A stretch of 64,000 nt of DNA from Fimbriimonadales bacterium (lineage in GTDB: Bacteria > Armatimonadota > Fimbriimonadia > Fimbriimonadales > Fimbriimonadaceae). Both the position numbers and the translations under genes were made by a program. Numbering within the stretch: position 1 is the first letter of the stretch; each line of letters begins with the position of its first letter. The stretch spans positions 30,260 through 94,259 of the forward strand of contig JBBQZV010000012.1 of NCBI GenBank assembly GCA_038207365.1. The letters are read 5' to 3'. A model generated the notes under the pieces. It saw only the letters and a list, made by a program, of their open reading frames with translations, was not told where the DNA came from and did not search any database. Shown here one piece after another: positions 1 through 64,000 of this stretch.

Positions 1-551
1 AGTGATGAATGGGGGCCCAAATGGAGGACTAGATTCAGTGGTCTTGTCCCTCATCCAGTCCGATTCGACTTGAACATCTGGGACTACCGAAAGGTGGCCG
101 TTCGTTTTTGCCGTGACCCATCCCGAAAATCGCTGAATCGCAGTCTGAATTTGAGCTAGTTGGACCGATTCTATGGTTTGTCTCTGCTCTCGCAACACAC
201 CGGCGCTGTCTCTTTCGTCCGCCTGAAGCCGAGTAAAAATGACGATTTTCATTCGCCAGGATGGTGGTTTTTCTGCCTTGATACCGGATATCTTCGCTCG
301 AACATCCGTCCAATCGCCAATTGAATCAAAGGGTGTAGGTTCAACTGAAGGTGCACCCTGTAAATAAGTCCACCCACGCCAGCCCAGGAATTCAGCAGGC
401 ATTACTGCAGATTGAAGTTTGCCGGGGAAAACGGCATCATCCGTAGTCCCCTTCTGCTCTTGAAGAACAGAAGGAGATGTTGGTGACCCTGAGGTCTGGG
501 GTTGGTGTGTTAGCACCATTAGAGCCCAAAGGGCCGTGTTAAGAGTCATTG

Positions 552-1400
552 TCACTCCAAAATGCGGAACAAGCGGATATCGTCTTTGGTCGCCGCATGA
601 CCATCGCCACGCGTAAACTCAAGACTTGCTACGCTACTAACCGTCGTAAGGTCAGCCGGAAGTCGACCAATTAGGTCTAAAACGACCTTCTTGATCTTCT
701 CTGCGTTGGAGCTGAAGACTTCTAGCACATCATGCGCGTTAACCGCTTCGGTTCCCGCGTGGACGCCACTGTCATAATCGGTAATGAGCGAAATATTGAC
801 AACTCCCATCCCAAGCTCTCTGCACAAATAGGCTTCGGGGTACTGGGTCATGTTGATGACTTCCCAGCCTGCGTCATGGAACCATTTGCTTTCAGCTTTT
901 GTGGAGAATCTCGGTCCTTGAATGACGACTACCGTTCCATGGTCATGGCAAGTAATCCCGTGATCCCGAATCGTCTCGATTGCTAGCTTTCTCAAGATAG
1001 GATCATAGGTTTCCGCAGGAGACACGTGCGTTACGATGGGCCCATCATAAAATGTGTCTCTTCTTCCGGTCGTTCGATCGACAAACTGGTCGCAAACGAC
1101 AAAGTGACCGGGTTCAACATGGACCTGCAGTGAGCCGGCAGCACATGGACTGATGATGCACTCACAACCTAACGACCGCATGGCCCACACGTTAGCCCGA
1201 TAATTGACCATGTGTGGCGGAATCGTATGCATCCGTCCATGCCGCGGCAGAAAGGCGATCTTTCTGCCTGCCACAGTCGCTAAAAAAACCGAATCGCTTG
1301 GAGGGCCATAAGGGGTGTCAATCTTAGCCTCCCTTACATTCTCCAACAGGCTATAAAAGCCTGAACCGCCAAAAACACCGATCTCTGCTGTATCCCTCAT
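552..1400 (-). CDS. mtnP: S-methyl-5'-thioadenosine phosphorylase (purine nucleoside phosphorylase family)
   Basis: 282 aa. Carries N-terminal GGSGFY, PRHGR...HT(I)PPHMVNYRANVWA and the PNP/MTAP-fold core motifs typical of MTAP/MtnP. Confidence 0.8.
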   Translation of the reverse strand: MRDTAEIGVFGGSGFYSLLENVREAKIDTPYGPPSDSVFLATVAGRKIAFLPRHGRMHTIPPHMVNYRANVWAMRSLGCECIISPCAAGSLQVHVEPGHFVVCDQFVDRTTGRRDTFYDGPIVTHVSPAETYDPILRKLAIETIRDHGITCHDHGTVVVIQGPRFSTKAESKWFHDAGWEVINMTQYPEAYLCRELGMGVVNISLITDYDSGVHAGTEAVNAHDVLEVFSSNAEKIKKVVLDLIGRLPADLTTVSSVASLEFTRGDGHAATKDDIRLFRILE

Positions 1401-1426
1401 ATCTTTTCCCGTCTAGTGTGCACCAA

Positions 1427-2296
1427 TCACTTAACTTCTGGTGCCATAAGACGGTGGGCAGCTTTGATCAACTGGTCGACGCGCTGGCCACTTCTAAGAA
1501 GAACATTGGACTCAATGACTCCGACTCGGTTTTGCTTAATCGCGGTAACCGTTGCAAATCGAGGATCCTTAATCAGTGAGTCATAACCTGCGTGGTCAGC
1601 CTTGGTGCCGTTTACCAGGATCACATCTGGATTCAGCGAGACCAGGGTTTCAGGATTTAAGGGCACGAAGTGCTCGCCCTTTGGTCCAACGATTTGCCCT
1701 CCGCCAATTCGAATGATGTCAGCAAGGAAACCGTCAGTCCCAACAATATAGTTGTCACCGCTTCGGCCGGGCATGATAACGGCAACCTTCGGTACAGGGT
1801 TCAGCTTGGCACCAGATGCAGCACCAACTTCTGTCATCACGCGGTTAACATAGTCATTAAAACGCATTTCCGATGCTACGACAGAACCGAGCTCTTGAAG
1901 TTTAGCGATGTATTCGATCACATTTTTGGCTTCAAATGCAAAAACATCTGCCCCAGTTGCTGCCTTCAACTTATCTACTTCGGCGGTGCTAAACAGATCA
2001 GTATCGTAAACGATCAAGTCTGGCTTGATCTTTTGAATCTTTTCGTAGTCGGGTTTTACGGATGATACGATCGGAATGGCAGCGACCATCGTAGGTGGCC
2101 AGTCGCAAGACTGGGTTCTGCCCTTTACAATCGACGAGTCTGCATTAGACAGCAAGATCTCAGTCGTGTTCGGACTTAGACTTATGACCGACCGATAATG
2201 CTTGGGGCGAGTCGCTTGCTTTACAGGCGCCTTATCTCCACAACCAGCCAAAAACACAACGAGAGAGACGAAAAATAGAGGAAGCGCCCTGCGCAT
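1427..2296 (-). CDS. Periplasmic ABC substrate-binding lipoprotein, class III (Fe-siderophore/cobalamin-type, FecB/BtuF-like); orphan, with no adjacent permease or ATPase
   Basis: The six-frame ORF runs through the tRNA-Trp gene, so the start was trimmed to the Met at 2296. That Met gives a lipoprotein signal, MRRALPLFFVSLVVFLAGC. VISLSPNTTEILL...KPDLIVYD is typical of PBP class III. Confidence 0.6.
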   Translation of the reverse strand: MRRALPLFFVSLVVFLAGCGDKAPVKQATRPKHYRSVISLSPNTTEILLSNADSSIVKGRTQSCDWPPTMVAAIPIVSSVKPDYEKIQKIKPDLIVYDTDLFSTAEVDKLKAATGADVFAFEAKNVIEYIAKLQELGSVVASEMRFNDYVNRVMTEVGAASGAKLNPVPKVAVIMPGRSGDNYIVGTDGFLADIIRIGGGQIVGPKGEHFVPLNPETLVSLNPDVILVNGTKADHAGYDSLIKDPRFATVTAIKQNRVGVIESNVLLRSGQRVDQLIKAAHRLMAPEVK

Positions 2297-2349
2297 AGGG
2301 GCATTGTGCCTTAAGTTACGTCGGGTTTGCCAGAAGGTGGTCAAAGATG

Positions 2350-2380
2350 TTGCCATGGGAATTAGTGAATCAAGTAAAAT
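2350..2380 (+). promoter_or_regulatory. Candidate sigma70-like promoter for tRNA-Trp (TTGCCA, ~19-bp spacer, TAAAAT)
   Basis: The hexamers sit 13-40 bp upstream of the tRNA 5' end. The spacer is long, so this is a weak call. Confidence 0.25.
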
Positions 2381-2392
2381 AAACTGCCTTGC

Positions 2393-2468
2393 AGGGGTGT
2401 AGCTCAGTTGGTAGAGCGAAGGTCTCCAAAACCTTAGGTCGCGGGTTCGATCCCTGTCGCCCCTGCCA
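2393..2468 (+). tRNA. trnW: tRNA-Trp (anticodon CCA)
   Basis: Cloverleaf has a 7-bp acceptor, D-arm GCTC/GAGC, anticodon stem AAGGT/ACCTT with loop CTCCAAA, a T-arm with TTCGATC loop, and an encoded 3' CCA. Confidence 0.9.
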
Positions 2469-2544
2469 TTTTTTTCAATCCCGGGTTTCACCGCATTTCT
2501 TTAAACACGCGTTGTGCGAATTATCGAATGCGCCCGGGTAAATC

Positions 2545-3270
2545 TCAGTGTGATAGGACGCTTACAAGATCTTCGTAAGGCCGATCTGCAATAACGGCGA
2601 CAGTATTAACATTTTCTGATCGTGCGACGCAATTCATGTTATTGACCCGACCCGCCATGAATCCAGGGTGTGTGTCCATTGGAGTCATCCCTTCAAATTC
2701 GATGTGCCTCTGGATGAAAAGTACCGTTACATCCCCAGCGCCATCTCGAACCTGGACACGGCGTACGGGGACGCCATCCATCTCGTAGGAAAATCCTCCT
2801 CGAAATTGAGGATGGTCAGGCGTGGACAACCAAGACTGGTTGATAAGGTTCTTTAGCCAAATCTCTTTATTTCCATCAACTGGAGATTTAGGTGCATTTA
2901 GTCCGCCATAAAAACGAGCGAGATTCGGGTGGAGTGGGCTTGCATAATTCGAGTCGTGACGTCTCGAAACGAGTCCGCCTGCGACGATAACCAAGAAGAA
3001 AATCCCACATAAGGCTGGAGCAAATCGTCCAACAACGAATTCAACTCGGCGAGCCTTGTCGATCTCATTTAGCCGAAGAACGCAGGACTTCCACTCGTCT
3101 TTCGCGTCCACTTGAGAGGACTTCGTCCAAACAAACTCCTTGAGTTGTCGAATGGCTTGGATTTCTCGCGAAGCGATTGGCGATGATTCTATCAACGCCT
3201 CCATCTCAGCGACCTGGCTCGTGCTTAATTCGCCATCGACAAAAGCGTGAAATTCGATTGGATCACTCAT
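2545..3270 (-). CDS. Putative membrane anti-sigma factor
   Basis: Overlaps the upstream ECF sigma gene by 4 bp. The N-terminus has the anti-sigma signature FHAFVDGEL, followed by a TM segment (ALCGIFFLVIVAGGLV) and a periplasmic domain. Confidence 0.6.
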   Translation of the reverse strand: MSDPIEFHAFVDGELSTSQVAEMEALIESSPIASREIQAIRQLKEFVWTKSSQVDAKDEWKSCVLRLNEIDKARRVEFVVGRFAPALCGIFFLVIVAGGLVSRRHDSNYASPLHPNLARFYGGLNAPKSPVDGNKEIWLKNLINQSWLSTPDHPQFRGGFSYEMDGVPVRRVQVRDGAGDVTVLFIQRHIEFEGMTPMDTHPGFMAGRVNNMNCVARSENVNTVAVIADRPYEDLVSVLSH

Positions 3271-3869
3271 TCAGATGTTCCCTTTTTCAAATATCCTTCC
3301 TTTAATGCGTACCCTTCCAATGCTCTTCTTAGCATGGAACGGCCCCTGGCTAACCTTGACCGCACGGTTCCAATCGGTACATTGGTGGCATCAGCTATTT
3401 CTTGATAGCTCAAGCCTTCTATGTCGCTCAAAATTACTGCCATTCTAAAATCTTCAGGCACTTTCCATAGGGCTTCCTCAATCTCAGATCCAACAACGTT
3501 ATCAAAAAGCAGCCGATCAGGCAGCTCAGTTTCTGACGAGACTGGCTCAATTGCGCCTTCCTCTTCCAAGGATCCCAGCATCGGTCCACGTTGTCGTTGG
3601 CGATACCTGTTGATATACAGATTCGTTACGATCCGCAGCATCCAAGCTTTGAAATTCAAACCATCGAACCGCTCATAAGCGTCGTAAGCTCGAACTATTG
3701 CTTCCTGTGCCAGGTCCTCAGCATCTTCGCGCGACCGAGTTAGTCTTAACGCAGTACCTAAGACCGAGGGGAAAACCTTCTCAGCCTGGCGTTCAAAGGA
3801 CTCGCGTTTGTCGCGTTTTCCAAAGAGCATAGGTCGAGGGATTCTACCCACCCATCCATTCCAACCCAT
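3267..3869 (-). CDS. RNA polymerase ECF-type sigma-70 factor
   Basis: Sigma-70 region 2 (LAQEAIVRAYDAYERF...WMLRIVTNLYINRYR) and region 4 HTH (LSYQEIADATNVPIGTVRSRLARGR). Confidence 0.85.
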   Translation of the reverse strand: MGWNGWVGRIPRPMLFGKRDKRESFERQAEKVFPSVLGTALRLTRSREDAEDLAQEAIVRAYDAYERFDGLNFKAWMLRIVTNLYINRYRQRQRGPMLGSLEEEGAIEPVSSETELPDRLLFDNVVGSEIEEALWKVPEDFRMAVILSDIEGLSYQEIADATNVPIGTVRSRLARGRSMLRRALEGYALKEGYLKKGTSE

Positions 3870-3929
3870 CCGAACTTACGTTACGTTCCCGTTCTCCAAC
3901 GGAAACTGTTCTTTTTCGCTTGGTGACAG

Positions 3930-4436
3930 TCATAAGCCAAAGAGGCTGGGCCTAATGGCCCCCTCCAGTTCAAGCAGTTTTTGTTTGAATGGTAACCCAC
4001 CTGCGTATCCGGTAAGTTCACCTGAACTTCCGATAACACGGTGGCAAGGCACGATGATGCCTATCGGGTTCGTCGCGTTCGCTCGCCCTACTGCCCTTGA
4101 GCCCTTAGGATTGCCAAGTTGGGCAGCGAGTTGCCCATAAGATCGAGTCTCGCCATAGGGGATGAGCACCAATTCTGTCCAGACTTGGAATTGAAACGAC
4201 GTGCCTTTAGCCTGCAATACAAGCTCAAATTGATGTCGCTCGCCAGAAGCGTACTGCTCAAGCTGGAGTCGCACTTCGGTGGAACTTGACGGACTGAAGG
4301 TGTACTCGGAAAGTTGTTTCAACCGCTCGGTTGCGTCGGACGTGAAGACCTCCGTTACTGCTCCTTCGGCGTTGACCACAGAAGTAAGGGGACCAAGGGG
4401 CGTTTCGAAAACATCGTAAAAGTAAACAGGTTTCAT
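3930..4436 (-). CDS. ogt: Methylated-DNA--protein-cysteine methyltransferase (O6-alkylguanine-DNA alkyltransferase)
   Basis: 168 aa with the active-site motif PCHRVIG and a C-terminal HTH. Overlaps the upstream ada-alkA gene by 4 bp. Confidence 0.9.
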   Translation of the reverse strand: MKPVYFYDVFETPLGPLTSVVNAEGAVTEVFTSDATERLKQLSEYTFSPSSSTEVRLQLEQYASGERHQFELVLQAKGTSFQFQVWTELVLIPYGETRSYGQLAAQLGNPKGSRAVGRANATNPIGIIVPCHRVIGSSGELTGYAGGLPFKQKLLELEGAIRPSLFGL

Positions 4437-5848
4437 GGTTCAAATTTAAGGCTCTGCCATAAGTGGAAGCATGCAAGGCTTCGATGAGGTGAAAAAGGTT
4501 CGAGTAACGCCTTGGTTTGTGCGGCATCAGGCCTTGCTGCTAAGGCAAAAAACCTCTGCAGTGCGGCAGTAATTCCCGTATCACCAAGCGGATAGCAATC
4601 TGAGAATCCAAAGGCACGCATCATCAAGTAATGCGTTGACCAAGGTCCAAACCCACGGACTTTTAGAAAGGTGCTTTCCGCTCGCGTTGCTGTCCCGGCT
4701 GAAAGGCGTTCAAGGTCCAGGTCGCCATTTGCGATCATCCTTGAAACATCGATCAAATACTCTGCCTTCTTTCTTGAGAACTGAAGAGGCAACAACTGAT
4801 CGACCGCCAGTCCTCCCACAATCGCAGGAGTTGGCGGAGCAATTAGACCGCAAGACAAGGGAGTCCCATAGGTTTCAATGAGTCTTCGCCGCAGGGTGTA
4901 TGCGAAACGTAAATTCACCTGCTGCCCAAGTATTGCCCAAACAATTCCGTCATAAAGGGTCGCGGTCAGCGGGATTCTTAGTCCCACCCTTTGAATCAGG
5001 TGATCGTTATCCAACTTTTGGGCGGTTAGCTCAAATCCATCAGGATCCTGAGCCAGCCCCAAAATGCGGATCACAGCGCTGTGGGCTACGTCACTTGTCG
5101 CCCCCGTGACCGAACACTCCGCCACACTATCTCCAAGTTCCAAGCGCAGAAGGGATGGCCTGCCCTGAAGATTGGCTGCAATCGTTAGCGTACGCTCTGT
5201 GACATTCTCAGAAACACTTTCCGGGTCCCGACCGTAATAACTGAGCAAAACGTCGCGGTGGAATTTAGGAGGCAGGGCGACTTGAAATGCCCCCAGATTA
5301 GGCAGCTTTCGATAGGAGGTTGGCGTCATGCCCGTCAGACGTCCGAAATGCTCGTAGAAAGTAGAAAGCGTTTCAAATCCAACTTCAAACGCAATTTCTG
5401 AGACAGCATTCTCAGTTTCAAGCAGCATTCCACAAGCAGCCTTCACGCGGGCTTGAAAGAGTAGCTCGGCCGGTGTCGTGTGATAGTGGCGCCGAACGAG
5501 TTGGAACAACTTGGACTGTCCGAACTGACTACTTTCAGCCAAATCTGCGATGGTCGCATAGCGACCTGGTTCGCGTCTCAAAGCTTCTACCGCATTCTCA
5601 AGTTTCTCTAGGTCTTCGTCTATGCCAGCGAAGAAATTGTCCGGCTTACACTTCTTGCATGCTCTAAGGCCGGCTTGTTGGGCAGCGGCAATCGTTTCAA
5701 AGAACTGAATATTCTCCGGTTTGGGTTTGCGCGCACGGCACGAGGGCAAGCAATAGATTCCGGTTGTTAGAACACCAGTAATGAACTGGCGATCAAATTC
5801 ACCGTTGCTGGCCATTGCAACACTGAGCATCTCATCGCGAGTAAGCAT
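4433..5848 (-). CDS. alkA: Fused AdaA N-terminal domain (Zn methylphosphotriester sensor + AraC HTH) and AlkA 3-methyladenine DNA glycosylase II
   Basis: N-terminal Cys4 Ada zinc motif (CLPSCRARKP...CKKCKP), an AraC-type HTH in the middle, and a C-terminal HhH-GPD glycosylase domain (GFGPWSTHYLMMRAFG...D). Confidence 0.8.
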   Translation of the reverse strand: MLTRDEMLSVAMASNGEFDRQFITGVLTTGIYCLPSCRARKPKPENIQFFETIAAAQQAGLRACKKCKPDNFFAGIDEDLEKLENAVEALRREPGRYATIADLAESSQFGQSKLFQLVRRHYHTTPAELLFQARVKAACGMLLETENAVSEIAFEVGFETLSTFYEHFGRLTGMTPTSYRKLPNLGAFQVALPPKFHRDVLLSYYGRDPESVSENVTERTLTIAANLQGRPSLLRLELGDSVAECSVTGATSDVAHSAVIRILGLAQDPDGFELTAQKLDNDHLIQRVGLRIPLTATLYDGIVWAILGQQVNLRFAYTLRRRLIETYGTPLSCGLIAPPTPAIVGGLAVDQLLPLQFSRKKAEYLIDVSRMIANGDLDLERLSAGTATRAESTFLKVRGFGPWSTHYLMMRAFGFSDCYPLGDTGITAALQRFFALAARPDAAQTKALLEPFSPHRSLACFHLWQSLKFEP

Positions 5849-5989
5849 GATGACTTGAGTATGGTGAAAACGACTCTATCGTTCCTCCGCACGGCTGCGA
5901 AGCAATTTCATTTCGTAAAATCTAGAAAACAAGAGCGGAGTCCGCAGCATTCTGCGAACCCCGCCCTAATCTCAAGAAGTATGTGTCTA

Positions 5990-7525
5990 CTAGCGTCCCA
6001 TTGCACAAAGGCGAGCATTGTTAATCGCAAAGCTGACGCCAAACTTACCGATCACGGTGGGCGTATAGGCTTCACCAATACCGCTTGACAGGCTGAGTAC
6101 TTGGTTCAGAGTATTCGAAGTGAAGTCCCAGCGATAGCAATGGCCATCTTCGCTGTTGACGATGGCTGAGCGAGTCCTCGGATCAATTGCCGCCGAATTG
6201 ATGCACCATTCGCGAACGGCATTCGGATAACCAGCATTTACAAAACCGGTGTCAGGAGTGACTCCAGTTACCGTAATGACTTCCTTCATTGCTGGGAATT
6301 GATTGTGTGTCTCGAATGCCGAGGCATTTGGATCAAGAACGGCGAGCTTATTGACGCCGTCTCCACCCGAAAAACCTGCATATGCGTTGTACTTCGTGAG
6401 AATGAGGTACTTGGAAGTTCCTGTATACGAAGGAACGCATTGGCTGGGGACCACCGAAGCTGTATCGTCCCATCCAAAAGCACCAGGAATCTTGGATTGA
6501 GTTAAAGTTGAATCATAGTGGAGCATCCAACCTCGGTCGTTGTAGAACGGATTCTCGATGACGCCAAAGTAAACGTCTCCATCGGGTCCAACCATCGGAG
6601 TTGCAGTTCCGATATCTTCGAGATTGGCGTCAAATCCAGACTTCGGGTCCAGCAAACGAGTGCTGAATTTCGGTGTGAGCTTTTCGGTGTCCGCACCCAC
6701 AAGATAACCACCACCATTGCCTCTAAAGATGGCAATGTATAAGGTCTTCTGATCATTACTAAGTGCTGGAGCACAGTTGAGAACAGGAGAACCTGCCGAA
6801 GAATCTGCAGTTAAAGTGGTCGAAGGAACGAAACTACCCACGCCATTGGCACTTATTCGTGCAATTCCGCTTGTGAAATTTGCAGGGTTTTCGAATCCAC
6901 CAGAGACACGAACACCAAAATAGATGTTCCCCATATTGTCAACAGTGGGCGGAGTGCAGACATAAACGTTGCTATCAAAAGCTGCCTTGTTTGCTGTGTA
7001 AGTTGACATGCCGTAGAACGCGACCTGACGAACCGTGGCCGTCTTGAAGTCTGTTCGATCGCGAAGGTAGACCGTACCGCCCGCCCCAGGAGTTACTAGG
7101 CCATTAATTCCCACGAGAGCAGAACCACAAACGGGAGTCCACCCACTGGAAGGGAGAATGTAATCTGTGTTTTGAGTGAATACAAGTCCACCATTAATGC
7201 AGTTTCGACCTTCAACCTTGAAACCGCCACTTGCTCCGGTCTTAACAGTTACTATGACGTTTCCGCTATTGGTGACCAGTGGAGCCGCATAGTGAATAAA
7301 GAGATCGGACCCACTATATTGGGGATTTAGATCAACTGGAGTCGTCCAGAGCACCTTCGAAAGCGAGGCAGCTGGCAGGTTGCTAATACCCGTATGCTGA
7401 GGATTTCCACCATAACTTGGCCAACTTTGCATTCTCCAAACCTGGGCAACAACGGTGCCCGAAAGGCACAAAGCTAGGGCCGAGTAAGCAAGCGGCGCCT
7501 TAATTTTCTTGACAATCTCAAACAT
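5990..7525 (-). CDS. Secreted beta-rich hypothetical protein (possible beta-propeller)
   Basis: Signal peptide (LAYSALALCLSGTVVAQ). The sequence is Gly/Ser/Thr/Asn-rich and repetitive, with no recognisable catalytic motif. Confidence 0.4.
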   Translation of the reverse strand: MFEIVKKIKAPLAYSALALCLSGTVVAQVWRMQSWPSYGGNPQHTGISNLPAASLSKVLWTTPVDLNPQYSGSDLFIHYAAPLVTNSGNVIVTVKTGASGGFKVEGRNCINGGLVFTQNTDYILPSSGWTPVCGSALVGINGLVTPGAGGTVYLRDRTDFKTATVRQVAFYGMSTYTANKAAFDSNVYVCTPPTVDNMGNIYFGVRVSGGFENPANFTSGIARISANGVGSFVPSTTLTADSSAGSPVLNCAPALSNDQKTLYIAIFRGNGGGYLVGADTEKLTPKFSTRLLDPKSGFDANLEDIGTATPMVGPDGDVYFGVIENPFYNDRGWMLHYDSTLTQSKIPGAFGWDDTASVVPSQCVPSYTGTSKYLILTKYNAYAGFSGGDGVNKLAVLDPNASAFETHNQFPAMKEVITVTGVTPDTGFVNAGYPNAVREWCINSAAIDPRTRSAIVNSEDGHCYRWDFTSNTLNQVLSLSSGIGEAYTPTVIGKFGVSFAINNARLCAMGR

Positions 7526-7756
7526 AGGGATAGGGCTCCAATAAGAACCCTCATTTAACTAGAAAAACTTGATCATGGCAAGTACATAGGCGCATTAATA
7601 TTCGGAATCGTGGATTCCAGATTCAATTCCCGAGAGTGCATGGCCGGTTGTAGGTAATCATTGGCGCTGGCCAATGGGGAAAAGCGGTGTCTGGTTCAAC
7701 AAACTCAGGCAAGAACTGACTAAGCGCCCGCATAACCCGATAGCCACGAAAGTGCC

Positions 7757-7782
7757 CTTGCGGAATGTCCCGGTTCCGCAAG
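7757..7782 (-). terminator. Hairpin (9-bp perfect stem CTTGCGGAA/TTCCGCAAG, 8-nt loop) immediately 3' of the radical-SAM gene; no strong U-tract
   Basis: A perfect inverted repeat lies 6 bp beyond the stop codon at 7788. The T-run is weak on both strands. Confidence 0.3.
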
Positions 7783-7787
7783 AAAAC

Positions 7788-8951
7788 CTACACTCTTGCC
7801 ATTGGCAACGGATTCAACTTGGGAAGAGCCGTCGCATGAAGTTCATGCTGCGAAATTTCGTTGTACAAACTGTCGCGTTCGACTGGAATTCTTCCAGCCT
7901 CGGTAATCATGCGCACCATGTTGTCGTAGGTAAGCGATTGGCTCTTGTTGCCAAATTCTCCAGATTTATAGGTGATCTCATACTCGTGGACAAGTCCATC
8001 AGCATCATCTGCGCCGTACCACAGAGACATTTGAGTGACTGGAATTGTGTTCATGATCCAGAAGCTTTTGATATGGTCAAAATTGTCGAGCATGAGGCGA
8101 GAAACCGCGATGTTTCTGAGGTCATCGTCACCGGTGGGGCCGCTAAGTTGATCCAACTCGGTTGCCTCGGGATGGAAACTTAAGGGAGTCATGGTGAGAA
8201 AGTGCCCCGTCTCATCCTGCAGTTCACGCAATTGGATCAGGTGATCTACCCTCTCCTCGTCGGTCTCGATATGACCGTAAAGCATCGTAGCGTACTGCTT
8301 GAGGCCGAGGTTCGCTGCTGCCCGAGCGACCATTTTCCATTCTTCACCGTTCAGCTTCTTGCCGAAAAGTTGCGAATGAACCCTATCACTGAGAATTTCA
8401 ATTCCACCACCTGGCAATGAATCCAGACCAGCTTCAATTAAATCGGCAAGAGCTTGGCTCACGGTCACTTTGCCTTGCCTTGCTATCTCAACGATTTCCA
8501 CTGCCGTGAAAGCTTTCACGTGTACGCCCGGCCGAGTTTCTTTCACCGTGCGAACCAAATCCATGTAATAGCTATAAGGCAACCTTGGATTGATACCGCC
8601 AACCATGTGGATCTCAGTTAGCGGAACATCCCGATGCCACTCTAGCCGATGCTTCACTTCCTCAAGCGTCATTTGGTAGGGTGCCGGACCGCCCTTCTTA
8701 GCGTAAAAGCTGCAGAACTTACAGAACTTATTGCAGATATTCGTGTAGTTGATGTGCTGGTTTCGGACGAAGTACGTCTTAGCTCCATGCTTGCGTTCAC
8801 GCACGATGTTGGCCAAGAACCCCACGCCGGTCAGGTTTGGAGTCGTGCAAAGTAGAAGTCCATCTTCTCTACTCAAACGCTCCCCGTTCTCAACTTTACG
8901 CAAGATAGAAACGAGTTCATCACCAACAATATTCTGGGAGTTCAGTGCCAT
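7788..8951 (-). CDS. Radical SAM enzyme of the futalosine menaquinone pathway (MqnC/MqnE family) or the related CofH-like family
   Basis: CxxxCxxC cluster NICNKFCKFCSF in the N-terminal third, 387 aa, TIM-barrel radical-SAM layout typical of MqnE/MqnC. Confidence 0.6.
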   Translation of the reverse strand: MALNSQNIVGDELVSILRKVENGERLSREDGLLLCTTPNLTGVGFLANIVRERKHGAKTYFVRNQHINYTNICNKFCKFCSFYAKKGGPAPYQMTLEEVKHRLEWHRDVPLTEIHMVGGINPRLPYSYYMDLVRTVKETRPGVHVKAFTAVEIVEIARQGKVTVSQALADLIEAGLDSLPGGGIEILSDRVHSQLFGKKLNGEEWKMVARAAANLGLKQYATMLYGHIETDEERVDHLIQLRELQDETGHFLTMTPLSFHPEATELDQLSGPTGDDDLRNIAVSRLMLDNFDHIKSFWIMNTIPVTQMSLWYGADDADGLVHEYEITYKSGEFGNKSQSLTYDNMVRMITEAGRIPVERDSLYNEISQHELHATALPKLNPLPMARV

Positions 8952-9015
8952 AAGCTGTTTATAAGGATACCCCCAACTTTCAGAATAAAATGAAATCTGT
9001 CCATAGACTCACTTG

Positions 9016-9798
9016 CTACCGACGAATCATACGGTAGCAGGCAGCAATCGTAGCTAGGTTTGTGATTAGATCACGCCCCATCCCTCCTACAGCCTTTGCT
9101 CGAGCAATGTCTAGCGTGAGCTGCCTTACGTTGGAAGCGATAAGGGGGTCCGTGAGGATGACATCTCTGAGGAATCGGGCGCCTTCATATTCACCAAATT
9201 CCGAAATGATAAGCTCTAGCGCAGTATCCAACCCAATGCGAGGCACATCGCATCGAAGTAGCCTTCGTCGCAGTTCCATTTCATTCTCAAAGAGATCAAA
9301 CCAAGGAAGTGCAAGATTTTGGATCCATTGAACCAACTCAACTAAGGTTTGGTGCTGCGATCCAATATTCCAGATCACCCAACATGGCGGTATTTCAAGG
9401 TGGCCTAAGTCCATGCTGGCCACAGATGAAGGAGCTCGACTAGATGGAATCCAGTAGTTCATCCGAGTTTCTTGAAGACCAGAGTGACTTAAGTGAAGGC
9501 TGATGCGGATGGGAACATCAGGATCGTCAATTGAATTTGGATGCGAACGGATGAGGATTTCCTGAATGGTTCGACCCGACCTTCGTTCAATCTGCGGCAA
9601 ACCACCATTGTTGAACAAGGCAAACCCTTCAGACAACAGAGCACCAGCAATAAAATGCGACGCTTCTCCGACCACTTCGCGATGGGGTCGATCGGGTCTT
9701 TTGCCTCGTCCCAGCGTCCCAACCTGTGAACTGCCATGACACCAGGCTCGATTGAAGTCTCCTTCACGAAAGAATATTCTTCGCCTAATGGTATCCAT
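9016..9798 (-). CDS. Hypothetical protein (no recognisable domain), co-oriented 27 bp downstream of the membrane cyclase gene
   Basis: 260-aa ORF that is not compositionally odd, with no motif I can assign. Confidence 0.35.
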   Translation of the reverse strand: MDTIRRRIFFREGDFNRAWCHGSSQVGTLGRGKRPDRPHREVVGEASHFIAGALLSEGFALFNNGGLPQIERRSGRTIQEILIRSHPNSIDDPDVPIRISLHLSHSGLQETRMNYWIPSSRAPSSVASMDLGHLEIPPCWVIWNIGSQHQTLVELVQWIQNLALPWFDLFENEMELRRRLLRCDVPRIGLDTALELIISEFGEYEGARFLRDVILTDPLIASNVRQLTLDIARAKAVGGMGRDLITNLATIAACYRMIRR

Positions 9799-9824
9799 CT
9801 GCTAACCGAGATATCGCCACTGTT

Positions 9825-11111
9825 CTACGGTTTCGGAAGGTTCGGTAATTTCGGCGGTGACGAAAAATCTGCTGATTGGGTCGACTTTTTGGGTGACCAT
9901 AGAGTCGCTCCCGTGTTTTGAACCATGATCCGGTCCTGACCCACTGTGCGAGGTCCTCCAACCATTTGGTTGGCCGCATCATCCGAAATGGCGATCCCTC
10001 CAACATGTGATTCCTTCTGAAGATGCGCGGCCATGTCAATGACATGCGCAAAGTTAACTGACTTGACATCTCCCCCTGAAGCCGTAATAACCGTGCCAGT
10101 ATGAATCCCGCACCTCATGGCGATCGGAGTACCGAGTCGATTTCTGAAGACGTTCCACTCCCCGATTCCGGTTTGGATATTCCGTGCTGCTGCAAATGCT
10201 TGCTGAGGATTATCGAAGGCGCAAATTATTCCGTCTCCGGCTGTCGAATGAATGTTGCCCCCATACTTGCGGGTGATCCGGGCTACGAATTCGTGATATT
10301 CGTTAAACGTATATTCCAGAGCAAGCGGGTCTGAGTTCACTTTCATTTGAGTGGAACCAGCGATATCCACACTTAGAAATGTCATCACCTGACGCCCATT
10401 TGTCAATTTGTCCTGTAGTTCGCCTAACTGACGAAGGAGATCTTGTCGTTCTGTGGCTGGGTCTTTCAACCCAAGATTCTTGCGGTATTTCCGAGCGAAG
10501 AGGTGGCAAAGCATGCCGCCCCCTGCTCCTAACGCAGTGACCATCGGAAACAGCGTTGAATCCACATTTGCGGGCATCCTAAACAAAAGCAGAAAAACAG
10601 ACTGCATCAAATAGAAGCCGCCAGCGAGGAGAGCGCCGGAAAAGGCTGCTCGTTTGAGATCACGAGCAAGTATCACGTTGTAAATGCCAAAGCAAAAACA
10701 GATTGTTGACAGCATCGTGAAAAGGCCGTAGTTGGACCTTGATTGCTGTTGAGCGATTTGTCCCATCCCAGCCAGGCGCTCATCCAAAATGCAGAGCATA
10801 GCCGCCGAAGTCGCCGACACGCCGGACAGCAAATAACGTCTTGTCGACGGTTCCAAGGTCTGATATTGGGACCGCATCGAGGCAAGGAAGCTCTTCTTTT
10901 CCTTTTCGGTCCTGAGCTTGACCGCTAATCGGACATATTCGGCTGGTGCTCCAGTAGCTTCGGCGACGGCTAGAATTGCCGAGTCGTCTAGTTGCCCGCC
11001 ATTCGCTTCGCGCAGTCTTTCAGCAAGAATCAACATCTGCTCGACGCTATCGTCACTTAACCCGAATTCCGAGCCCTGCAGTGTTATTCCTTGTTCCAAT
11101 TCCAACTCCAA
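9825..11111 (-). CDS. Membrane-anchored class III adenylate/guanylate cyclase
   Basis: About 3 TM helices in the N-terminal half. The C-terminal CHD domain has metal-binding Asp motifs FLSVDIAGST and AGDGIICAF, plus RCGIHTGTV. Confidence 0.8.
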   Translation of the reverse strand: MELELEQGITLQGSEFGLSDDSVEQMLILAERLREANGGQLDDSAILAVAEATGAPAEYVRLAVKLRTEKEKKSFLASMRSQYQTLEPSTRRYLLSGVSATSAAMLCILDERLAGMGQIAQQQSRSNYGLFTMLSTICFCFGIYNVILARDLKRAAFSGALLAGGFYLMQSVFLLLFRMPANVDSTLFPMVTALGAGGGMLCHLFARKYRKNLGLKDPATERQDLLRQLGELQDKLTNGRQVMTFLSVDIAGSTQMKVNSDPLALEYTFNEYHEFVARITRKYGGNIHSTAGDGIICAFDNPQQAFAAARNIQTGIGEWNVFRNRLGTPIAMRCGIHTGTVITASGGDVKSVNFAHVIDMAAHLQKESHVGGIAISDDAANQMVGGPRTVGQDRIMVQNTGATLWSPKKSTQSADFSSPPKLPNLPKP

Positions 11112-11250
11112 GACGATGCTACTTCCGACACTTCCGAGAACTAACGTAGATTGACCCGTGAGGGATGCATTAAACCTACAGTTGCTGCCCCTTATAACAA
11201 TAGAGAGCCGAAGCTAAGGCTTCGGCTCTCCGAGAACGGGCTTCAGTCGA

Positions 11251-12129
11251 TTACTTCTTGAAGACAGGACCGCTTGAGCATCCTGTGGACTGAGGAGTTA
11301 GCTGACCATCCACTCGAGGTGTAACAAAGATCGTTCCAGGCAATGGGCGAGTACCAACCGTGAGGTCCGATGGAACTGGTGCCAGGCATGAAACAATGCT
11401 CGCATCGTATCGAAGCGCGCTGTAAACGAATGAGTGATAAAACGCCGACGGAAGCGAGTCTCCAACGATCGTGAAACTCGTTGTGTTCGTTGGTACGGAG
11501 GCGCGAATTGATCCATCGTATTGGATCGTAACAGTGTCCACTAGGACATTGGATGAGTTATAGAATTGAACTTTGCTTCCTGCCAAGTTCGCGTTATTCG
11601 TTCCCTCTTCCAAAACGTTGGCCAACAGTCGGACTTGTCGGATCTTGAGATCGTATTCAGCCGAGTAAGCATTGCCTTTGTAATTGGCTGTCACGAAGTT
11701 TGGAGTGCTTGTCGCGTTATTGCCGGCGGTGAATTGACCCGTATTAGCGGCAAGAACTCCGTAAGTGGAGGACGAGTCGCTATTCTCGAATGTAACTCCA
11801 GAAAGGATGTGTCGCACTCCGTTCGAGTAGTTCACCAGCTGGAAAATTACCTGCTCACCAGCAGCGATATTTGTAGGGTCTTGAGGACCGAAAACTGTTG
11901 GGTCAAACAAATCGGCCTTTACTGCCAAGTTTGTTGGGTCCTGCAACTGTTGGTCCGTCCACTGGTCGGGGTGCATCAAATTCGTTCGTTGAACGGCAAC
12001 GACCGCTTCAATTCTTGGGTTCAGGTTTAGCACGGTGGCGACATGCTGTTGAGAACCTCCATTTGTACCGCCGCACCCGATCAGAGCTACTGCTAGCCCC
12101 ACGATCAGAAACTGTTGAACGTGCTTCAT
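11251..12129 (-). CDS. Lipoprotein, hypothetical (paralogue of the adjacent lipoprotein)
   Basis: Lipobox signal MKHVQQFLIVGLAVALIGCGG. The C-terminal CLAPVPSD...TGCSSGP motif is shared with the next gene. Confidence 0.5.
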   Translation of the reverse strand: MKHVQQFLIVGLAVALIGCGGTNGGSQQHVATVLNLNPRIEAVVAVQRTNLMHPDQWTDQQLQDPTNLAVKADLFDPTVFGPQDPTNIAAGEQVIFQLVNYSNGVRHILSGVTFENSDSSSTYGVLAANTGQFTAGNNATSTPNFVTANYKGNAYSAEYDLKIRQVRLLANVLEEGTNNANLAGSKVQFYNSSNVLVDTVTIQYDGSIRASVPTNTTSFTIVGDSLPSAFYHSFVYSALRYDASIVSCLAPVPSDLTVGTRPLPGTIFVTPRVDGQLTPQSTGCSSGPVFKK

Positions 12130-12256
12130 CGCGCTCTATTATGCCGGGTAGGGCATTCCTTGTGAAGGTGGTTAGATACAAGATTCATAGGTTCGATCCT
12201 TTAATATTGATAAATTGGAGCTTTGAGACGATTCTCTCGCTACTCAAGACGAAAAA

Positions 12257-13045
12257 CTAGGGTCCGACGCACCCCGTTGGAGGAGGAGGAGGACCGAGAC
12301 TTCTTAGGTCCGGAATCAAGTCATCGGGCAACGGATTGTTGGCTGACGCCGATAAGGGGGTTGGAAGCGGAGCTAGGCAATTGGCACTTTCAATGTATTC
12401 CTTTGCTCCAAAGCCAAACTGGGTGTAGTAAAAATTACTTCCTGGATCAGCAGTCGACATGTCGATCGTGAAACGCGTGGCGGTCGCAGGAGCACTGCCT
12501 CGGAAGGTGCCGTTTCTTGCCGTCTTAGTTTGAGTTAGCAAATGAGCAGTCGAGTCATAGAAGCTGACCCCAACGTTCGCAATGCCGACGCCGGAAAGAT
12601 TTCGCACCTTGCCTGTGATCACATTCTGCCGCGCTAAAACCTCAATCGTCGTGGAATATGTGACGTTAGCAATGATTACCTGAACGTGATACTTCACTCC
12701 GCCAGAGGACCCCACGCCTTTTAGTACACCAGAAGAGCTCACTGTAGCTACAGTTGCAGGCGCATCCGTAACCCAACCAGACGCCGCAACGACGGTCAGA
12801 TTCCCGTTTGTGTCTCGGGAAGTTACTTCAAGTTGAAGCGTGTCTCCTACAAGGATCGATCCAGGATCGACCATTTGCGAAGCATCGCTCGGCGTAATGA
12901 TCGAGACTTGGTATGAAGGATTGGGAGTCCCTGTTGAGGTACCACCGCCGCCGCCCCCTCCGCCTCCACAGCCAACAAGAAGAATAACTGCGGCCAATGC
13001 ACAAGTTCCAAGAATTCCTTTCAAATCATCACCTACAATCTCCAA
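12257..13045 (-). CDS. Lipoprotein with poly-Gly linker, hypothetical (paralogue of the previous gene)
   Basis: Signal and lipobox LLVGCGGGGGGGGGG. The C-terminal CLAPLPTP...PPPPPTGCVGP resembles that of the neighbouring gene. Confidence 0.5.
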   Translation of the reverse strand: MEIVGDDLKGILGTCALAAVILLVGCGGGGGGGGGTSTGTPNPSYQVSIITPSDASQMVDPGSILVGDTLQLEVTSRDTNGNLTVVAASGWVTDAPATVATVSSSGVLKGVGSSGGVKYHVQVIIANVTYSTTIEVLARQNVITGKVRNLSGVGIANVGVSFYDSTAHLLTQTKTARNGTFRGSAPATATRFTIDMSTADPGSNFYYTQFGFGAKEYIESANCLAPLPTPLSASANNPLPDDLIPDLRSLGPPPPPTGCVGP

Positions 13046-13079
13046 TCCAATTTTTCGCTATTAGCCCTTCAAAGAAGAC

Positions 13080-13499
13080 TCAGTCCTTAGCCTTTTCCGT
13101 TCGATTAACCACCTTAGAAATAAAACAGTGAGGCATCAGTTCAACAAGTTTGTATCTAACCTGAGAGCCGGTTGCGGATACCGTGACGATTTCAACTTCC
13201 GCAGGGTTCCCTGAAAACTCAGCAAGAGCTTGCAGGCACGTGCCGCATGGCGTCGCACCGTCGAGCGTAGATACTGCAACTGCCCGAACCTCAAGGGCTC
13301 CCTCGCTAACCATTCTGCATAAAGCCGCACGCTCGGCGCAGACACAAACCCCATAGGAAATGTTCTCCACGTTACAGCCCACCCAGATCTGACCACTCGA
13401 ATCGAGTACGGCCGCTCCGACCGAATAACCACTGTAAGGTGCATAAGCGTTCTTGCGAACGGCGTGGGCTGCTTCAATGAGTGCGTCTAGTTCGTTCAA
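13080..13499 (-). CDS. cdd: Cytidine deaminase
   Basis: 139 aa with the zinc motifs CAER and PCGTCLQ, typical of the CDA family. Confidence 0.85.
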   Translation of the reverse strand: MNELDALIEAAHAVRKNAYAPYSGYSVGAAVLDSSGQIWVGCNVENISYGVCVCAERAALCRMVSEGALEVRAVAVSTLDGATPCGTCLQALAEFSGNPAEVEIVTVSATGSQVRYKLVELMPHCFISKVVNRTEKAKD

Positions 13500-13519
13500 A
13501 GTTCTCTCGGACCTTCCTG

Positions 13520-15853
13520 CTATTTGAAATTGACAATGGTTGCGCCGTGTCCACCTTCCGCAGGCTCCCCGTCTCGAAACGAGGAAACACCGGGATGTTT
13601 TTTCAGGTATTCCTGAGTGACCTTTCGCAGGATGCCCTCACCTTTCCCGTGAATGATTCTAGCGCTTGGTAGTCCCGCGAGCATTGCATCATCAACGAAC
13701 TTCTCAAGGTCACGTGTCGCTTCTTCGGCACGCATGTGGCGCAAATGTAGCTCCGTCGTCGCATTGATCGCCTTGCTCAACTGAATACTTGAGCGCGGCT
13801 TCACCGTCGAAGGTTTAGCCTCGACAGGCGTCAAACTCGTTAGAGGTACGGTGATCTTGATGGCTCCAACCTGTACCAAAACATTGTTGCTACTCGACTC
13901 CTCAAGGACCGTACCAGTCTGGGAGTAGCCATCAATTCGCACCGTCAGCCCCTTTGTAAGGGCACCAGGAGCAATGCCACCCACTTTGGGACCACGCGGC
14001 AGAAACTCTTTCGCGAAATCATGTCCGATATCTTGAAGTTCGTTTAGCTTCTTTCTGACTGAGTCTCGACTGCGTTGATCTCCAGTCGAACTCTTAAGTT
14101 CTTCAAATAGCTTCGTCGCCTCTAACCGGATTTCGCGCAATGCAGCCTCAATGACTTCGTTTGCCTTGCCGTGAGCATTCTTCCGAATTTCTTCGGCTTC
14201 AGCAAGTTTTCGAGCGGCTCGAGCCTCGGCCTTACGCAACTCTTCTGACCGTTTGTCGGCTTCACTCTGGGCAATTCTCGCCAGTCGCTGAGATTGTTCG
14301 AGCTGCTCCATCATCGATGAGACCGTCCCAGCTTGAACTCCAAGGTTCTCTCTGGCACGGTCTACGATCAATTTGGGAATGCCGTACTTCTCTGCAATTC
14401 TCAATGCCTGTGACGCGCCAGGCGCACCCATCAATAGCCGGTAAGTCGGCCTCAAGGATTTGGGATCGAACTCCATCGCCGCGTTTTGGAAGCCGTCCGT
14501 GTTGTAGGCAAATGCCTTGAGTTCACCGTAATGGGTGCTGGCAAGGATTGCTGCACCACGATTTGACATTTCGGTGAGGATCTCTTGAGCTAGAGCGGCT
14601 CCTTCTGCTGGGTCCGTACCAGCGCCGGCTTCATCAAGCAATACAAGGGCACCCTTCTTCAACGTTCTCAGTGCCTCAGCGATATTCTTGATATGGCCGC
14701 TGAACGTAGATAGTGATTGTTCGAGACTTTGTTCGTCTCCAATATCAGCCCATATTTGGGAAAACGGCCCGAACTTGATATCGAGCGCTGGAGGCAAGAG
14801 TCCCGACTGAGCCATGACTACAAAGAGTCCAATGGTTTTTATTGCGACGGTTTTTCCACCGGTGTTGGGCCCAGTTATGAGGACACTGGAGCCCTTTCCA
14901 ACGGCCAAGTCGAGCGGGATGGTCGTTTCTGGATTGAGTAGCGGATGCTTTGCCGATTGAACTTGAATCCAGGCGTCCCCTTGAAGGATCGGCATAGTCC
15001 CCTTCATATCAAAGCCCAAACGAGCCTTAGCGAACGCAAGATCTACCTGGCTAGCAGCCTCAATTCCGCCAGATGCTTCCACGGCGATAGCTCCTACTTT
15101 TGCGCTGAGCTGGGTCAAAATGCGCGCTTCTTCAATCCGCTCTCCAGCCTGAACTTCCCGAAGCGAATTGCCCATCTGCAGAACATCTTCAGGCTCAATA
15201 AATATCGTCTGTCCGCTCGCGCTGGTGTCATGAACGATGCCGCGAATCTTCCCCCGATTCTCTGCCTTAAGAGGAATGACGTATCGACCATCGCGAACCG
15301 TATAAATCGGATCGCTCAGTAATTCACGAGTTTTTCCCGTCGTGTAGCTTTGGATGCGTTCATGGATTCGAGCCGTCGTGCTCTTTTTCTTCTGTCGCAA
15401 TAAGGTTAGGGCGGGACTCGCACCGTCTTTGACGCCTCCATCGGACTCCAGACTATCGAAAAGGGCTTCTTCCACCCGCCTGGCCTCAGGTAAGGCATCG
15501 CCATACGGTGAAAGCAGTGGCATATCGAACCGTCGAGCAGCAAGGAACGTTTTCAGGTTCCGCATTCCCATCAGCGCGTCAGCGATTTGATAGAGCTCCT
15601 GTCCGCCTAACACTCCGCCTTTAGATGCGACTTTCAACGGCTGGCGTAAGTCGCGAATCGGTCCCAATGAAGGGACGTGGTGTTTCGCTAATGCCTCGTG
15701 AGCTTCATTCGTTAGCGATAACAATTGCCAAACGCGCGCTGAATCAAAGGAGGGCCGAAGTTCATCAGCTAAGTCAGCGCCAAGCGCCGTCTCGCATTGT
15801 CTGCCGAGACGCTCTTTGATGACATCGAACTCAAGCACCTTTAGGGCGTGCAT
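13520..15853 (-). CDS. mutS2: Endonuclease MutS2 (MutS domain + C-terminal Smr domain)
   Basis: Walker A GPNTGGKT, a long coiled-coil region, and a C-terminal Smr domain (LHLRHMRAEEA...IIHGKGEGILRK). Confidence 0.85.
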   Translation of the reverse strand: MHALKVLEFDVIKERLGRQCETALGADLADELRPSFDSARVWQLLSLTNEAHEALAKHHVPSLGPIRDLRQPLKVASKGGVLGGQELYQIADALMGMRNLKTFLAARRFDMPLLSPYGDALPEARRVEEALFDSLESDGGVKDGASPALTLLRQKKKSTTARIHERIQSYTTGKTRELLSDPIYTVRDGRYVIPLKAENRGKIRGIVHDTSASGQTIFIEPEDVLQMGNSLREVQAGERIEEARILTQLSAKVGAIAVEASGGIEAASQVDLAFAKARLGFDMKGTMPILQGDAWIQVQSAKHPLLNPETTIPLDLAVGKGSSVLITGPNTGGKTVAIKTIGLFVVMAQSGLLPPALDIKFGPFSQIWADIGDEQSLEQSLSTFSGHIKNIAEALRTLKKGALVLLDEAGAGTDPAEGAALAQEILTEMSNRGAAILASTHYGELKAFAYNTDGFQNAAMEFDPKSLRPTYRLLMGAPGASQALRIAEKYGIPKLIVDRARENLGVQAGTVSSMMEQLEQSQRLARIAQSEADKRSEELRKAEARAARKLAEAEEIRKNAHGKANEVIEAALREIRLEATKLFEELKSSTGDQRSRDSVRKKLNELQDIGHDFAKEFLPRGPKVGGIAPGALTKGLTVRIDGYSQTGTVLEESSSNNVLVQVGAIKITVPLTSLTPVEAKPSTVKPRSSIQLSKAINATTELHLRHMRAEEATRDLEKFVDDAMLAGLPSARIIHGKGEGILRKVTQEYLKKHPGVSSFRDGEPAEGGHGATIVNFK

Positions 15854-15974
15854 TCTAACTACTATTGTGACAGGACACCCTGCCCTCTAGCTCAAATGCA
15901 GGTAAATGCCAACCTAGAAGTACCCGGTAACGCGAAACACACGCCGAAATGGGACGTCGTAGTATCCTAAAACT

Positions 15975-16628
15975 ATGGTTCTGTCACTGGTCGCTCTCGC
16001 CCTATTCGCTCCTAAGAGCATCACGCTCGTGCCTAAAGAAACTGTGTGGGTTTACGCAAATGCGAGTACTCCGGGAGACGGAACATTTTTGCGGGCTTGG
16101 GGCGTTGATGGTAAGGCTTGCCAACCGGATGGTGAAGATGCGGGACAATTTTCCTATAGCTACTTGAAGTGGGACCTCGCTAACCTTCCAAAGGGCTCGA
16201 AACTACTCTCCGCGAAGCTAATGCTGAGTCAGACTCCAGATCCCGGCTACACAGTTGACGCAGCCAAGCGATGTCCGCTCGAAGTACGACCTCTTTTGGG
16301 TGAATTCGACGCCAAGAAATGGGCCTTCGAAATGTCGCTCAAAGTACGGCCAAATGGTGACGCAAAGTCTATCTTCGGAACGGGATATCCGCTCGAGATT
16401 CCGAAGGAAGTGCCCGTCTCCATGACGGTCAACCTTTTGACGGGGCCTAATAGCTTCGCTAAAGCCCTTATGGAAGCGGTCGATTCAAAAAGCCACTCGA
16501 TCAGCTTGTGCTTAACCGCTAAGTTGGACCCTGCAAATGACGGTAGGTCATTTGTCTATAAATTCTTTGGTCAGAGCGAGTCAAAAGAGTGGCTAAGGCC
16601 ACAGCTTGTTCTTACGTTTGAGGAATAA
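15975..16628 (+). CDS. Secreted hypothetical protein
   Basis: Hydrophobic N-terminus; 217 aa; no assignable motif. Confidence 0.35.
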   Translation: MVLSLVALALFAPKSITLVPKETVWVYANASTPGDGTFLRAWGVDGKACQPDGEDAGQFSYSYLKWDLANLPKGSKLLSAKLMLSQTPDPGYTVDAAKRCPLEVRPLLGEFDAKKWAFEMSLKVRPNGDAKSIFGTGYPLEIPKEVPVSMTVNLLTGPNSFAKALMEAVDSKSHSISLCLTAKLDPANDGRSFVYKFFGQSESKEWLRPQLVLTFEE

Positions 16629-16709
16629 TTCGAACATTGGATAAGCGCAAGACGTCAAATTCCGCATGTTACAAACGGCAAAATCCTTAAACATAGGGGG
16701 ACCAACGAT

Positions 16710-18062
16710 TTGACAGCGCAAGAGAGGCTTGAGGATGTACAGGACCTTCAGAAAGCGCAGGAAGGCTCAGAACCACCAAGCAAAAAGATTCCAATCTGGA
16801 AAAGTCTTGGTCCTGGTCTCATCACCGGTGCAGCAGATGATGATCCCTCTGGTGTAGGAACCTATTCGGTCACAGGTGCCCAATTTGGGTATAGCCTCCT
16901 GTGGCTGGTACCGCTTTGCCTCCCGTTGATGATCGCGGTTCAGGAAATGTGCGGAAGAATAGCAGTCGTAACTGGGCAAGGGCTTGCTGTAGTTATCAAG
17001 AACCACTATCCAAAGTGGTTACTCTATTTCAGCGTCTTCCTGTTAATCAGCGCTAACATCATCAACATTTATGCTGACCTTAACGTTATGGCGGCCTCGG
17101 CAAAGATGCTCTTCGGCCAGTCTCAAACGATTTGGTTGGTCGCCATAACACTTACGATCTGTCTTTCGATTGTCGTCGTGCCGTATCGCAGCTATGTCCG
17201 GTACCTCAAGTGGCTGTGTCTAGCTCTGGGTGCATACATTTTCGTAGCTTTTATGCCTGGGGTTAAGAATGATTGGCCCCAGATCTTTAAGCATTTGGCG
17301 ATACCTTCGTGGTCGAGTAAGCCAGGATTCATGCTTACGATTGTTGGATTCCTTGGAACAACTATTTCTCCCTACCTTTTCTTTTGGCAGGCCAGTGAGC
17401 AGGTTGAAGAGTCTGTTTCGGAGGGAACTGCTTATGCGGACGTTCATGCAGGACGCCGGCGACCAGTTAAGAACCAGGAAATGCGAAGACTCGCGACTGA
17501 TACCACGATCGGAATGGTCGTTTCGCAGATGGTTGCTTTTTTCATTGTCGTTTGTGCGGCAGGGACACTGCACGCATCTGGAAAGACAGACATTAACACA
17601 GCCCAAGATGCGGCGAAGGCATTGCTGCCCTTAGGAAAGTCTGCCTATTGGTTATTTACCTTAGCGATCCTAAGCATGGGTTTGTTGGCGATCCCTACCC
17701 TTGCCGGATCTGCAGCCTATGCCGTAGCTGAAGTCGGAGGCTGGAAGTCCGGACTTTTTCGACGATTCACGCGTGCACGGCCGTTCTATCTGACGATTGC
17801 AGCTATGGTTTTCGTGGGTTTCCTTCTGAATTTCGCTCACGCGATTGATCCCATAAAGGGGTTACTGTATTCGGCCGCCATTAACGGAATTGTTGCTCCT
17901 CCGTTGATTTTCGTTCTCCTTCTCATTTGTAATAACAAATCAATCGTAGGCAAACGAGTCAACGGACTATGGTCAAACCTATTCGGCGGGTTATCGTGCC
18001 TGCTCATGACTGGGGCTGCTGGCTACTTACTTTTCTCTATGGCGACCAACAAATCGCCTTAA
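16710..18062 (+). CDS. mntH: Nramp-family divalent metal (Mn2+/Fe2+) transporter
   Basis: The Nramp signature DDDPSGVGTYSVTGAQFGY is followed by about 11 TM helices. The start is probably TTG at 16710, preceded by an AGGGGGA RBS. Confidence 0.8.
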   Translation: MTAQERLEDVQDLQKAQEGSEPPSKKIPIWKSLGPGLITGAADDDPSGVGTYSVTGAQFGYSLLWLVPLCLPLMIAVQEMCGRIAVVTGQGLAVVIKNHYPKWLLYFSVFLLISANIINIYADLNVMAASAKMLFGQSQTIWLVAITLTICLSIVVVPYRSYVRYLKWLCLALGAYIFVAFMPGVKNDWPQIFKHLAIPSWSSKPGFMLTIVGFLGTTISPYLFFWQASEQVEESVSEGTAYADVHAGRRRPVKNQEMRRLATDTTIGMVVSQMVAFFIVVCAAGTLHASGKTDINTAQDAAKALLPLGKSAYWLFTLAILSMGLLAIPTLAGSAAYAVAEVGGWKSGLFRRFTRARPFYLTIAAMVFVGFLLNFAHAIDPIKGLLYSAAINGIVAPPLIFVLLLICNNKSIVGKRVNGLWSNLFGGLSCLLMTGAAGYLLFSMATNKSP

Positions 18063-18079
18063 CCGGTATCTTAACATTG

Positions 18080-18814
18080 ATGTCACTGCCCCTTGGACTC
18101 CTTTCGATTCTGGTCGCCCTTCAGCTTCCAAATCCAGCAACGGTACCTGTTCCCCAGCATGGATTCGAAGCGCGCCACGCTGACAAAGTAACTCAACTGA
18201 AGCGACACAAATTTAACTTGCTGATGATCGGCGACTCTATTACACATAATTTTGAAAAGGAAGTGTATCAGCCGATCTGGAGGCAGTACTTCAAACCGCG
18301 AAACGCGATCAACCTTGGCTACAGCGGAGCACGAACAGAGAACACCATCTGGAATCTCCAAAACGGAGAGCTAACAGGTCAAACTCCAAAAGTAGCCGTC
18401 CTTCTCATTGGGACAAACAACGCCGATGAGACGAATTACCCAACTCACCATACGGCAGAGCAAATTGCTGAGGGTGTCAAGGTTATTGTCCAGACGATTC
18501 ATCAACATTCTCCGAAGACCAAGATATTGATGCTGGCGTGCTTTCCCTATGGTGAAAATCCCAGCGCAAACTCGCGCGGCATCGTTCTCCAAAATGCTGC
18601 CAAGATCTATCGGGCGAATGCTGATAATTCCAGGGTCTTCTTTCTTGATATAGGAAAGGTATTCCTCAAAGCTGACGGTTCAATGAACAAAGACGTGATG
18701 CCTGATTACTTGCATCCAAATGTAACCGGTGCTTTGCTTTGGGCGAGAGAAATGGAACCCATGCTGTGCAAGCTGATGGGTGACGAAAATCGAAACGTGC
18801 CTACAGGGGGCTAA
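18080..18814 (+). CDS. SGNH/GDSL hydrolase family protein (secreted)
   Basis: Block I LLMIGDSITHNF and block III VLLIGTNNAD; signal peptide MSLPLGLLSILVALQL. The start was trimmed from the 17969 ORF to remove the overlap with the Nramp gene. Confidence 0.65.
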   Translation: MSLPLGLLSILVALQLPNPATVPVPQHGFEARHADKVTQLKRHKFNLLMIGDSITHNFEKEVYQPIWRQYFKPRNAINLGYSGARTENTIWNLQNGELTGQTPKVAVLLIGTNNADETNYPTHHTAEQIAEGVKVIVQTIHQHSPKTKILMLACFPYGENPSANSRGIVLQNAAKIYRANADNSRVFFLDIGKVFLKADGSMNKDVMPDYLHPNVTGALLWAREMEPMLCKLMGDENRNVPTGG

Positions 18815-19444
18815 AGCACCCATCGAATGAATTTATTGATCACTCGTTGTGTCGAAAGTCCCAGTGCAAGGAATTTCAAGACCAATCAACCAGTCTATAG
18901 ATCTTGAGCGTTCGTCGTTTCTAAATTGAAACGCGACAGTTCTGAGCCATTGGCAAAAGGAGAGCAAAGTGGGGCCGTTAAGGAATGCGTGGGCAACAAC
19001 GCTGGACTATACCCCCACGGGCTCCCGTCAATAGTCGAGATTCAACGACTACTAAGGCCCCATCGGCGTCGAACATGACGCTCTAGTGAACCAAAGATCA
19101 CACGGTCGGCAAACAAGCCAAGACCCATTATTACGATCATCACTGCGATAACTTGGCTCATGTCGGATAATTCCCGTCAATGCCACAGAAACCTATCCGA
19201 TGAGTGGTTGGGAAAATAAAACTGTGGGAGAAATGGATTTTTCACAGGAAATGCGTGTTGATTTTGCCCGGTCATGACCCGCAAATCCCAATTTTTTCCA
19301 GTAGTCCCTTTAGAAGTCAGAGAAATCTTTAAGTATTTTCAGACCTCGCGATAGATTCAGACCTGCTTGTGCGACTTGAAGAAACAGAGGAGTTTTCAAA
19401 CGGCCCGTACAATGTATCGAACCCGTTTATAGAGACCAATTCAG

Positions 19445-20035
19445 ATGCGAATGACACCCATAGAACCCGCAACCAAGGCTCCACCATGGAATGGCGAATC
19501 AAGCAATCCTATACCAGAGTCTCTTGTTGACTCACGAGCCAGGCAACCCGAAGATCTTGTACGCCTTTTCTCGGGAGACATTTGGCGATACGTCGCGTCG
19601 CAAGTGAGCCGAAAAGAGGACGCTGAAGACATAACGATGGAAGTCTTCGCTGCCGCATTTTCAGACTTTGCCAAGATCCAGAGGGCAGACGATCAGAAGG
19701 TTTGGCTGCTTTCAATCGCAAGGCGAAAGGTAGCTGACACGTTGAGGAAGCGTTATCGACGAAAGGAGCAATCATTCTCGTCACTGAACGACACCGCGAG
19801 TTTGCCCATGTTCACTGAAGTTCAACTTGCGACGCGAGGCGCCCTGGAGCAATTGCCAGAAAATCAGCGAGAAGTGCTTATCTTAAAGTACATCAATGGA
19901 CTCAGCACCGAAGAAGTAGGCAGTGTCATTCGACAGTCGATAGCCGCAACGAATAGCCTCTTGCAGCGTTCGCGTGAAAGCTTGCGCAAAGCCCTCGGCC
20001 CCCAAGTATTGGGCCACACAGGAGAGACGGTATGA
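19445..20035 (+). CDS. RNA polymerase ECF-type sigma-70 factor
   Basis: Region 2 (DITMEVFAAAFSDF...WLLSIARRKVADTLRKRYRR) and region 4 (LSTEEVGSVIRQSIAATNSLLQRSRESLRKAL). Confidence 0.8.
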   Translation: MRMTPIEPATKAPPWNGESSNPIPESLVDSRARQPEDLVRLFSGDIWRYVASQVSRKEDAEDITMEVFAAAFSDFAKIQRADDQKVWLLSIARRKVADTLRKRYRRKEQSFSSLNDTASLPMFTEVQLATRGALEQLPENQREVLILKYINGLSTEEVGSVIRQSIAATNSLLQRSRESLRKALGPQVLGHTGETV

Positions 20036-21069
20036 ACGAAATAAAGGATCAAGATCAAGATTTACGGGAGGCACTCGGAATGAGCCTTATCAGCGAAGAA
20101 CCGTCCGACGACCTATTAAGAGAGCTGCGTGTTATGGCTAGCAAAGTTAAGCCTGCCAGACGAGCCATTTGGCAGCCAGGTTTGGCGGTTGCAGGAGCTT
20201 TTGCTCTGACTTGCGGAATTGCCGTTCTCATGATGGCGCCATCCAAAGCAACAGCCAAGACGTTTGATACGCTAGTTGCTGCTGCTGGCCAAGTAAAGAC
20301 TTTTCAGTTTTCTGTAGACTCCGACGAGCACGGTAAGCAGTCGCATATCCTCATAGCTGGATCAGGCGGACGCTTCACGATTCGTACCGAAGAAGGCGCG
20401 CTCATGCAAATGGATAAGGGCACGATGCAAATCTTTGACCCGACGGAAAACAAAATCACCAGGATGAAATTTGGAGATTTTGTGGACCCAACCATGATTG
20501 CTGAACAGGTTCAGGAAGGCATGGCGGCCGGATTCAAAGAAATGAATCTGAAGAAGACTTTGGAGGATTACAAGCTCAAATATGGCAAAGATCACATCAA
20601 GATCTCTCCGATTACTCGTGAGAATGGGGTTGATGTTTACCATGTGACAATGAATTCACCTAATGAATCGGGAAAGGTGGCTATGACAATTGACGCCGCC
20701 ACCGATTTGCCTCAGGTGATAGACGTGCACGATAAGGATTCAGATGATGGCTCGCCCCATTTCTCGACGGTAAGGATGAAGTTCGGAACGCAAGTTAATG
20801 CTGAGCTCGCTGCGGCAACCTTCCCCAAGAATGCAAAGATCGTTGATATCGACCTCGGAGCACTTATGTCTGGAGCGCTGAAAGGCCTTGATGGCAACAT
20901 GAACGACCTCGACGGATCGATGAATGAATTCGGAAAGCACATGAAAGGGACCAAAGGCGACATGAAGGGCTTGAAAAATCTCGGCCCAATGATCAAGGAA
21001 TCGCTTAAGGGTCTCAAGGGCCCCAAAGGGGAGCATCTCAATATTGACATCGGTTCGCTAAAGAACTAA
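20032..21069 (+). CDS. Putative anti-sigma factor (single TM; periplasmic LolA/RseB-like domain; Gly/Lys-rich repetitive C-terminus)
   Basis: Overlaps the sigma gene by 4 bp. Has a TM segment (GLAVAGAFALTCGIAVLMMA) and a C-terminal low-complexity repeat (GLDGNMNDLDGSMN...KGLKNLG...KGLKGPKG). Confidence 0.55.
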   Translation: MNEIKDQDQDLREALGMSLISEEPSDDLLRELRVMASKVKPARRAIWQPGLAVAGAFALTCGIAVLMMAPSKATAKTFDTLVAAAGQVKTFQFSVDSDEHGKQSHILIAGSGGRFTIRTEEGALMQMDKGTMQIFDPTENKITRMKFGDFVDPTMIAEQVQEGMAAGFKEMNLKKTLEDYKLKYGKDHIKISPITRENGVDVYHVTMNSPNESGKVAMTIDAATDLPQVIDVHDKDSDDGSPHFSTVRMKFGTQVNAELAAATFPKNAKIVDIDLGALMSGALKGLDGNMNDLDGSMNEFGKHMKGTKGDMKGLKNLGPMIKESLKGLKGPKGEHLNIDIGSLKN

Positions 21070-21083
21070 CGAGGTCTTGAGTC

Positions 21084-21124
21084 GGGTCCGTGAAACTGAG
21101 TTTCACGGGCCCGAACTCTTTTTT
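21084..21124 (+). terminator. Rho-independent terminator (14-bp stem GGGTCCGTGAAACT/AGTTTCACGGGCCC followed by TCTTTTTT)
   Basis: A near-perfect inverted repeat 15 bp after the anti-sigma stop codon, followed by a T-run. Confidence 0.7.
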
Positions 21125-21161
21125 CATTCAAACTGCTTGCACATAATGCGGTGCCTGCCGC

Positions 21162-21830
21162 ATGCTAGACACCATGCAGGAATTTGCGGGTACGAAGGAA
21201 TCGCCCGACTACCTGCTGTGCCTTGTAGCAAGACTCAAGCGAATGGGCTATCGCTTTGTAAAGGGCATCTCGTCACACTATGAGTTCGTCCCCTTTCACG
21301 TTCAAGAAAAGCGATCGCGTTTTTGGCTGAAGGAATTGACAAAATTTGATTCATGGTTCCGGTCGCGACTCGTGCTACAGCTTCGTAGCGAGCAGTGGGA
21401 CCTCATGGCGGACGAAGCAGCCAACTATACTGATCCTCTTGAGCTTCAAGCGAGAATGCTTGAAATCGCCGAGGTTTCTCCTCAAGCCCGGAAGTTCGTG
21501 ATGGAAACCATTGACGGTGCCCCAACAACTATCCTCTTCCACACCTTGGTCGACCAAGCAGTAAAGCGCAACGACCAGTCCTTCACTATTACGTTGGCAA
21601 AAGGAACTGACAACCTTTTTCGAGTTGACTTCGGTTCTGACTACACCCAAGAATCAAGTGATTTTCCAAAGGAGTTGGCGTCTGCAATGCGTGGATACAT
21701 TGCTCTGGTACAGATGGTTGGTTACAAGCACGTTAAACCTTTCGTATCGATTAATGGCGCTCAAGCCGAAAATGTGCACGTTCGCCACATCGACGAGCAA
21801 ACGGTTGAATTGACTGTTATCGCATCATGA
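21162..21830 (+). CDS. Hypothetical protein
   Basis: 222 aa with no assignable motif. Its end overlaps the next gene start by 4 bp (ATGA). Confidence 0.35.
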   Translation: MLDTMQEFAGTKESPDYLLCLVARLKRMGYRFVKGISSHYEFVPFHVQEKRSRFWLKELTKFDSWFRSRLVLQLRSEQWDLMADEAANYTDPLELQARMLEIAEVSPQARKFVMETIDGAPTTILFHTLVDQAVKRNDQSFTITLAKGTDNLFRVDFGSDYTQESSDFPKELASAMRGYIALVQMVGYKHVKPFVSINGAQAENVHVRHIDEQTVELTVIAS

Positions 21831-23098
21831 ATCAAACCCAGAACTGGGCTCGCAACCTGACTTACAACTCAGTACGCCTGGAGATGCCGTCCACTCTATC
21901 CGAAGCTCAGGAGATTGTTCGGGCTTCAAGTCGAATCAAAGCCTTGGGGACTCGTCATTCGTTTAGCAATATCGCGGACACTATTGGGACGCAGATCTCA
22001 TTCCAAAACATGGCGCAGGTTCTCGATTTGAATTTAGACCAGGGCACCGTTACCCTTCAAGCTGGCATGAGATATGGCGAACTGGGCGAGTTTCTGACTG
22101 CCCATGGCTATGCCCTTCCTAACCTCGCTTCCCTTCCCCACATTTCTGTCGTTGGGGCATGCATGACTGCAACCCACGGGTCGGGCTCTAAGAACGGAAA
22201 CCTCGCTACTTCTGTATCTGGTGTCGACTGGATCAAGGCTGATGGCTCGATCGAAAAGGTCACACGAGAGTCGAACCCAGACCTTTTGAATGGTTCGGTG
22301 GTCTCCTTGGGGGCTCTGGGGATTGTCACGGCTATTACGCTGGATATCGTCCCGAGTTACTCGATTCGGCAAGACGTTTATGATAATGCACCGATCGATG
22401 AAGTTCTAGAGAATTTCGATTCGATCATGTCCGGTTCGTACAGTACAAGTCTGTTTACCGACTGGAATTCTGGCGTCGCTCAGATTTGGCGGAAAAGCAC
22501 ATGCCTGGAGAACGAAGACATTGATGCGCCTGCAACATACTTTGGCGGTCGGCTCGCCGTCGAAAACAGGAATCCTGTCAGGGAGAGTTCGCCGATCAAC
22601 TGCACGGATCAAGGCGGCCGCCCCGGGCCCTGGAACCATCGTCTGCCGCATTTTCGAATGGAATTCACACCAAGCTGTGGAGAAGAACTCCAAGCCGAAT
22701 ACTTTGTATCTCGAACGGATGCACCCCATGCTTTACGTGCGATCCTCTCAATCGGTCACGAGATCGCGCCTCATTTGCATATCAGCGAAATAAGAGCAAT
22801 TGCTTCCGATGACCTATGGTTAAGTCCATGTTTTCGTCGGGAAAGTATAGCAATACACTTTACTTGGCACAAAGATTGGCACGCCGTTAAGCCATTGATG
22901 ATCAAAGTGGATGCCTTGCTGGAACCGTACCAACCTCGTGTTCATTGGGGGAAACTGTTCACACTTGCCCCACAAGTCTTGTTCAAACGCTATCCTCGTT
23001 TGGTGGACTTCCAAGAGTTGGCGGCCCAGCAAGATCCGCAGGGAAAATTCCGGAACCCGTTTCTCGATCGTTATGTCCTGCCTGGGAACTCTCATTAG
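21827..23098 (+). CDS. FAD-linked oxidoreductase, aldonolactone/alditol oxidase family (D-arabinono-1,4-lactone oxidase-type C-terminal domain)
   Basis: N-terminal FAD_binding_4-like region (LGTRHSFSN...VSVVGACMTATHGSG) and a C-terminal ALO domain with the HWGK motif (RVHWGKLF). Confidence 0.65.
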   Translation: MNQTQNWARNLTYNSVRLEMPSTLSEAQEIVRASSRIKALGTRHSFSNIADTIGTQISFQNMAQVLDLNLDQGTVTLQAGMRYGELGEFLTAHGYALPNLASLPHISVVGACMTATHGSGSKNGNLATSVSGVDWIKADGSIEKVTRESNPDLLNGSVVSLGALGIVTAITLDIVPSYSIRQDVYDNAPIDEVLENFDSIMSGSYSTSLFTDWNSGVAQIWRKSTCLENEDIDAPATYFGGRLAVENRNPVRESSPINCTDQGGRPGPWNHRLPHFRMEFTPSCGEELQAEYFVSRTDAPHALRAILSIGHEIAPHLHISEIRAIASDDLWLSPCFRRESIAIHFTWHKDWHAVKPLMIKVDALLEPYQPRVHWGKLFTLAPQVLFKRYPRLVDFQELAAQQDPQGKFRNPFLDRYVLPGNSH

Positions 23099-23234
23099 CA
23101 GGTCCTTCTAGCTGATTCGAATCGTCTGAACCTTAGGAGAATCCACCATCGCAAAGCACTTAGCCGAAGAATTCAAGAAGATCCAGACTTTCCAGGACAT
23201 CTGGGCAGACCGCATTACTGCTTTTGCAGGCAGC

Positions 23235-23537
23235 ATGGCGTTCGTTTACTTACACGCGGTCATCTTTTTCGTCTGGATTGTTGCAAATCTCATTCAAGAC
23301 AAACATGGATTCGATCCTTTCCCATTTGGGCTACTTACGCTAATTGTTAGTCTTGAGGCGATCTTCCTGTCCACATTCGTCATGCTGTCCCAAAACCGGC
23401 AAGGCAAACAGGCGGATTTGAGGTCAGAACTCGACTACGAAGTAAATGTGAAAGCAGAACTCGAGGTCGAAGAAATCAAGATCCAACTAGACGAAATCCG
23501 AGCCATCCTCGAAAACTCGATCATTACGCCTAAATGA
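23235..23537 (+). CDS. DUF1003-family small membrane protein
   Basis: Matches the DUF1003 consensus FGLLTLIVSLEAIFLSTFVMLSQNRQ. The frame is open for a further 35 codons upstream without an ATG. Confidence 0.5.
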   Translation: MAFVYLHAVIFFVWIVANLIQDKHGFDPFPFGLLTLIVSLEAIFLSTFVMLSQNRQGKQADLRSELDYEVNVKAELEVEEIKIQLDEIRAILENSIITPK

Positions 23538-23638
23538 CTTAGAAACCCGTCCAGGGTCTATAGGTGTCACAAGCGCCACAACAGACACCGCTAGAGCTCA
23601 AAAGCGGATGGCTTGGGCGTAGAAAAAAGGAAAGGAGT

Positions 23639-23714
23639 TGGCTGCCAGACTAGGGCTTGAACCTAGAACCTCCTGATTCAGAGTCAGGCGCTCTGCCAAT
23701 TGAGCTATCCGGCA
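23639..23714 (-). tRNA. trnQ: tRNA-Gln (anticodon CTG)
   Basis: Reverse-complement cloverleaf has acceptor TGCCGGA/TCTGGCA, D-arm GCTC-AATTGGCA-GAGC, anticodon stem CCTGA/TCAGG with loop CTCTGAA, T-arm CTAGG-TTCAAGC-CCTAG, and an encoded CCA. Confidence 0.85.
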
Positions 23715-23800
23715 ACGAATGAGGATTTTACCCGGACTCCATTCCGATTCGCGACGTTATCGGGTTCAAATGCCTGAGGTGATAACCCCAGGCACATGCC

Positions 23801-25528
23801 CTACTTCTTCTCGATCTTGGACCATGAATCTTTCAAACTCACGGTTCGGTTAAATACCAAGGAGTCGAGATTGGTGTCCTTGTCAACGCAGAAGTAACCC
23901 AGCCTTTCGAACTGGTAACGAGTTCCTGCGGTCGCGTCCTTGACACTGGGCTCAATGAAGCAAGTCGAGACGGTCTTCGACAGGGGATTGAGGTTAACCA
24001 GATAATCCTGCCCTTCTTCAAAATCGTCCGGATCTTCTTTCACGAAGAGATGCTCATAGAGTCGCGTTTCGGCGGTCAAGCAGTGCTTCGCTGCTACCCA
24101 GTGTAAGGTGGCTTTGACTTTCCGACCGTCGGGAGAATCACCGCCACGGGTTTCTGGATCGTAAGTGCAGTGGAGCTCCACCACTTCTCCGTTTTCGTCT
24201 TTGATGATTTCGTTACATTTGATGAAGTAACCGTAGCGAAGTCGCACCTCGCGCCCCAACGTCAAGCGAAAGAACTTGGGAGGTGGAACCTCTCGGAAGT
24301 CATCTTGCTCTAGGTAGAGTTCGCGTGCAAAAGGAACCTTTCGCGTTCCCGCTTCAGGAGCCTCCGGATTGTTGATGGCGTCAACGTATTCCACTTGGTC
24401 CTCTGGATAATTGGTGATGATGACCTTGATTGGGTTCATTACCGCCATCACTCGCTGGGCGCACTTATTCAGATCTTCTCGGACGCAGCTTTCCAGGGCA
24501 TGCCACTCGATCGTGCTGTCTGCCTTCGAAATGCCGATTCTCTTGCAGAACTGGGCAATCGAATCTGACGTATAGCCTCTTCTCCGAAGGCCAGCGAGTG
24601 TTGGCATTCGTGGATCGTCGTAACCATCCACATGCTTGCCGTCCACCAATTCAATGAACCGACGTTTGCTCATTACGGTGAAGGGCAATTTCAATCTGGG
24701 AAATTCGATCTGCCTTGGATGGTAGATTCCCAATTCATCCAGGAACCAATCGTAGAGTGGCCGATGGATTTCGTACTCAAGGGAGCAAAGCGAGTGCGTA
24801 ACCCCTTCAATTGAATCTTCAAGGCCATGTGCCCAATCGTATGAAGGGTAGATGCACCATTTATCACCTTGACGGTGATGGTCAGTGTGCCTAATCCGGT
24901 ACATGAACGGATCGCGCATCACAATATTCGGCGAAGCCATATCGATCTTGGCTCGCAACGTGCACGCGCCATCTGGGAATTCTCCCTGTCGCATCCGAGC
25001 GAACAAGTCGAGATTTTCCGCCACACTTCTGTTTCTATAGGGGCTGTCCTCGCCCGGAGAAGTTAAAGTTCCCCTTGTCTTGCTTAGCTCTTCGGGAGAA
25101 AGGTCACAAACATATGCTTTGCCCTTCTTTATAAGTTCAACCGCCCAATCATACATTTGGTCAAAGTAATCAGACCCAAACAGGAGGCGATCTTCCCAGT
25201 CGGCACCTAGCCATTTCACGTCTTCGATGATCGCATCCACAAATTCCTGGTCTTCCTTAACGGGATTCGTGTCATCAAATCGAAGGTTAAATTTTCCGCC
25301 AAAATCTCGGGCAATGCCATAGTCGATCCAAACCGCCTTCGCGTGTCCTATGTGAAGATAGGCATTGGGCTCAGGTGGAAACCGGGTGTGAACTCGGTCA
25401 AATCGACCTTCTGCGAGATCTTGCCTGATGGCGTCCCGAATGAAGTCGGACACGACTTCCGGGGTTTCGACCTGGGCCTGAATATCTATCCCAGCTTCAG
25501 CGACATTGATACCTGCTGTATTTTCCAT
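23801..25528 (-). CDS. glnS: Glutamine--tRNA ligase (GlnRS)
   Basis: Class I HIGH motif (LHIGHAKA), the E. coli-type KMSKS variant VMSKR, and a long C-terminal anticodon-binding region. The start is probably at [11 protein letters not shown]; the ORF is open to 25573. Confidence 0.85.
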
Positions 25529-25725
25529 TTTCTTCGTAATCGATCGATTCCAACCTGCATGACAATCGACCAATTTTTATGACGATTCCTTCTAAAGTAT
25601 ACGGTTGCGCGTTCATTGCAGACCGTGTTGAACCCCAATCTGAAGCTTTGAAGGAGCTAAAACGCATAATTCCTTGAATGAGGACAGTAATTTACTACGG
25701 ATGCTGTGTTACTCTATGATCTGAC

Positions 25726-26265
25726 ATGACACAAATTTGGCTCGTCCTCGTAGCAATCGCGCATATAGCGTCTGCATGGATGCCATTCGATGCAAGGTTC
25801 GTTCAATCATCGATGGGCCGAAATGTTACGATCTGTCTAGACGGCCAAAACATCCACACTACGTTCGCTGGCAAACTGGGCTTCCAGGATAATGCGGGCA
25901 GTTGGTATTCGGTCTGCGCCAATCCTCGAGCCCCCATATCTCAAGGGCAGATTATGAATATCCGCCCAGCAGACTCTTCCAAGATTGGTGGACACATTGC
26001 CTTGGCTGGCAATATCGTCGCTCGCTACTTCCGTGAAGCTCAGACGCCAGATCAATGCGCGGGCCTTCAGATTGCGGTTTGGAAAGCGATTGAGGACGGA
26101 ACTGAGCAACCTGATTTTGGGTCTGGGCACTTCCAGGTCATGGCTAGTTCAAATGTTCTGGCGTACGCCCAAAAATACTATCAGGCAACGCAGGCTCCTG
26201 CTGCATCACTTTTCTTTGCGGCGGGCGGAGCTGGTCAAAGCCAGCTAACTATGCCAGTGAATTGA
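25726..26265 (+). CDS. Secreted hypothetical protein
   Basis: N-terminal signal-like segment; 179 aa. Confidence 0.3.
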   Translation: MTQIWLVLVAIAHIASAWMPFDARFVQSSMGRNVTICLDGQNIHTTFAGKLGFQDNAGSWYSVCANPRAPISQGQIMNIRPADSSKIGGHIALAGNIVARYFREAQTPDQCAGLQIAVWKAIEDGTEQPDFGSGHFQVMASSNVLAYAQKYYQATQAPAASLFFAAGGAGQSQLTMPVN

Positions 26266-26475
26266 TTTAGAAGTTGGTCCTAAGAACCATCTGGAAAGCC
26301 TGAACTTAGCTTCCGCGCCCTAGTGCAATTGCTGGGGCCATAGAGCCTATTTTTGGGGCTGATTATTTGGGACTTACGACCATATCGTTTGGTAGTTTTC
26401 CAGTTCAAGAGAACAATTCCATTTGTTAAGAGATCTGTCACTTTGCAGATCAAAAACAAAGATTGGAATCACCCT

Positions 26476-27453
26476 ATGGACACAAACGACAATCGATTGG
26501 CCGGTCTCCCTTTGACACGACGCCAATTCATGAAGAATTTGGGTTGGGCGGGGTCCGGCCTTTTGTTTGCCGTTAATGGTGGCGTACCACGATGTTTTAA
26601 CCTTGCAGAAGCGGGCAATGCCGGAGTGCTAAGCGAGGCGGTCCGGGATTCTTCATTCTCATTTGTACATCTTTCAGATAGCCATATTGGATTTAACAGG
26701 GAGCCCAACCATGACGTCTTGCAGACGCTCAATGCGGCGATAAGCAAGATCAATTCTGCCGATGCAAAGCCCGAGATTCTGCTTCACACAGGAGATTTTA
26801 CTCACAACTCTCTTCCAGAGGAGTTTGATGCATTTGAGTCGACAATGAAAAGCGCGAAAGTCGATAGTCGCCTGTATATCCCGGGTGAACATGATGTACG
26901 CGACATTACCGGTCATAACTATCGAAGCCGGTTTGGAAGTGGAACTAAAGGGGATGGTTGGTACAGCCTAAATCACAAAGGTGTCCACTTCGTCGGATTG
27001 ATCAACGTCATGAACTTCAAGCCTGGGAAGATGGGAGAACTTGGGTTAGCTCAACTCGAATGGCTGGAGAAGGATCTGGAAGGATTGAGTTCCAGCACGC
27101 CCCTCGTTATCTTCTCTCATATTCCTTTGCTACCCATCTATCCAGAGTGGGGCTGGGGAACAAGTGACGGCGATCGTGCGATCGCAATGTTTCGGAAGTT
27201 TGGTTCGGTCACTGTTCTCAATGGCCATATCCATCAATCCATGCAGAAAACCGAAGGCAACCTAACCTTTCACTCGTCGTGTTCGACTTCGTATCCACTT
27301 CCCTACCCTGGCTCAGCAAAAAGTCCCGAACCTTCAGCGGTTGCTGCGAATACGCTTCGCAGCCTGCTAGGCTTAACGACGCTTATATACTTTGACCATG
27401 AGACCCGCTTGGCGGTCATTGACTCGTCCCTTAGGGGGACTGATCTAGGTTAG
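26476..27453 (+). CDS. Tat-exported calcineurin-like metallophosphoesterase
   Basis: Twin-arginine motif TRRQFMKNLG. Phosphoesterase motifs D-x-H (SDSHIG), GDFTHN, GEHD and NGHIH. The start was moved to the ATG at 26476. Confidence 0.7.
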   Translation: MDTNDNRLAGLPLTRRQFMKNLGWAGSGLLFAVNGGVPRCFNLAEAGNAGVLSEAVRDSSFSFVHLSDSHIGFNREPNHDVLQTLNAAISKINSADAKPEILLHTGDFTHNSLPEEFDAFESTMKSAKVDSRLYIPGEHDVRDITGHNYRSRFGSGTKGDGWYSLNHKGVHFVGLINVMNFKPGKMGELGLAQLEWLEKDLEGLSSSTPLVIFSHIPLLPIYPEWGWGTSDGDRAIAMFRKFGSVTVLNGHIHQSMQKTEGNLTFHSSCSTSYPLPYPGSAKSPEPSAVAANTLRSLLGLTTLIYFDHETRLAVIDSSLRGTDLG

Positions 27454-27468
27454 TACCGTAAGCATCTG

Positions 27469-28167
27469 CTACCAGCAAATCGAGTTGGGATCTCCGTTCA
27501 TGACCTCGCGAAAACGGTCACGCGCTTTCATCACTTTGGCATGTCCATCTAGAAATGCCAATGCTGTTCCGCCAGAGTGCCATTCAGCGAACTGATCGGT
27601 TTCTGGATTAAGAAAACCATCGTTCGTTCCACTCTGCGAGGCAAAAAGTGACCCGCTCGTGCCTTCTTCACCTATCAGCATCATTGAAGACGGATTAGCC
27701 GCTGAGCCAGCATTGATTGAACTGTTAAAGCCCAGTTGGAAAGGCGTTTTGACCAAGCAACCGTTATATGCGAACGACAGTCCAGATTCCTTTGCCCCTG
27801 GGTCGTTCGCACTTTGGTAGATCTGTTTGGAATTCACGTACTGATAAATCGTCCCTCGACTGACATCGAACTTGCCAGCCGTAGATCCACTGTTTGAAAA
27901 CTCGGAGTAGTAGGTCCATCCATCGAGCCTTCCCACTCCCGGAAAGCCATCGGCCACGTTCGGCAACCCATCATCGTTATCTTCCTCATATAGACTGAAG
28001 CCCATACCGAGTTGGCGGATATTAGAGAGCGTGGTGGTCGTTTTAGCTGCCAGTTTGGCTTTAACAAAGACCGGAAAAATCAAACCCGCAAGGATGGATA
28101 TGATCGCGATTACAACCAGGAGTTCGATCAAAGTAAATCCTTCGAGCTTTAATTTTTTCAATTTCAT
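27469..28167 (-). CDS. Prepilin-type N-terminal cleavage/methylation domain protein with H-X9-DG (DUF1559) C-terminal motif (type II secretion/type IV pilin-like)
   Basis: GFTLIELLVVIAIISILAGL N-terminal methylation motif. The C-terminus has WHSGGTALAFLDGH. Confidence 0.8.
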   Translation of the reverse strand: MKLKKLKLEGFTLIELLVVIAIISILAGLIFPVFVKAKLAAKTTTTLSNIRQLGMGFSLYEEDNDDGLPNVADGFPGVGRLDGWTYYSEFSNSGSTAGKFDVSRGTIYQYVNSKQIYQSANDPGAKESGLSFAYNGCLVKTPFQLGFNSSINAGSAANPSSMMLIGEEGTSGSLFASQSGTNDGFLNPETDQFAEWHSGGTALAFLDGHAKVMKARDRFREVMNGDPNSICW

Positions 28168-28325
28168 TTTTCTATACTCTCGTTAGGTAAGCCACCCTCC
28201 CAAGGTTGCAAGCTTTTGGAGTTTTTCTCGATTGTATTACCAAAACAGCCTGGGACTTGATCTCTTTCCGCTGACTTCGAGTGGAAGCCTCGAAACAGGC
28301 AATTAACTTGTTGTAATCTAGTTCA

Positions 28326-29036
28326 ATGAACTTGGAGCCTTTAATTGAGGTTTTCGTTCGCGGATTTGCTGCTGGCAAGAGCCTATTTCATCCGTATCTA
28401 GCTGAAAAATCTGGCGACCTGTGGGTTATGCGAGATGGACCTGGACGAAAAGAGCCAAGGGTGATTGAAGTGGTTGCCTACGGCATCTCAGCTGCTGAGA
28501 CAGTAAGACAGGTCCAGCAGTTGGGACTTGGCAAACACTCTCTTTGCGTCATGCATGAAACTGATCAGGACTTTGATGAAGTTAGGTCGGAATACAAAGC
28601 TCGCGGTTATCGTGCTCGCTCTGCGGAAGCGCTATTCCACCACGATATGGCGACCATTCCGCTTTTTGAGTCTTTGCCCGCTGTACGAGTTGTAGGCCCG
28701 GATGACATTCCAAGGAGCCAGAGGTGGCTTAAGTGCCAGCGACCTGAGGCCCTGGTTTACGGTATCTGGGAAGATGGCTCCGACATTGGATTAGGGTGGG
28801 TTAAATCGACCAAAGTTATAGATTCAGCATGGATCTCGGATCTTTTTGTCTACTCTGATAAGAGAAACAAGGGCTATGGTCGTGCCCTTATGAGCAGCAT
28901 GTTGCTTGGCGACCAAGCAAGGGGAATAACCAGCAGCGTGCTGCTAGCAAGCGCAGCAGGTGCGAGGGTCTATCCACATCTTGGTTATTCGAAAGTCGGA
29001 ACGCTACAGCTTTTCCATTGTCCCAAAACAAGCTAG
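28326..29036 (+). CDS. GNAT-family N-acetyltransferase (C-terminal GNAT fold)
   Basis: C-terminal acetyl-CoA-binding motif YSDKRNKGYGRALM...AGARVYPHLGY. Confidence 0.5.
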   Translation: MNLEPLIEVFVRGFAAGKSLFHPYLAEKSGDLWVMRDGPGRKEPRVIEVVAYGISAAETVRQVQQLGLGKHSLCVMHETDQDFDEVRSEYKARGYRARSAEALFHHDMATIPLFESLPAVRVVGPDDIPRSQRWLKCQRPEALVYGIWEDGSDIGLGWVKSTKVIDSAWISDLFVYSDKRNKGYGRALMSSMLLGDQARGITSSVLLASAAGARVYPHLGYSKVGTLQLFHCPKTS

Positions 29037-29038
29037 CC

Positions 29039-29809
29039 TTAGCGCGAGTTATTCATGTACTCGCCAGGACTTGAGCCTAGTTCACGCTTGAACATGGCGA
29101 GGAAGCTACTCGGGATGCTGTATCCGAGTTGAAAGGAAACTTCGCTAACTGTTTCGCCTTGTGCAATCATTTGCAAGGCGATCAAGATATCTCGACGCCT
29201 TCTCCACTGCCCAAGACTCATACCCGTTTCTTTCTGAAAAGCTCGTTCAAGTGTTCGCCTACTTGTACCGCAATCGCTGAGTGCCTTAGCAAATCCGTCG
29301 ATTCCCTTGGCATCGTCATTCAAGGATTCTACAAATCGGAGTGGACTGGCTGAACTGGGGTGAGGCAACTGTAAAGGTGCTCGATCAATCGTCTGAATTT
29401 CATCCCAGATCAATTCTGCGATGCGCCTCTGGCGATCATCCGTGGAGTAAAGCGCCCCGATCCTCACCACGCGAAGAATGAGTTCTTTCAACAAGGCCGA
29501 CACGTTTACAACCGAACACAAAGACAGACTATCGCCAAGTTCGCTATAGGACTTCCTCAGATAGATCATTCGGAGCGCAGTCCTTCCTTTGATCTCCAGT
29601 CTGCATTCGATTCCTGCCGGCAACCATACGGCACGATGAGGAGGCACTATCCAATATCCCGGCTCGGCGCTGACCTTTAGCACTCCGTGAGATGCGTACA
29701 CCAAGGTGCACCATTCGTCCGAGGCAGGTGGATTCAGCACCGTGTCGCTGAGGGTAAGGCCATAAGTTCTTACGATATCTGGATCTAAGCTTTGTCGTAA
29801 ATTCGACAT
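29039..29809 (-). CDS. AraC-family transcriptional regulator (cupin N-domain + HTH)
   Basis: C-terminal AraC HTH (RRTLERAFQKETGMSLGQWRRRRDILIALQMI...GYSIPSSFLAMFKRELGSSP). Confidence 0.8.
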   Translation of the reverse strand: MSNLRQSLDPDIVRTYGLTLSDTVLNPPASDEWCTLVYASHGVLKVSAEPGYWIVPPHRAVWLPAGIECRLEIKGRTALRMIYLRKSYSELGDSLSLCSVVNVSALLKELILRVVRIGALYSTDDRQRRIAELIWDEIQTIDRAPLQLPHPSSASPLRFVESLNDDAKGIDGFAKALSDCGTSRRTLERAFQKETGMSLGQWRRRRDILIALQMIAQGETVSEVSFQLGYSIPSSFLAMFKRELGSSPGEYMNNSR

Positions 29810-29812
29810 TCA

Positions 29813-30268
29813 TTGACCTTATACCGCTATATCGACACAAAGAATGCAACGGATAATTGTTTCGTGCAAATACAACCCGCCCCAAACCAGGTCGCCCATT
29901 TTTCAATTAACGCTGACGATGTCACCCGAGCCCGAACCTTCTATGAACAGGTTTTTGGCTGGAGATTCCACGCCTATGGCCCGCCAGGTTTCTACATGAT
30001 TGAGATGGTCGCAGCACCTGCAGTACCTTCACCGCTCTTGGGTTCTCTACAAGGCCGTCGTGAACTCGTCAAAGGGATGAGAACCCAAGGATTTGAATGC
30101 ACGATTGCCGTTGCAGACATTCAAACAACAATTAACCTGATCGAATCGCATGGCGGCAAAATCATCATGCCAAAGTGCACCCTCCCCTCGATTGGGCACT
30201 TATGCTTCTTTCAAGACCCTGAAGGGAATGCGGTAGGGGCAATGCAATACGATTCGAACGCGGAATAG
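29813..30268 (+). CDS. VOC (glyoxalase/bleomycin-resistance/dioxygenase) family protein
   Basis: VAHFSINADDVTRARTFYEQVFGW...GNAVGAMQ. Divergent from the AraC gene, with only 3 bp between their starts. Confidence 0.65.
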   Translation: MTLYRYIDTKNATDNCFVQIQPAPNQVAHFSINADDVTRARTFYEQVFGWRFHAYGPPGFYMIEMVAAPAVPSPLLGSLQGRRELVKGMRTQGFECTIAVADIQTTINLIESHGGKIIMPKCTLPSIGHLCFFQDPEGNAVGAMQYDSNAE

Positions 30269-30275
30269 TCGGCAT

Positions 30276-30836
30276 TCATCGCAGACTAGGTTCTCTCACC
30301 ATCTTCACTTGCGGGATCGCTCCACTGCCGACATGTTGGGTGGTGGAGTTAGATTCAGCTTCTTCGCACGCGGTAAAACCAAATCTTTCATAAAATCGAA
30401 TTGTCCTTGCGTTATATGTAGCGACCCGTAGCCAAATGGGGCGGTCGAGATCGAACCATTTTAGGAGTGCATCCATGAGTTGAGCTCCGATGCCTATGCT
30501 ATGCCATTGGGGAGATACATAAATACTTCCGACCCACTGCTCCAGTTCTACAGATCGATTTCCAATAGCCATTCCAACGATGACGCCATCCATCTTAGCA
30601 ACCAAGTTAAGTACGTCTGGATCGCGAGGCACTTGATATCTCTGGGCTCGTTTAGCAATTCCGGCAGTGGATAAGTTCCCAGCAACCCAAGTCTTCACGA
30701 GATCCACGGTAATCCCCAACTCATCATTCGGATAGGTGTCAACCCAAGCATCGTAAACAACCCGTCCAATGCCTGCAGCATCCTCTGGCGATGCTTGAGA
30801 AATCCTAAATACGTTAGATGTAGCTTGTAAGTCCAC
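30276..30836 (-). CDS. GNAT-family N-acetyltransferase
   Basis: Motif A-like VGSIYVSPQWHSIGIGAQLM and motif B RFYERFGF. Confidence 0.7.
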   Translation of the reverse strand: MDLQATSNVFRISQASPEDAAGIGRVVYDAWVDTYPNDELGITVDLVKTWVAGNLSTAGIAKRAQRYQVPRDPDVLNLVAKMDGVIVGMAIGNRSVELEQWVGSIYVSPQWHSIGIGAQLMDALLKWFDLDRPIWLRVATYNARTIRFYERFGFTACEEAESNSTTQHVGSGAIPQVKMVREPSLR

Positions 30837-31028
30837 GACACAGAACTATAGCAACTATCTGATTTGCACATGTCCTCGTGAGGCTCAACCTATTCCTAAT
30901 AATATTTCTCAAAAAAGTCGCAACCTTTGGGGTTAAACCGTGTAATTCTACTTTTGGATGCCGCACTTAATTCTTGTATTGACAGGAAACGCTGCCCGAA
31001 AGCGTACGGCCTTGGCGGCACGACAAAT

Positions 31029-32972
31029 ATGCTAATTGCACAAGCTAGCCCGGAGTCTTTGCTCCGATTCTGGTGGGTATTACTCCCCTTACTCGCTATC
31101 CTTTTCTTCAAGCCGATCCTTCGCCTCTTCCTGGGAATGGTAATCGTTCCAGAGAACCGCATTGGCTTGGTCACCAAGAAGTTTGTTCTTATTGGTGCGA
31201 ACTCAAAACTGCCTGACGGACGCATTTTGGCGACCCGCGGTGAAGCAGGTATGCAAGCTCGATCGCTTGCTCCCGGCCTCTATTGGATGATGTGGCCCTG
31301 GCAGTATTCAGTAATGATGCAGCCATTCACCATGATTCCAGAAGGGAAAATTGGTCTTGTACTTGCGAATGACGGACGAGAAATGCCGACAGGAAACATC
31401 CTTGCTCGGAAAGTCGAATGCGACAATTTCCAGGACACGGTTACCTTCCTGGATGCGGGCGGCCAAAAGGGTCGCCAGACTCACCTGCTCACGTCCGGAA
31501 CCTATCGAATCAACACTTTAGCTTTCGGCATCACCCTCGCTGACATTGTAGTTATCAAGGAGAACATGGTCGGAATAGTGACCGCTCTTGATGGCCAGCC
31601 TATTCGAAGGGGTCAGATCGCTGGTGAACAAATCGAAGGTCATAACAACTTCCAAAACGTTGATATGTTCCTCAATAACGGAGGCAATCGGGGCCTGCAA
31701 CCCCATGTAATGTTGGCAGGAAGCTATTTCATTAACAAATGGGCGATTCAAATCGAGGAAACGCCAATGACCGAAGTTCCTATCGGCCATGTTGGAGTCG
31801 TCATTTCGTATATCGGCGAGGATGGAAAGGACGTCACTGGAGAATCGTTCAAACACGGAAACATTGTCGAAAAAGGATTCCGTGGAGTCTGGATGGAGCC
31901 ACTAGGTCCTGGCAAATATCCTATCAACAAATACACGATGAAGGTGGAGCTAGTCCCCACCACCAACCTTGTCTTGAACTGGGCTAATGCACGAAGCGAA
32001 TCCCACGCTTTGGACAAGAACTTGAGCACGATAACGGTTCGCAGCAAGGATGGATTTCCTTTCAATCTGGATGTGTCGCAGATCATCCACATTCCTGCCA
32101 TCGAAGCTCCAAAAGTCATCGCACGATTTGGCAGCATGATGAACCTCGTTTCCCAAGTTCTGGAGCCAACCATCGGAAACTACTTCCGAAATAGCGCTCA
32201 AGACAGCGACGTTATCAGCTTCCTTAGCACTCGAAAGGAACGGCAGATGGCTGCCAAAGAGCACATCAACGAGGTGCTGGTTGAATATAACGTTAACGCC
32301 GTCGATACCCTAATCGGAGACATCACTCCCCCCGAAGCGCTGATGAAAACGCTGACTGATCGAAAGATCGCTCAAGAGGAAGAAAAGACCTATGAGACCC
32401 AGCGAATGGCTCAAGAGAAGCGCCAGGGCATGGAAAAGGAAACGGCTATTGCCGACATGCAGCGTGAGATTGTTAAAGCCCAGCAAAGCGTAGAAATCTC
32501 GCAGCGAACAGCAGATGCCACGGTCAAGAAAGCTGAAGGCGACGCAACCAGCCTCAAACTTCAGGTCAATGCCGAATCTGAAGCGATGAAGATGCGCGCC
32601 AATGCAGAAGCCGAAGCGACAAAGGCAAAGGGTGCTGCTCAGGCCGAATATACGAAGATGAACGCTGTCGCTGAAGCCGAGCGCATCTCCAAGACGGGTC
32701 TTGCCGAAGCCGAAAAGATCATGGCGATTGGTAAGTCCACCGCCGAAGCCTACGAACTCCAAGTCAAAGCCATGGGCGAAGAGAACTTCACGCGCTTCAA
32801 GATCACCGAAGAAATCAGCAAGGGCAAGATCAAAATCATCCCCGACCTATTCATCGGAGGCAGCACCGGAGACTCCTCCAACGGAGCCATGAACGGCCTA
32901 ATGGGCATGCAACTCCTCCAAATGATCCAATCCAAAAACGGCAAAGTGCCAGAAGAAGCCACCACGGAGTAA
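31029..32972 (+). CDS. Flotillin-like SPFH/band-7 protein (YqiK/FloA-like)
   Basis: N-terminal TM, an SPFH domain, and a long Ala/Glu/Lys-rich coiled coil (EAEATKAKGAAQAEY...). The start was trimmed to MLIAQASPESLLRFWW. Confidence 0.75.
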   Translation: MLIAQASPESLLRFWWVLLPLLAILFFKPILRLFLGMVIVPENRIGLVTKKFVLIGANSKLPDGRILATRGEAGMQARSLAPGLYWMMWPWQYSVMMQPFTMIPEGKIGLVLANDGREMPTGNILARKVECDNFQDTVTFLDAGGQKGRQTHLLTSGTYRINTLAFGITLADIVVIKENMVGIVTALDGQPIRRGQIAGEQIEGHNNFQNVDMFLNNGGNRGLQPHVMLAGSYFINKWAIQIEETPMTEVPIGHVGVVISYIGEDGKDVTGESFKHGNIVEKGFRGVWMEPLGPGKYPINKYTMKVELVPTTNLVLNWANARSESHALDKNLSTITVRSKDGFPFNLDVSQIIHIPAIEAPKVIARFGSMMNLVSQVLEPTIGNYFRNSAQDSDVISFLSTRKERQMAAKEHINEVLVEYNVNAVDTLIGDITPPEALMKTLTDRKIAQEEEKTYETQRMAQEKRQGMEKETAIADMQREIVKAQQSVEISQRTADATVKKAEGDATSLKLQVNAESEAMKMRANAEAEATKAKGAAQAEYTKMNAVAEAERISKTGLAEAEKIMAIGKSTAEAYELQVKAMGEENFTRFKITEEISKGKIKIIPDLFIGGSTGDSSNGAMNGLMGMQLLQMIQSKNGKVPEEATTE

Positions 32973-32979
32973 CTCCACC

Positions 32980-33015
32980 CCACATTCGACAACGCCGTCG
33001 AATGTGGCCAATTTC
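32980..33015 (+). terminator. Hairpin terminator after the flotillin gene (11-bp perfect stem CCACATTCGAC/GTCGAATGTGG, 6-nt loop, followed by CCAATTTCAT)
   Basis: A perfect inverted repeat 8 bp after the stop codon. The T-tract is short. Confidence 0.45.
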
Positions 33016-33113
33016 ATCCTGCCATTCGAAACCTGCCCCAAAGCGAGATTCCGCCAAACGATCTCCACCAAGTAGTCAAAGCATGAAAGAATGTTCCCCA
33101 CAAGGAATCCTAG

Positions 33114-33358
33114 TTCGTTTTCAGTCCCTATCCATTCGTAGCCACTCAGCGAGGTGCAGTCGCCGATTCCTGTCCGAGTGGGCTCCGCCCCACGAGTTTG
33201 AGTCGGCGCATCGAGCGCAGTGGCGTAAGCGATGGATCAGGACAGAAAACGAACGGCCAAGCGGAGCGACCCAAACGAAATCACAAAGCCAACAACCGAT
33301 CGAGCCAGGCAAAACATAAACAAAGGAAACAAGAAAGTTTCCCCAAAAACTAATCCAG
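33114..33358. repeat. Repeat unit 1 (core 33114..~33273, linker ~33274..33358)
   Basis: Core begins TTCGTTTTCAGTCCCTATCC and ends GGATCAGGACAGAAAACGAACGGCCAAGCGGAGCGACCC. Confidence 0.85.
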
Positions 33359-33600
33359 TTCGTTTTCAGTCCATATTCATTGTAGCCACTCAGCGAGGTG
33401 CAGTCAGCCGACTCTTGTCCGAGTGGGCTCCGCCCCACGAGTTTAAGTCGGCGCACCGAGCGCAGTGGCGTCAAGCGATGGATCAGGACAGAAAACGAAC
33501 GGCCACAGCGGAGCGACCCAGGGAAACTACAAAGCCAACAAATCCTAGAGCGACAGCCATATCCGGTCAAAGAAAGAATGTTCCCCAAAAGGTAATCCAG
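33359..33600. repeat. Repeat unit 2
   Basis: Same core with a few substitutions and indels. The linker shares ACAAAGCCAACAA and the ...GAATGTTCCCCAAAAGGTAATCCAG tail. Confidence 0.85.
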
Positions 33601-33839
33601 TTCGTTTTCAGTCCCTATACATCGTAGCCACTAAGCGAGGTGCAGTCAGCCGATTCCTGTCTGAGTGGGCTCCGTCCCACGAGTTGAATCGGCGCACCGA
33701 GCGCAGTGGCGTCAAGCGATGGATCAGGACAGAAAACGAACGGCCACAGCGGAGCGCCCCAGGAAAATATCAACGGTAACAGACCCAAGAACGAGCAAAA
33801 GCCAACCAAAGAATGAAGGTCCCCAAAAAACTAATCCCG
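33601..33839. repeat. Repeat unit 3
   Basis: Same core; the linker is more diverged. Confidence 0.85.
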
Positions 33840-34080
33840 TTCGTTTTCATTCCCTATCCATCGTAGCCACTCAGCAAGGTGCATTCAGCCGACTCTTGTC
33901 CGAGTGGGCTCCTCCCCACGAGTTTGAGTCGGCGCACCGAGCACAGTGGCGTCAAGCGATGGATCAGGACAGAAAACGAACGGCCACAGCGGAGCGCCCC
34001 AAGAGAATCACAAAGCAAACAAAAGAACAATCCAGCCAGAAACCCAATCTGTCCCTACAAGAGAACCCACCCGTAACTCA
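33840..34080. repeat. Repeat unit 4 (its linker runs into the 3' end of the DUF2339 gene)
   Basis: Same core; the linker has no conserved tail and merges into the stop region of the minus-strand gene at 34082. Confidence 0.8.
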
Positions 34081-34081
34081 C

Positions 34082-36526
34082 TCACTCCAAAGGCAAATCC
34101 GTGCCCTTATCTTCAGGCAACAAAGCATTGGCCGAATGCATTCGGATATACCAATACCCTCCCCCCACCATCCCAATCCCCAGCAAAAGAAGAATCAAAA
34201 CCCGAACACCTGGATCAAGCGACGACAGGTCATACAGAAAGACCTTGACCAACGTCGCTCCGAATACGCCAAAGCTCCAATAACGCATGTTGCGCAGCCT
34301 GAACTGGAAGCCCAAAGCAAGCAATGCAATTGCATAGACAATCCACGCCATCGTCACTGCAGGCCCGTCTTTCAGACCGATCCCTTTCGATGTGAAGAGG
34401 AGATAGGCAAACCGCGAAAACAGAACCCAAGTGTAGAAGATGCAGAAGGAAACGAGGGTTTCCTTCTTGCATAGACGAGGGCCAGTCGCACTAGCCATCA
34501 AGAGGATACAGGCCATCGAGCACGCGAGGAGCCCCGTCTCAATAGTGGACGGCGTCCGCTGATAGAGTTGAATAGTCAGCGCTCCCGCTCCACCAAAGAG
34601 CAAGGCTAACCATCCCTGGGGAACAAGTGCGGTCCAAACGAGGCGACTGGCAAGTCCCCCGGAGAGAGCGGTAACGAGCAGCAAACCGATAACGATTGCA
34701 CACGGAACATTAAGGGCGATGGCAGGGAGCGTCAGCCAAAGTACGGACAGCCGCACGATGAGGCAGGCCATCACGGCACCAACTGCAGAAAGCACATTCG
34801 CTTCACTGTCTGATTCCGTGTTTATTCGTGTGGTTACGCCTGCAAAACAGGTCATACCTATAAGCAAGGCTAGTATGACGGTGTCGAAGGCTGGTGCAGG
34901 AAATCCATCAAAAATGAGCTGACTATATTGCAAGAGTGCTCCCAAGAAGGTCACCCATGCAAGCACAAGAACCATCCGCCAATGGGTTTGTTTGCTTACG
35001 GCAAAGAGTCCCGCCGAGAAAACAAAGAAGGAAACCACGAGCGCGAGAGATGCCGGATAACCAAACGTTGGCGTTGAAAGCAGTACAAAACCGAAGCGAC
35101 TAAACAACGGTAGGGCAATGATACTGGCTACGAGCATTGCATTTTGCGATGCTCCGCCAACTCGCTTAATCGCGAATCCTCCAACTACCGTGGCTACCAT
35201 AAAGGAAACTAAAAGCCAAGATTCTGTTGCTACCGTGAAATGGAAATTGGAAGTGGACCAAGGCGTCGTATAAGCAACAAGGCCCAAAGACAAATTGAGA
35301 GCAGAAAGGCCAGCTAAAGCTTTGGGCGCAAATCGTAAGGCCGCGATTCCGAGCAGGATAGAGAACCCTGCGTAAGCAAATCCAGCTTCGAGTCGGTGGA
35401 AACCAACGGGTGTCAAGGCCGTCGATAGGCTAAGCCCAGCAAGCCAAAAGGCGTTCCGAGCACCCGGCTTTGCAGTAAGCAAGTAACCCACTACTGCGGC
35501 TGGTCCAGACAATAGGAGGACGTGGAGCGACCCGTGAGCAGTCTCATCAAAGGCAAGCGCAGCGACCCCTCCAATAACGAGGAACACACCAGAAAGCATG
35601 CCCCAGGGGTCGAATTCAGTTTCTTTCCAGACTAAGGAATACACTAAAGCTGTGATCAAGCTTGTTCCATACAAGCCTCCGAGCCGAACGGGCCAGTCGT
35701 GGTTGTAAGTCATGGCTGGAATCAGGGCTGCCATGGCCGCTACGAAGAGCAACATCGACATTTCCAGCCACTTGTTCTTGACCACCAAGAGCGCGCAAGG
35801 CACGAGGATCAGGAAGTGGAGGCTAATATCCAGCGTCGCATTGTATCGGCTCATCGGCAACATCGCTGCCGTAAATCCACCCATCATTCCAATAGCCAAG
35901 AAGGAGCGAGACGACTTCAAATGGGAAAAGGCGAAATTGATGAAACTCAGGCACACAAAAAGCACCACGAGCGTCTCACCCGAATACAGATGTTTGAAGA
36001 GGTGAGCACCCGCGAAACTTAAGTAGAGTCCACAGGACCCAATTCCAACCATCAGTTGGCCAAACTCTTCCTTTTCGTTGCGCTTAATAAATCCGAGCCC
36101 AACGAAAGCTAAACAAAGGGCGATTTCACCGCTGAATTGGACGACGGGGGTGATGTACCCTTTTGATACCGCCAACGCCACCAAGTAGATGATGGCGATT
36201 ACGATCACAATGGCTCCACCCCGGAGCAGGCCTGTCAATCCAATCTTATATTCAAGGTCGTCAAGTTGCTTTTCACTTTTAGCGGTAGGCATTGGTTTGG
36301 GAACCACAGGTTCACGACCAAAGCTCTCCCATGCTGCAACCACGTTAGCGACGGGAATCTCCCGATGAATCGGGAGGATCGGAGGAGGAGCAACAACGAC
36401 CTGTTCGGGTTGAGTACCTCCAAGAACCAATTGCTCCACCCTTTGTATTCGGCGGGAAAGCTCGCTGATCGTTCTCTCTACATTCTCAAGTCGGGTTATG
36501 AGCGGGTTTGTTTCCGAATCTGACAT
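34082..36526 (-). CDS. Large polytopic membrane protein, DUF2339-like (N-terminal coiled coil followed by more than 20 TM helices)
   Basis: N-terminal coiled coil LITRLENVERTISELSRRIQRVEQL, then an 814-aa highly hydrophobic body typical of DUF2339. Confidence 0.55.
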   Translation of the reverse strand: MSDSETNPLITRLENVERTISELSRRIQRVEQLVLGGTQPEQVVVAPPPILPIHREIPVANVVAAWESFGREPVVPKPMPTAKSEKQLDDLEYKIGLTGLLRGGAIVIVIAIIYLVALAVSKGYITPVVQFSGEIALCLAFVGLGFIKRNEKEEFGQLMVGIGSCGLYLSFAGAHLFKHLYSGETLVVLFVCLSFINFAFSHLKSSRSFLAIGMMGGFTAAMLPMSRYNATLDISLHFLILVPCALLVVKNKWLEMSMLLFVAAMAALIPAMTYNHDWPVRLGGLYGTSLITALVYSLVWKETEFDPWGMLSGVFLVIGGVAALAFDETAHGSLHVLLLSGPAAVVGYLLTAKPGARNAFWLAGLSLSTALTPVGFHRLEAGFAYAGFSILLGIAALRFAPKALAGLSALNLSLGLVAYTTPWSTSNFHFTVATESWLLVSFMVATVVGGFAIKRVGGASQNAMLVASIIALPLFSRFGFVLLSTPTFGYPASLALVVSFFVFSAGLFAVSKQTHWRMVLVLAWVTFLGALLQYSQLIFDGFPAPAFDTVILALLIGMTCFAGVTTRINTESDSEANVLSAVGAVMACLIVRLSVLWLTLPAIALNVPCAIVIGLLLVTALSGGLASRLVWTALVPQGWLALLFGGAGALTIQLYQRTPSTIETGLLACSMACILLMASATGPRLCKKETLVSFCIFYTWVLFSRFAYLLFTSKGIGLKDGPAVTMAWIVYAIALLALGFQFRLRNMRYWSFGVFGATLVKVFLYDLSSLDPGVRVLILLLLGIGMVGGGYWYIRMHSANALLPEDKGTDLPLE

Positions 36527-36675
36527 GAATACTCCACCTGCAGCGCCATGTTACGCTCACGGACAAGATAAGGTGGTCGGAAAAACCTAGGTCCTGTACG
36601 ACAAGGCAACAAGGAGGGCAATCGGATTCTATTGATGCAATTCCTGGAACGTAGTCCGATTGCGAGGAACGGAAT

Positions 36676-37581
36676 TTGTCCACTTCGTTGTATCGTATAG
36701 GGATGCACTTGACCGCTTCACGATTAAGCGTAGGGGCCACCTTACTTTTCGGTCTATTTCTTACTTCAGCAACCGCCCATACACAGGCACAACAATCTCT
36801 ATCACCTGAGCTACAGGAGGTAGAAAACGTACTCGGCAAGATGCGCCAGATGCCTGATGCTGAACGCGCAGTTGCTTCCAAGAATCTAGCCCTTAAAATA
36901 CGAAAGCTTCCCGCAAGCGCTGACAAGGTCCTTCGCGCGGTCGCCTTGGCTAATCTATCAACGGAAGGTGACTTTGGCCAAAGCACGCTTCAAGAAGTGA
37001 CGACTACTTTAGAGAAGGCCGTGATAGAAAATCCACCCGCCCGAGAGCGGGGCGAGCCAGCATTCGCCTATGCTGAACTGGCCACTTTGGCCCATTACGA
37101 GCACATGAAAGTTTCACTAAAGGTGCCCGACTATCTTGAAGCCCTGTCCAAATTAAACAAGACAGATGAACTCCGGGCAAAAGCAGACTTCACTTTAAAG
37201 GACATTACGGGCCACACATGGACACTTTCTTCACTCAAAGGCAAAGTTGTGGTCGTCAATTTTTGGGCAACCTGGTGCCCACCTTGCCGAAAGGAGATGC
37301 CAGATCTCGAAATCCTTGCTAATCGTTACAAGAAAAAAGGACTCGTCGTTCTAGCTATTTCGAACGAGAAGGACGAGATCGTAAAGGCATTTATCAAGAA
37401 GACGAAGTACACCTACCCCATCCTCTTGGATCCAGCTGGCGAAACTAACAAAGCTTATAGTATTGATGGCATTCCGAAGACCTATTTCTACAATCGAAAA
37501 GGTGCTCTCGTGGCCCAAGCCATCGACATGCGAACGATGGATCAGTTTAAGAAACTTCTCCTCCGCACCGGACTAAAATAA
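36676..37581 (+). CDS. TlpA/ResA-like thiol:disulfide oxidoreductase (thioredoxin fold, secreted)
   Basis: Signal peptide. C-terminal redoxin motif VVVNFWATWCPPCRKEMP. The N-terminal helical extension resembles TPR. Confidence 0.75.
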   Translation: MSTSLYRIGMHLTASRLSVGATLLFGLFLTSATAHTQAQQSLSPELQEVENVLGKMRQMPDAERAVASKNLALKIRKLPASADKVLRAVALANLSTEGDFGQSTLQEVTTTLEKAVIENPPARERGEPAFAYAELATLAHYEHMKVSLKVPDYLEALSKLNKTDELRAKADFTLKDITGHTWTLSSLKGKVVVVNFWATWCPPCRKEMPDLEILANRYKKKGLVVLAISNEKDEIVKAFIKKTKYTYPILLDPAGETNKAYSIDGIPKTYFYNRKGALVAQAIDMRTMDQFKKLLLRTGLK

Positions 37582-37590
37582 GCCCGCTCC

Positions 37591-37624
37591 GTTCCACGCT
37601 GGCTCTATGCCGCTAGCGTGGAAC
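37591..37624. terminator. Shared hairpin between convergent genes (10-bp perfect stem GTTCCACGCT/AGCGTGGAAC)
   Basis: Lies 10 bp after the tlpA-like stop and overlaps the flavodoxin-gene stop. The minus-strand side is followed by TTATTTT. Confidence 0.35.
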
Positions 37625-38207
37625 ATAGGGGTTGCGGGCTGCAATATTCCAGTTTCTTTATCGGAGTTTGTTGTCCTAGAATCGCCCAACCAAACTGCTC
37701 AACTTGATCCCAGTCCGTCAATTCATGATCTTGGGTGGTATCAGTAGGACACTTGTGTAGCTTCGCCACACAGGCGGCTAACTTTCGAGGAATTAGCTTC
37801 ATTTTGGTATAGGGCAAGCAACCGGCGAAGCTGGCCGTTGATTCTGCTTTTACATCAGTTAAGTACAAAAAGCGGTCGATCGTGGACTCGGCGGCTTTGT
37901 TGGATCGTATTCCTCTTCCTACTGCGTGCAAGCCCACTGAATAGAAACAAAGGCGAGTCCGCAACAGGAGTTCGCGGTGATAGGCAACCCAATCCAACAA
38001 TTGCTCTGGATACTCGCCGTAATACACGGGACCGCCGATAATGACTGAAGAATATTTCTGAATAACTTTCGAATCGGGTTCTTCCCCGTCACTCAGGTTA
38101 TAGATATCCGCCTCGATCCCAAACGAGTTGAATTGGCGAGCTAACACTTCGGCCACCTTTTTGGTGTGTCCGTGATGGCTGTAAACCACTAGTGCAACTC
38201 GCTTCAT
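37605..38207 (-). CDS. Flavodoxin-like protein (HemG/WrbA-like fold)
   Basis: MKRVALVVYSHHGHTKKVAEVL...SSVIIGGPVYYG is a flavodoxin FMN-binding signature. The start was trimmed to the Met at 38207; the ORF is open to 38399. Confidence 0.6.
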   Translation of the reverse strand: MKRVALVVYSHHGHTKKVAEVLARQFNSFGIEADIYNLSDGEEPDSKVIQKYSSVIIGGPVYYGEYPEQLLDWVAYHRELLLRTRLCFYSVGLHAVGRGIRSNKAAESTIDRFLYLTDVKAESTASFAGCLPYTKMKLIPRKLAACVAKLHKCPTDTTQDHELTDWDQVEQFGWAILGQQTPIKKLEYCSPQPLCSTLAA

Positions 38208-38402
38208 TGTTCTTACCCAGACAGGCTCACAGGGGCATTTTGTTCCCGTAAAACGAGCCCCTGGGCCAAAGGAGCTAGCAAAGCTCAAAGCCCATGAGAC
38301 CTTACGTGTATCTACGCGAGGAGTATCTTTGTCGGCATGTTGCTTGCTTGCCTTGCCGTTTGGGTCGCGCTTCCTCGAACCGAAGAAGTAGTTTCGCACT
38401 CT

Positions 38403-39254
38403 CTACTTGGACTCGTCCAAGTAGAGCTGCCCCAACTGCACCAGGTTCTCATCGACGGTGGTAGCGCCCTCGTCAAGATCCCACGCGAGAGAAAATACCA
38501 CGCCATAGAAGCCCATAAGGGACACAACCTCCCTGGGTGAACTCATCGAACTCGCAAGGATGCCAATCCGTTCTAATGCACGATCTTCCAAACCAGGGTC
38601 ATGGTAGAAACGTGTCATCGGGTTGCGTAAAAACGCGCCGATTTCGTAGAGCGGATTACCTACCACTCCATGAGGATCAATAAGCCGTGTTTGGCAGGCA
38701 GAATTGAGCAGGATATTAAAGTGATGCATGTCGCCATGCAGAACCCTCTGATCGTCACGTGGTCCCATGAGAATGTCTTGCTCGTTATGGGCCGCTTTAA
38801 GAAGGGATGTGACTGCCGCTGAAGGGGAGACCTTTTCGACTGCGTGAAAGACTTTAGCGTAGTCAGATAGTTTGGGGAAGTCCAAATCAGCATGTGGCCT
38901 CGAAGTGATCGATCGATAAAGGCTTGTCCAGATTTCGATTTCACGGTGCGCGGCAGGATAAAGGGTTGCAAGGTCGCCAGCGGTTTCTAACCGTTCGATA
39001 AGTAAGGCGTTTCTCTCGGTAGATACCTTGTAGAGGATTGGACAGATCTTGTCTCCGAAATGGACGAGTGCGCGTGATTCAGGCCCGACATTACTGTCGT
39101 ATATCCCCACTTTCAGTACAGACGGACCGAATGGAGAATCACAGAACGCAACACGCGCCGTGCTTACGCCTTTCATCCAAACCACGTTTGTTAGTTCCCA
39201 TTCGAAGATTAGAGACTCTGACCTTTCCACCCAGTTCGATTTGTTCAAGATCAC
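38403..39254 (-). CDS. Aminoglycoside/antibiotic phosphotransferase-like kinase (APH(6)/StrB-like family)
   Basis: Brenner catalytic motif HGDMHHFNILL and IDPHGVVGNPLYEIG, as in the APH(6) family. Confidence 0.6.
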   Translation of the reverse strand: MILNKSNWVERSESLIFEWELTNVVWMKGVSTARVAFCDSPFGPSVLKVGIYDSNVGPESRALVHFGDKICPILYKVSTERNALLIERLETAGDLATLYPAAHREIEIWTSLYRSITSRPHADLDFPKLSDYAKVFHAVEKVSPSAAVTSLLKAAHNEQDILMGPRDDQRVLHGDMHHFNILLNSACQTRLIDPHGVVGNPLYEIGAFLRNPMTRFYHDPGLEDRALERIGILASSMSSPREVVSLMGFYGVVFSLAWDLDEGATTVDENLVQLGQLYLDESK

Positions 39255-39820
39255 TTACTCTCGGGTTCGTGGCCCACGTCCTTCCGAGTGATCGACAACA
39301 ACCATCGTTTCGTTTCATTGGGGGATTGCAGCCGGATAAGTGGTGGGGACGAAGACGACCCTTCCCAAGACCGAATACGCGCACGCTTTCTGCTGAAGGA
39401 CTGGAAATGCCAGAGGATAATCGACTTTCGAGAGAACAACATCCATACCGTTTCGCGGTTCCCATTACAAATGGGCTTACCATCGACCAGACGCATTAGC
39501 GAACGGCGCACCAACCAACCTAGTGAAATGAGTCGAGGATAATCCAGGGCAACAATGCAATCGGCATTATTGACTGGAACGTCGAGCCACACACCGTAGG
39601 CCGAATCGAGTATCCAGGAGTCTCCCTGACAAATAGCCTGAATTCGCTTTCGTTGCTCATCTGGTGGAACGGGCACCCAGTTGGCTTCAAAAGTAAGATC
39701 ATCAACGGAGTGGTAAGGAACGCCCAGGACATTGCTCAATTGTTTTGCTAGAGTTGACTTGCCCGTCCCGGTCACGCCGTAAACGAGGATTCTTTTACAT
39801 GGCGTTCCATTGACCTTCAC
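39251..39820 (-). CDS. P-loop NTPase, adenylate-kinase-like small kinase
   Basis: Walker A ILVYGVTGTGKSTLAKQL. Overlaps the downstream APH-like gene by 4 bp. Confidence 0.55.
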   Translation of the reverse strand: MKVNGTPCKRILVYGVTGTGKSTLAKQLSNVLGVPYHSVDDLTFEANWVPVPPDEQRKRIQAICQGDSWILDSAYGVWLDVPVNNADCIVALDYPRLISLGWLVRRSLMRLVDGKPICNGNRETVWMLFSRKSIILWHFQSFSRKRARIRSWEGSSSSPPLIRLQSPNETKRWLLSITRKDVGHEPESK

Positions 39821-39979
39821 TGGAGACTATTTTACAGCGCGTAGCGTCTTGCGACCTGTTGAACTAAGTTATTGGCGTTCATTCCACTACGACTCTTTTT
39901 TCCGTTACGTGAACCTTCGGCATCACGCATTTCTACTTCAGATTTGAGTCATCAGCAGGTTTCCGGGTAAGAATGGCGT

Positions 39980-40882
39980 ATGCCCGAAACTTTGCTGGCG
40001 GATTTGACTCGATTCATCTATGGAACGACTCGTCTGGGCGACGAATCAACATCGTTTGAAGAGCGCGTTCGAATAGCCAGAGAGGCCATTGACGCGGGAC
40101 TGTGGATCCACACAAGCCATTCTTACGGAGATGCCCTTAAAGTCTTGCGTGCCGCTTTCGATGTCGATCGCACGAAGGTTCCCTCAACTATCTTCAAGAT
40201 CGGATGGGATTCAGTTGACCAGATTCGAGATGTGATTAAGCAAAACCTTGGCCCGGTCAAGATAGACAAAATGTCCATTGGCCAGCTTTGTCTTGGCGGT
40301 GCCCTCGCTGAAGACTTTCGAATGGGAGGCAGTTCCATTTCGGCGCTCAACCAACTAAAGGAAGAAGGGTTGGCAGACCGTTATGTGCTGGAACTGTGGC
40401 CGTGGAATTCATCTGTGGCCCTCGACGCTCTGCGTTCCGACAATGCTCGCCGCTTGGTAGATGGCTTTATTTTTTATCTGAATCCGTTGCAAAGATTTAT
40501 TACAAACGAACTCTGGGACATGGCTACGGAGAGGGATGTCTCCTTTGTGGCCATGCGCACAGTTTGCGGAGGATCCGTCCACCGTTTGGCACAGAGTTCC
40601 GAAGCGCCGGAATACTTAAGGCTACGGGCCAATGCAATGATTCCGATCTTCGAAAGGTCCGAATGCACGTCCTGGACCGAGTTCTGTGTGCGGTTTATTG
40701 TGGGCATTCCTCAGGTTCAATCGACGGTGGGTTCCACCCTACATACCGCAAACCTCAATGAATTCTTAATGCAAACTGCAGACCCTAAACCTCTTGATGC
40801 TGGTATTCAAGAAGAGATCCTTAGCTTGCAACGAAATTGGTCTGACGAGCACGATCGATTCGCAAAGCCTTGGTCCATGTAG
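39980..40882 (+). CDS. Aldo/keto reductase-like oxidoreductase
   Basis: YGTTRLGDE...AIDAGLWIHTSHSYGDA resembles the AKR LGTxxFG...DTAxxYG pattern and a TIM-barrel length. The assignment is tentative. Confidence 0.4.
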   Translation: MPETLLADLTRFIYGTTRLGDESTSFEERVRIAREAIDAGLWIHTSHSYGDALKVLRAAFDVDRTKVPSTIFKIGWDSVDQIRDVIKQNLGPVKIDKMSIGQLCLGGALAEDFRMGGSSISALNQLKEEGLADRYVLELWPWNSSVALDALRSDNARRLVDGFIFYLNPLQRFITNELWDMATERDVSFVAMRTVCGGSVHRLAQSSEAPEYLRLRANAMIPIFERSECTSWTEFCVRFIVGIPQVQSTVGSTLHTANLNEFLMQTADPKPLDAGIQEEILSLQRNWSDEHDRFAKPWSM

Positions 40883-40888
40883 CCTCAT

Positions 40889-41341
40889 ATGAACATCGAA
40901 GAACTAGTCGACGCTTGGCACGTTAGTAACATCGTAAACCTTGAACTCCTAGACCTCATCCAGGACGAGCAACTTGATCTGAAGCCTTTGAAGGGTAAGA
41001 CCATACGATCTAATTTCGTGCACATTATCGGCGTCAGAGCACAATGGATCTCGGAGAAAATTCCCGAGGATGCCGTGCCAATGCCCAAGCTCGATTGGAA
41101 AACAGCCTCCCGAGACGAGATCAAAAGTGGGCTATCAGAAACTTGTGTCCTGATGGAGCGGCGGTTCAGATTGCTTGCTTCAAAGCCAAGTACGGGCAAA
41201 AACCCATTGCTCGTGCATTTTGCTTATTGCATTGCCCACGAGGCAAACCATCGCGGTCAAATTGAGATGGCCCTTCGAATTAACGATCAGGAGTTAAGTG
41301 TCAAAGGGCTATATGGTCTGTGGGACTGGCACAAAAAGTAG
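40889..41341 (+). CDS. DinB_2/YfiT-like metal-dependent protein
   Basis: Four-helix DinB fold with the His triad region HIIGVRAQW...AHEANHRGQIEMAL. Confidence 0.65.
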   Translation: MNIEELVDAWHVSNIVNLELLDLIQDEQLDLKPLKGKTIRSNFVHIIGVRAQWISEKIPEDAVPMPKLDWKTASRDEIKSGLSETCVLMERRFRLLASKPSTGKNPLLVHFAYCIAHEANHRGQIEMALRINDQELSVKGLYGLWDWHKK

Positions 41342-41884
41342 CTAGTGGCCGGCCTGAGTCGGCTTACCCATTCGAGGCGCCGCCTTGAGGGGTTTACCAT
41401 CTATAAGAACCGCGCTTGAGATAACTCGGGAACTCTTGAGCATCCACGACTTGCTGGATTTCTCCCAGATGTTCTCTGAGACAGCTTTTTGGTCGATCTT
41501 GTGAGTCTTGCCATCGTCGAGAGGAACACTCGCTTTGAATGTGCCATGCATGATGACTTTGGCTTGACTTCCGGTAACTTTGCACTCGATTACTTGGCGA
41601 GTAAGTTCCACGTTTGATGCGGTTAACATTTGCCGCTTGATCGTCGATAAATAGTGCACGCGATCGTTCGTCTTCCCGCCACCATCAACGGCCTTGAAAT
41701 CGGCAGCATAGAACTTCGAATAGCCATCAATGTCCTTTTTCTTGAATGCCGCATTCATCGCCAAGTAGTTTGCTTGAATCTGTTTTTGGACCGTGTCGGC
41801 AGCTGCCAAAACAGATAGCCCTATCAGCGAGAATCCCACTAGTAGTGGTCGAAAGAATTTCATAAGTGGCATGTTACCAATCAA
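41342..41884 (-). CDS. Secreted NTF2-like (SnoaL/DUF4440-type) protein
   Basis: Signal peptide plus IQANYLAMNAAFKKKDIDGYSKFYAADFKAVD, typical of NTF2-like proteins. Confidence 0.5.
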   Translation of the reverse strand: MIGNMPLMKFFRPLLVGFSLIGLSVLAAADTVQKQIQANYLAMNAAFKKKDIDGYSKFYAADFKAVDGGGKTNDRVHYLSTIKRQMLTASNVELTRQVIECKVTGSQAKVIMHGTFKASVPLDDGKTHKIDQKAVSENIWEKSSKSWMLKSSRVISSAVLIDGKPLKAAPRMGKPTQAGH

Positions 41885-41921
41885 AGACGGATTTCCCGCT
41901 ATTTCACGTTCTCTGTTGGCG

Positions 41922-44657
41922 TTACTTCTTGAGGAACGGATCGAGTTCCCATCCTTTCGATATAACCAGATCCTTTTTGCGAGAACTTGGCGTTACATCC
42001 AAGCTAATGATCCGTCCGCCACTTGTTTTACAGTGGACAACGGTGTTTCCTGGAGCGTGGAGTTTGAAGTCTACGTCCCACACTTTTGGCCATGACGGGA
42101 GCAACCTTATTGTCCCACCCTCTGCGATCGGCTCTGCTTGTAATAACATGAGATGGGTCGTATTGAGCAGGTTTCCACCGTGATTCTGGTCAGGAAGCCA
42201 ATCAAAGTTCGGACCCCATGTTGCGGGCCACCTGTAATTTGGATTTGAATTGGCGCACTTCGCCATTAGGATACGGCTCGCCTCGGAGGTCAAACCTAAG
42301 AGAGCGGCAACGTTTCCGTCGTACCCCCATCCAACATCCAAGTGATTGAGCCGATGATTGTATGCGGCGATTGCCTCATTCAGTAATGCCGGATGTCCCA
42401 AAGTGGTGACTTGAAACGGCCAGACTCCGTACAACTCTCCATTCTCAACATTCGAAATTTCGTTTTTGAACTTCTGTGCCGGAGCGAGCATTCTTGTACC
42501 GTCGACGGTCTGAATCGGAAGGTCTGGACATTCCGTTCGCATATGGCGGAAAAAGGTCATCGACCTAGTGTCCACGACATCCTCAGGCAATTCGCAGAGA
42601 CGTTTGGTCGTTGCAATCAGCCCGGCGGTGGTCGGCATATCGTTGATGACGCCGTGCCAATAGGTCTCCACGACTTGGGTCGGGTCCAGGATGATTTTCC
42701 CCTGACCGTCCTTTGCGAACCTAGTTTCGAAATACTTGAGGACTGAGATCGCCATCGGCACCAAACGATTCTTCAGGAAGACCTTATCTCGGGCGTACTC
42801 CCAGCGGTCAAGCATAAGCGCTACAAGTTCTGGACCCTGATTCCAAGCATATTGCCAGTAAGCACAATCGACATCTTTGGGCTGATGACCTGCCCGGTTC
42901 CACCCATAATCTCCCCCCGAGTAGGTTCCGAACACGGTCATTGTTTCAGGGAAGTAAGCGCCCTGAGCCCCATGATAGACTCTGGTTCTCGATTCAGCTA
43001 GTGGCATGGCTGCTTCATAGAGTCTGAAGAATGGCTCCATCATTTCGATGTCGCCTGAGGCCAGCATCGGATGATACATGTGCCGAACGTTTTGGAACCA
43101 ATGACAGTCGCCCCAGTTTCTCCAGTCCGGAGTCGAATCGCGACCCATCTTTGTTGGCTCGACAGTGAAATATCCACCATTGAATTTGATCGGATACAAT
43201 CCCCGTCCCTGACAGGCCTGGACATAGCGCTGGAGAATGTAACCACGGCTGATCGAAGAACTTTTTTCGGGCTTGTAACTTGCAACCTGTTTGCCATCCA
43301 AATAGATGGCGGCTTCTCCACTGTGAGCGTCATAGGTAGCCGCTACGTGATAGTTTCCATTCTGCTTGAGACACTTGGGAGCTGTTAAGGTCAGTTTGCC
43401 AACAATAAGCCGTAAGCCGTCTCCAGGATGGTTATCAAAGAGAAATCCATCTTCCTGGCCTGCGGTGAGCCAGTCAAAGATTCGGCCCGGGACCTTCTTG
43501 TTAACGTGAATTCGAGCAGATAAGGTGAAGCCCTTCGCGAAATCCAAGTTGATGGGCCTCATCTCTAGAGGCATGCTTATTTTTGAAGCGGTCAAATGCT
43601 CGGCTTCGCTGCGAGTCATCGGTTCTAAAAGACATCGCCACTCAGATATTTGACCTGGAAACAGATTCCCTCCGTTCGAATCGACTCCCTTGCGCAGTTC
43701 GAAGTGATTCTTGGGAACACTTCGGTTCGGTGAATCTCCCGATACGAAAACCCACGAGCGCTCCCAAAACCCATGCCACCAAGCCTCTGTTTCAGCTTGG
43801 GCAGTCGGGCGTCGGCCGAGCGCACTGACTTTAGTTAATTCTGACTTCCACGCCTTGACCGACCCGGTCACAGCAGTGCATGTGGCAATTTGTAAGTCAA
43901 AACTTCGGATGGGACCCTTTGATTGAATCTCACGCTCGCCAGATCGACTGAACCCTTTGCCTTCAAGGCTGCCGCCAAACGTTCGGTGTAAGAGCGGGTC
44001 GAATGTGCCAGCTAGACCTGTGAGACTTTGGTTTTCCCAGATTTTTGGGACGACCGAGTTTTCATTGCGGTGGTACCAAGTGACATCCGTTTTTGAACTC
44101 AGTTCGCTTTCAAAGACATCGGCAGACTCAACAAGCGGAAATGGAGCATCGTGAACGGACCAAGCAGAAATCTGTTCGTTCTTCGGGAGCGTACGAGCGG
44201 CATTTCGCCAACAAATGACCGTCGCCGTTACGGTAGAGGGCACTGGAGAATTGCCCTTGACACGGATCGTATTGCTCTGAGTATCGACATACAGGCTCAA
44301 CTTGGCCCCATTGCCGGAAACATCGATTCTTCCGTCATGTAGGGACAGGACGTGCTTAAAGTCTTTGGCACCCAAGAATGGGTTGGGGTCAAGATGAATC
44401 CTGATGCCTCCCAACTTCAAGATCCTGGAGATTTCGGAGAGCGAATCCGTTCTACCGATGTAGAACAACAAATCGCCAGTTTTAGCCTCTACCCAAACGT
44501 TAAGTACAACTTCTCCATTACCAATTGGCATGGAACCAGACGCGTCGATTGAGGGCGTCGTCCAAATGACATTGTTCTTTTCAAGTTCAATCTGGGGAAG
44601 ATGCATCACATTGGATGTTAGTGCGGTCAGGGTTGCTACGAGGAAGTATAGGGCCAT
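41922..44657 (-). CDS. Large secreted putative glycoside hydrolase ((alpha/alpha)6-barrel, GH95-like, with N-terminal beta-sandwich domains)
   Basis: Signal peptide, 911 aa, Trp/Tyr-rich central barrel-like region (WRNWGDCHWFQNVRHMYHPML...YWQYAWNQGPE). The family assignment is tentative. Confidence 0.4.
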   Translation of the reverse strand: MALYFLVATLTALTSNVMHLPQIELEKNNVIWTTPSIDASGSMPIGNGEVVLNVWVEAKTGDLLFYIGRTDSLSEISRILKLGGIRIHLDPNPFLGAKDFKHVLSLHDGRIDVSGNGAKLSLYVDTQSNTIRVKGNSPVPSTVTATVICWRNAARTLPKNEQISAWSVHDAPFPLVESADVFESELSSKTDVTWYHRNENSVVPKIWENQSLTGLAGTFDPLLHRTFGGSLEGKGFSRSGEREIQSKGPIRSFDLQIATCTAVTGSVKAWKSELTKVSALGRRPTAQAETEAWWHGFWERSWVFVSGDSPNRSVPKNHFELRKGVDSNGGNLFPGQISEWRCLLEPMTRSEAEHLTASKISMPLEMRPINLDFAKGFTLSARIHVNKKVPGRIFDWLTAGQEDGFLFDNHPGDGLRLIVGKLTLTAPKCLKQNGNYHVAATYDAHSGEAAIYLDGKQVASYKPEKSSSISRGYILQRYVQACQGRGLYPIKFNGGYFTVEPTKMGRDSTPDWRNWGDCHWFQNVRHMYHPMLASGDIEMMEPFFRLYEAAMPLAESRTRVYHGAQGAYFPETMTVFGTYSGGDYGWNRAGHQPKDVDCAYWQYAWNQGPELVALMLDRWEYARDKVFLKNRLVPMAISVLKYFETRFAKDGQGKIILDPTQVVETYWHGVINDMPTTAGLIATTKRLCELPEDVVDTRSMTFFRHMRTECPDLPIQTVDGTRMLAPAQKFKNEISNVENGELYGVWPFQVTTLGHPALLNEAIAAYNHRLNHLDVGWGYDGNVAALLGLTSEASRILMAKCANSNPNYRWPATWGPNFDWLPDQNHGGNLLNTTHLMLLQAEPIAEGGTIRLLPSWPKVWDVDFKLHAPGNTVVHCKTSGGRIISLDVTPSSRKKDLVISKGWELDPFLKK

Positions 44658-44771
44658 GATGAGGAATTTTTGGTGGCAGGGATCGAGGACTCAAAAGCAT
44701 TTGCTGATTCACGTCTTAGTTTTCCTAGGACGTGATCAGCAAAAGAGTGTTCGAGCGATGGTCAAATCTCA

Positions 44772-45755
44772 TTAAAACCGGTCTAATCTAAGGAATCGAG
44801 CTTCGGGCAGCGAGAACAGAGAAACCAGCCGAGACATTGGCCAACTTCTGCTGATGGGCCTAACCATGGCTCTTAATTCGTCTAGCTCATCCACCTGGGA
44901 GAACATTGACTCGAGAACTTGTCGCGCCTCTAGCATAATAGGCGCAGTTACAACAAGACGGTTTTGTTGTTGCGAACCCATCCAACTGGCAACAGATTCG
45001 ATGATATTCTGAAACTTCAAAATTGAAGCAACTGGCATACCCCATTCTTCCAGAGTGACGTGGGAATCATCAACACGAACAATCGCATACGAATCTTCAC
45101 CGGTAAATACCACCTTATTCACGATTCGCTGCGGGATTTTATACTTCCAGTCAAGTTCGCCACGAATCTGAGAAACGGGAGATACAAAGCTTGCTTCACA
45201 CATCATCCTAAGTCGCTCAAGGTCCGGTGGATTTTGGACTACGATGTCGGAATGCGAATCGACGACCTGACCATTCGGGACATTAACTGCTAGGAAGTTT
45301 CTATGAATGGGGCGCCACCCGAATTGCTCGAAAAAGCTCGGGATTCCTGTATACAACAGTGACCAAGAGCATCCTGCCGCTCTCATGTCGTCGTAGGCGG
45401 CTTTGATAAGTTTGGAAGCAAACCCACGATGCCGATATTCCGGAAGCGTAGCCACATTTGCTATTCCACCTACGTGCACCGCATTAACATTTTCATCGCG
45501 CAATGTCAGAATATAGAGTTGAGCTGAAGAGACTATTTTGCTATCGCACTCTATAACGAACGTTCGCCTTTTGACTGGGGCGCATGACCAGTACATCGAT
45601 GTAAATTCGTCAGGACTTGCCTGTAAAACCTCGGTCCAAAGCTCAAGCAGCGCTTGAAGTTCATTCTCTTCGGCAATACGCAGCTTGAACTCGTTACTCA
45701 ACTCGTAACGATTTTCGCACATCTTAGCGAATACCCGCATTTGTACGTGCGCCAA
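44772..45755 (-). CDS. GNAT-family acetyltransferase with C-terminal extension (Eis-like)
   Basis: VHVGGIANVATLPEYRHRGFASKLIKAAY acetyl-CoA motif; C-terminal domain of about 150 aa. Confidence 0.6.
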   Translation of the reverse strand: MAHVQMRVFAKMCENRYELSNEFKLRIAEENELQALLELWTEVLQASPDEFTSMYWSCAPVKRRTFVIECDSKIVSSAQLYILTLRDENVNAVHVGGIANVATLPEYRHRGFASKLIKAAYDDMRAAGCSWSLLYTGIPSFFEQFGWRPIHRNFLAVNVPNGQVVDSHSDIVVQNPPDLERLRMMCEASFVSPVSQIRGELDWKYKIPQRIVNKVVFTGEDSYAIVRVDDSHVTLEEWGMPVASILKFQNIIESVASWMGSQQQNRLVVTAPIMLEARQVLESMFSQVDELDELRAMVRPISRSWPMSRLVSLFSLPEARFLRLDRF

Positions 45756-45909
45756 AAGACCCGGAATGAACCTAGAGCGCGGAGGAGGAGGCGACTTTTG
45801 TGGTTGTCAATTTGATGAATTGCCGTCCCCTTGTTAATCGCACAGCACTTGTGGACGGTTTGACCCAACTTTGCCAACGCAACCAAATTCGTAAACGTAC
45901 AATGAATTT

Positions 45910-46521
45910 ATGAACCGGAATTTGTTGTCGATACCCGTCGCCATTTTGAGCGCTTCCCTAGTCAGCCAATCGTTTGCTTCTGGCAAGGTTTTCGACATAG
46001 ACAATCAAAAACTTGCTTACCGCAATATCGCATCCATCGAGAGCGTCGCTGACTTTGAGACCTTTACCGGGAAGACCAACTCCGTGAGTGGTTCCATCAG
46101 CTTTGATCCAGCGACCAAGAAAGGCAGTGGGAAGATCATTATCGATCCATCCACGATTGACACAGGCATTCCTCTTCGAAATGAGCACATGAAGAGTTCG
46201 GGTTGGCTCGACACGCAAAAGTATCCCCAGATCGTGTTCGAAACGATTAAGGTTCAACCGTTGCGCGGAGACGACTACCGAGTCACCGGTAATTTCACGC
46301 TACATGGTGTTACGAAGAAAATTACAACTACGGTTAGGCTCCGTTACAGGGCCCAAGGCCAAGCAACCAAACTGGCTGGCTTTTCGGGTGATGTCGTTCA
46401 ACTCTCGACCAAATTCGAGATTTCACTGAATGACTATGGAATCAAGATTCCAGCAATGTCCGCAGGAAAAGTCGCCAAAGAGGTTACCGTTAGTTTAAGC
46501 ACATATGCGATTGCCAAGTAA
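45910..46521 (+). CDS. YceI-family polyisoprenoid-binding periplasmic protein
   Basis: Signal peptide and YceI consensus (FDPATKKGSG...IDTGIPLRNEHMKSS...FTLHGVTKKI). Confidence 0.8.
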   Translation: MNRNLLSIPVAILSASLVSQSFASGKVFDIDNQKLAYRNIASIESVADFETFTGKTNSVSGSISFDPATKKGSGKIIIDPSTIDTGIPLRNEHMKSSGWLDTQKYPQIVFETIKVQPLRGDDYRVTGNFTLHGVTKKITTTVRLRYRAQGQATKLAGFSGDVVQLSTKFEISLNDYGIKIPAMSAGKVAKEVTVSLSTYAIAK

Positions 46522-46915
46522 GGCTCGTAGAGCTTTCTTTTGGATCGGGACGGCCTGCGCGGTTGTCTCGATCACTACACTTTTTGCCGCACCTAATGTG
46601 CGCCAAACCTATGCAAGTAAGGCTGTACTCACACAAATTGTGCAGGTCGATCCTGCTGGCGAGTCTCTCTTTGGGGATGGCGCTACACCCATTGGCTCCC
46701 CGCAATTGATGATTATCGACGACCCGAAAGCGGTCGTTCCTGCGAAAGGAACTTCGGACGTCTGTCAGGTGGATGACGGGTATCTCAAAAAGAATAATAT
46801 CTACCCGCTACAACTGAAAACGGTGGACTTTTTTGTTCACTGGGCAAACATGATCAGTGTCGTCGGTCTTATTTTCGGCTTGATTCTCTCGGTGCAGTTC
46901 CGAAAGAAATCTTGA
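46505..46915 (+). CDS. Hypothetical membrane protein (N- and C-terminal TM segments)
   Basis: Overlaps the yceI end by 17 bp. Has two hydrophobic segments. Confidence 0.35.
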   Translation: MRLPSKARRAFFWIGTACAVVSITTLFAAPNVRQTYASKAVLTQIVQVDPAGESLFGDGATPIGSPQLMIIDDPKAVVPAKGTSDVCQVDDGYLKKNNIYPLQLKTVDFFVHWANMISVVGLIFGLILSVQFRKKS

Positions 46916-46946
46916 AACCACCCACTTACAGGTGGTTTCAATCTTC

Positions 46947-49727
46947 CTAGTTCTTGTTCAAGTACAGAATGCAGTGCTGAATACCAAACTTCTGCATATA
47001 TCCAAGATCGTCAAAATCTCCCATTTCAGCAGATTCAATTCCCGTTCCGTGATAACCCAAGTGGATGAGATTATCGGTTGCCCCTTGTCCTCCATCAATC
47101 CACCTATAGGCGTAAAGGATGTCCCCTCCAAAGAATGCCGCTCCTACGGTTGATCGGCTGTTACTCCACTCGTCGTAATACCGCTTAACCAGCCAGCCGC
47201 CCTGAACGTGCCCCCCCGAAATCTTCTTGTCTGAGATGGTTTCTGCGACGTAACCGCATGCCCAGGGAGATTCCTTTCCGTGATCACCGAGCGTAAAGTA
47301 GTAAATCTTTCCGTCCTTACCATGTCGCTTGTCGGCGTCAAAGAGAACGGTGGGACGTGAGCGACCCCGTACCGAACCTTTTTCCCCCTCGATCCACTCC
47401 ATCCCAGCGCTCACGAAGGCATCGTTCCTGAGAATATATTTGCGAATCTGCCAACGCGAAAGACGCTTGTCATCTTGGTCCTGCGCCATCCCAAGAATAA
47501 GCTGGTGATGTATGGTGTCTACAGCGGGCCCGACGGGTACGGTCGACTTGTCTGGGAGTGTCAACGTGGGCCCTGAGCCCCCTTTAATCACTTGATAGGT
47601 CACCGTTTGAGTTGCTGGATTCCAAAGGAAAAGCCATAGCTTATGGTCGTATTCACCAATCGTGGGCACCAATTTGCTGTCGCTAGAAGCAAAGCTCGAG
47701 GTGGAAACATCAATTCCCGAACCAGTGTCACTGACTTCCCTTACGACGATTCCGTCTTTAGTTTGGTAGGCAACTACTATCTTCCCGCCAAAACTCGCAG
47801 CAACGGGATCGCCGATAACACCCCAATAATCGATGGTCTGTTCCTTCTCCCATTCAAAGGGCTTCTTTAGCCGCTTGATGTATAGAGCACCCGGTTTGTC
47901 GGGACCATTAGTCGGGTCAATCTTCGGGTTCGGCGTTCGGGTATCCCTGGTAAAGAGTACATACGCGTGACCCTTGTGAGAAACGATGAACGGCGCACAC
48001 TCAGTCTTGTCAACGTTATCCCGACGCCCAGCAGTAGTGGAGTAAGCGTAGTTTATGTCGGCCTTAACGTGGTGCTCCCCAAAAACTCCGTTCCAGTTCC
48101 AGTCGATGAGCGTAGTCTTGCCGTTGGCTTTAAGGTGGAACCGGTAAGGAGCGTTTTCGAGGAACTTTACTTTCTCATAAGGCAACGGTAATTCTTCGTC
48201 TAGGTCAGATTCTTTGATGAGAACGTTTGCCAGTCGACCATCGCTATAGCCAATATTCTTAATATCCCCGTTAAGCGTATAGCTATATGGGTAATTCATT
48301 AGGCTGGGGAAAACTGGACATCCATCAGAATTGAAGAACCCGTTATGGCTCAACCCAAGTTGATGGCCGAATTCATGGATGAAAGTGGCGTACAGCGCCA
48401 TTCCTCCGCCGCCGCAGCCTCCTCCATCACCCAACTGATCTGCCTGACCTCCGCCACCTCGTCCGATCTGCATCCAATGAACGATTCCCTTCCACTTAGA
48501 AGGCAGAAATTTATCGCGATTGGCCCACCAGGAATTCTTCATGTCCCCACCACTCACTTTGTCAAGGAAGACTGGATGAAGATTCCAGCCGGTGGAGCCA
48601 TCTGAATTCTTTACTGGAAGCGACTTGTAGTAGCCCTTGATCTTGTCGAAAGTGTCTTTTGCGAATTTCTCGTCTACATCTTCAAAGCGAGAAATGAGGC
48701 AAACAAGATCGACCTTTCGCGGGTCACAACTCATGCCGGCAAGATCCAAGCCTCGGATACCCTTTACTTCCCATCCGTCTAGAAGCCCATCTCCGTCCGT
48801 GTCTGGATTGTAAGGGTCCGTGCCCAACTTTGCCTCTTCCACATTCGTCAACCCATCGTGGTCAGAGTCGATCTCGCTGTCGGAGACCGTGCGATAAACC
48901 ATCACATCGTTGGCAGTGTGCTGTTCGTGTCCAAATCGAAATTGGAAAAGGTCAACGTCCCCATCCTTATCTATGTCTCCAGCGCACCAGATCGATGGTG
49001 CAGCCACCAGAGACGAGGTCGGCCTAACCAGGACAGTTCCGTCATTCTTCGACACCGTGTCAACAAAAACGCTGTCGCCAGCGACGACAGCGTTTTGGCC
49101 GGTCAGAACTTTGCCAATCAATTCTGGGCTGGACGAAGCAACGCTGCCACGCTTTACTGTCCCGTCCTGGAATTCAAAGATCCATTGCGAGGACTTGGCC
49201 TCTTGAATGCTAATGGTTCCTGCTGGGGCTCGAAAGTCGGCGGTCGCCTTAGACGTGCCATCAATTCGATAACCTCGGCCGGACTTGACATCCCAAACAA
49301 AGAGGTTTCCACCTAGAACAGCCAATTTCGGGTGAGCAATCTTTGCTGGCAACTTGGCCCAGTCGGGCTTGTCCGTGAACTTTCCACCCTCATCACTAGT
49401 CGCCAGACGAAGCTGGTTACCGCCAAAAGCACCCACCACTGCTGACTGCTTGCCCGTGCCAAGCACACCCACTGCGGCAGCCATACAATCCTTGCCCCAA
49501 TTGGAAAGCGCGCGATCTGGACGACCCGCTTTCATACTTTCACAATTCAGTGAGACATCGATGAATGAGTCGCCATTAGGTTGAACACGAATGAGATCTG
49601 CATAGCCATCTCCATTCATATCAGCAACATATGCCCAAGAACCATCGGGTGCGAATCCAGATGCCCATGGAATGGGAGGTGCAATTAGGGGAGCAGTGAG
49701 GATCGCAAGGGCTGTCACACCGATCAT
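46947..49727 (-). CDS. Secreted zinc metalloprotease (metzincin HEFGHxxGxxH) with FG-GAP/VCBS-like and thrombospondin type-3 Ca-binding repeats
   Basis: Motifs: FIHEFGHQLGLSHNG; MNGDGYADL and DIDKDGDVDLF (FG-GAP); DSDHDGLTNVEE...DTDGDGLLDGWE (TSP3). Confidence 0.7.
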   Translation of the reverse strand: MIGVTALAILTAPLIAPPIPWASGFAPDGSWAYVADMNGDGYADLIRVQPNGDSFIDVSLNCESMKAGRPDRALSNWGKDCMAAAVGVLGTGKQSAVVGAFGGNQLRLATSDEGGKFTDKPDWAKLPAKIAHPKLAVLGGNLFVWDVKSGRGYRIDGTSKATADFRAPAGTISIQEAKSSQWIFEFQDGTVKRGSVASSSPELIGKVLTGQNAVVAGDSVFVDTVSKNDGTVLVRPTSSLVAAPSIWCAGDIDKDGDVDLFQFRFGHEQHTANDVMVYRTVSDSEIDSDHDGLTNVEEAKLGTDPYNPDTDGDGLLDGWEVKGIRGLDLAGMSCDPRKVDLVCLISRFEDVDEKFAKDTFDKIKGYYKSLPVKNSDGSTGWNLHPVFLDKVSGGDMKNSWWANRDKFLPSKWKGIVHWMQIGRGGGGQADQLGDGGGCGGGGMALYATFIHEFGHQLGLSHNGFFNSDGCPVFPSLMNYPYSYTLNGDIKNIGYSDGRLANVLIKESDLDEELPLPYEKVKFLENAPYRFHLKANGKTTLIDWNWNGVFGEHHVKADINYAYSTTAGRRDNVDKTECAPFIVSHKGHAYVLFTRDTRTPNPKIDPTNGPDKPGALYIKRLKKPFEWEKEQTIDYWGVIGDPVAASFGGKIVVAYQTKDGIVVREVSDTGSGIDVSTSSFASSDSKLVPTIGEYDHKLWLFLWNPATQTVTYQVIKGGSGPTLTLPDKSTVPVGPAVDTIHHQLILGMAQDQDDKRLSRWQIRKYILRNDAFVSAGMEWIEGEKGSVRGRSRPTVLFDADKRHGKDGKIYYFTLGDHGKESPWACGYVAETISDKKISGGHVQGGWLVKRYYDEWSNSRSTVGAAFFGGDILYAYRWIDGGQGATDNLIHLGYHGTGIESAEMGDFDDLGYMQKFGIQHCILYLNKN

Positions 49728-49805
49728 CTCACTAATCTACTCAGTTTCAGCTCCTTACTTTACTGAGAAAGGAACTTCTATCAATGCTTAAATTCTGCGC
49801 ATGGG

Positions 49806-50528
49806 ATGATCGGCAAGATCGGGCCAGATAAAACCTTGCAAAGGTATCGTGACGATATGGCCACGAGCTCTCTCATTCTGGAAATCGGGTGCAAACTTCT
49901 CTTCATTGGCGATTCAATAACGGACGCAGGCAGAGCCCAGCCGGTCGGAGAGGGACTCTTTGGGGCTCATGGAACCGGATATGTCAACACAGTTGCCGGA
50001 TTACTTGGCTCGATTTACGGCGCCAGACGAATACGTGTAGTGAACCAGGGATGCAGCGGAAACACTATCGTAGACCTCAAGGCTCGTTGGCATCGCGATG
50101 TGACCAGCCTAAATCCTGACTGGCTTTGTTTGATGATTGGCATCAACGATGTGTGGCGTCAATTTGATTTGCCTCACCAAACCGAACAGCATGTGAGCTT
50201 GGCGGAATACGAATCGACTCTGGAAGAGCTAGTTTCGTTGACCAAACCCAGCTTGAAAGGCCTAGTGCTCATGACTCCTTATTACATTGAGCCCCTCAAG
50301 GATGACGCGATGCGGCGGCGAATGGATGAATACGGTGCAGCGGTCTTTCGAGTGGCGCAAAAGCACAATGCGATATTCGTTGACACTCAAAAAGCAATGG
50401 ACCGTGCGCTTGAAAACTGGTATCCAGCTGCACTCGCATGGGATAGGGTTCATCCCAATCAAGTGGGAACGACGGTTCTGGCTAAAGCCTTTTTGGATGC
50501 AATTGGATTTGATTGGAATGGAAATTAG
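49806..50528 (+). CDS. SGNH/GDSL hydrolase family protein
   Basis: Motifs LLFIGDSITDAG, MIGINDVW and DRVHPN (catalytic D-x-x-H). Confidence 0.7.
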   Translation: MIGKIGPDKTLQRYRDDMATSSLILEIGCKLLFIGDSITDAGRAQPVGEGLFGAHGTGYVNTVAGLLGSIYGARRIRVVNQGCSGNTIVDLKARWHRDVTSLNPDWLCLMIGINDVWRQFDLPHQTEQHVSLAEYESTLEELVSLTKPSLKGLVLMTPYYIEPLKDDAMRRRMDEYGAAVFRVAQKHNAIFVDTQKAMDRALENWYPAALAWDRVHPNQVGTTVLAKAFLDAIGFDWNGN

Positions 50529-50557
50529 TTAGGTCGACGGTCAGAAGAATTTCCCAA

Positions 50558-53485
50558 ATGAAGCCGATAACCATTTACTTATTTGGTGCGTTTGAAGTCT
50601 TCGTTGAAGGAACGCCACTGAGAAAGTTGCGTACACAGCGCGGTCAAACCGTGCTTGCGTTGCTGGCATTACGCCTAGGCAAACCTGTGGATAGGACCAA
50701 CCTCGCCACGACGATCTGGCCAGATAGTGAATTGGCAGACGCCCTTTACAGCTTGCGCCGGACACTAAGCGATATTAGGGCAGCCCTTGGGACGTCTGCC
50801 GCTGCCCTGGTGTCTCCATCAACATCTTCGATCCAACTCGATCCCGGCTTGGTCTGGGTCGATGTTGGCGAATTTGAAATGCATGTTGCCTCATCTAATG
50901 TTGAGGGTCTCTCCAGGGCCGTGACGTTATATCGCGGTCCACTATTAAATGAATGGCGTCACGAATGGATCGCTCTTGAGCGAAGCCAGCGAGAGCGATC
51001 TCTTCTCGAAACTTTGAACCGAAAGGCTACGTCCTTCGAAAATCTAGAAGACTTCAGTGCGGCAGAAGAGCTTTTACGGTTGATGGCGACCTTGGACCCG
51101 CACAGTGAGTTCATTTTTCGGCGATTGGTAAACATCCTCGTAAAGCGAGGAAATACGGCTGGGGTCCAACGAGCGTACGACGAGTTCCGCAAACGCTTGA
51201 AACAGGATCTCGATATCTTGCCGAATCAACAGACCCAAGATATGCTGCGAGAAGTTCTAGCTACTTCTGCGCGCCAAGTTGAGAGCAGCCGGTTCGTAGG
51301 AGGCAACCTCCCAGTCTCCCGCACGCCGCTCATCGGTCGACGTGTTGAATTTGACCGAATCATTCAAGCACTGTCGGATAGCCGTTTAGTAACACTAGTG
51401 GGTCCCGGAGGCGTCGGGAAGACACGGCTTGGACTTGAAGTAATCCGAGAAATCTCAAACGGAACCGGACCTCGTGCGTTGGCTGTGGACCTTCTAGCGG
51501 TAAGAGAACCTGAACAGCTTTACGAGGCCCTTGCTTCTTCAGTCAAATCCATTGATCCAGATTCAAACTCAAGTCCGGCGTTAATAGCACAAAGGATTGG
51601 TATCCAAGAGGGCATTCTCCTGCTGGACAATTGCGAACACCTTTTAGATCCCGTAAAGCAAATTGTAGAAGACATCCTGGAGAATTGCCCCAATATTCGA
51701 ATGCTGTGCACGAGCCAAGCCTCCATTGGGGTGTCCGGTGAGGTCGTTGTCAGAATTCAGCCAATGAGCGTCCCCATTTTTTCGGACATTTCATTCTCCG
51801 AGGCACTTGAGAACGATGCAATCAACCTTCTTTCGAAGTGCATTGCACGCGCTAAAGGTGGTTTTGAACTTACGGAGAAGAACTATCGCTCGGTATGTCG
51901 GATCTGCGGAACTTTGGAAGGACTTCCTCTGGCACTTGAACTTGCCGCGACACGAACGCGACTCATAAGCCTCGATCAGGTAGCCGACCTTCTGGAAGAC
52001 CGCTTTCGGCTACTCAAAACGAGTGATCGAGGGATCGAAGAACGACATCGGACGCTTCTCGCAACTATGGATTGGAGCTATAGCTTATTGAGCGAGATGG
52101 AGCGCGAACTCCTGCAAACTGTGTCGATTTTTGCGGGACCGTGGACTTCGGAATCCGCCACGAAAATCCATCACAAGCTAGACGCCTATACGGTCATTGA
52201 TATCTTAGAGCGCCTGGTTGATCGAAGCCTAATACTCACTGACCCATCCGAAGACCTCCCCCGATTCCGCCTACTCGATTCAGTTCGACAGTATGCCCTT
52301 GAAAAACTGACCGAACACGGCCTATATGAGCAAACGAGAACGGCTCATCTCATTTGGTTTTCCGACCTCTGCCGTTTGGGTGAGAAAGGCTTTGTCGGGA
52401 AGGATCAAAAATTTTGGATGGATCGGATAACGGCAGAGTACGAAAACGTTCCTGCCGCAATTGCCTGGGCAAAAGGATCAGCGGACCGACTCCCTTATGC
52501 TTTGAAAATGGCTTCGAGTTTGATGCGCTACTGGTGGACTCGCGGTGAACTGACGGTTGGGCGAGAGACCGTCAATAAGTTGCTCGAATGTGCAGAGAAG
52601 CTAAAGGACACCCCGGCTTACGCAAGAGGACTATACGCTGCTGGCACACTTGCCTGGAGTCAGGGCGACAACTCGGAGGCTGAGGAGCTCCAGCTTCAAG
52701 CGCTGAAGACCTTCGAAGCTTACGGAGAAGTGGAGAATGCCGCTTCATGCTTGCGAAATTTGTCCCAGGCGGTTCGGAATCAAGGTCGGTTGGAAGAGGC
52801 TTTAAATTATGGACAGAGAGCACTTGAGGGATTTCGTAGCGCAGACAACGAGATTCTCGCTGCACTGACGCTAACTGACCTCGGAATTGCTGCTTCTGAC
52901 CTACTTCTCTTTGAGCAAGGCTGCTCCTATTTTCAGCAAGCCATCGACTTCAGTTGCAAACACGAAATTCCGTCGCTGGAGGCGGTAGCACTTCTCAACT
53001 ATGGGGTTATCCGGCAGGGGCTTGGTCAATTGGCAGAGGCACAGCTCGCCCTTGAACGTACATTAACCATCTTGGACAGAATTGGCGGTCGCATCATGAC
53101 GACGATGACGAGGAACACTTTGGCAAGCGTATACGCAGAGCTAGGAGATATTAGGCATGCCCAAGCTCTGGTTGCGGACAGTTTGGAGACTTTCAGCGAA
53201 CTGGGTGAAAGGAAAGGCATTTGTTTGACCCTCGAAACTGTCGCCACAGTTGCCCTTTGGGCTCAAGCGTTCGAAATCGGAGCAACTCTACTTGGCACCG
53301 CAGATCAGATGCGTGCTGACCTCAACATTCCTCACAGCCCAGCTGAAATGCCCGAGCACCTCAGAATGATTCAGATGGGCGAGTCAAGAATGGGACTAGA
53401 CCTTTTTAGAAGTACCTACGACGCGGGAAGAGCCGCCTCTCATTTAGAGCAGGTGCAGCTTGCCAACCGTTGGTTGAAGCCCTAG
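50558..53485 (+). CDS. AfsR/SARP-type regulator: winged-helix OmpR-like DNA-binding + BTAD + NB-ARC ATPase + TPR repeats
   Basis: N-terminal IYLFGAFEV...LALLAL (SARP wHTH), a BTAD, Walker A LVGPGGVGKTRL, and C-terminal TPR-like repeats. The start was trimmed to MKPITIYLFG. Confidence 0.7.
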   Translation: MKPITIYLFGAFEVFVEGTPLRKLRTQRGQTVLALLALRLGKPVDRTNLATTIWPDSELADALYSLRRTLSDIRAALGTSAAALVSPSTSSIQLDPGLVWVDVGEFEMHVASSNVEGLSRAVTLYRGPLLNEWRHEWIALERSQRERSLLETLNRKATSFENLEDFSAAEELLRLMATLDPHSEFIFRRLVNILVKRGNTAGVQRAYDEFRKRLKQDLDILPNQQTQDMLREVLATSARQVESSRFVGGNLPVSRTPLIGRRVEFDRIIQALSDSRLVTLVGPGGVGKTRLGLEVIREISNGTGPRALAVDLLAVREPEQLYEALASSVKSIDPDSNSSPALIAQRIGIQEGILLLDNCEHLLDPVKQIVEDILENCPNIRMLCTSQASIGVSGEVVVRIQPMSVPIFSDISFSEALENDAINLLSKCIARAKGGFELTEKNYRSVCRICGTLEGLPLALELAATRTRLISLDQVADLLEDRFRLLKTSDRGIEERHRTLLATMDWSYSLLSEMERELLQTVSIFAGPWTSESATKIHHKLDAYTVIDILERLVDRSLILTDPSEDLPRFRLLDSVRQYALEKLTEHGLYEQTRTAHLIWFSDLCRLGEKGFVGKDQKFWMDRITAEYENVPAAIAWAKGSADRLPYALKMASSLMRYWWTRGELTVGRETVNKLLECAEKLKDTPAYARGLYAAGTLAWSQGDNSEAEELQLQALKTFEAYGEVENAASCLRNLSQAVRNQGRLEEALNYGQRALEGFRSADNEILAALTLTDLGIAASDLLLFEQGCSYFQQAIDFSCKHEIPSLEAVALLNYGVIRQGLGQLAEAQLALERTLTILDRIGGRIMTTMTRNTLASVYAELGDIRHAQALVADSLETFSELGERKGICLTLETVATVALWAQAFEIGATLLGTADQMRADLNIPHSPAEMPEHLRMIQMGESRMGLDLFRSTYDAGRAASHLEQVQLANRWLKP

Positions 53486-53552
53486 GAAGCTCCTATCGAA
53501 ATTCGCCGTCAAAACTTGCAAACGACAGTCTCCAAAAGAAGACTTCAGGTTA

Positions 53553-56500
53553 GTGATCTCGCTCAGAATAGTGTACATGCCTATTCGAAGATCATTGGCG
53601 AGCCTAAGCCTTGCTGTGCTCCTGCCCTTTCTTCCTGCATCACCTGGCACGTTTCAGACATCGAAGTCAAACACAAATTCCTGCCTGGCTTTCATCTCCA
53701 CTAACTTAGCAAAAGGCAATGGCGACTTTTTCGAATACTTCCGATTTAGTTCAAAAGAACTCGTTATTAAGGATGGGGATACGTTCGTCTACAGCATTTT
53801 CCTGGATCCCAGAAATCCTGTTGCGAAAGGCGGCGTAGACATTAACTTTCAAGACGATGGCCTTCCATTAAGGGATTTGGGGCTTGTCGACCAAGAGGGA
53901 ATTCAGGCGCACGGCAATGGCATTCTCCAATCCGCAGTTGGCAAATGGTACACGCGAAGGATCTCACTTGCAACTTCAATAGGGCGCAAGACCTCTGATT
54001 TCGAGTTTCAAGAAGAGGGTGATCCGGACGGCACCTATGTTCAGTTCGTCGCTGATGTTTACATTGAACATGCAGACGGCTCTAAAACTTGGATCTACCA
54101 AGACGGTCCGCCTACTGCAGGAGTCATTGCAAACGAGAACGGCTACAGTCACACTCCCACTTGCGTTCAAGTCGACAGAACCCAAGTTGAGACTGGAAAA
54201 GACCTCACTCCCGTAATCAGGGCCGCAGTCGAAAGAGGACAAGCTGCCACAAAGATCGCCGAGATTAAGAAGGATATCGATCTGGCAAAAAAGTATCTTG
54301 CCAAGAACCCAGATCCTAGTTTAGAGGGCCACGTCAAAGAGGCCGAAACCATGCTCACTCAGATCCAAACGGATTCAGCAACTCTCGAGCAGGTTGAAGC
54401 AGTTCTGCACTCGGCCAGGCATGCCCTGTCCCACACGCACCCGGTAATGGAAAAATACACGGGCCACCTTGTAGGACATGCACATATCGACCTTCAATGG
54501 CTGTGGGAATGGCAAGAAGGTATCGTCTTTACGCACGATACTTTCAATCAAGCCGTTAAATTCATGGATGAATTCCCCGGTTTTTCCTTTAGCCAGAGCA
54601 GTTCGTGTCTCTATCAGACAACAGAACAGAATTATCCGGATTTGTTTAAGAAAATACAAGAAAAGGTGCATAAAGGAACTTGGGAGATCGTTGGTGGACG
54701 CGTATGCGAGGGCGACACCAATATGATCAGTCTGGAATCGCACGCCCGTCAATTTCTGTACGGACAAAGGTATTTCCGTGAGAAATTCGGGAAGACGGCG
54801 GTCGTGGGATGGGAACCGGACACTTTCGGGCACACGGCTCAAATGCCTCAGATTTTGAAATTAGGAGGCTGCAAGTATTACTACTTCTGCCGCGGTGGAA
54901 AGAATAAGCCTCTGTTCTGGTGGTCAGCTTTGGATGGCACAAAAGTGCTTGCGTTTGACGAACCAGCTAACGGCTCGTGGTACAACAGCGACCTTTCCTA
55001 TCGCCAGTTCGAGGAAATGCTGAACTTCGACAAGAATGTAGGTAGTAAGGACGACCTTTGGGTCTACGGAGTCGGCAACCACGGCGGCGGACCTACAAGA
55101 GAGCAAATCGAAATGGCGCTCGGATGGATGAAAGATCCATCCAAACCGAAGGTGAAATTCTCGACGGCCACCCAATTCTTTAACAAGCTAGAAACCTATG
55201 ACTTAACGAAGATTCCAACCGTCAACACAGACCTAAACCCTGTGTTTGATGGGTGCTATACGTCTCATTCTGAAATCAAACAACTCAATCGAGATGCTGA
55301 AGCCCTAACCACCTCGGCTGAGGCGACGGCAACAGTCGCTTCACTCTATGGGTTCAAATACCCGAAAGAGAGCTTTCGCCGAGACTGGGAAGACATCTGC
55401 TTCAACCACCATCACGACACACTGCCAGGGAGTGGCATTCATGCCCCCTATCAACGAACCAAAGTTCAACTCAATCGCGTTTTATCGGATGCCCAAGACA
55501 TCATTACTCGCTCCCTAGAAACAATGGCGATAAGGGTGACACCCGTTCAAGGCGGCTTGAGCACGCTTGTATTCAATCCAACAGGTTGGAAGCGAGACGG
55601 CTGGGTCGAAACCTATTTGGTCAAGAGTGGCTGGGATCAAGGCCAAGACCTCGATCCAAACAATTGCGTTGCCGTCGGCCCAGACGGAAAACAATATCCA
55701 GTCGAGTTACTAGATGGACCGAGTCGGAGAGCTCGATTCTGGGCAGGTGATGTTCCTCCGTTCGGATACAAGGTTTTTCACCTTACGAATGGCAAACCAT
55801 CAGAGTCGAACCTAAAGGTATCTAGAGACGGTCTCTCGATCGAAACAAACAGACTTTCGATTGAATTCGATGGCACGAATGGCAATGTCAAATCGGTCAT
55901 CGATAAGAAAACCGGGAAGCAGTTTGCTGGCAAGAATGGATTGGGGTCTTTGGAGGCCCACATGGAACGGGCAGGCGGGATGAGTGCATGGGTCCTCGGC
56001 CATATCGACCGAGTCGACAAGGTTAAGCTGGTCTCAACCGAGACATCTCATGACCAAACATCGGCCACGGTAACTTTCCATTACTTGCTCCCGAGCAACA
56101 ACTCCGTTGGAAAAGTGACGCCAATAACCCAAAAATTCCAGATCGATTCAAACAGCTCAGAAATTGTCGTTGACGTAGATTGCGACTGGCAGGCAATTGG
56201 TATCGAACCTGGCCTGAATCCGCTCTTGCGGGTAGCTTTCGACTCAGGGATCGTGAATCCGGTATCTACCTACGAAGTTCCATTCGGGTCAGTTACTCGT
56301 CCCAACGATGGACAGGAGTATCCGGCGCTCAAGTGGGCAGATTTGGGCGGAGACGGTCTTGGGCTTTCGATCCTTAATGACAGCAAACATGGCTACTCCG
56401 TCCAGGGTTCAACGATGAGACTTAGCCTGATTCGCTCTAGCTTCAGCCCGGATCCGGTCCCCAACCCTGGAAAACAGCATTGGAGATATGCGATCCTTCC

Positions 56501-56879
56501 CCATGCTGGAGATTGGAGACAAGCTCAAACAATCCATAAAGCAGCAGAATTCAACCAACCTCTTTTGGGGGCGACTGTTCCATTCGACGCCAAGGGCACG
56601 GCTCCGCTACAATACAGTCCGGTGTCGATTACGGATGCGAATGTGATTCCAACCTGCTTAAAGTTAGGGGAAGACTCTGGAGACTTAATCGTTCGCATGT
56701 ACGAATCGACCGGCAAGCCGTCAAAATCGGGATTGATATTCAACGTTCCCATTGCTGACGCAACGTGGGTGAATTTTTTAGAAGATAATCTGGCCAAGGC
56801 TGATCTTTCAAAGAGCGGCGTAAATGCCTCAATGCGAGGATTTGAAATCAAAACCGTTAAGGTTAAGCTTAGGAAGTAG
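53553..56879 (+). CDS. GH38 alpha-mannosidase with ~290-aa N-terminal extra domain (secreted)
   Basis: GH38 N-domain motifs HAHIDLQWLW and WEPDTFGH, a central and C-terminal beta-sandwich, and a signal peptide. Confidence 0.8.
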   Translation: MISLRIVYMPIRRSLASLSLAVLLPFLPASPGTFQTSKSNTNSCLAFISTNLAKGNGDFFEYFRFSSKELVIKDGDTFVYSIFLDPRNPVAKGGVDINFQDDGLPLRDLGLVDQEGIQAHGNGILQSAVGKWYTRRISLATSIGRKTSDFEFQEEGDPDGTYVQFVADVYIEHADGSKTWIYQDGPPTAGVIANENGYSHTPTCVQVDRTQVETGKDLTPVIRAAVERGQAATKIAEIKKDIDLAKKYLAKNPDPSLEGHVKEAETMLTQIQTDSATLEQVEAVLHSARHALSHTHPVMEKYTGHLVGHAHIDLQWLWEWQEGIVFTHDTFNQAVKFMDEFPGFSFSQSSSCLYQTTEQNYPDLFKKIQEKVHKGTWEIVGGRVCEGDTNMISLESHARQFLYGQRYFREKFGKTAVVGWEPDTFGHTAQMPQILKLGGCKYYYFCRGGKNKPLFWWSALDGTKVLAFDEPANGSWYNSDLSYRQFEEMLNFDKNVGSKDDLWVYGVGNHGGGPTREQIEMALGWMKDPSKPKVKFSTATQFFNKLETYDLTKIPTVNTDLNPVFDGCYTSHSEIKQLNRDAEALTTSAEATATVASLYGFKYPKESFRRDWEDICFNHHHDTLPGSGIHAPYQRTKVQLNRVLSDAQDIITRSLETMAIRVTPVQGGLSTLVFNPTGWKRDGWVETYLVKSGWDQGQDLDPNNCVAVGPDGKQYPVELLDGPSRRARFWAGDVPPFGYKVFHLTNGKPSESNLKVSRDGLSIETNRLSIEFDGTNGNVKSVIDKKTGKQFAGKNGLGSLEAHMERAGGMSAWVLGHIDRVDKVKLVSTETSHDQTSATVTFHYLLPSNNSVGKVTPITQKFQIDSNSSEIVVDVDCDWQAIGIEPGLNPLLRVAFDSGIVNPVSTYEVPFGSVTRPNDGQEYPALKWADLGGDGLGLSILNDSKHGYSVQGSTMRLSLIRSSFSPDPVPNPGKQHWRYAILPHAGDWRQAQTIHKAAEFNQPLLGATVPFDAKGTAPLQYSPVSITDANVIPTCLKLGEDSGDLIVRMYESTGKPSKSGLIFNVPIADATWVNFLEDNLAKADLSKSGVNASMRGFEIKTVKVKLRK

Positions 56880-56895
56880 GACACAGGAGGTATCG

Positions 56896-57933
56896 ATGAA
56901 GAACTTATATGGTGCAGCCATCGCAGGAGCTCTTGCTCTTGTCATGGTAGTTGGATGTGGATCGGGTGATGACAAGAAGACTGCAGAAGGCGACAATGCT
57001 CCAGCAGCAGGTGGAACTGACGCTGGAGCAAAGAAGAGTCTCACCATTGCCGTGATTCCAAAGGGCTCAACCCACGAATTTTGGAAATCTGTCAAAGCTG
57101 GCGCAGATGCGGCCGCGAAGGAGCTGAGCGTTACCGTTCAGTTCAAAGGGCCTCTCAAAGAGGATGACCGTGAGAGCCAAATCAAGACGGTCGAGGATTT
57201 CATTACGGCTAAAGTCGATGGAATCGTTTTGGCTCCTCTGGATAACCAAGCTCTTGTCGGCCCAACCCACGAAGCCGTTGGTCAAAACATTCCAGTGGTC
57301 ATTATTGACTCAGCCTTAAATAGCACGGAGACTTCGAGCTTTGTTGCCACGGATAACTATAAAGGTGGCACGATGGCGGGAGACCAAATGGTCAAGCTCC
57401 TGGGCGATAAGGGCAGCATTATCGTGCTGCGCTACCAGAAGGGCTCTGCTAGCACGGATGATCGCGAAAAGGGCTTCCTTGACGTTATGGCCAAGCACCC
57501 CGGAATCAAGGTACTTAGTTCAAACCAAGAAGCTGGTCCTACGGTCGACTCGGCCCAAAAGGCAAGCGAGAACCTACTCGGCGGATTCAAAAACGCTGAT
57601 GGTTCACTTCAGGCACAAGGCATCTACACACCCAACGAATCAAGCACGTTCGGCATGCTTCGTGTTCTCGAAGAGAATAAGTGGGCCGGCAAGGTCAAAT
57701 TCGTCGGATTTGACTCCGCTCCCAAGCTTCTAGAAGGCATGACCAAGGGCGAGATCGATGCTTTGGTCGTTCAAAATCCTTACAACATGGGCTACTTGAG
57801 CGTAAAGACAATGGTTGACGTCATCAACAAGAAAACTGTTGAAAAGCGAATCGATACCGGCGCACAATTGGTCACGAAGGACAATATGACCCAGCCAGAT
57901 ATCGCTAAGCTGATCAATCCTCCCAAGGAGTGA
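56896..57933 (+). CDS. ABC sugar transporter periplasmic substrate-binding lipoprotein (RbsB/LacI-type fold)
   Basis: AGGAGG RBS, lipobox LVMVVGCGSG, and Peripla_BP_4-like LTIAVIPKGSTHEFW...DGIVLAPLD. Confidence 0.8.
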   Translation: MKNLYGAAIAGALALVMVVGCGSGDDKKTAEGDNAPAAGGTDAGAKKSLTIAVIPKGSTHEFWKSVKAGADAAAKELSVTVQFKGPLKEDDRESQIKTVEDFITAKVDGIVLAPLDNQALVGPTHEAVGQNIPVVIIDSALNSTETSSFVATDNYKGGTMAGDQMVKLLGDKGSIIVLRYQKGSASTDDREKGFLDVMAKHPGIKVLSSNQEAGPTVDSAQKASENLLGGFKNADGSLQAQGIYTPNESSTFGMLRVLEENKWAGKVKFVGFDSAPKLLEGMTKGEIDALVVQNPYNMGYLSVKTMVDVINKKTVEKRIDTGAQLVTKDNMTQPDIAKLINPPKE

Positions 57934-57958
57934 TCCTCGCTAGAAAATCAATCGCCAA

Positions 57959-57994
57959 AACTCTGGAGCCAAGAATATTCTTGACTCCAGAGTT
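57959..57994. promoter_or_regulatory. 36-bp near-perfect palindrome (AACTCTGGAGCCAAGAAT|ATTCTTGACTCCAGAGTT) between the binding-protein and ATPase genes; an intercistronic attenuator or operator candidate
   Basis: Direct reading; there is one mismatch in 18 bp. It lies in the 127-bp gap between the SBP and ATPase genes. Confidence 0.4.
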
Positions 57995-58060
57995 GCTAAA
58001 ATGAGGTCGCCCAAACGACTGCCGCTTCATTAGCATTTGGATGGTCGACGGCTCTAAAAG

Positions 58061-59524
58061 ATGAGTTTTTTATCAATGAACGGTATCAGCAAGCGGTTCG
58101 GGGCAACCGCTGCTTTGGACAATGTCAACCTTTCGGTAGAAAAGGGCGAAGTTCACGCCTTGGTTGGAGAGAACGGGTCCGGTAAAAGCACTTTGATGCG
58201 TATTTTGTCAGGCGCTCTGACGCCCGACTCAGGCACGATGACTCTCGGAGGCAAACCCTACCAGCCTCGAAACACGATGCACGCTCGCGAATCGGGCATC
58301 GCCATGATTTATCAAGAATTGTCGCTATGTCCTGATTTGACCACTGCTGAAAATGTGATGCTCGGTATGGAGTTGACGACAATGGGCGTCATCGACAAAA
58401 AGACCACCCGGCAACGAACAGAGTCGGCGCTTGCACAATTGGGATTGCCCGAAATCGATGTCGACGTTCAGGTTAAGTTTCTTCCCATCGCTACCCGCCA
58501 GCTGATCGAAATCGCACGGGCCGTTGCTCTGGAATCCAGAGTAGTTGTATTGGATGAACCTACAAGTAGCCTTACTCAAGCAGACGTAGAGAAGCTATTT
58601 GAAGTGGTCAAAATCCTTCGGGAAAAGGGCACAGCTGTCATCTACATTTCGCATTTTCTCGATGAAATAAAACGCATCTGTGACCGGATGACCGTTCTTC
58701 GCGACGGTGTCTTTGTTGACGAGAAGCAGGTCAGTGAAGTGAATACCGACCAGATCGTTTCGATGATGGTGGGTAGGCGTATCGACACCATTTATCCACG
58801 TTCTCAGAGGACTGTCGGCGAGGTCCTGCTCGAAGTAAATAACCTGCACGGTCACAAGAAGCCGGAAAATGCGACGATGCAACTTCGTCGCGGAGAGGTC
58901 CTGGGCATTGCCGGGCTCAACGGCTCGGGCAGAACGGAGCTTCTGAGGTGCATCTTTGGCTTGGACAGCGTCAAAAGCGGAAAGATTAGAGTCGGCCATG
59001 TTCAAGGTGCTGCCAAACCCGCCGAACGGTGGAGAGAGGGCGTTGGCATGCTCAGCGAAGATCGAAAGCTGGAAGGGCTAGCAGTTGGGATGTCCATCGC
59101 CGACAACCTCACCATTACAAAGCTAACCCCAATCATTTCCAACGCAGTCCAGAATGAGAGTGCAAAGATATGGATTGATAAGATGTCGGTAAAGTGCCAA
59201 GGCCCCCAGCAGATCATTGGCGAACTGTCTGGCGGAAATCAGCAAAAGGTCGCGATCGCTCGACTTCTCTACCACGGCGTCGACGTTATGCTTTTCGACG
59301 AACCCACTCGAGGAATTGACGTCGGAAGTAAGGAGCAGATTTACACATTGATTGATCAACTTGCGCTTGAAGGCAAAGCCGTCCTGATGGTCAGCAGTTA
59401 CCTCCCCGAATTGCTTGGGGTTTGTGACAGAATTGCCGTGATGCACAAAGGGACGCTTGGAGTTGCCTGCCCCGTTCAAGATACGAGCGCCGAAGCGATT
59501 ATTCGCGAGGCTGCAGGCGCATGA
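58061..59524 (+). CDS. Sugar ABC transporter ATP-binding protein (duplicated ATPase, RbsA/MglA-like)
   Basis: Two Walker A motifs (GENGSGKST; GLNGSGRTEL) and two signature/Walker B regions (LSGGNQQKVAIARLL). Confidence 0.85.
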   Translation: MSFLSMNGISKRFGATAALDNVNLSVEKGEVHALVGENGSGKSTLMRILSGALTPDSGTMTLGGKPYQPRNTMHARESGIAMIYQELSLCPDLTTAENVMLGMELTTMGVIDKKTTRQRTESALAQLGLPEIDVDVQVKFLPIATRQLIEIARAVALESRVVVLDEPTSSLTQADVEKLFEVVKILREKGTAVIYISHFLDEIKRICDRMTVLRDGVFVDEKQVSEVNTDQIVSMMVGRRIDTIYPRSQRTVGEVLLEVNNLHGHKKPENATMQLRRGEVLGIAGLNGSGRTELLRCIFGLDSVKSGKIRVGHVQGAAKPAERWREGVGMLSEDRKLEGLAVGMSIADNLTITKLTPIISNAVQNESAKIWIDKMSVKCQGPQQIIGELSGGNQQKVAIARLLYHGVDVMLFDEPTRGIDVGSKEQIYTLIDQLALEGKAVLMVSSYLPELLGVCDRIAVMHKGTLGVACPVQDTSAEAIIREAAGA

Positions 59525-60483
59525 TCAAACAGCTTAAGACCTCTTCCCTGTTTAATCTGGCAGGGCTGTTCATCGCTTGGATACTCATATTCGCGCTGTT
59601 TTCCTGGAAGGCACCTCCCAATTTTCACTCATTAGACAACATTGAAACCATGGCGAGGCAAGGGACCATCGTGTCCATCGCCACTCTTGGGATGACCTGT
59701 ATCATCATCAGTGGAGGAATCGATCTCTCAGTAGGTTCAGTTGTCGCATTCGTCACGGTTGTCATTGCCGCTCTGCTTCAGGCCGGTCAATCTCCTTGGA
59801 TAGCACTTTTCGGCGGATTGCTTGCTGGAGGTGCCGCCGGGTTCTTCAATGGCTTCCTGATCACCAAACTTAAGGTTGTTCCTTTTATCGTCACTCTGGG
59901 AACCTTCCTCATTGTTCGCGGTGTGGGAAAGGGCATATCCCATGAACGAACGATCAATCCGCCGGCCAACTGGCTGAATGATTTGATTTCGCGACCAAGC
60001 AAAGCTGAGAGTTGGAAGATTTTTCCGATTGGAGTCTGGATGTTGCTCGTCCTGGCGGTCTTGGTCTCCCTCATGCTTAAGAGAACTCGGTTTGGGCGCC
60101 ATATTGTTGCTGTCGGCTCTAACGAACAAGCCGCTCGCCTTTGTGGAGTACCTGTTGAGCGAGTCAAGGTCATGGTTTACGTGTTGGCGGGTCTATTTTT
60201 TGGCCTGTCCGGCTTAATGCAGTTCTCTCGACTCACGCTTGGTGACCCTACTGTTGCGCAGGGGTTGGAACTCGATGTCATTGCCGCAGTGGTTATTGGT
60301 GGCGCAAGTCTAAGCGGTGGACAAGGCTCGATTCTCGGGTCTCTCCTTGGAGCTTGGATTATGATCACGATAAATTCGGGGTGCTCACAGATGGGTTGGG
60401 ATACCTGGGTGGAACAGATTGTCACCGGTGCAATCATTGTCCTCTCTGTCGCCATCGATCGAATGAGAGTCAGGAAGGACTAG
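59521..60483 (+). CDS. Sugar ABC transporter permease (RbsC/BPD_transp_2 family)
   Basis: About 9 TM helices with the conserved GGIDLSVGS region. Overlaps the ATPase gene end by 4 bp. Confidence 0.8.
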   Translation: MIKQLKTSSLFNLAGLFIAWILIFALFSWKAPPNFHSLDNIETMARQGTIVSIATLGMTCIIISGGIDLSVGSVVAFVTVVIAALLQAGQSPWIALFGGLLAGGAAGFFNGFLITKLKVVPFIVTLGTFLIVRGVGKGISHERTINPPANWLNDLISRPSKAESWKIFPIGVWMLLVLAVLVSLMLKRTRFGRHIVAVGSNEQAARLCGVPVERVKVMVYVLAGLFFGLSGLMQFSRLTLGDPTVAQGLELDVIAAVVIGGASLSGGQGSILGSLLGAWIMITINSGCSQMGWDTWVEQIVTGAIIVLSVAIDRMRVRKD

Positions 60484-60485
60484 GC

Positions 60486-60965
60486 TTGAACCTATTTCTC
60501 GCGCTTGCCATCTGCGTCTGGAATTGCTCTGGAGATCAACCCGATTCTAGGCAAGTGCGGATCGAGATTCAACATCAGTACGACCGCTGGTCCAAAGCCT
60601 ATATGACTCAGGATGTTAACGTACTTCTGGAGATCCTTTCTCCCGATTACTCACTTACCACGGGTGACAAAGACGAGCTCTCTTATAAGACCTATGCTGC
60701 TTATTTGAAGCTCAAAGCCAAGGGTCCGAAAGATATCACGCACTACAAAACCATCATCAAAAGCTTTAACCTGTCCTCGTCTACTGCAGACGTCGTTGCC
60801 ATCGAAACGATGACGACCGAACTTGCCGACCGCACAAATGCCAAAGGACAATTATCCGTTCATCAGCACGAATACCTAGACAGGTGGCAGTCTTTTGACC
60901 ATACTTGGCGGTTATTGAAAACCACCACTCTCCACGAATCAACGAAGATAGAAAGAAAGGGATAA
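60486..60965 (+). CDS. NTF2-like (SnoaL/DUF4440-type) secreted protein
   Basis: Motif IQHQYDRWSKAYMTQDVNVLLEILSPDYS resembles the paralogue at 41342..41884. The likely start is TTG at 60486, just after the permease stop; the six-frame ORF extends back into the permease gene. Confidence 0.45.
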   Translation: MNLFLALAICVWNCSGDQPDSRQVRIEIQHQYDRWSKAYMTQDVNVLLEILSPDYSLTTGDKDELSYKTYAAYLKLKAKGPKDITHYKTIIKSFNLSSSTADVVAIETMTTELADRTNAKGQLSVHQHEYLDRWQSFDHTWRLLKTTTLHESTKIERKG

Positions 60966-60969
60966 CTTA

Positions 60970-63900
60970 ATGAACGAGATCACTCGCCGTACGATGCTTA
61001 AGATGGCTGGCGGAGCAACGCTAGGCCTTGGATTCCCAGGAAAAATTCTGGCAGTTCTACAGGATGGAACGTTAGTTGTTCAGGACCACAAGGTTCCAGC
61101 GATTAAGAACCTTACTGCTGAGTGGAAATCAGGACTTATTCAAAAAGGAGCTAAGGAAATTTGGTCTGGGCAAGCGCTCGACTCAATTGGCATGCCTGTA
61201 GGAGGCATTGCGACAGGGCAACTTTATGTTTGTGGTGATGGCTCACTTGGGTGTTGGGAACTCTTTAACCAGCATCAATATCAGAATCAGGGACCCTATA
61301 GTTACGCCATGCGGCCCATTCCGAAACTTGTTGAGTTCGGAATAAAGGTCAGGCTAGGCGATCATACTTGGCAGCTTAACAAGAGCGGATTCCAAGATGT
61401 CACGTTTAGCGGCACCTATCCAACTGCGCTCATCACCTACAAAGAACCTACCTGCCCGTTTGAGGCGGAGATGACTGTATATTCGCCGTTCATTCCCCTA
61501 AACGCGAAGGACTCTTCACTTCCAGCAACGATCTTTGAAGTAAGCCTAACGAATAAATCCGATCGGCCCATTTCGTTGGACGTCATTGGTTTTCTGGAAA
61601 ATGCTTGCTCTAGGTCAGCCCAAAACCACGCAGGAGATCGAAAACGGCATACGGTTGCGACGACTTCACCTTCCTTTACTTGCCTAACTCATAGCGCCGA
61701 TGAATCCCGTCACGATATGACTACGGAACGGGCAGCCCCTAGATCCGAATTACTCATTGCAGACTTTGAAGGTGACACTTATGGAGATTGGAAAGTTGAA
61801 GGAGATGCCTTTGGCCGAGGTCCTGCAAAAGGCGCATTAGAAGGTCAGAATCCCGTTTCAGGATTCACTGGGAAAGGTCTCGTCAATTCTTTTTTTAACG
61901 GCGATGACACCGTGGGCAAGCTGACTTCGCCCGAATTCACGATCGAACGCGACTTCATCAACTTCAAAATTGGTGGAGGAAATCAACCTGGGAAAGCATG
62001 TATCAACCTGATCGTTGACGGCAAAATCATGCGTACCTCTACGGGACTTAACGATGAACGACTCCTTTGGGATACCTGGAGCGTCCCCGAGTTCGCTGGT
62101 CGCAAGGCTCACATTGAAATTGTTGATCAGGCAAAGGGCGGATGGGGCCATGTCAACGTCGATCAAATTTCCCAGTCCGACCGAATTCAGTCTAAACAGG
62201 ACCTTCAGACACGACACGGAGATGTCAATCTAGACACTGGATCGATGTCTCTTGCACTTCTCGGGGCGGGCACCGCAGACTCGGAAGGCGAATACTCGTT
62301 CGAGCGACACTATGTCGGTGAAGTGTCCGCCGAGCCAGTCATGCTTGGGCCAGGGAAATCTAAGAAATTTACATACGTCCTCGCTTGGAACTTCCCGCAT
62401 CACCCACAAGGACGCAATTACTCGACATGGTTTGCGGATTCGAGTGCCGTAGCCAAGTATGTTGCTGACAATTTCCCAAGGCTCAGCAAGGAAACAAAAC
62501 TCTGGCGAGATACTTTCTACGATTCAACACTTCCCTATTGGCTCCTTGACCGACTTCATTCAACTGCGTCTAACTTGGCTACCGGTGTGACGGAATGGCG
62601 CAAGAACGGATTGTTCTGGTGCTGGGAAGGAGTGGTCTGCTGCTCGGGAACGTGTACTCACGTGTGGAACTACGAGCACACACTTGCCCGACTTTTCCCC
62701 GAACTCGAGCGAAACATCAGGAGTAAAACGGATTACGGTGTTGGATTCGATGAAGCGACCGGCCTCGTGGGAATGCGGAGCGATCGCGAATATGCTGCCG
62801 ATGGACAATGTGGAACGATTCTCAAAGCCTATCGGGAGCATCAAGTCAGCGTTGACAGCAAATTCCTGAAAGATCATTGGAACCGGATCAAGAAGTCTTT
62901 GCAGTTCCTGATGAATCGTGACAAGAATGGCGACGGGATGATCGAAGATTCTCAGCCTAATACTTACGACATCGAGTTCTTCGGCGCGAACACGTTTATT
63001 GGGTCCCTTTACCTTGGTGCCCTTCGGGCAGGCGAAGAAATGGCGAAAGAGATGGGTGACACTGAATTCGCTCAGCAGTGCCAGACCTACTTCAAGAATG
63101 GAAGCGAAGCCACTATGAAGCGCCTTTTCAATGGGGAGTACTTCATTCAAGAAGTGGACCAGTCGAAGTACAAAAAGTATCAATATGGTCCTGGCTGCCT
63201 AGCAGATCAGTTATTTGGCCAGGGATGGGCCCACCAAGTTGGTCTTGGCTACATCTACCCACGCGAAGCAGTTCAGAAGGGTCTCGAATCCATTTGGAAA
63301 TACAACTGGAGCCCTGACGTTGCAGGTCAAAACAAGCGCTGGCCGCCACAGCGTCCCTTCGCGCTCCCGGGTGAAGGAGGGCTGTTCACTTGCACATGGC
63401 CAATAGGAGGGCGCGAAGAAGATCCTGTACTCTACCGAGACGAAGTTTGGACCGGCATCGAATATCAAGTCGCTGGACATATGATTTGGGAAGGTATGGT
63501 CGAAGAAGGATTGTCAATCTGTCGTGCTGTTCACGAGCGATACCACCCTTTAAAACGCAACCCTTACAACGAGGTTGAATGCAGTGATCACTACGCTCGT
63601 GCCATGGCTTCTTGGGGAGTCTTCTTGGCGCTTGGCGGTTTCCAATATCACGGCCCAGCTCAAAAGATCGGCTTTGCACCCAAAATGACTCCTGCCAACT
63701 TCAAGACAGCGTTTACGACATCTGAAAGTTGGGGCATTTATTCCCAAACCATTGACGATTCAAAACAAGTCGGCCATGTTACTTTGACCCATGGAGCACT
63801 CAGCCTAAAGGAGATTGCCTTGGTGACCGATAAAGGTGGACAAACGGGCGTCACATACGGTGGAAGGAACGTGGAGTTTCAGGCATCGAAGAACGGTTCA

Positions 63901-63972
63901 CAGACCGTCATCACGTTGTCAAAGTCGCTTCGACTCAAACCGGGCAAGACACTTGAAATCACCTTCGCCTAA
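60970..63972 (+). CDS. Tat-exported large glycoside hydrolase, GH116-like (beta-sandwich N-domain + (alpha/alpha)6 barrel) with an inserted lectin/jelly-roll-like domain
   Basis: Tat motif TRRTMLKMAGG. The GH116_N-like region is GMPVGGIATGQLYVCGDGSLGCWELFN. The C-terminal half is barrel-like. The inserted module spans ~aa 250-420 (ADFEGDTYGDWKVEGDAFG...GWGHVNVDQI). The family assignment is tentative. Confidence 0.4.
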   Translation: MNEITRRTMLKMAGGATLGLGFPGKILAVLQDGTLVVQDHKVPAIKNLTAEWKSGLIQKGAKEIWSGQALDSIGMPVGGIATGQLYVCGDGSLGCWELFNQHQYQNQGPYSYAMRPIPKLVEFGIKVRLGDHTWQLNKSGFQDVTFSGTYPTALITYKEPTCPFEAEMTVYSPFIPLNAKDSSLPATIFEVSLTNKSDRPISLDVIGFLENACSRSAQNHAGDRKRHTVATTSPSFTCLTHSADESRHDMTTERAAPRSELLIADFEGDTYGDWKVEGDAFGRGPAKGALEGQNPVSGFTGKGLVNSFFNGDDTVGKLTSPEFTIERDFINFKIGGGNQPGKACINLIVDGKIMRTSTGLNDERLLWDTWSVPEFAGRKAHIEIVDQAKGGWGHVNVDQISQSDRIQSKQDLQTRHGDVNLDTGSMSLALLGAGTADSEGEYSFERHYVGEVSAEPVMLGPGKSKKFTYVLAWNFPHHPQGRNYSTWFADSSAVAKYVADNFPRLSKETKLWRDTFYDSTLPYWLLDRLHSTASNLATGVTEWRKNGLFWCWEGVVCCSGTCTHVWNYEHTLARLFPELERNIRSKTDYGVGFDEATGLVGMRSDREYAADGQCGTILKAYREHQVSVDSKFLKDHWNRIKKSLQFLMNRDKNGDGMIEDSQPNTYDIEFFGANTFIGSLYLGALRAGEEMAKEMGDTEFAQQCQTYFKNGSEATMKRLFNGEYFIQEVDQSKYKKYQYGPGCLADQLFGQGWAHQVGLGYIYPREAVQKGLESIWKYNWSPDVAGQNKRWPPQRPFALPGEGGLFTCTWPIGGREEDPVLYRDEVWTGIEYQVAGHMIWEGMVEEGLSICRAVHERYHPLKRNPYNEVECSDHYARAMASWGVFLALGGFQYHGPAQKIGFAPKMTPANFKTAFTTSESWGIYSQTIDDSKQVGHVTLTHGALSLKEIALVTDKGGQTGVTYGGRNVEFQASKNGSQTVITLSKSLRLKPGKTLEITFA

Positions 63973-64000
63973 TTCGGCATTTACTTACCCGTTCGCAGGA

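Follow-up and report, generated by a model that had tools for sequence, protein, structure and literature searches.

The DNA analysed here is a stretch of 64,000 nucleotides, referred to below as the window, from an uncultured Fimbriimonadaceae (Armatimonadota) bacterium. Two convergent membrane-protein genes, one encoding a flotillin-like SPFH/Band_7 protein and the other a DUF2339 protein with homologues in Fimbriimonadaceae/Armatimonadota, enclose a head-to-tail tandem array with periods of 245, 242 and 239 bp, each unit of which consists of a hairpin core followed by a linker (Table 1). The coordinates and motifs given for this array in a preliminary description were all borne out, including a TTCG at 33114, 33359, 33601 and 33840.

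Table 1. Features of the array locus, with positions counted from the first nucleotide of the window.
Feature	Position	Strand	Basis
SPFH/Band_7 (flotillin-like) gene, upstream flank (context only)	30927..32972	+	ORF; Pfam PF01145, E = 5e-23
Short hairpin, 11-bp stem	32980..33007	+	-17.9 kcal/mol, z = -6.1
Complete array of about 4.4 units, with 4 hairpin cores and 4 linkers plus 5 "tails"	33085..34081	+	TRF, alignment, nhmmer, covariance model
Hairpin core, unit 1, 142 nt	33113..33254	+	-69.3 kcal/mol, z = -7.1
Invariant 33-nt 3' arm and exit sequence AAGCGATGGATCAGGACAGAAAACGAACGGCCA	33227..33259	+	Same in 4/4 units
Linker 1, A/C-rich, T-poor, with semi-conserved tail ...GTTTCCCCAAAAACTAATCCAG at its end	33255..33357	+	Composition, divergence, unpaired probability
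Hairpin core, unit 2, 143 nt	33358..33500	+	-69.0 kcal/mol, z = -8.2
Linker 2	33501..33599	+	Composition, divergence, unpaired probability
Hairpin core, unit 3, 142 nt	33600..33741	+	-68.8 kcal/mol, z = -8.1
Linker 3	33742..33838	+	Composition, divergence, unpaired probability
Hairpin core, unit 4, 143 nt	33839..33981	+	-73.2 kcal/mol, z = -9.0
Linker 4 with degenerate terminal tail, abutting the DUF2339 stop codon	33982..34081	+	Composition
DUF2339 membrane protein gene, convergent downstream flank (context only)	34082..36526	-	Pfam PF10101, E = 6.5e-23

TRF reported a single array at 33085-34022 with a period of 239, 3.9 copies and 83% matches; the window contains no other tandem repeat. A period of 481 bp fits better (87% matches), which indicates that a block of two units was duplicated. 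With nhmmer and a covariance model, exactly four full copies were recovered in the array and none elsewhere in the 64 kb, dispersed singlets included; a fifth, degenerate tail, which ends at about 34070, closes the array and borders directly on the stop codon of DUF2339. The region is non-coding, and the reading frames that can be drawn across it are artefacts, as had been proposed: they have no Pfam match and are not kept between units. Nearly all of the approximately 59 ORFs of at least 150 aa in the window were compared with Pfam, and no cas gene, transposase, integrase or reverse transcriptase was found among them. ARAGORN found nothing.

The core is an imperfect hairpin, with RNA z values of -7 to -9, that starts with GTTCG in all four units and has terminal inverted repeats of 25-27 nt. 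An invariant 29-mer, GATGGATCAGGACAGAAAACGAACGGCCA, has four occurrences as opposed to zero expected by chance. The 33-nt 3' arm listed for unit 1 recurs unchanged at 33473-33505, 33714-33746 and 33954-33986. The consensus fold (-71.2 kcal/mol on the + strand, -64.5 kcal/mol on the - strand) contains the nested stems GCCACT/AGTGGC, GCCGAYTC/GARTCGGC and GTGGG-6 nt-CCCAC, which had been pointed out previously; the closing stem described as 22 bp long exists as well, but three positions within it are not paired. When folded alone, the 71-nt halves of the core form weak structures of -15 to -19 kcal/mol that differ between units.

The linkers are about 100 nt long, homologous to one another and, as claimed before, rich in A and C on the + strand (A 38-47%, C 28-35%, G 16-22%, T 7-11%), with a C/G ratio of about 1.2-3.1 in 78-nt windows. 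In the + sense, and only there, they are largely unpaired (probability 0.58-0.70); the mean unpaired probability of linker 1 is 0.70 in the + sense compared with 0.37 in the - sense. Pairwise identity between units amounts to 92-96% in the core, in agreement with the value of more than 90% given earlier, to 55-74% in the linker and to 57-82% in the tail, which is thus semi-conserved and more weakly so than had been implied. Accordingly, 20 of 144 columns are variable in the core as opposed to 44 of 72 in the linker (p = 2.7e-12), and the core, compared with the linkers, is clearly under constraint or subject to homogenisation. Within the core, variation affects 8 of 100 paired and 12 of 44 unpaired positions (p = 0.004), the latter still being far more conserved than the linkers. 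The fold is retained in 4/4 units despite the 20 variable columns, with 98.5% of the cells paired. The units are mosaic: the tail and the 5' half of the core group units 1 and 3 and units 2 and 4, and the linkers group otherwise, as is expected for repeat clusters in concerted evolution.

Read on the + strand, the variant cells in the stems comprise five G·U wobbles, one compensatory change and three broken pairs, as opposed to two wobbles, one compensatory change and five broken pairs on the - strand. The compensatory pair, at columns 56/91, occurs as C-G, U·G and U-A. A check for covariation, which had been proposed for homologues, was run on the four units and gave no significant result, since 263 of 500 shuffles do as well and four near-identical copies offer no statistical power. 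The substitution pattern weakly suggests a hairpin of the + strand, the asymmetry being small (about 7:1 events, not significant). The suggestion that the array is a 3' extension of the DUF2339 transcript, which would run on the - strand, is therefore not favoured.

Upstream of the array, a short hairpin lies 8 nt past the flotillin stop codon. It is terminator-like with a weak U tract (CCAAUUUCAU), is separated from unit 1 by one linker-length (105 nt), and may terminate most + strand transcription before the array is reached. One short palindrome is also present at the corresponding position in syntenic relatives. In the closest of these (locus L003), which shares the gene order Redoxin, DUF2339, Band_7, Glyoxalase, AraC and N_methyl, the gap measures 51 bp and holds a single GC-rich terminator hairpin and no array.

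A second, related array is exposed by a spurious database ORF (P0056), and is probably located on another contig of the same MAG. One of its linkers is an almost unchanged copy of a linker in the first array, and the linkers of both arrays are homologous, from which it follows that whole units were duplicated and that hairpins were not inserted individually. This second array contains decayed units and one unit without a hairpin, as typically results when a palindrome is lost by slippage; in its unit D, two further C-to-U changes at G-paired positions were deduced from codon comparison. Relatives of the repeat were found neither in phages, plasmids and viral contigs nor in GTDB genomes and JGI metagenomes.

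It had been stated that no described element has this architecture, which is too strong in view of REPIN clusters and of the well-studied BIME/REP arrays that occur in 3' UTRs and between convergent genes. REPINs of Pseudomonas fluorescens SBW25 are REP doublets that form hairpins, and their ordered clusters repeat the hairpin element together with flanking sequence in tandem, the largest containing four REPINs over more than 700 bp (Bertels and Rainey, 2011; PMC3116915). Like these clusters, the array is extragenic and consists of an inverted repeat that forms a hairpin of the order of 100-150 nt, is better conserved than its surroundings, is repeated in tandem with its flanks, here as four units homologous over their whole length, and could form in single-stranded DNA or mRNA. 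However, REPINs are built from two short REP palindromes (~20-25 nt) in inverted orientation, whereas the arms are not palindromes here, the core halves folding weakly and inconsistently. REPINs are also found mostly as dispersed singlets, numbering in the hundreds, and in association with a RAYT transposase, whereas only two arrays are known here, the second deduced from P0056, with no singlet in 64 kb and no RAYT (Y1_Tnp) among the scanned window ORFs of at least 150 aa; the A/C-rich, T-poor linkers are a further peculiarity.

REP elements in general are biased towards convergent gaps (PMC3184786), where their presence goes along with higher expression of the two genes, and REP325 of E. coli acts as a partly Rho-dependent terminator and as an mRNA stabiliser (bioRxiv 10.64898/2026.03.23.713779). 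REP/BIME arrays resemble the present array in that their extragenic hairpins follow genes and occupy convergent gaps, and the roles documented for them in E. coli, in partly Rho-dependent termination and in the protection of upstream mRNA from decay, correspond to the mechanism that we propose below as a possibility. REP hairpins, in contrast, are about 35 nt long and GC-rich and alternate in orientation within BIMEs, whereas the hairpins here measure 142 nt, share one orientation and are separated by spacers of ~100 nt. ERIC, Correia, Nezha and other MITE-type elements are comparable as intergenic, long imperfect palindromes of about 100-235 bp that are frequently transcribed along with the 3' ends of genes and influence mRNA stability, as ERIC does (PMC3184786). 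MITEs, however, are dispersed single insertions with target-site duplications and unrelated flanks; here, the hairpins do have terminal inverted repeats but lack direct repeats on either side (...AATCCAG/GTTCG...CGAAC/GGCCAC...), the flanking linkers are homologous between units and whole units are tandemly duplicated, so that the array does not match MITEs in this respect.

Further systems were considered. Integron attC arrays, including CALINs (clusters of attC sites without an integrase), also contain imperfect hairpins of up to ~140 nt with strand-specific single-strand folding. In a regular-expression scan, however, neither strand contained an R''(RYYYAAC)...R'(GTTRRRY) pair; the polarity at the stem ends is reversed (5'-GTTCG...CGAAC-3'), neither cassettes nor ORFs lie between the hairpins, and the window contains no IntI gene or tyrosine recombinase. 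The repeats of NsiR1 each have their own regulated promoter and terminator, give rise to an RNA of ~60 nt and are conserved in many genera. Compared with this tandem sRNA gene array of heterocystous cyanobacteria (PMC6596454), the present array differs in that no promoter or terminator was detected per unit and that conservation is limited to one lineage. Within the array, no Rfam family (release 15) reached its gathering threshold, and at E <= 10 the region 32900-34200 gave only a chance narK match of 16.7 bits as opposed to 43.2, located outside the array; at gathering thresholds, the whole window gave only two tRNAs, which lie elsewhere. ToxI-like repeats are short (~36 nt) and stand in tandem directly in front of the gene for a ToxN-type endoribonuclease. 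RNA repeats of this type III toxin-antitoxin kind (mentioned in PMC4147584) were rejected, since the units here recur about every 240 nt and are flanked on both sides by membrane-protein genes, neither of which has a PADLOC match. Judged by its sequence, the array most resembles clusters of REP/REPIN-type palindromic repeats that shape mRNA 3' ends and appears to belong to no known RNA or repeat family. Among the three kinds of element originally suggested, the REP- or MITE-like hairpin array is the best supported as a kind, and the others are less so.

The reading that we favour, and which may well be correct while falling somewhat short of probable, is that of a lineage-specific extragenic palindromic repeat cluster, akin to tandem REPIN clusters and BIMEs, that would work in cis at the RNA level, terminating transcription, forming a barrier at 3' ends and insulating the convergent genes. 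The unit, a 142-nt fold-back hairpin with its A/C-rich linker of ~100 nt, would have been amplified in tandem, a two-unit block being duplicated first and recombination or gene conversion between units following, in a convergent intergenic gap in which relatives carry just a single small terminator hairpin. By analogy with REP/BIME arrays and tandem REPIN clusters, the array would serve the flotillin-like and DUF2339 genes as a shared 3'-end module: RNA polymerase would pause at the very stable hairpins, which would also stop exonucleases that work 3'-to-5', and the linkers of the + sense transcript, unstructured and with more C than G, could serve as Rho-loading (rut-like) sites. Both convergent transcripts would in this way be terminated, insulated from one another and stabilised at their 3' ends. 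The sequence itself shows the anatomy of the array, its restriction to this lineage, the far better conservation of cores than of linkers, the mosaic make-up of the units and the lack of promoters in single units and of partner genes. We infer that the array is transcribed, and likewise its activity as terminator, stabiliser and insulator and any involvement of Rho. Consensus scans detected no + strand intrinsic terminator and no conserved sigma-70-like promoter in any unit, the promoter consensus being one that may not fit Armatimonadota; this absence fits a co-transcribed 3'-UTR element better than independent genes. Several observations speak against the cis-acting cluster. The short hairpin behind the flotillin gene may already end most + strand transcription ahead of the array. 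A barrier or terminator needs pairing only, which leaves the conserved loops and bulges and the 33-nt 3' arm unexplained, and four hairpins of 142 nt seem to exceed the apparent needs of termination. In addition, this length contrasts with the approximately 35 nt of REPs, the arms are not REP-like palindromes, and dispersed singlets are absent from the 64 kb, as is a RAYT/Y1 transposase from the window.

A new structured ncRNA of the + strand, in the form of a "beads-on-a-string" transcript of ~1 kb or of four RNAs of ~150-250 nt, is rather unlikely, although several features agree with it. The hairpins would then be modules for sequence-specific protein binding or RNase III-type processing, the invariant 3' arm the mature or bound part, and the A/C-rich linkers single-stranded spacers or binding sites of the Hfq/Rho type. 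The conservation of the core over the linkers, which extends to its unpaired positions, is consistent with such a role, as is the invariance of the outer 3' arm opposite a varying 5' partner (0/26 versus 5/27 variable columns, p = 0.05). The lean of the stem changes to the + strand, with more wobbles and fewer broken pairs, the more stable + strand fold with linkers unpaired in that sense only, the two C-to-U changes of unit D and the family member at a second locus point in the same direction. However, neither significant covariation nor a conserved promoter or terminator per unit was found, which also reduces this part of the preliminary description to a possibility; the small strand asymmetry would also be explained by a single-stranded DNA hairpin. 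Moreover, long fold-backs with almost complete self-complementarity are characteristic of inverted-repeat elements and not of functional ncRNAs, the second array contains hairpin-less and degraded units, and, as homologues outside this lineage are lacking, no long-term conservation is evident.

It is unlikely that the repeat is a non-autonomous mobile element of the REPIN/MITE type, with a hairpin that a transposase encoded elsewhere in the genome (e.g. Y1/RAYT) would recognise in single-stranded DNA, the arrays being by-products of insertion next to existing copies and of tandem duplication and having no host function. The fold-back architecture with its terminal inverted repeats, the presence at two or more loci combined with absence from the syntenic site of the relative, and the documented tandem REPIN clusters (PMC3116915) would fit this origin. 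Strand-specific, G·T-tolerant conservation of the hairpin would match single-stranded DNA recognition of the IS200/IS605 type, and a GTAG tetranucleotide stands at an identical place in each core, but one GTAG is expected by chance at this length. Contrary to what insertion would leave behind, no target-site duplications flank the hairpins and the linkers are homologous between units and arrays. Singlets in the 64 kb, a transposase in the window, REP palindromes in the arms and copies in any other genome collection searched are all lacking.

The chance that the array is a neutral minisatellite, a recent functionless tandem duplication whose core similarity reflects age or gene conversion, appears slim. 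The confinement to one lineage, the unit mosaicism, which points to gene conversion, the non-significant covariation and the decayed units in the second array would be in line with it. On the other hand, divergence is about six times as high in one segment of the duplicated unit as in the segment next to it (p = 3e-12), unpaired positions of the core are more variable than paired ones, every unit retains the fold, and the family is maintained at two loci.

Slighter still is the chance of an element acting at the DNA level, either as cruciform palindromes or as repeated sites for a nucleoid-associated protein, gyrase, a recombinase or a partition protein. As single-stranded DNA, the hairpins are equally significant on both strands (z = -5.3 to -8.0), the invariant 33-nt stretch is a possible protein site, and BIMEs bind IHF and gyrase (PMC3184786). 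A double-stranded DNA site, however, would give no + strand wobble bias and would leave the strand-asymmetric linkers unexplained; the array coincides with no GC-skew inflection or other chromosomal landmark, and no candidate protein gene is adjacent. A CRISPR- or TIGR-like guide array is effectively refuted: the alternation of ~170-nt "repeats" and ~55-70-nt variable "spacers" is only superficial, as these spacers are mutually homologous and uniformly A/C-rich and one recurs in the second array, and there are no cas, tas, defence or other effector genes, PADLOC giving for the neighbours only two marginal generic P-loop matches, both to a small AAA ATPase at a distance of about 5 kb.

The array is real, lineage-specific and only moderately surprising, and at least one further array of the same repeat family exists, probably in the same genome. 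In an improbable but more far-reaching case, four rigid imperfect duplexes of ~50 bp joined by unstructured A/C-only spacers would make up a multi-hairpin RNA of the + strand, of a kind not known before, which the genome would keep at two or more loci and which would serve this lineage for regulation or sequestration. If this were true, the duplexes would be processed by an RNase III-like enzyme or bound sequence-specifically, with the invariant 33-nt 3' arm as functional product or recognition site.

The array fills the convergent gap of 1,109 bp between a flotillin-like (Band_7) gene and a DUF2339 membrane-protein gene, and each of its four units (u1 to u4) consists of a hairpin core followed by an A/C-rich linker that ends in a tail. 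The coordinates, the repeats and the fold were all re-derived, and on this basis the array is real and its preliminary description accurate; the head-to-tail order with periods of 245, 242 and 239 bp follows directly from the coordinates of the cores, which are listed in the table together with the flanking features. Tandem Repeats Finder returned a single array at 33085-34022 with a period of 239, 3.9 copies and 83% matches, for which a period of 481 bp is the better fit (87% matches), and this is the sole tandem repeat across the 64-kb window. When aligned over their full length, the four units have a mean column identity of 86%. The array extends over 4.4 units and ends at ~34070 with a degenerate fifth tail, the last linker reaching exactly the stop codon of the DUF2339 gene. 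At the other side, a separate short hairpin lies 8 nt past the flotillin stop with a weak U tract behind it, and u1 follows one linker-length (105 nt) on. On the + strand, the linkers are composed of 38-47% A, 28-35% C, 16-22% G and 7-11% T, with a C/G ratio of ~1.2-3.1 in 78-nt windows. The ORFs running across the region, previously considered artefacts of a non-coding repeat, are indeed artefactual, as their frames shift between units and Pfam matches none of them.

Coordinates of the repeat units and of the features flanking them in the window
Feature	Position	Strand	Remark
Band_7/flotillin-like gene	30927-32972	+	left flank of the array gap
Separate short hairpin	32980-33007	+	11-bp stem, -17.9 kcal/mol
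Hairpin core u1	33113-33254	+	fold and alignment
Hairpin core u2	33358-33500	+	fold and alignment
Hairpin core u3	33600-33741	+	fold and alignment
Hairpin core u4	33839-33981	+	fold and alignment
DUF2339 gene	34082-36526	-	convergent right flank of the array gap

Each core forms a single, long and imperfect hairpin with 50 pairs and a folding energy of -69 to -73 kcal/mol, and no other inverted repeat of the window comes near these hairpins in length. Compared with dinucleotide shuffles, the RNA folds reach z = -7.1 to -9.0, while both strands are equally significant when folded as single-stranded DNA (z = -5.3 to -8.0). In the consensus fold 98.5% of the cells are paired, as opposed to 28-43% when the partners are slid, and the core hairpin is real beyond doubt. 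Covariation, the test of which the preliminary description recommended, was not significant, as 263 of 500 shuffles scored at least as high with only four near-identical copies to compare. Within the outer helix, none of the 26 columns of the 3' arm is variable in contrast to 5 of 27 in the complementary 5' arm (p = 0.05). The invariant 29-mer GATGGATCAGGACAGAAAACGAACGGCCA occurs four times where no occurrence is expected, and the 33 nt comprising the 3' arm and the few nucleotides past it, AAGCGATGGATCAGGACAGAAAACGAACGGCCA, recur unchanged in each of the four units. The inverted repeats I2, I4 and I8 reflect a further possible pairing, in which the linker is bridged and the invariant 3' arm of one unit meets the 5' arm of the following one, for example 33837-33863 with 33717-33743 and analogous pairs elsewhere in the array. 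However, these alternative pairings are outweighed in the ensemble by the fold within the cores.

When the array is folded as a whole by partition function, the four hairpins form at P >= 0.96 in both senses, so that the hairpins themselves do not discriminate between the strands, whereas the linkers are predominantly single-stranded in the + sense alone (0.58-0.70, against 0.37-0.41 in the - sense). Changes in the stem amount to five G·U wobbles, one compensatory pair (columns 56/91: C-G, U·G, U-A) and three broken cells when read on the + strand, as opposed to two wobbles, one compensatory pair and five broken cells on the - strand, and the consensus energies are -71.2 and -64.5 kcal/mol, respectively. 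The pattern of substitutions and energies leans towards the + strand but is not decisive, and it would fit a + strand RNA and a hairpin of single-stranded DNA in the top strand equally.

The cores are 92-96% identical among all pairs of units, while the linkers share 55-74% and the tails 57-82%; accordingly, 20 of 144 columns are variable in the core and 44 of 72 in the linker (p = 2.7e-12). Within the core, variable columns are found at 12 of 44 unpaired and 8 of 100 paired positions (p = 0.004), and if substitutions alone are counted, 8 of the 44 unpaired columns are variable (p = 0.09). The hairpin module is thus constrained or homogenised relative to the linkers of the same units, and a purely neutral minisatellite is unlikely. 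At parsimony-informative sites in the tail and in the core's 5' half, the units group as (u1,u3)(u2,u4), in agreement with the 481-bp super-period, while at those in the linkers the groups are (u1,u4) or (u1,u2) instead. The array is therefore mosaic, as would be expected under recombination or gene conversion between units, and the locus represents a clean natural case of concerted evolution, in which the core is kept at 92-96% identity and the spacers drift to 55-74%.

A second array was found through its spurious translation. In an exhaustive phmmer search of the + frame translation against 1.84 billion representative proteins, a single match was obtained, named here P0056 (263 aa, E = 3e-20), which is the read-through of a related array with shifting frames (...NPVRFQSLSIVA...SEWAPP...RTERSGV...GQKTNGQAERP...). 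It spans at least three hairpins, two of them 243 nt apart, and its linkers include one that hardly differs from linker 1 of the window. In one unit, 44 aa (~132 nt) are missing that correspond precisely to the hairpin, and the junction would agree with a deletion having taken place between two direct repeats of AAAAC, one in the tail and one in the 3' arm. Divergence is greater in the last unit, where two of the unambiguous changes, CCG to CTG and CGA to TGA, again amount to C-to-U at G-paired positions in the codon comparison. The repeat family is therefore present at at least two loci, with some units decaying. Both P0056 and the DUF2339 protein of the window are NCBI singletons, encoded on contigs of 27,127 bp and 115,367 bp, respectively, and the searched protein database contains no close orthologue of the latter protein; P0056 is therefore most probably encoded on another contig of the window's own MAG. 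Spurious ORFs over such arrays enter databases as proteins, and through these entries non-coding repeat families can be followed in protein collections.

Beyond this match, the repeat is an orphan. The array matches no Rfam family, either at gathering thresholds or at E <= 10, and nothing was found in it by ARAGORN. The gapped exact pattern of the closing stem has no match in 185,579 GTDB representative genomes, and neither viral contigs (IMG/VR) nor JGI metagenomes contain an exact copy of a 23-mer of the 3' arm. Degenerate back-translated patterns yielded only chance matches in genomes, metagenomes and viral contigs, none of them confirmed, phage and plasmid records contain no relative by BLASTN in distant mode, and a protein-database search with the 155-aa ORF of the - strand remained empty. 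Within the window, positions 93-123 on the - strand, ATGGGTCACGGCAAAAACGAACGGCCACC, have the 15-mer AAAACGAACGGCCAC in common with the invariant 3' arm (nhmmer E = 0.037); this is coding-like sequence at the window edge, the match is probably due to chance, and it was rejected as a copy of the repeat.

The homologues of the DUF2339 protein place the organism in the Fimbriimonadaceae (Armatimonadota), and the syntenic or near-syntenic loci of the closest DUF2339 orthologues (L001, L003, L005, L006 and L007) contain neither an array nor tandem repeats. In the closest syntenic relative, L003 from Fimbriimonas sp. GCA_031292555.1 (49% identity between the DUF2339 proteins), the gene order is kept and the gap measures 51 bp with a single GC-rich hairpin. 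In L007, a syntenic ENA metagenome scaffold, the convergent gap comprises 444 bp (3120-3563), with a palindrome of perfect 15-bp arms (GATGGGTCCCATAGG/CCTATGGGACCCATC) just past the Band_7 stop and a run of 10 N marking a scaffold gap, inside which a repeat could be hidden. Unit fragments that seemed by eye to be shared with this gap were dismissed, as their best BLAST score (22.3 bits) coincides with the 95th percentile of the scores from shuffled controls and is thus at chance level. As no relative was found in the collections searched and the array is absent from L003 and L007, it is a lineage-specific gain. The neighbouring interval between the Band_7 and glyoxalase genes is a small variable islet adjoining the array locus: L003 carries a Zeta_toxin/AAA_33 gene, a DUF6717 gene and a 55-aa ORF there (14644-15693), in place of which the window has a GNAT acetyltransferase (30276-30836).

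A consensus scan of the array revealed neither a promoter-like site shared by the units nor an intrinsic terminator on the + strand; on the - strand, there are two terminator-like sites, in which a small, poorly conserved hairpin precedes the long one. By eye, the alignment of the units contains no convincing sigma-70, sigma-54 or ECF motif common to all tails, and no GC-skew landmark coincides with the array. The reported lack of cas, transposase and integrase genes nearby was borne out by a Pfam scan of nearly all window ORFs of at least 150 aa, among which no reverse transcriptase was found either. The genes are ordinary chromosomal ones (GNATs, AraC, glyoxalase, redoxin, flavodoxin, glycoside hydrolases, ABC transporters, GlnRS, MutS2, ECF sigma factors and others), and PADLOC returned for the neighbours of the array only two marginal, generic P-loop matches, both on a small AAA ATPase ~5 kb away. 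Elsewhere in the window, a near-perfect palindrome of 36 bp (AACTCTGGAGCCAAGAATATTCTTGACTCCAGAGTT, 57959-57994) lies between the genes of a periplasmic sugar-binding protein and an ABC ATPase of the same transporter cluster and may function as an operator or as a hairpin within the operon. The mechanically listed 354-aa Peripla_BP_2 ORF (1427-2491, -) overlaps with its 5' end a tRNA gene (2393-2465, +), and its true start codon is therefore further downstream.

The array represents an orphan family of tandem hairpin repeats that is specific to its lineage, and it matches a known kind of element, the clusters of extragenic palindromic repeats. This assignment is based on the long fold-back hairpin, its tandem duplication with flanks, the mosaic concerted evolution, the location in a convergent 3' gap, the lack of own promoters and partner genes, the presence at multiple loci and the strict lineage specificity. 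However, membership in the REPIN family is not established, as REPINs have REP palindromes as arms, which the arms of the array are not, and neither singlets nor a RAYT of this family were seen within the window. In Escherichia coli, REP325 acts as a partly Rho-dependent terminator and mRNA stabiliser (bioRxiv 10.64898/2026.03.23.713779; see also PMC3184786), and the presence of REPs in convergent gaps correlates with higher expression of the two neighbouring genes (bioRxiv 10.64898/2026.03.23.713779). By analogy, we propose that the array may serve as a bidirectional 3'-end module between the flotillin-like and DUF2339 genes, in which transcription would pause at the hairpins, exonucleases would be blocked by them, and the linkers, unstructured and richer in C than in G in the + sense, would serve for the loading of Rho.

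A simple barrier role does not account for the sequence invariance of the 3' arm, the conservation of loops and bulges, the great length of the hairpins, their number or the extreme T-poverty of the linkers. On account of these features, a reading as a new multi-hairpin ncRNA retains some probability, although we consider it rather improbable; if true, it would be a new RNA class, yet one so far confined to a single uncultured lineage and of modest general impact until more members are found. The same features also leave a slight chance to a protein-binding role at the DNA level. Readings as attC sites or integrons (CALIN), as CRISPR-like, MITE or ToxI-like elements were rejected on testing their defining features, as were viroid-like or ribozyme multimers, for which there is no ribozyme match and the linkers are unable to pair.

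To our knowledge, no repeats of the REP, REPIN or BIME type have been described in the Armatimonadota, a poorly studied phylum. If the assignment to the extragenic palindromic repeat clusters and the proposed role at the 3' ends are true, 3'-end control by extragenic hairpin arrays in the style of REP, REPIN and BIME elements would reach this phylum, and it would do so in an unusual form, with hairpins of great length that all share one orientation and with A/C-rich spacers of strong strand bias, which may couple Rho loading to pausing at the hairpins.

Follow-up and report, generated by a model that had tools for sequence, protein, structure and literature searches.

Background

Tandem small RNA genes, such as LhrC1-4 of Listeria, PrrF1/PrrF2 of Pseudomonas and the NsiR1 repeats of Anabaena, are built from units of 60-120 nt, each of which carries its own promoter and Rho-independent terminator. 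Palindromic repeats of the REP/BIME, ERIC, Neisseria Correia and pneumococcal BOX families are dispersed elements, present in tens to hundreds of copies per genome and accompanied, in the case of Correia, by target-site duplications. Here we describe a tandem array of palindromic units at 33085..34023 (+ strand) of the window, by which we mean the whole 64-kb stretch of DNA that was analysed. We regard it as four tandem copies of a candidate new module of structured RNA, found in a single metagenome-assembled genome. A search of the literature on RNA motifs of Armatimonadetes and Fimbriimonas found no paper, and no regulatory RNA described for the Armatimonadota.

Locus and array organisation

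The array sits in a 1.1-kb gap between two convergent genes. Upstream lies a SPFH/flotillin gene (31029..32972, + strand) that encodes 647 aa, its start having been inferred by homology, with a Pfam Band_7 match at an E value of 5e-23; the protein is 93% identical to a homologue (P0001) from residue 35 of the ORF on, and a TTGACA box is present upstream of the gene. Downstream, and convergent with it, a gene for a DUF2339 membrane protein (34082..36526, - strand; 814 aa; Pfam DUF2339) has one match of 100% identity (P0121, on a single 115-kb NCBI contig) followed by a next best match of 53%, which indicates that the species is without a close relative in the databases. Judged by the flanking proteins, the window belongs to the Armatimonadota, in or near the family Fimbriimonadaceae. 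Eight nucleotides past the flotillin stop codon stands the hairpin CCACATTCGAC-AACGCC-GTCGAATGTGG (32980..33007, + strand), which is terminator-like and without a U tract; hairpin-only structures like this one were found at the equivalent position in relatives. Pfam annotation of the ORFs between ~19.4 and 50.5 kb returned housekeeping genes only. Within ~15 kb on each side there is no transposase, integrase, reverse transcriptase, Cas or RNA-binding-protein gene and no mobile-element gene, and the chromosomal surroundings are ordinary.

Tandem Repeats Finder, direct-repeat families and alignment define 3.9 units with a period of ~240 nt, the start-to-start distances being 245, 242 and 239 nt. 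Superimposed on this is a super-period of 481 nt, with copies 1 and 3 alike and copies 2 and 4 alike. Each unit contains one imperfect palindrome of 142-143 nt, and the hairpins that these form are separated by linkers of 97-103 nt. The first ~20 and the last ~27 nt of each linker are conserved and the 35-45 nt in the middle are A/C-rich and hardly alignable, such that a conserved block of ~200 nt alternates with a variable segment of ~35-45 nt at a regular period. The array was excluded as a coding sequence, given the unit lengths of 245, 242 and 239 nt, the 1-nt indels and a 155-aa ORF without a Pfam match; the linkers hold no ORF.

Pairwise identity between the hairpins is 91-94% in all six comparisons, versus 39-60% between the central spacers of the same units, and the duplication is therefore old. 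We estimate that the sequence around the hairpin has been evolving about ten times as fast as the hairpin itself. The spacers share composition and some residual homology (e.g., AGCCAG..AAAC and GTCAAAG), as would be expected of decayed duplicates, while the regular 240-nt spacing and the homologous flanks indicate tandem duplication rather than repeated insertion. An ancestral unit of ~240 nt was duplicated, probably from A through AB to ABA'B', after which the spacers drifted nearly to randomness and the 142-nt rod was retained together with ~20-30 nt on each side.

Structure of the repeat unit

Each palindrome is predicted to fold into a rod-shaped hairpin of 52 base pairs. On the + strand, the hairpins occupy 33113..33254 (copy 1, 142 nt, running from GTTCGTTTTC to GAAAACGAAC around a hexaloop), 33358..33500 (copy 2, 143 nt), 33600..33741 (copy 3, 142 nt) and 33839..33981 (copy 4, 143 nt). 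Their minimum free energies range from -69 to -73 kcal/mol (-69.3, -69.0, -68.8 and -73.2 kcal/mol for copies 1-4), with z-scores from -7.1 to -9.0 (-7.10, -8.19, -8.12 and -9.01) on the + strand and of -5.36, -6.28, -7.09 and -8.09 on the - strand; none of 200 shuffles was as good. A covariance model (R1) derived from the four copies scored them at 169, 188, 184 and 189 bits, respectively. Standard pairs fill 98.6% of the pair cells in the alignment; shifting the 3' partner by 1-3 columns lowers this to 28-44%.

The base of the rod is a 10-bp helix, GUUCGUUUUC/GAAAACGAAC, followed by an A/A mismatch, GUCC/GGAC and a 2x2 loop. Going tipward, the middle of the rod consists of AUCCAUCG/CGAUGGAU, GCCACU/AGUGGC, a 2x2 loop, GC/GC, a tandem G·A loop, GGUGC/GCACC and a 5-nt bulge. 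The top is formed by GCCGAYUC/GARUCGGC, an internal loop closed by a C-G pair and a second tandem G·A, GUGGG/CCCAC and the hexaloop CUCCGC. The largest interruptions along the rod are the 2x2 loops, the 5-nt bulge and the apical internal loop of 5-8 nt. Every unit has terminal inverted repeats with arms of 23-27 nt that are 83-87% complementary and correspond to the rod base. The basal helix resembles the Tn3 inverted repeat, presumably by coincidence, since the order of the two halves differs.

The 3' arm of the basal helices is provided by an invariant 33-mer, AAGCGATGGATCAGGACAGAAAACGAACGGCCA, which is identical in all four copies (33227..33259, 33473-33505, 33714-33746 and 33954-33986, + strand). 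In the basal region as a whole there are five variable columns in the 5' arm versus one in the 3' arm, and the unpaired columns of the rod are conserved far better than the spacers. The conservation of unpaired columns and the invariance of the 33-nt 3' arm point to a sequence-specific constraint beyond pairing. Two further helices were considered and rejected, namely a closing helix that would join the 5' flank to the 3' flank (GUUUCCC/GGGAAAC), which judged by eye is good in copy 2 only and partial in copy 3, and a small minus-strand hairpin (GGUCGC...GUGGCC), which is lost in copies 3 and 4.

The conserved 3' flank contains GCGGAG (33261..33266, + strand, with further sites at 33508-33513, 33749-33754 and 33989-33994), which is complementary to the apical loop CUCCGC. 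A duplex of G-CUCCGC with GCGGAG-C comprises 7 bp in copies 1-3, with an energy of -15.5 kcal/mol in copies 1 and 2 and of -13.8 kcal/mol in copy 3, where a U·G pair is retained; in copy 4 it is shorter, interrupted by one mismatch, and drops to -10.4 kcal/mol. A perfect 6-mer complement arises by chance in 1.2% of shuffled flanks. In copy 3, where a loop C has changed to U, only the + strand keeps the duplex, a point in favour of that strand. GCGGAG-C lies 7-13 nt past the rod base. Since a rod of ~52 pairs (~170 Å, estimated) cannot reach its own base, a contact between loop and flank would be inter-unit or intermolecular. On this model, the rods could be self-assembling RNA modules in which each loop G-CUCCGC pairs with the GCGGAG-C of a neighbour or of another molecule, giving a side-by-side bundle or multimers. 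We give this model little credence; were it true, the array would be an RNA-only scaffold of a type undescribed for the phylum. A bolder variant, a guide array in which the ~200-nt block would act as the scaffold and the variable 35-45 nt as the guide, is disfavoured.

Compensatory change and substitution pattern

An earlier note on this DNA had singled out one variable pair in the helix GCCGAYTC/GARTCGGC, reading its coordinated change between copies as support for a selected structure. The pair is indeed T·G, C-G, T-A and C-G in copies 1-4. In copy 1 (apical domain 33162..33207, + strand), GCCGATTC at 33162-33169 pairs with GAGTCGGC at 33200-33207, T33167·G33202 being the variable pair, and the tip is GTGGG-CTCCGC-CCCAC with the loop at 33183-33188. 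Copy 2 (33407..33452, + strand) pairs GCCGACTC at 33407-33414 with AAGTCGGC at 33445-33452 through C33412-G33447, below a CTCCGC loop at 33428-33433. Its 3' arm had been put at ~33443-33450 and actually lies 2 nt further to the right; moreover, the arm starts with A rather than G, making the loop-proximal pair of the helix a C·A mismatch. Copy 3 (33649..33693, + strand) pairs GCCGATTC at 33649-33656 with GAATCGGC at 33686-33693 through T33654-A33688 (loop CTCCGT, 33670-33675), and copy 4 (33888..33933, + strand) pairs GCCGACTC at 33888-33895 with GAGTCGGC at 33926-33933 through C33893-G33928 (loop CTCCTC, 33909-33914).

The loop variants (CTCCGC, CTCCGC, CTCCGT and CTCCTC) and a wobble created by the change from TATCC to TATTC are present as the earlier note described them. 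Its further statement, that most of the remaining differences lie in loops or bulges or create wobbles, was also correct. Of the variable columns, twelve are unpaired; the eight paired ones account for three breaks, five wobbles and one compensated pair. The breaks had gone unmentioned, and consist of a G-to-T change in copy 4 (column 17), a C-to-A change in copy 3 (TATAC, column 25) and a G-to-A change in copy 2 (column 94).

As an argument for selection, the compensatory change is without statistical weight, because the four paralogues record just one path, of two steps (C-G, U·G, U-A), and shuffles match it half the time, with 256 of 500 column shuffles reaching the observed covariation score. 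Copies 1 and 3 carry T and the A occurs in copy 3 alone, which leaves one A on one of two T-bearing copies. The covariation term of RNAalifold contributes -0.56 kcal/mol out of -73.3 for the four-copy alignment. With only four paralogous sequences from one genome, this is not real covariation. The compensatory change is real but proves nothing; the selected structure that it was meant to support stands on other evidence.

Pairing in the rod is clearly under selection, on the grounds of the folding z-scores, the identity of the hairpins relative to the spacers and the placement of the substitutions. Variable columns make up 8 of the 100 paired columns versus 12 of the 44 unpaired ones (Fisher p=0.0036). 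When the 19 observed substitutions were re-placed randomly on bases of the same kind, 8.2 +/- 1.6 broken pair cells were expected, compared with the three observed (P=0.002). As many as 17 of the 19 substitutions are confined to one copy, so very recent homogenisation is not what has made the hairpins similar; gene conversion could have contributed to their high identity. The lesson for method is that the evidence lies in how all of the substitutions are distributed relative to the helices, and not in one Y/R co-change among four paralogues.

Strand preference and expression signals

The earlier note had gone on to propose that the structure is selected as RNA rather than as a DNA cruciform, for which the support is weak. 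In favour of this, there are three non-pairing cells on the + strand versus 11 on the - strand, four of the 11 representing one invariant U·G pair. Among one-sided changes, five are C-to-U opposite G, giving a wobble on the + strand, versus one that is a wobble only on the - strand (binomial ~0.11, our own arithmetic). The z-scores are stronger on the + than on the - strand in all four copies, and in a fold of the whole gap the mean probability of linker nucleotides being unpaired is 0.65 on the + strand, where the linkers are open, versus 0.39 on the - strand, where they are G/U-rich and mispaired. On the other side, a single-stranded DNA hairpin of the + strand would be equally tolerant of G·T pairs, and a scan for transcription signals drew a blank on the + strand. 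The + strand is modestly favoured, on the basis of few events (five versus one wobble-type changes).

A consensus scan, covering promoters of the sigma-70 type only, detected no promoter or intrinsic terminator on the + strand in any unit; the two promoter-like sites that it found in the array are weak and both on the - strand. The hairpin at 32980-33007, a possible flotillin terminator, intervenes between the flotillin stop codon and the array. From the DUF2339 stop codon (34082) to copy 4 there is no other hairpin, and the DUF2339 transcript must therefore enter the array. In this clade, the structures that separate convergent genes are long hairpins lacking U tracts, which makes read-through plausible from either side.

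The trinucleotide GGA occurs 16 times on the + strand and 27 times on the - strand, with ~18 expected on the + strand from its composition (own arithmetic). In minus-strand RNA the apical loop would read GCGGAG, ACGGAG or GAGGAG, with GGAG invariant. The + strand has CUCCGC as its apical loop and the GGAs of AUGGAUCAGGAC within base-paired helices, which leaves a reading of the array as a CsrA sponge on this strand unsupported.

Search for relatives

Rfam 15 gave no match at E<=1 for either strand of 30000-37000, and at the Rfam gathering thresholds the whole 64-kb window returned two tRNAs only. Two 19-mers from the invariant arm, searched in 185,579 species genomes and a metagenome set, produced chance matches only (four each in genome_contigs and metagenome_contigs), all of which were single and were rejected by the covariance model. 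Blastn searches of plasmids and phages found nothing, and viral contigs, searched for the apical motif, for a 17-mer and for a basal-helix pattern in two parts, yielded two chance matches, both likewise rejected. Run with filters off, R1 found no further copy elsewhere in the 64-kb window.

The equivalent gap was also inspected in the nearest relatives. Of 34 loci fetched, 29 had the flanking genes, among them the synteny contigs L005-L014, L019-L031 and L034, and R1 found no copy in 28 of these loci with orthologous flotillin or DUF2339 genes, that is, in all but L034, which has no intergenic gap beside its DUF2339 gene. The same two genes are 52 nt apart in Fimbriimonas sp. GCA_031292555.1. 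In a species with 93% flotillin identity the gap consists of 450 nt of unrelated sequence, and in one with 89% flotillin identity it holds a different two-unit repeat, with hairpin loops of AGGA, together with two small genes. No homology was found between the array in the window and either the repeat of L019 or the gap of L005. As the gaps of the relatives differ and lack the element, the array represents a lineage-specific acquisition in a variable gap, and on these sequence comparisons it is a lineage-specific orphan without a partner gene. The different tandem repeat with AGGA loops at the same position in a relative suggests that the gap downstream of flotillin may be a nursery for modular RNAs.

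Proposed function and alternative explanations

The reading that we tentatively prefer, at a probability somewhat short of even, is that the array comprises four tandem copies of one structured RNA module whose functional form is the + strand, in the sense of the flotillin gene. A single transcript of ~1 kb could arise by read-through of the weak hairpin after flotillin or from an unrecognised promoter, and would carry four independently folding rods with unstructured A/C-rich linkers between them. The rods would most likely serve as multi-copy platforms to which a protein or another RNA binds in a sequence-specific manner or, alternatively, as precursors excised by a double-strand-specific RNase. 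The basis for proposing such roles is that unpaired nucleotides have been kept, including the two tandem G·A loops, the 5-nt bulge and the apical CUCC, along with the invariant 33-nt 3' arm. It is unlikely that the rods are mere terminators.

The same locus might instead be a DNA-level palindromic repeat of the MITE, REP/BIME, ERIC or Correia type, which would have been inserted once and amplified by unequal crossing-over without any dedicated RNA function, its copies kept similar by gene conversion and its pairing by template switching within the palindrome. This is unlikely, though it retains a substantial share of the probability. An imperfect palindrome of ~145 bp with terminal inverted repeats of 25 nt, located between convergent genes and lacking a promoter or terminator in its units, is consistent with such an origin, as is its restriction to one lineage, with 52 nt between the same genes in one relative and unrelated inserts in others. 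Template switching, an established mutational mechanism, could moreover yield the single 'compensatory' change without selection. However, no other copy exists in the 64-kb window with filters off, nor at the 19-mer level in the 185,579 species genomes or the metagenome set, and there is no transposase nearby. The regular 240-nt spacing with homologous flanks speaks for tandem duplication, the 17 private substitutions out of 19 speak against recent homogenisation, and the conserved mismatches and bulges stay 'uncorrected' while substitutions avoid paired sites. The last observation, that the placement of substitutions is non-random relative to pairing, also weighs against a neutral, recent tandem duplication, i.e., a minisatellite with an incidental hairpin. 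The tandem structure and the detection of the array in one genome only would fit a minisatellite, but spacers of 39-60% identity within the same units as hairpins of 91-94% do not, and we regard it as very improbable. An array that stores or presents variable segments, in the manner of CRISPR or of integron attC sites, is scarcely credible. It would account for the regular alternation of ~200-nt conserved blocks with ~35-45-nt variable segments and for a wobble pattern specific to a single strand of the hairpin. Against CRISPR, the block is ~5x longer than any CRISPR repeat (these being short, ~23-50 nt, and separated by unrelated spacers), whereas the spacers here share composition and residual homology. 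There is no cas, integrase (including intI) or reverse transcriptase gene within ~15 kb on each side. Nor are there cassette ORFs, and the hairpin ends GTTCGTTTTC ... GAAAACGAAC (GTTCG...CGAAC) are not the RYYYAAC ... GTTRRRY of attC sites.

It is also rather improbable, with a smaller share than the DNA-level repeat, that the functional molecule is an RNA of the - strand, in the sense of DUF2339, for which the rods would be the 3' UTR, serving as terminators or 3' end protectors; in one variant, GGAG in the apical loop and GGAUU just past the rod would be presented as protein-binding sites. The obligatory entry of the DUF2339 transcript into an array preceded by no other hairpin argues for such an RNA, and the terminators of the clade appear to lack U tracts and to consist of long hairpins. 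The sole promoter-like matches are on the - strand, the rod folds there too (z -5.4 to -8.1), and GGA is commoner (27 versus 16) with GGAG invariant in the loop. Yet the - strand has 11 non-pairing cells to the three of the + strand, its z-scores are weaker in every copy, and its G/U-rich linkers mispair, with a probability of being unpaired of 0.39. A plain terminator on this strand would, in addition, leave the conserved bulges and loops, the invariant 33-mer and the presence of four copies unexplained. Should the + strand module that we prefer, or any RNA from the array, be transcribed, it would constitute a new class of structured RNA from the Armatimonadota and would illustrate how such RNAs arise, when a module is duplicated in tandem within a variable gap flanked by convergent genes.

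Comparison with known systems

Like 6S RNA, SRP 4.5S RNA and Y RNA, each unit of the array is a single long irregular hairpin (of the ~140-190 nt class) with conserved internal loops. It differs from 6S RNA in having no large central bubble and no Rfam 6S match, and in occurring as four tandem copies, and from SRP RNA in lacking the domain IV loops with a GNRA tetraloop, an Rfam match being absent at E<=1. In the CsrB/CsrC, RsmX/Y/Z and CrcZ sponges, as in the array, one RNA carries a short structured module several times and the sequence turns over fast between lineages. Unlike in the Csr/Rsm sponges, the GGAs of the + strand are located in helices rather than loops and are not enriched, and there is no Rfam Csr/Rsm match.

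The REP/BIME, ERIC, Correia and BOX elements resemble the array in several respects: an imperfect palindrome of ~100-150 bp, a site between convergent genes or at operon ends, clustering, lineage specificity and a predicted ability to fold in transcripts. The array is unlike them in being restricted to a single locus in 64 kb, with units that are tandem duplicates including their flanks. No direct repeat brackets the hairpin as a target-site duplication would; the flanks are instead homologous between units.

Relative to the tandem sRNA genes, the array is distinguished by the length of its rod (142 nt), by units without a promoter or terminator and by having no known homologue outside this genome. 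What it has in common with them is an arrangement of paralogous structured modules, head to tail within one intergenic region, in which the structure is conserved and the intervening sequence is not. By analogy, the array would work most like a tandem sRNA-gene cluster or a modular multi-hairpin RNA.

Structure of the rods

In each rod, the 52-bp hairpin found in every unit of the tandem array, two internal 2x2 loops made of tandem G·A are strictly conserved (33150-33160 with 33213-33223, and the equivalent positions of the other copies), and of these the first reads GC-GA-GGUGC/GCACC-GA-GC and the second C-GA-GUGGG/CCCAC-GA-G. A 5-nt bulge, AGUCA, is conserved in the rods as well, and together these elements are possible protein-recognition sites.

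The apical loop also has a potential partner in the array. An invariant GCGGAG in the 3' flank (33261-33266) is complementary to the loop CUCCGC at 33183-33188, and copies 2-4 have equivalent sites. The resulting loop-flank duplex comprises 7 bp in copies 1-3, with an energy of -15.5 kcal/mol in copies 1 and 2, and complementarity of this kind has a probability of approximately 1.2% by chance. By our own estimate, geometry rules out such a contact inside a single unit.

On the minus strand, a 155-aa ORF (33121-33588) spans two of the repeat units. A Pfam search with this ORF returned no match and it is probably a by-product of the repeat, which an automatic annotation might nevertheless call as a gene.

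Genomic context

The convergent-gene gaps of this clade hold long hairpins, found at 32980-33007 in the window, at 8605-8648 in L019 (the locus of a relative with a flotillin 89% identical to that of the window) and at approximately 8487-8524 in L030, another flotillin/DUF2339 locus. As these structures are long, G+C-rich and lack a U tract, they suggest that the terminators of the clade are hairpin-only and possibly bidirectional.

Bacteroidota proteins (from Foetidibacter, Flavihumibacter, Filimonas and Ferruginibacter) share 80-83% identity with the window flotillin, while identity of the DUF2339 protein encoded beside it falls to 50% inside the family. The explanation is either unusual conservation of the flotillin or its transfer between the phyla.

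Elsewhere in the window, gene orientation changes from minus to plus at approximately 49,750, between the genes at 46947-49727 and 49806-50528, and the minimum of the cumulative GC skew lies in the 48001-50000 bin. This switch may be a replication landmark, or merely a divergent operon boundary. The window also encodes tRNA-Trp(CCA) (2393-2468, plus strand) and tRNA-Gln(CTG) (23639-23714, minus strand), the latter adjoining a glutaminyl-tRNA synthetase gene (23801-25573, minus strand).

A different tandem repeat in a relative

At the same position in L019, beginning 12 nt past the flotillin stop codon, lies another tandem repeat (8008-8553), which does not resemble the window's array in sequence. 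In L020, L021 and L022, loci of the same relative, the contig ends 50-70 nt past the flotillin stop codon, a pattern that assembly breaks at the tandem repeat would produce; arrays of this kind may be under-represented in metagenome assemblies.

The L019 repeat consists of two 323-nt units with 94% identity across 223 nt. Several of its hairpins present AGGA or AGGAC as the loop, including GCGUCCA-AGGA-UGGACGC, a 14-bp stem with an AGGAC loop, and ACAGUGCAC-AGGAC-GUGCUGU. It also gives a sub-threshold match to Rfam PrrB_RsmZ (14.8 bits, E 0.72). The repeat is a candidate Csr/Rsm-type sponge RNA of the Fimbriimonadaceae.
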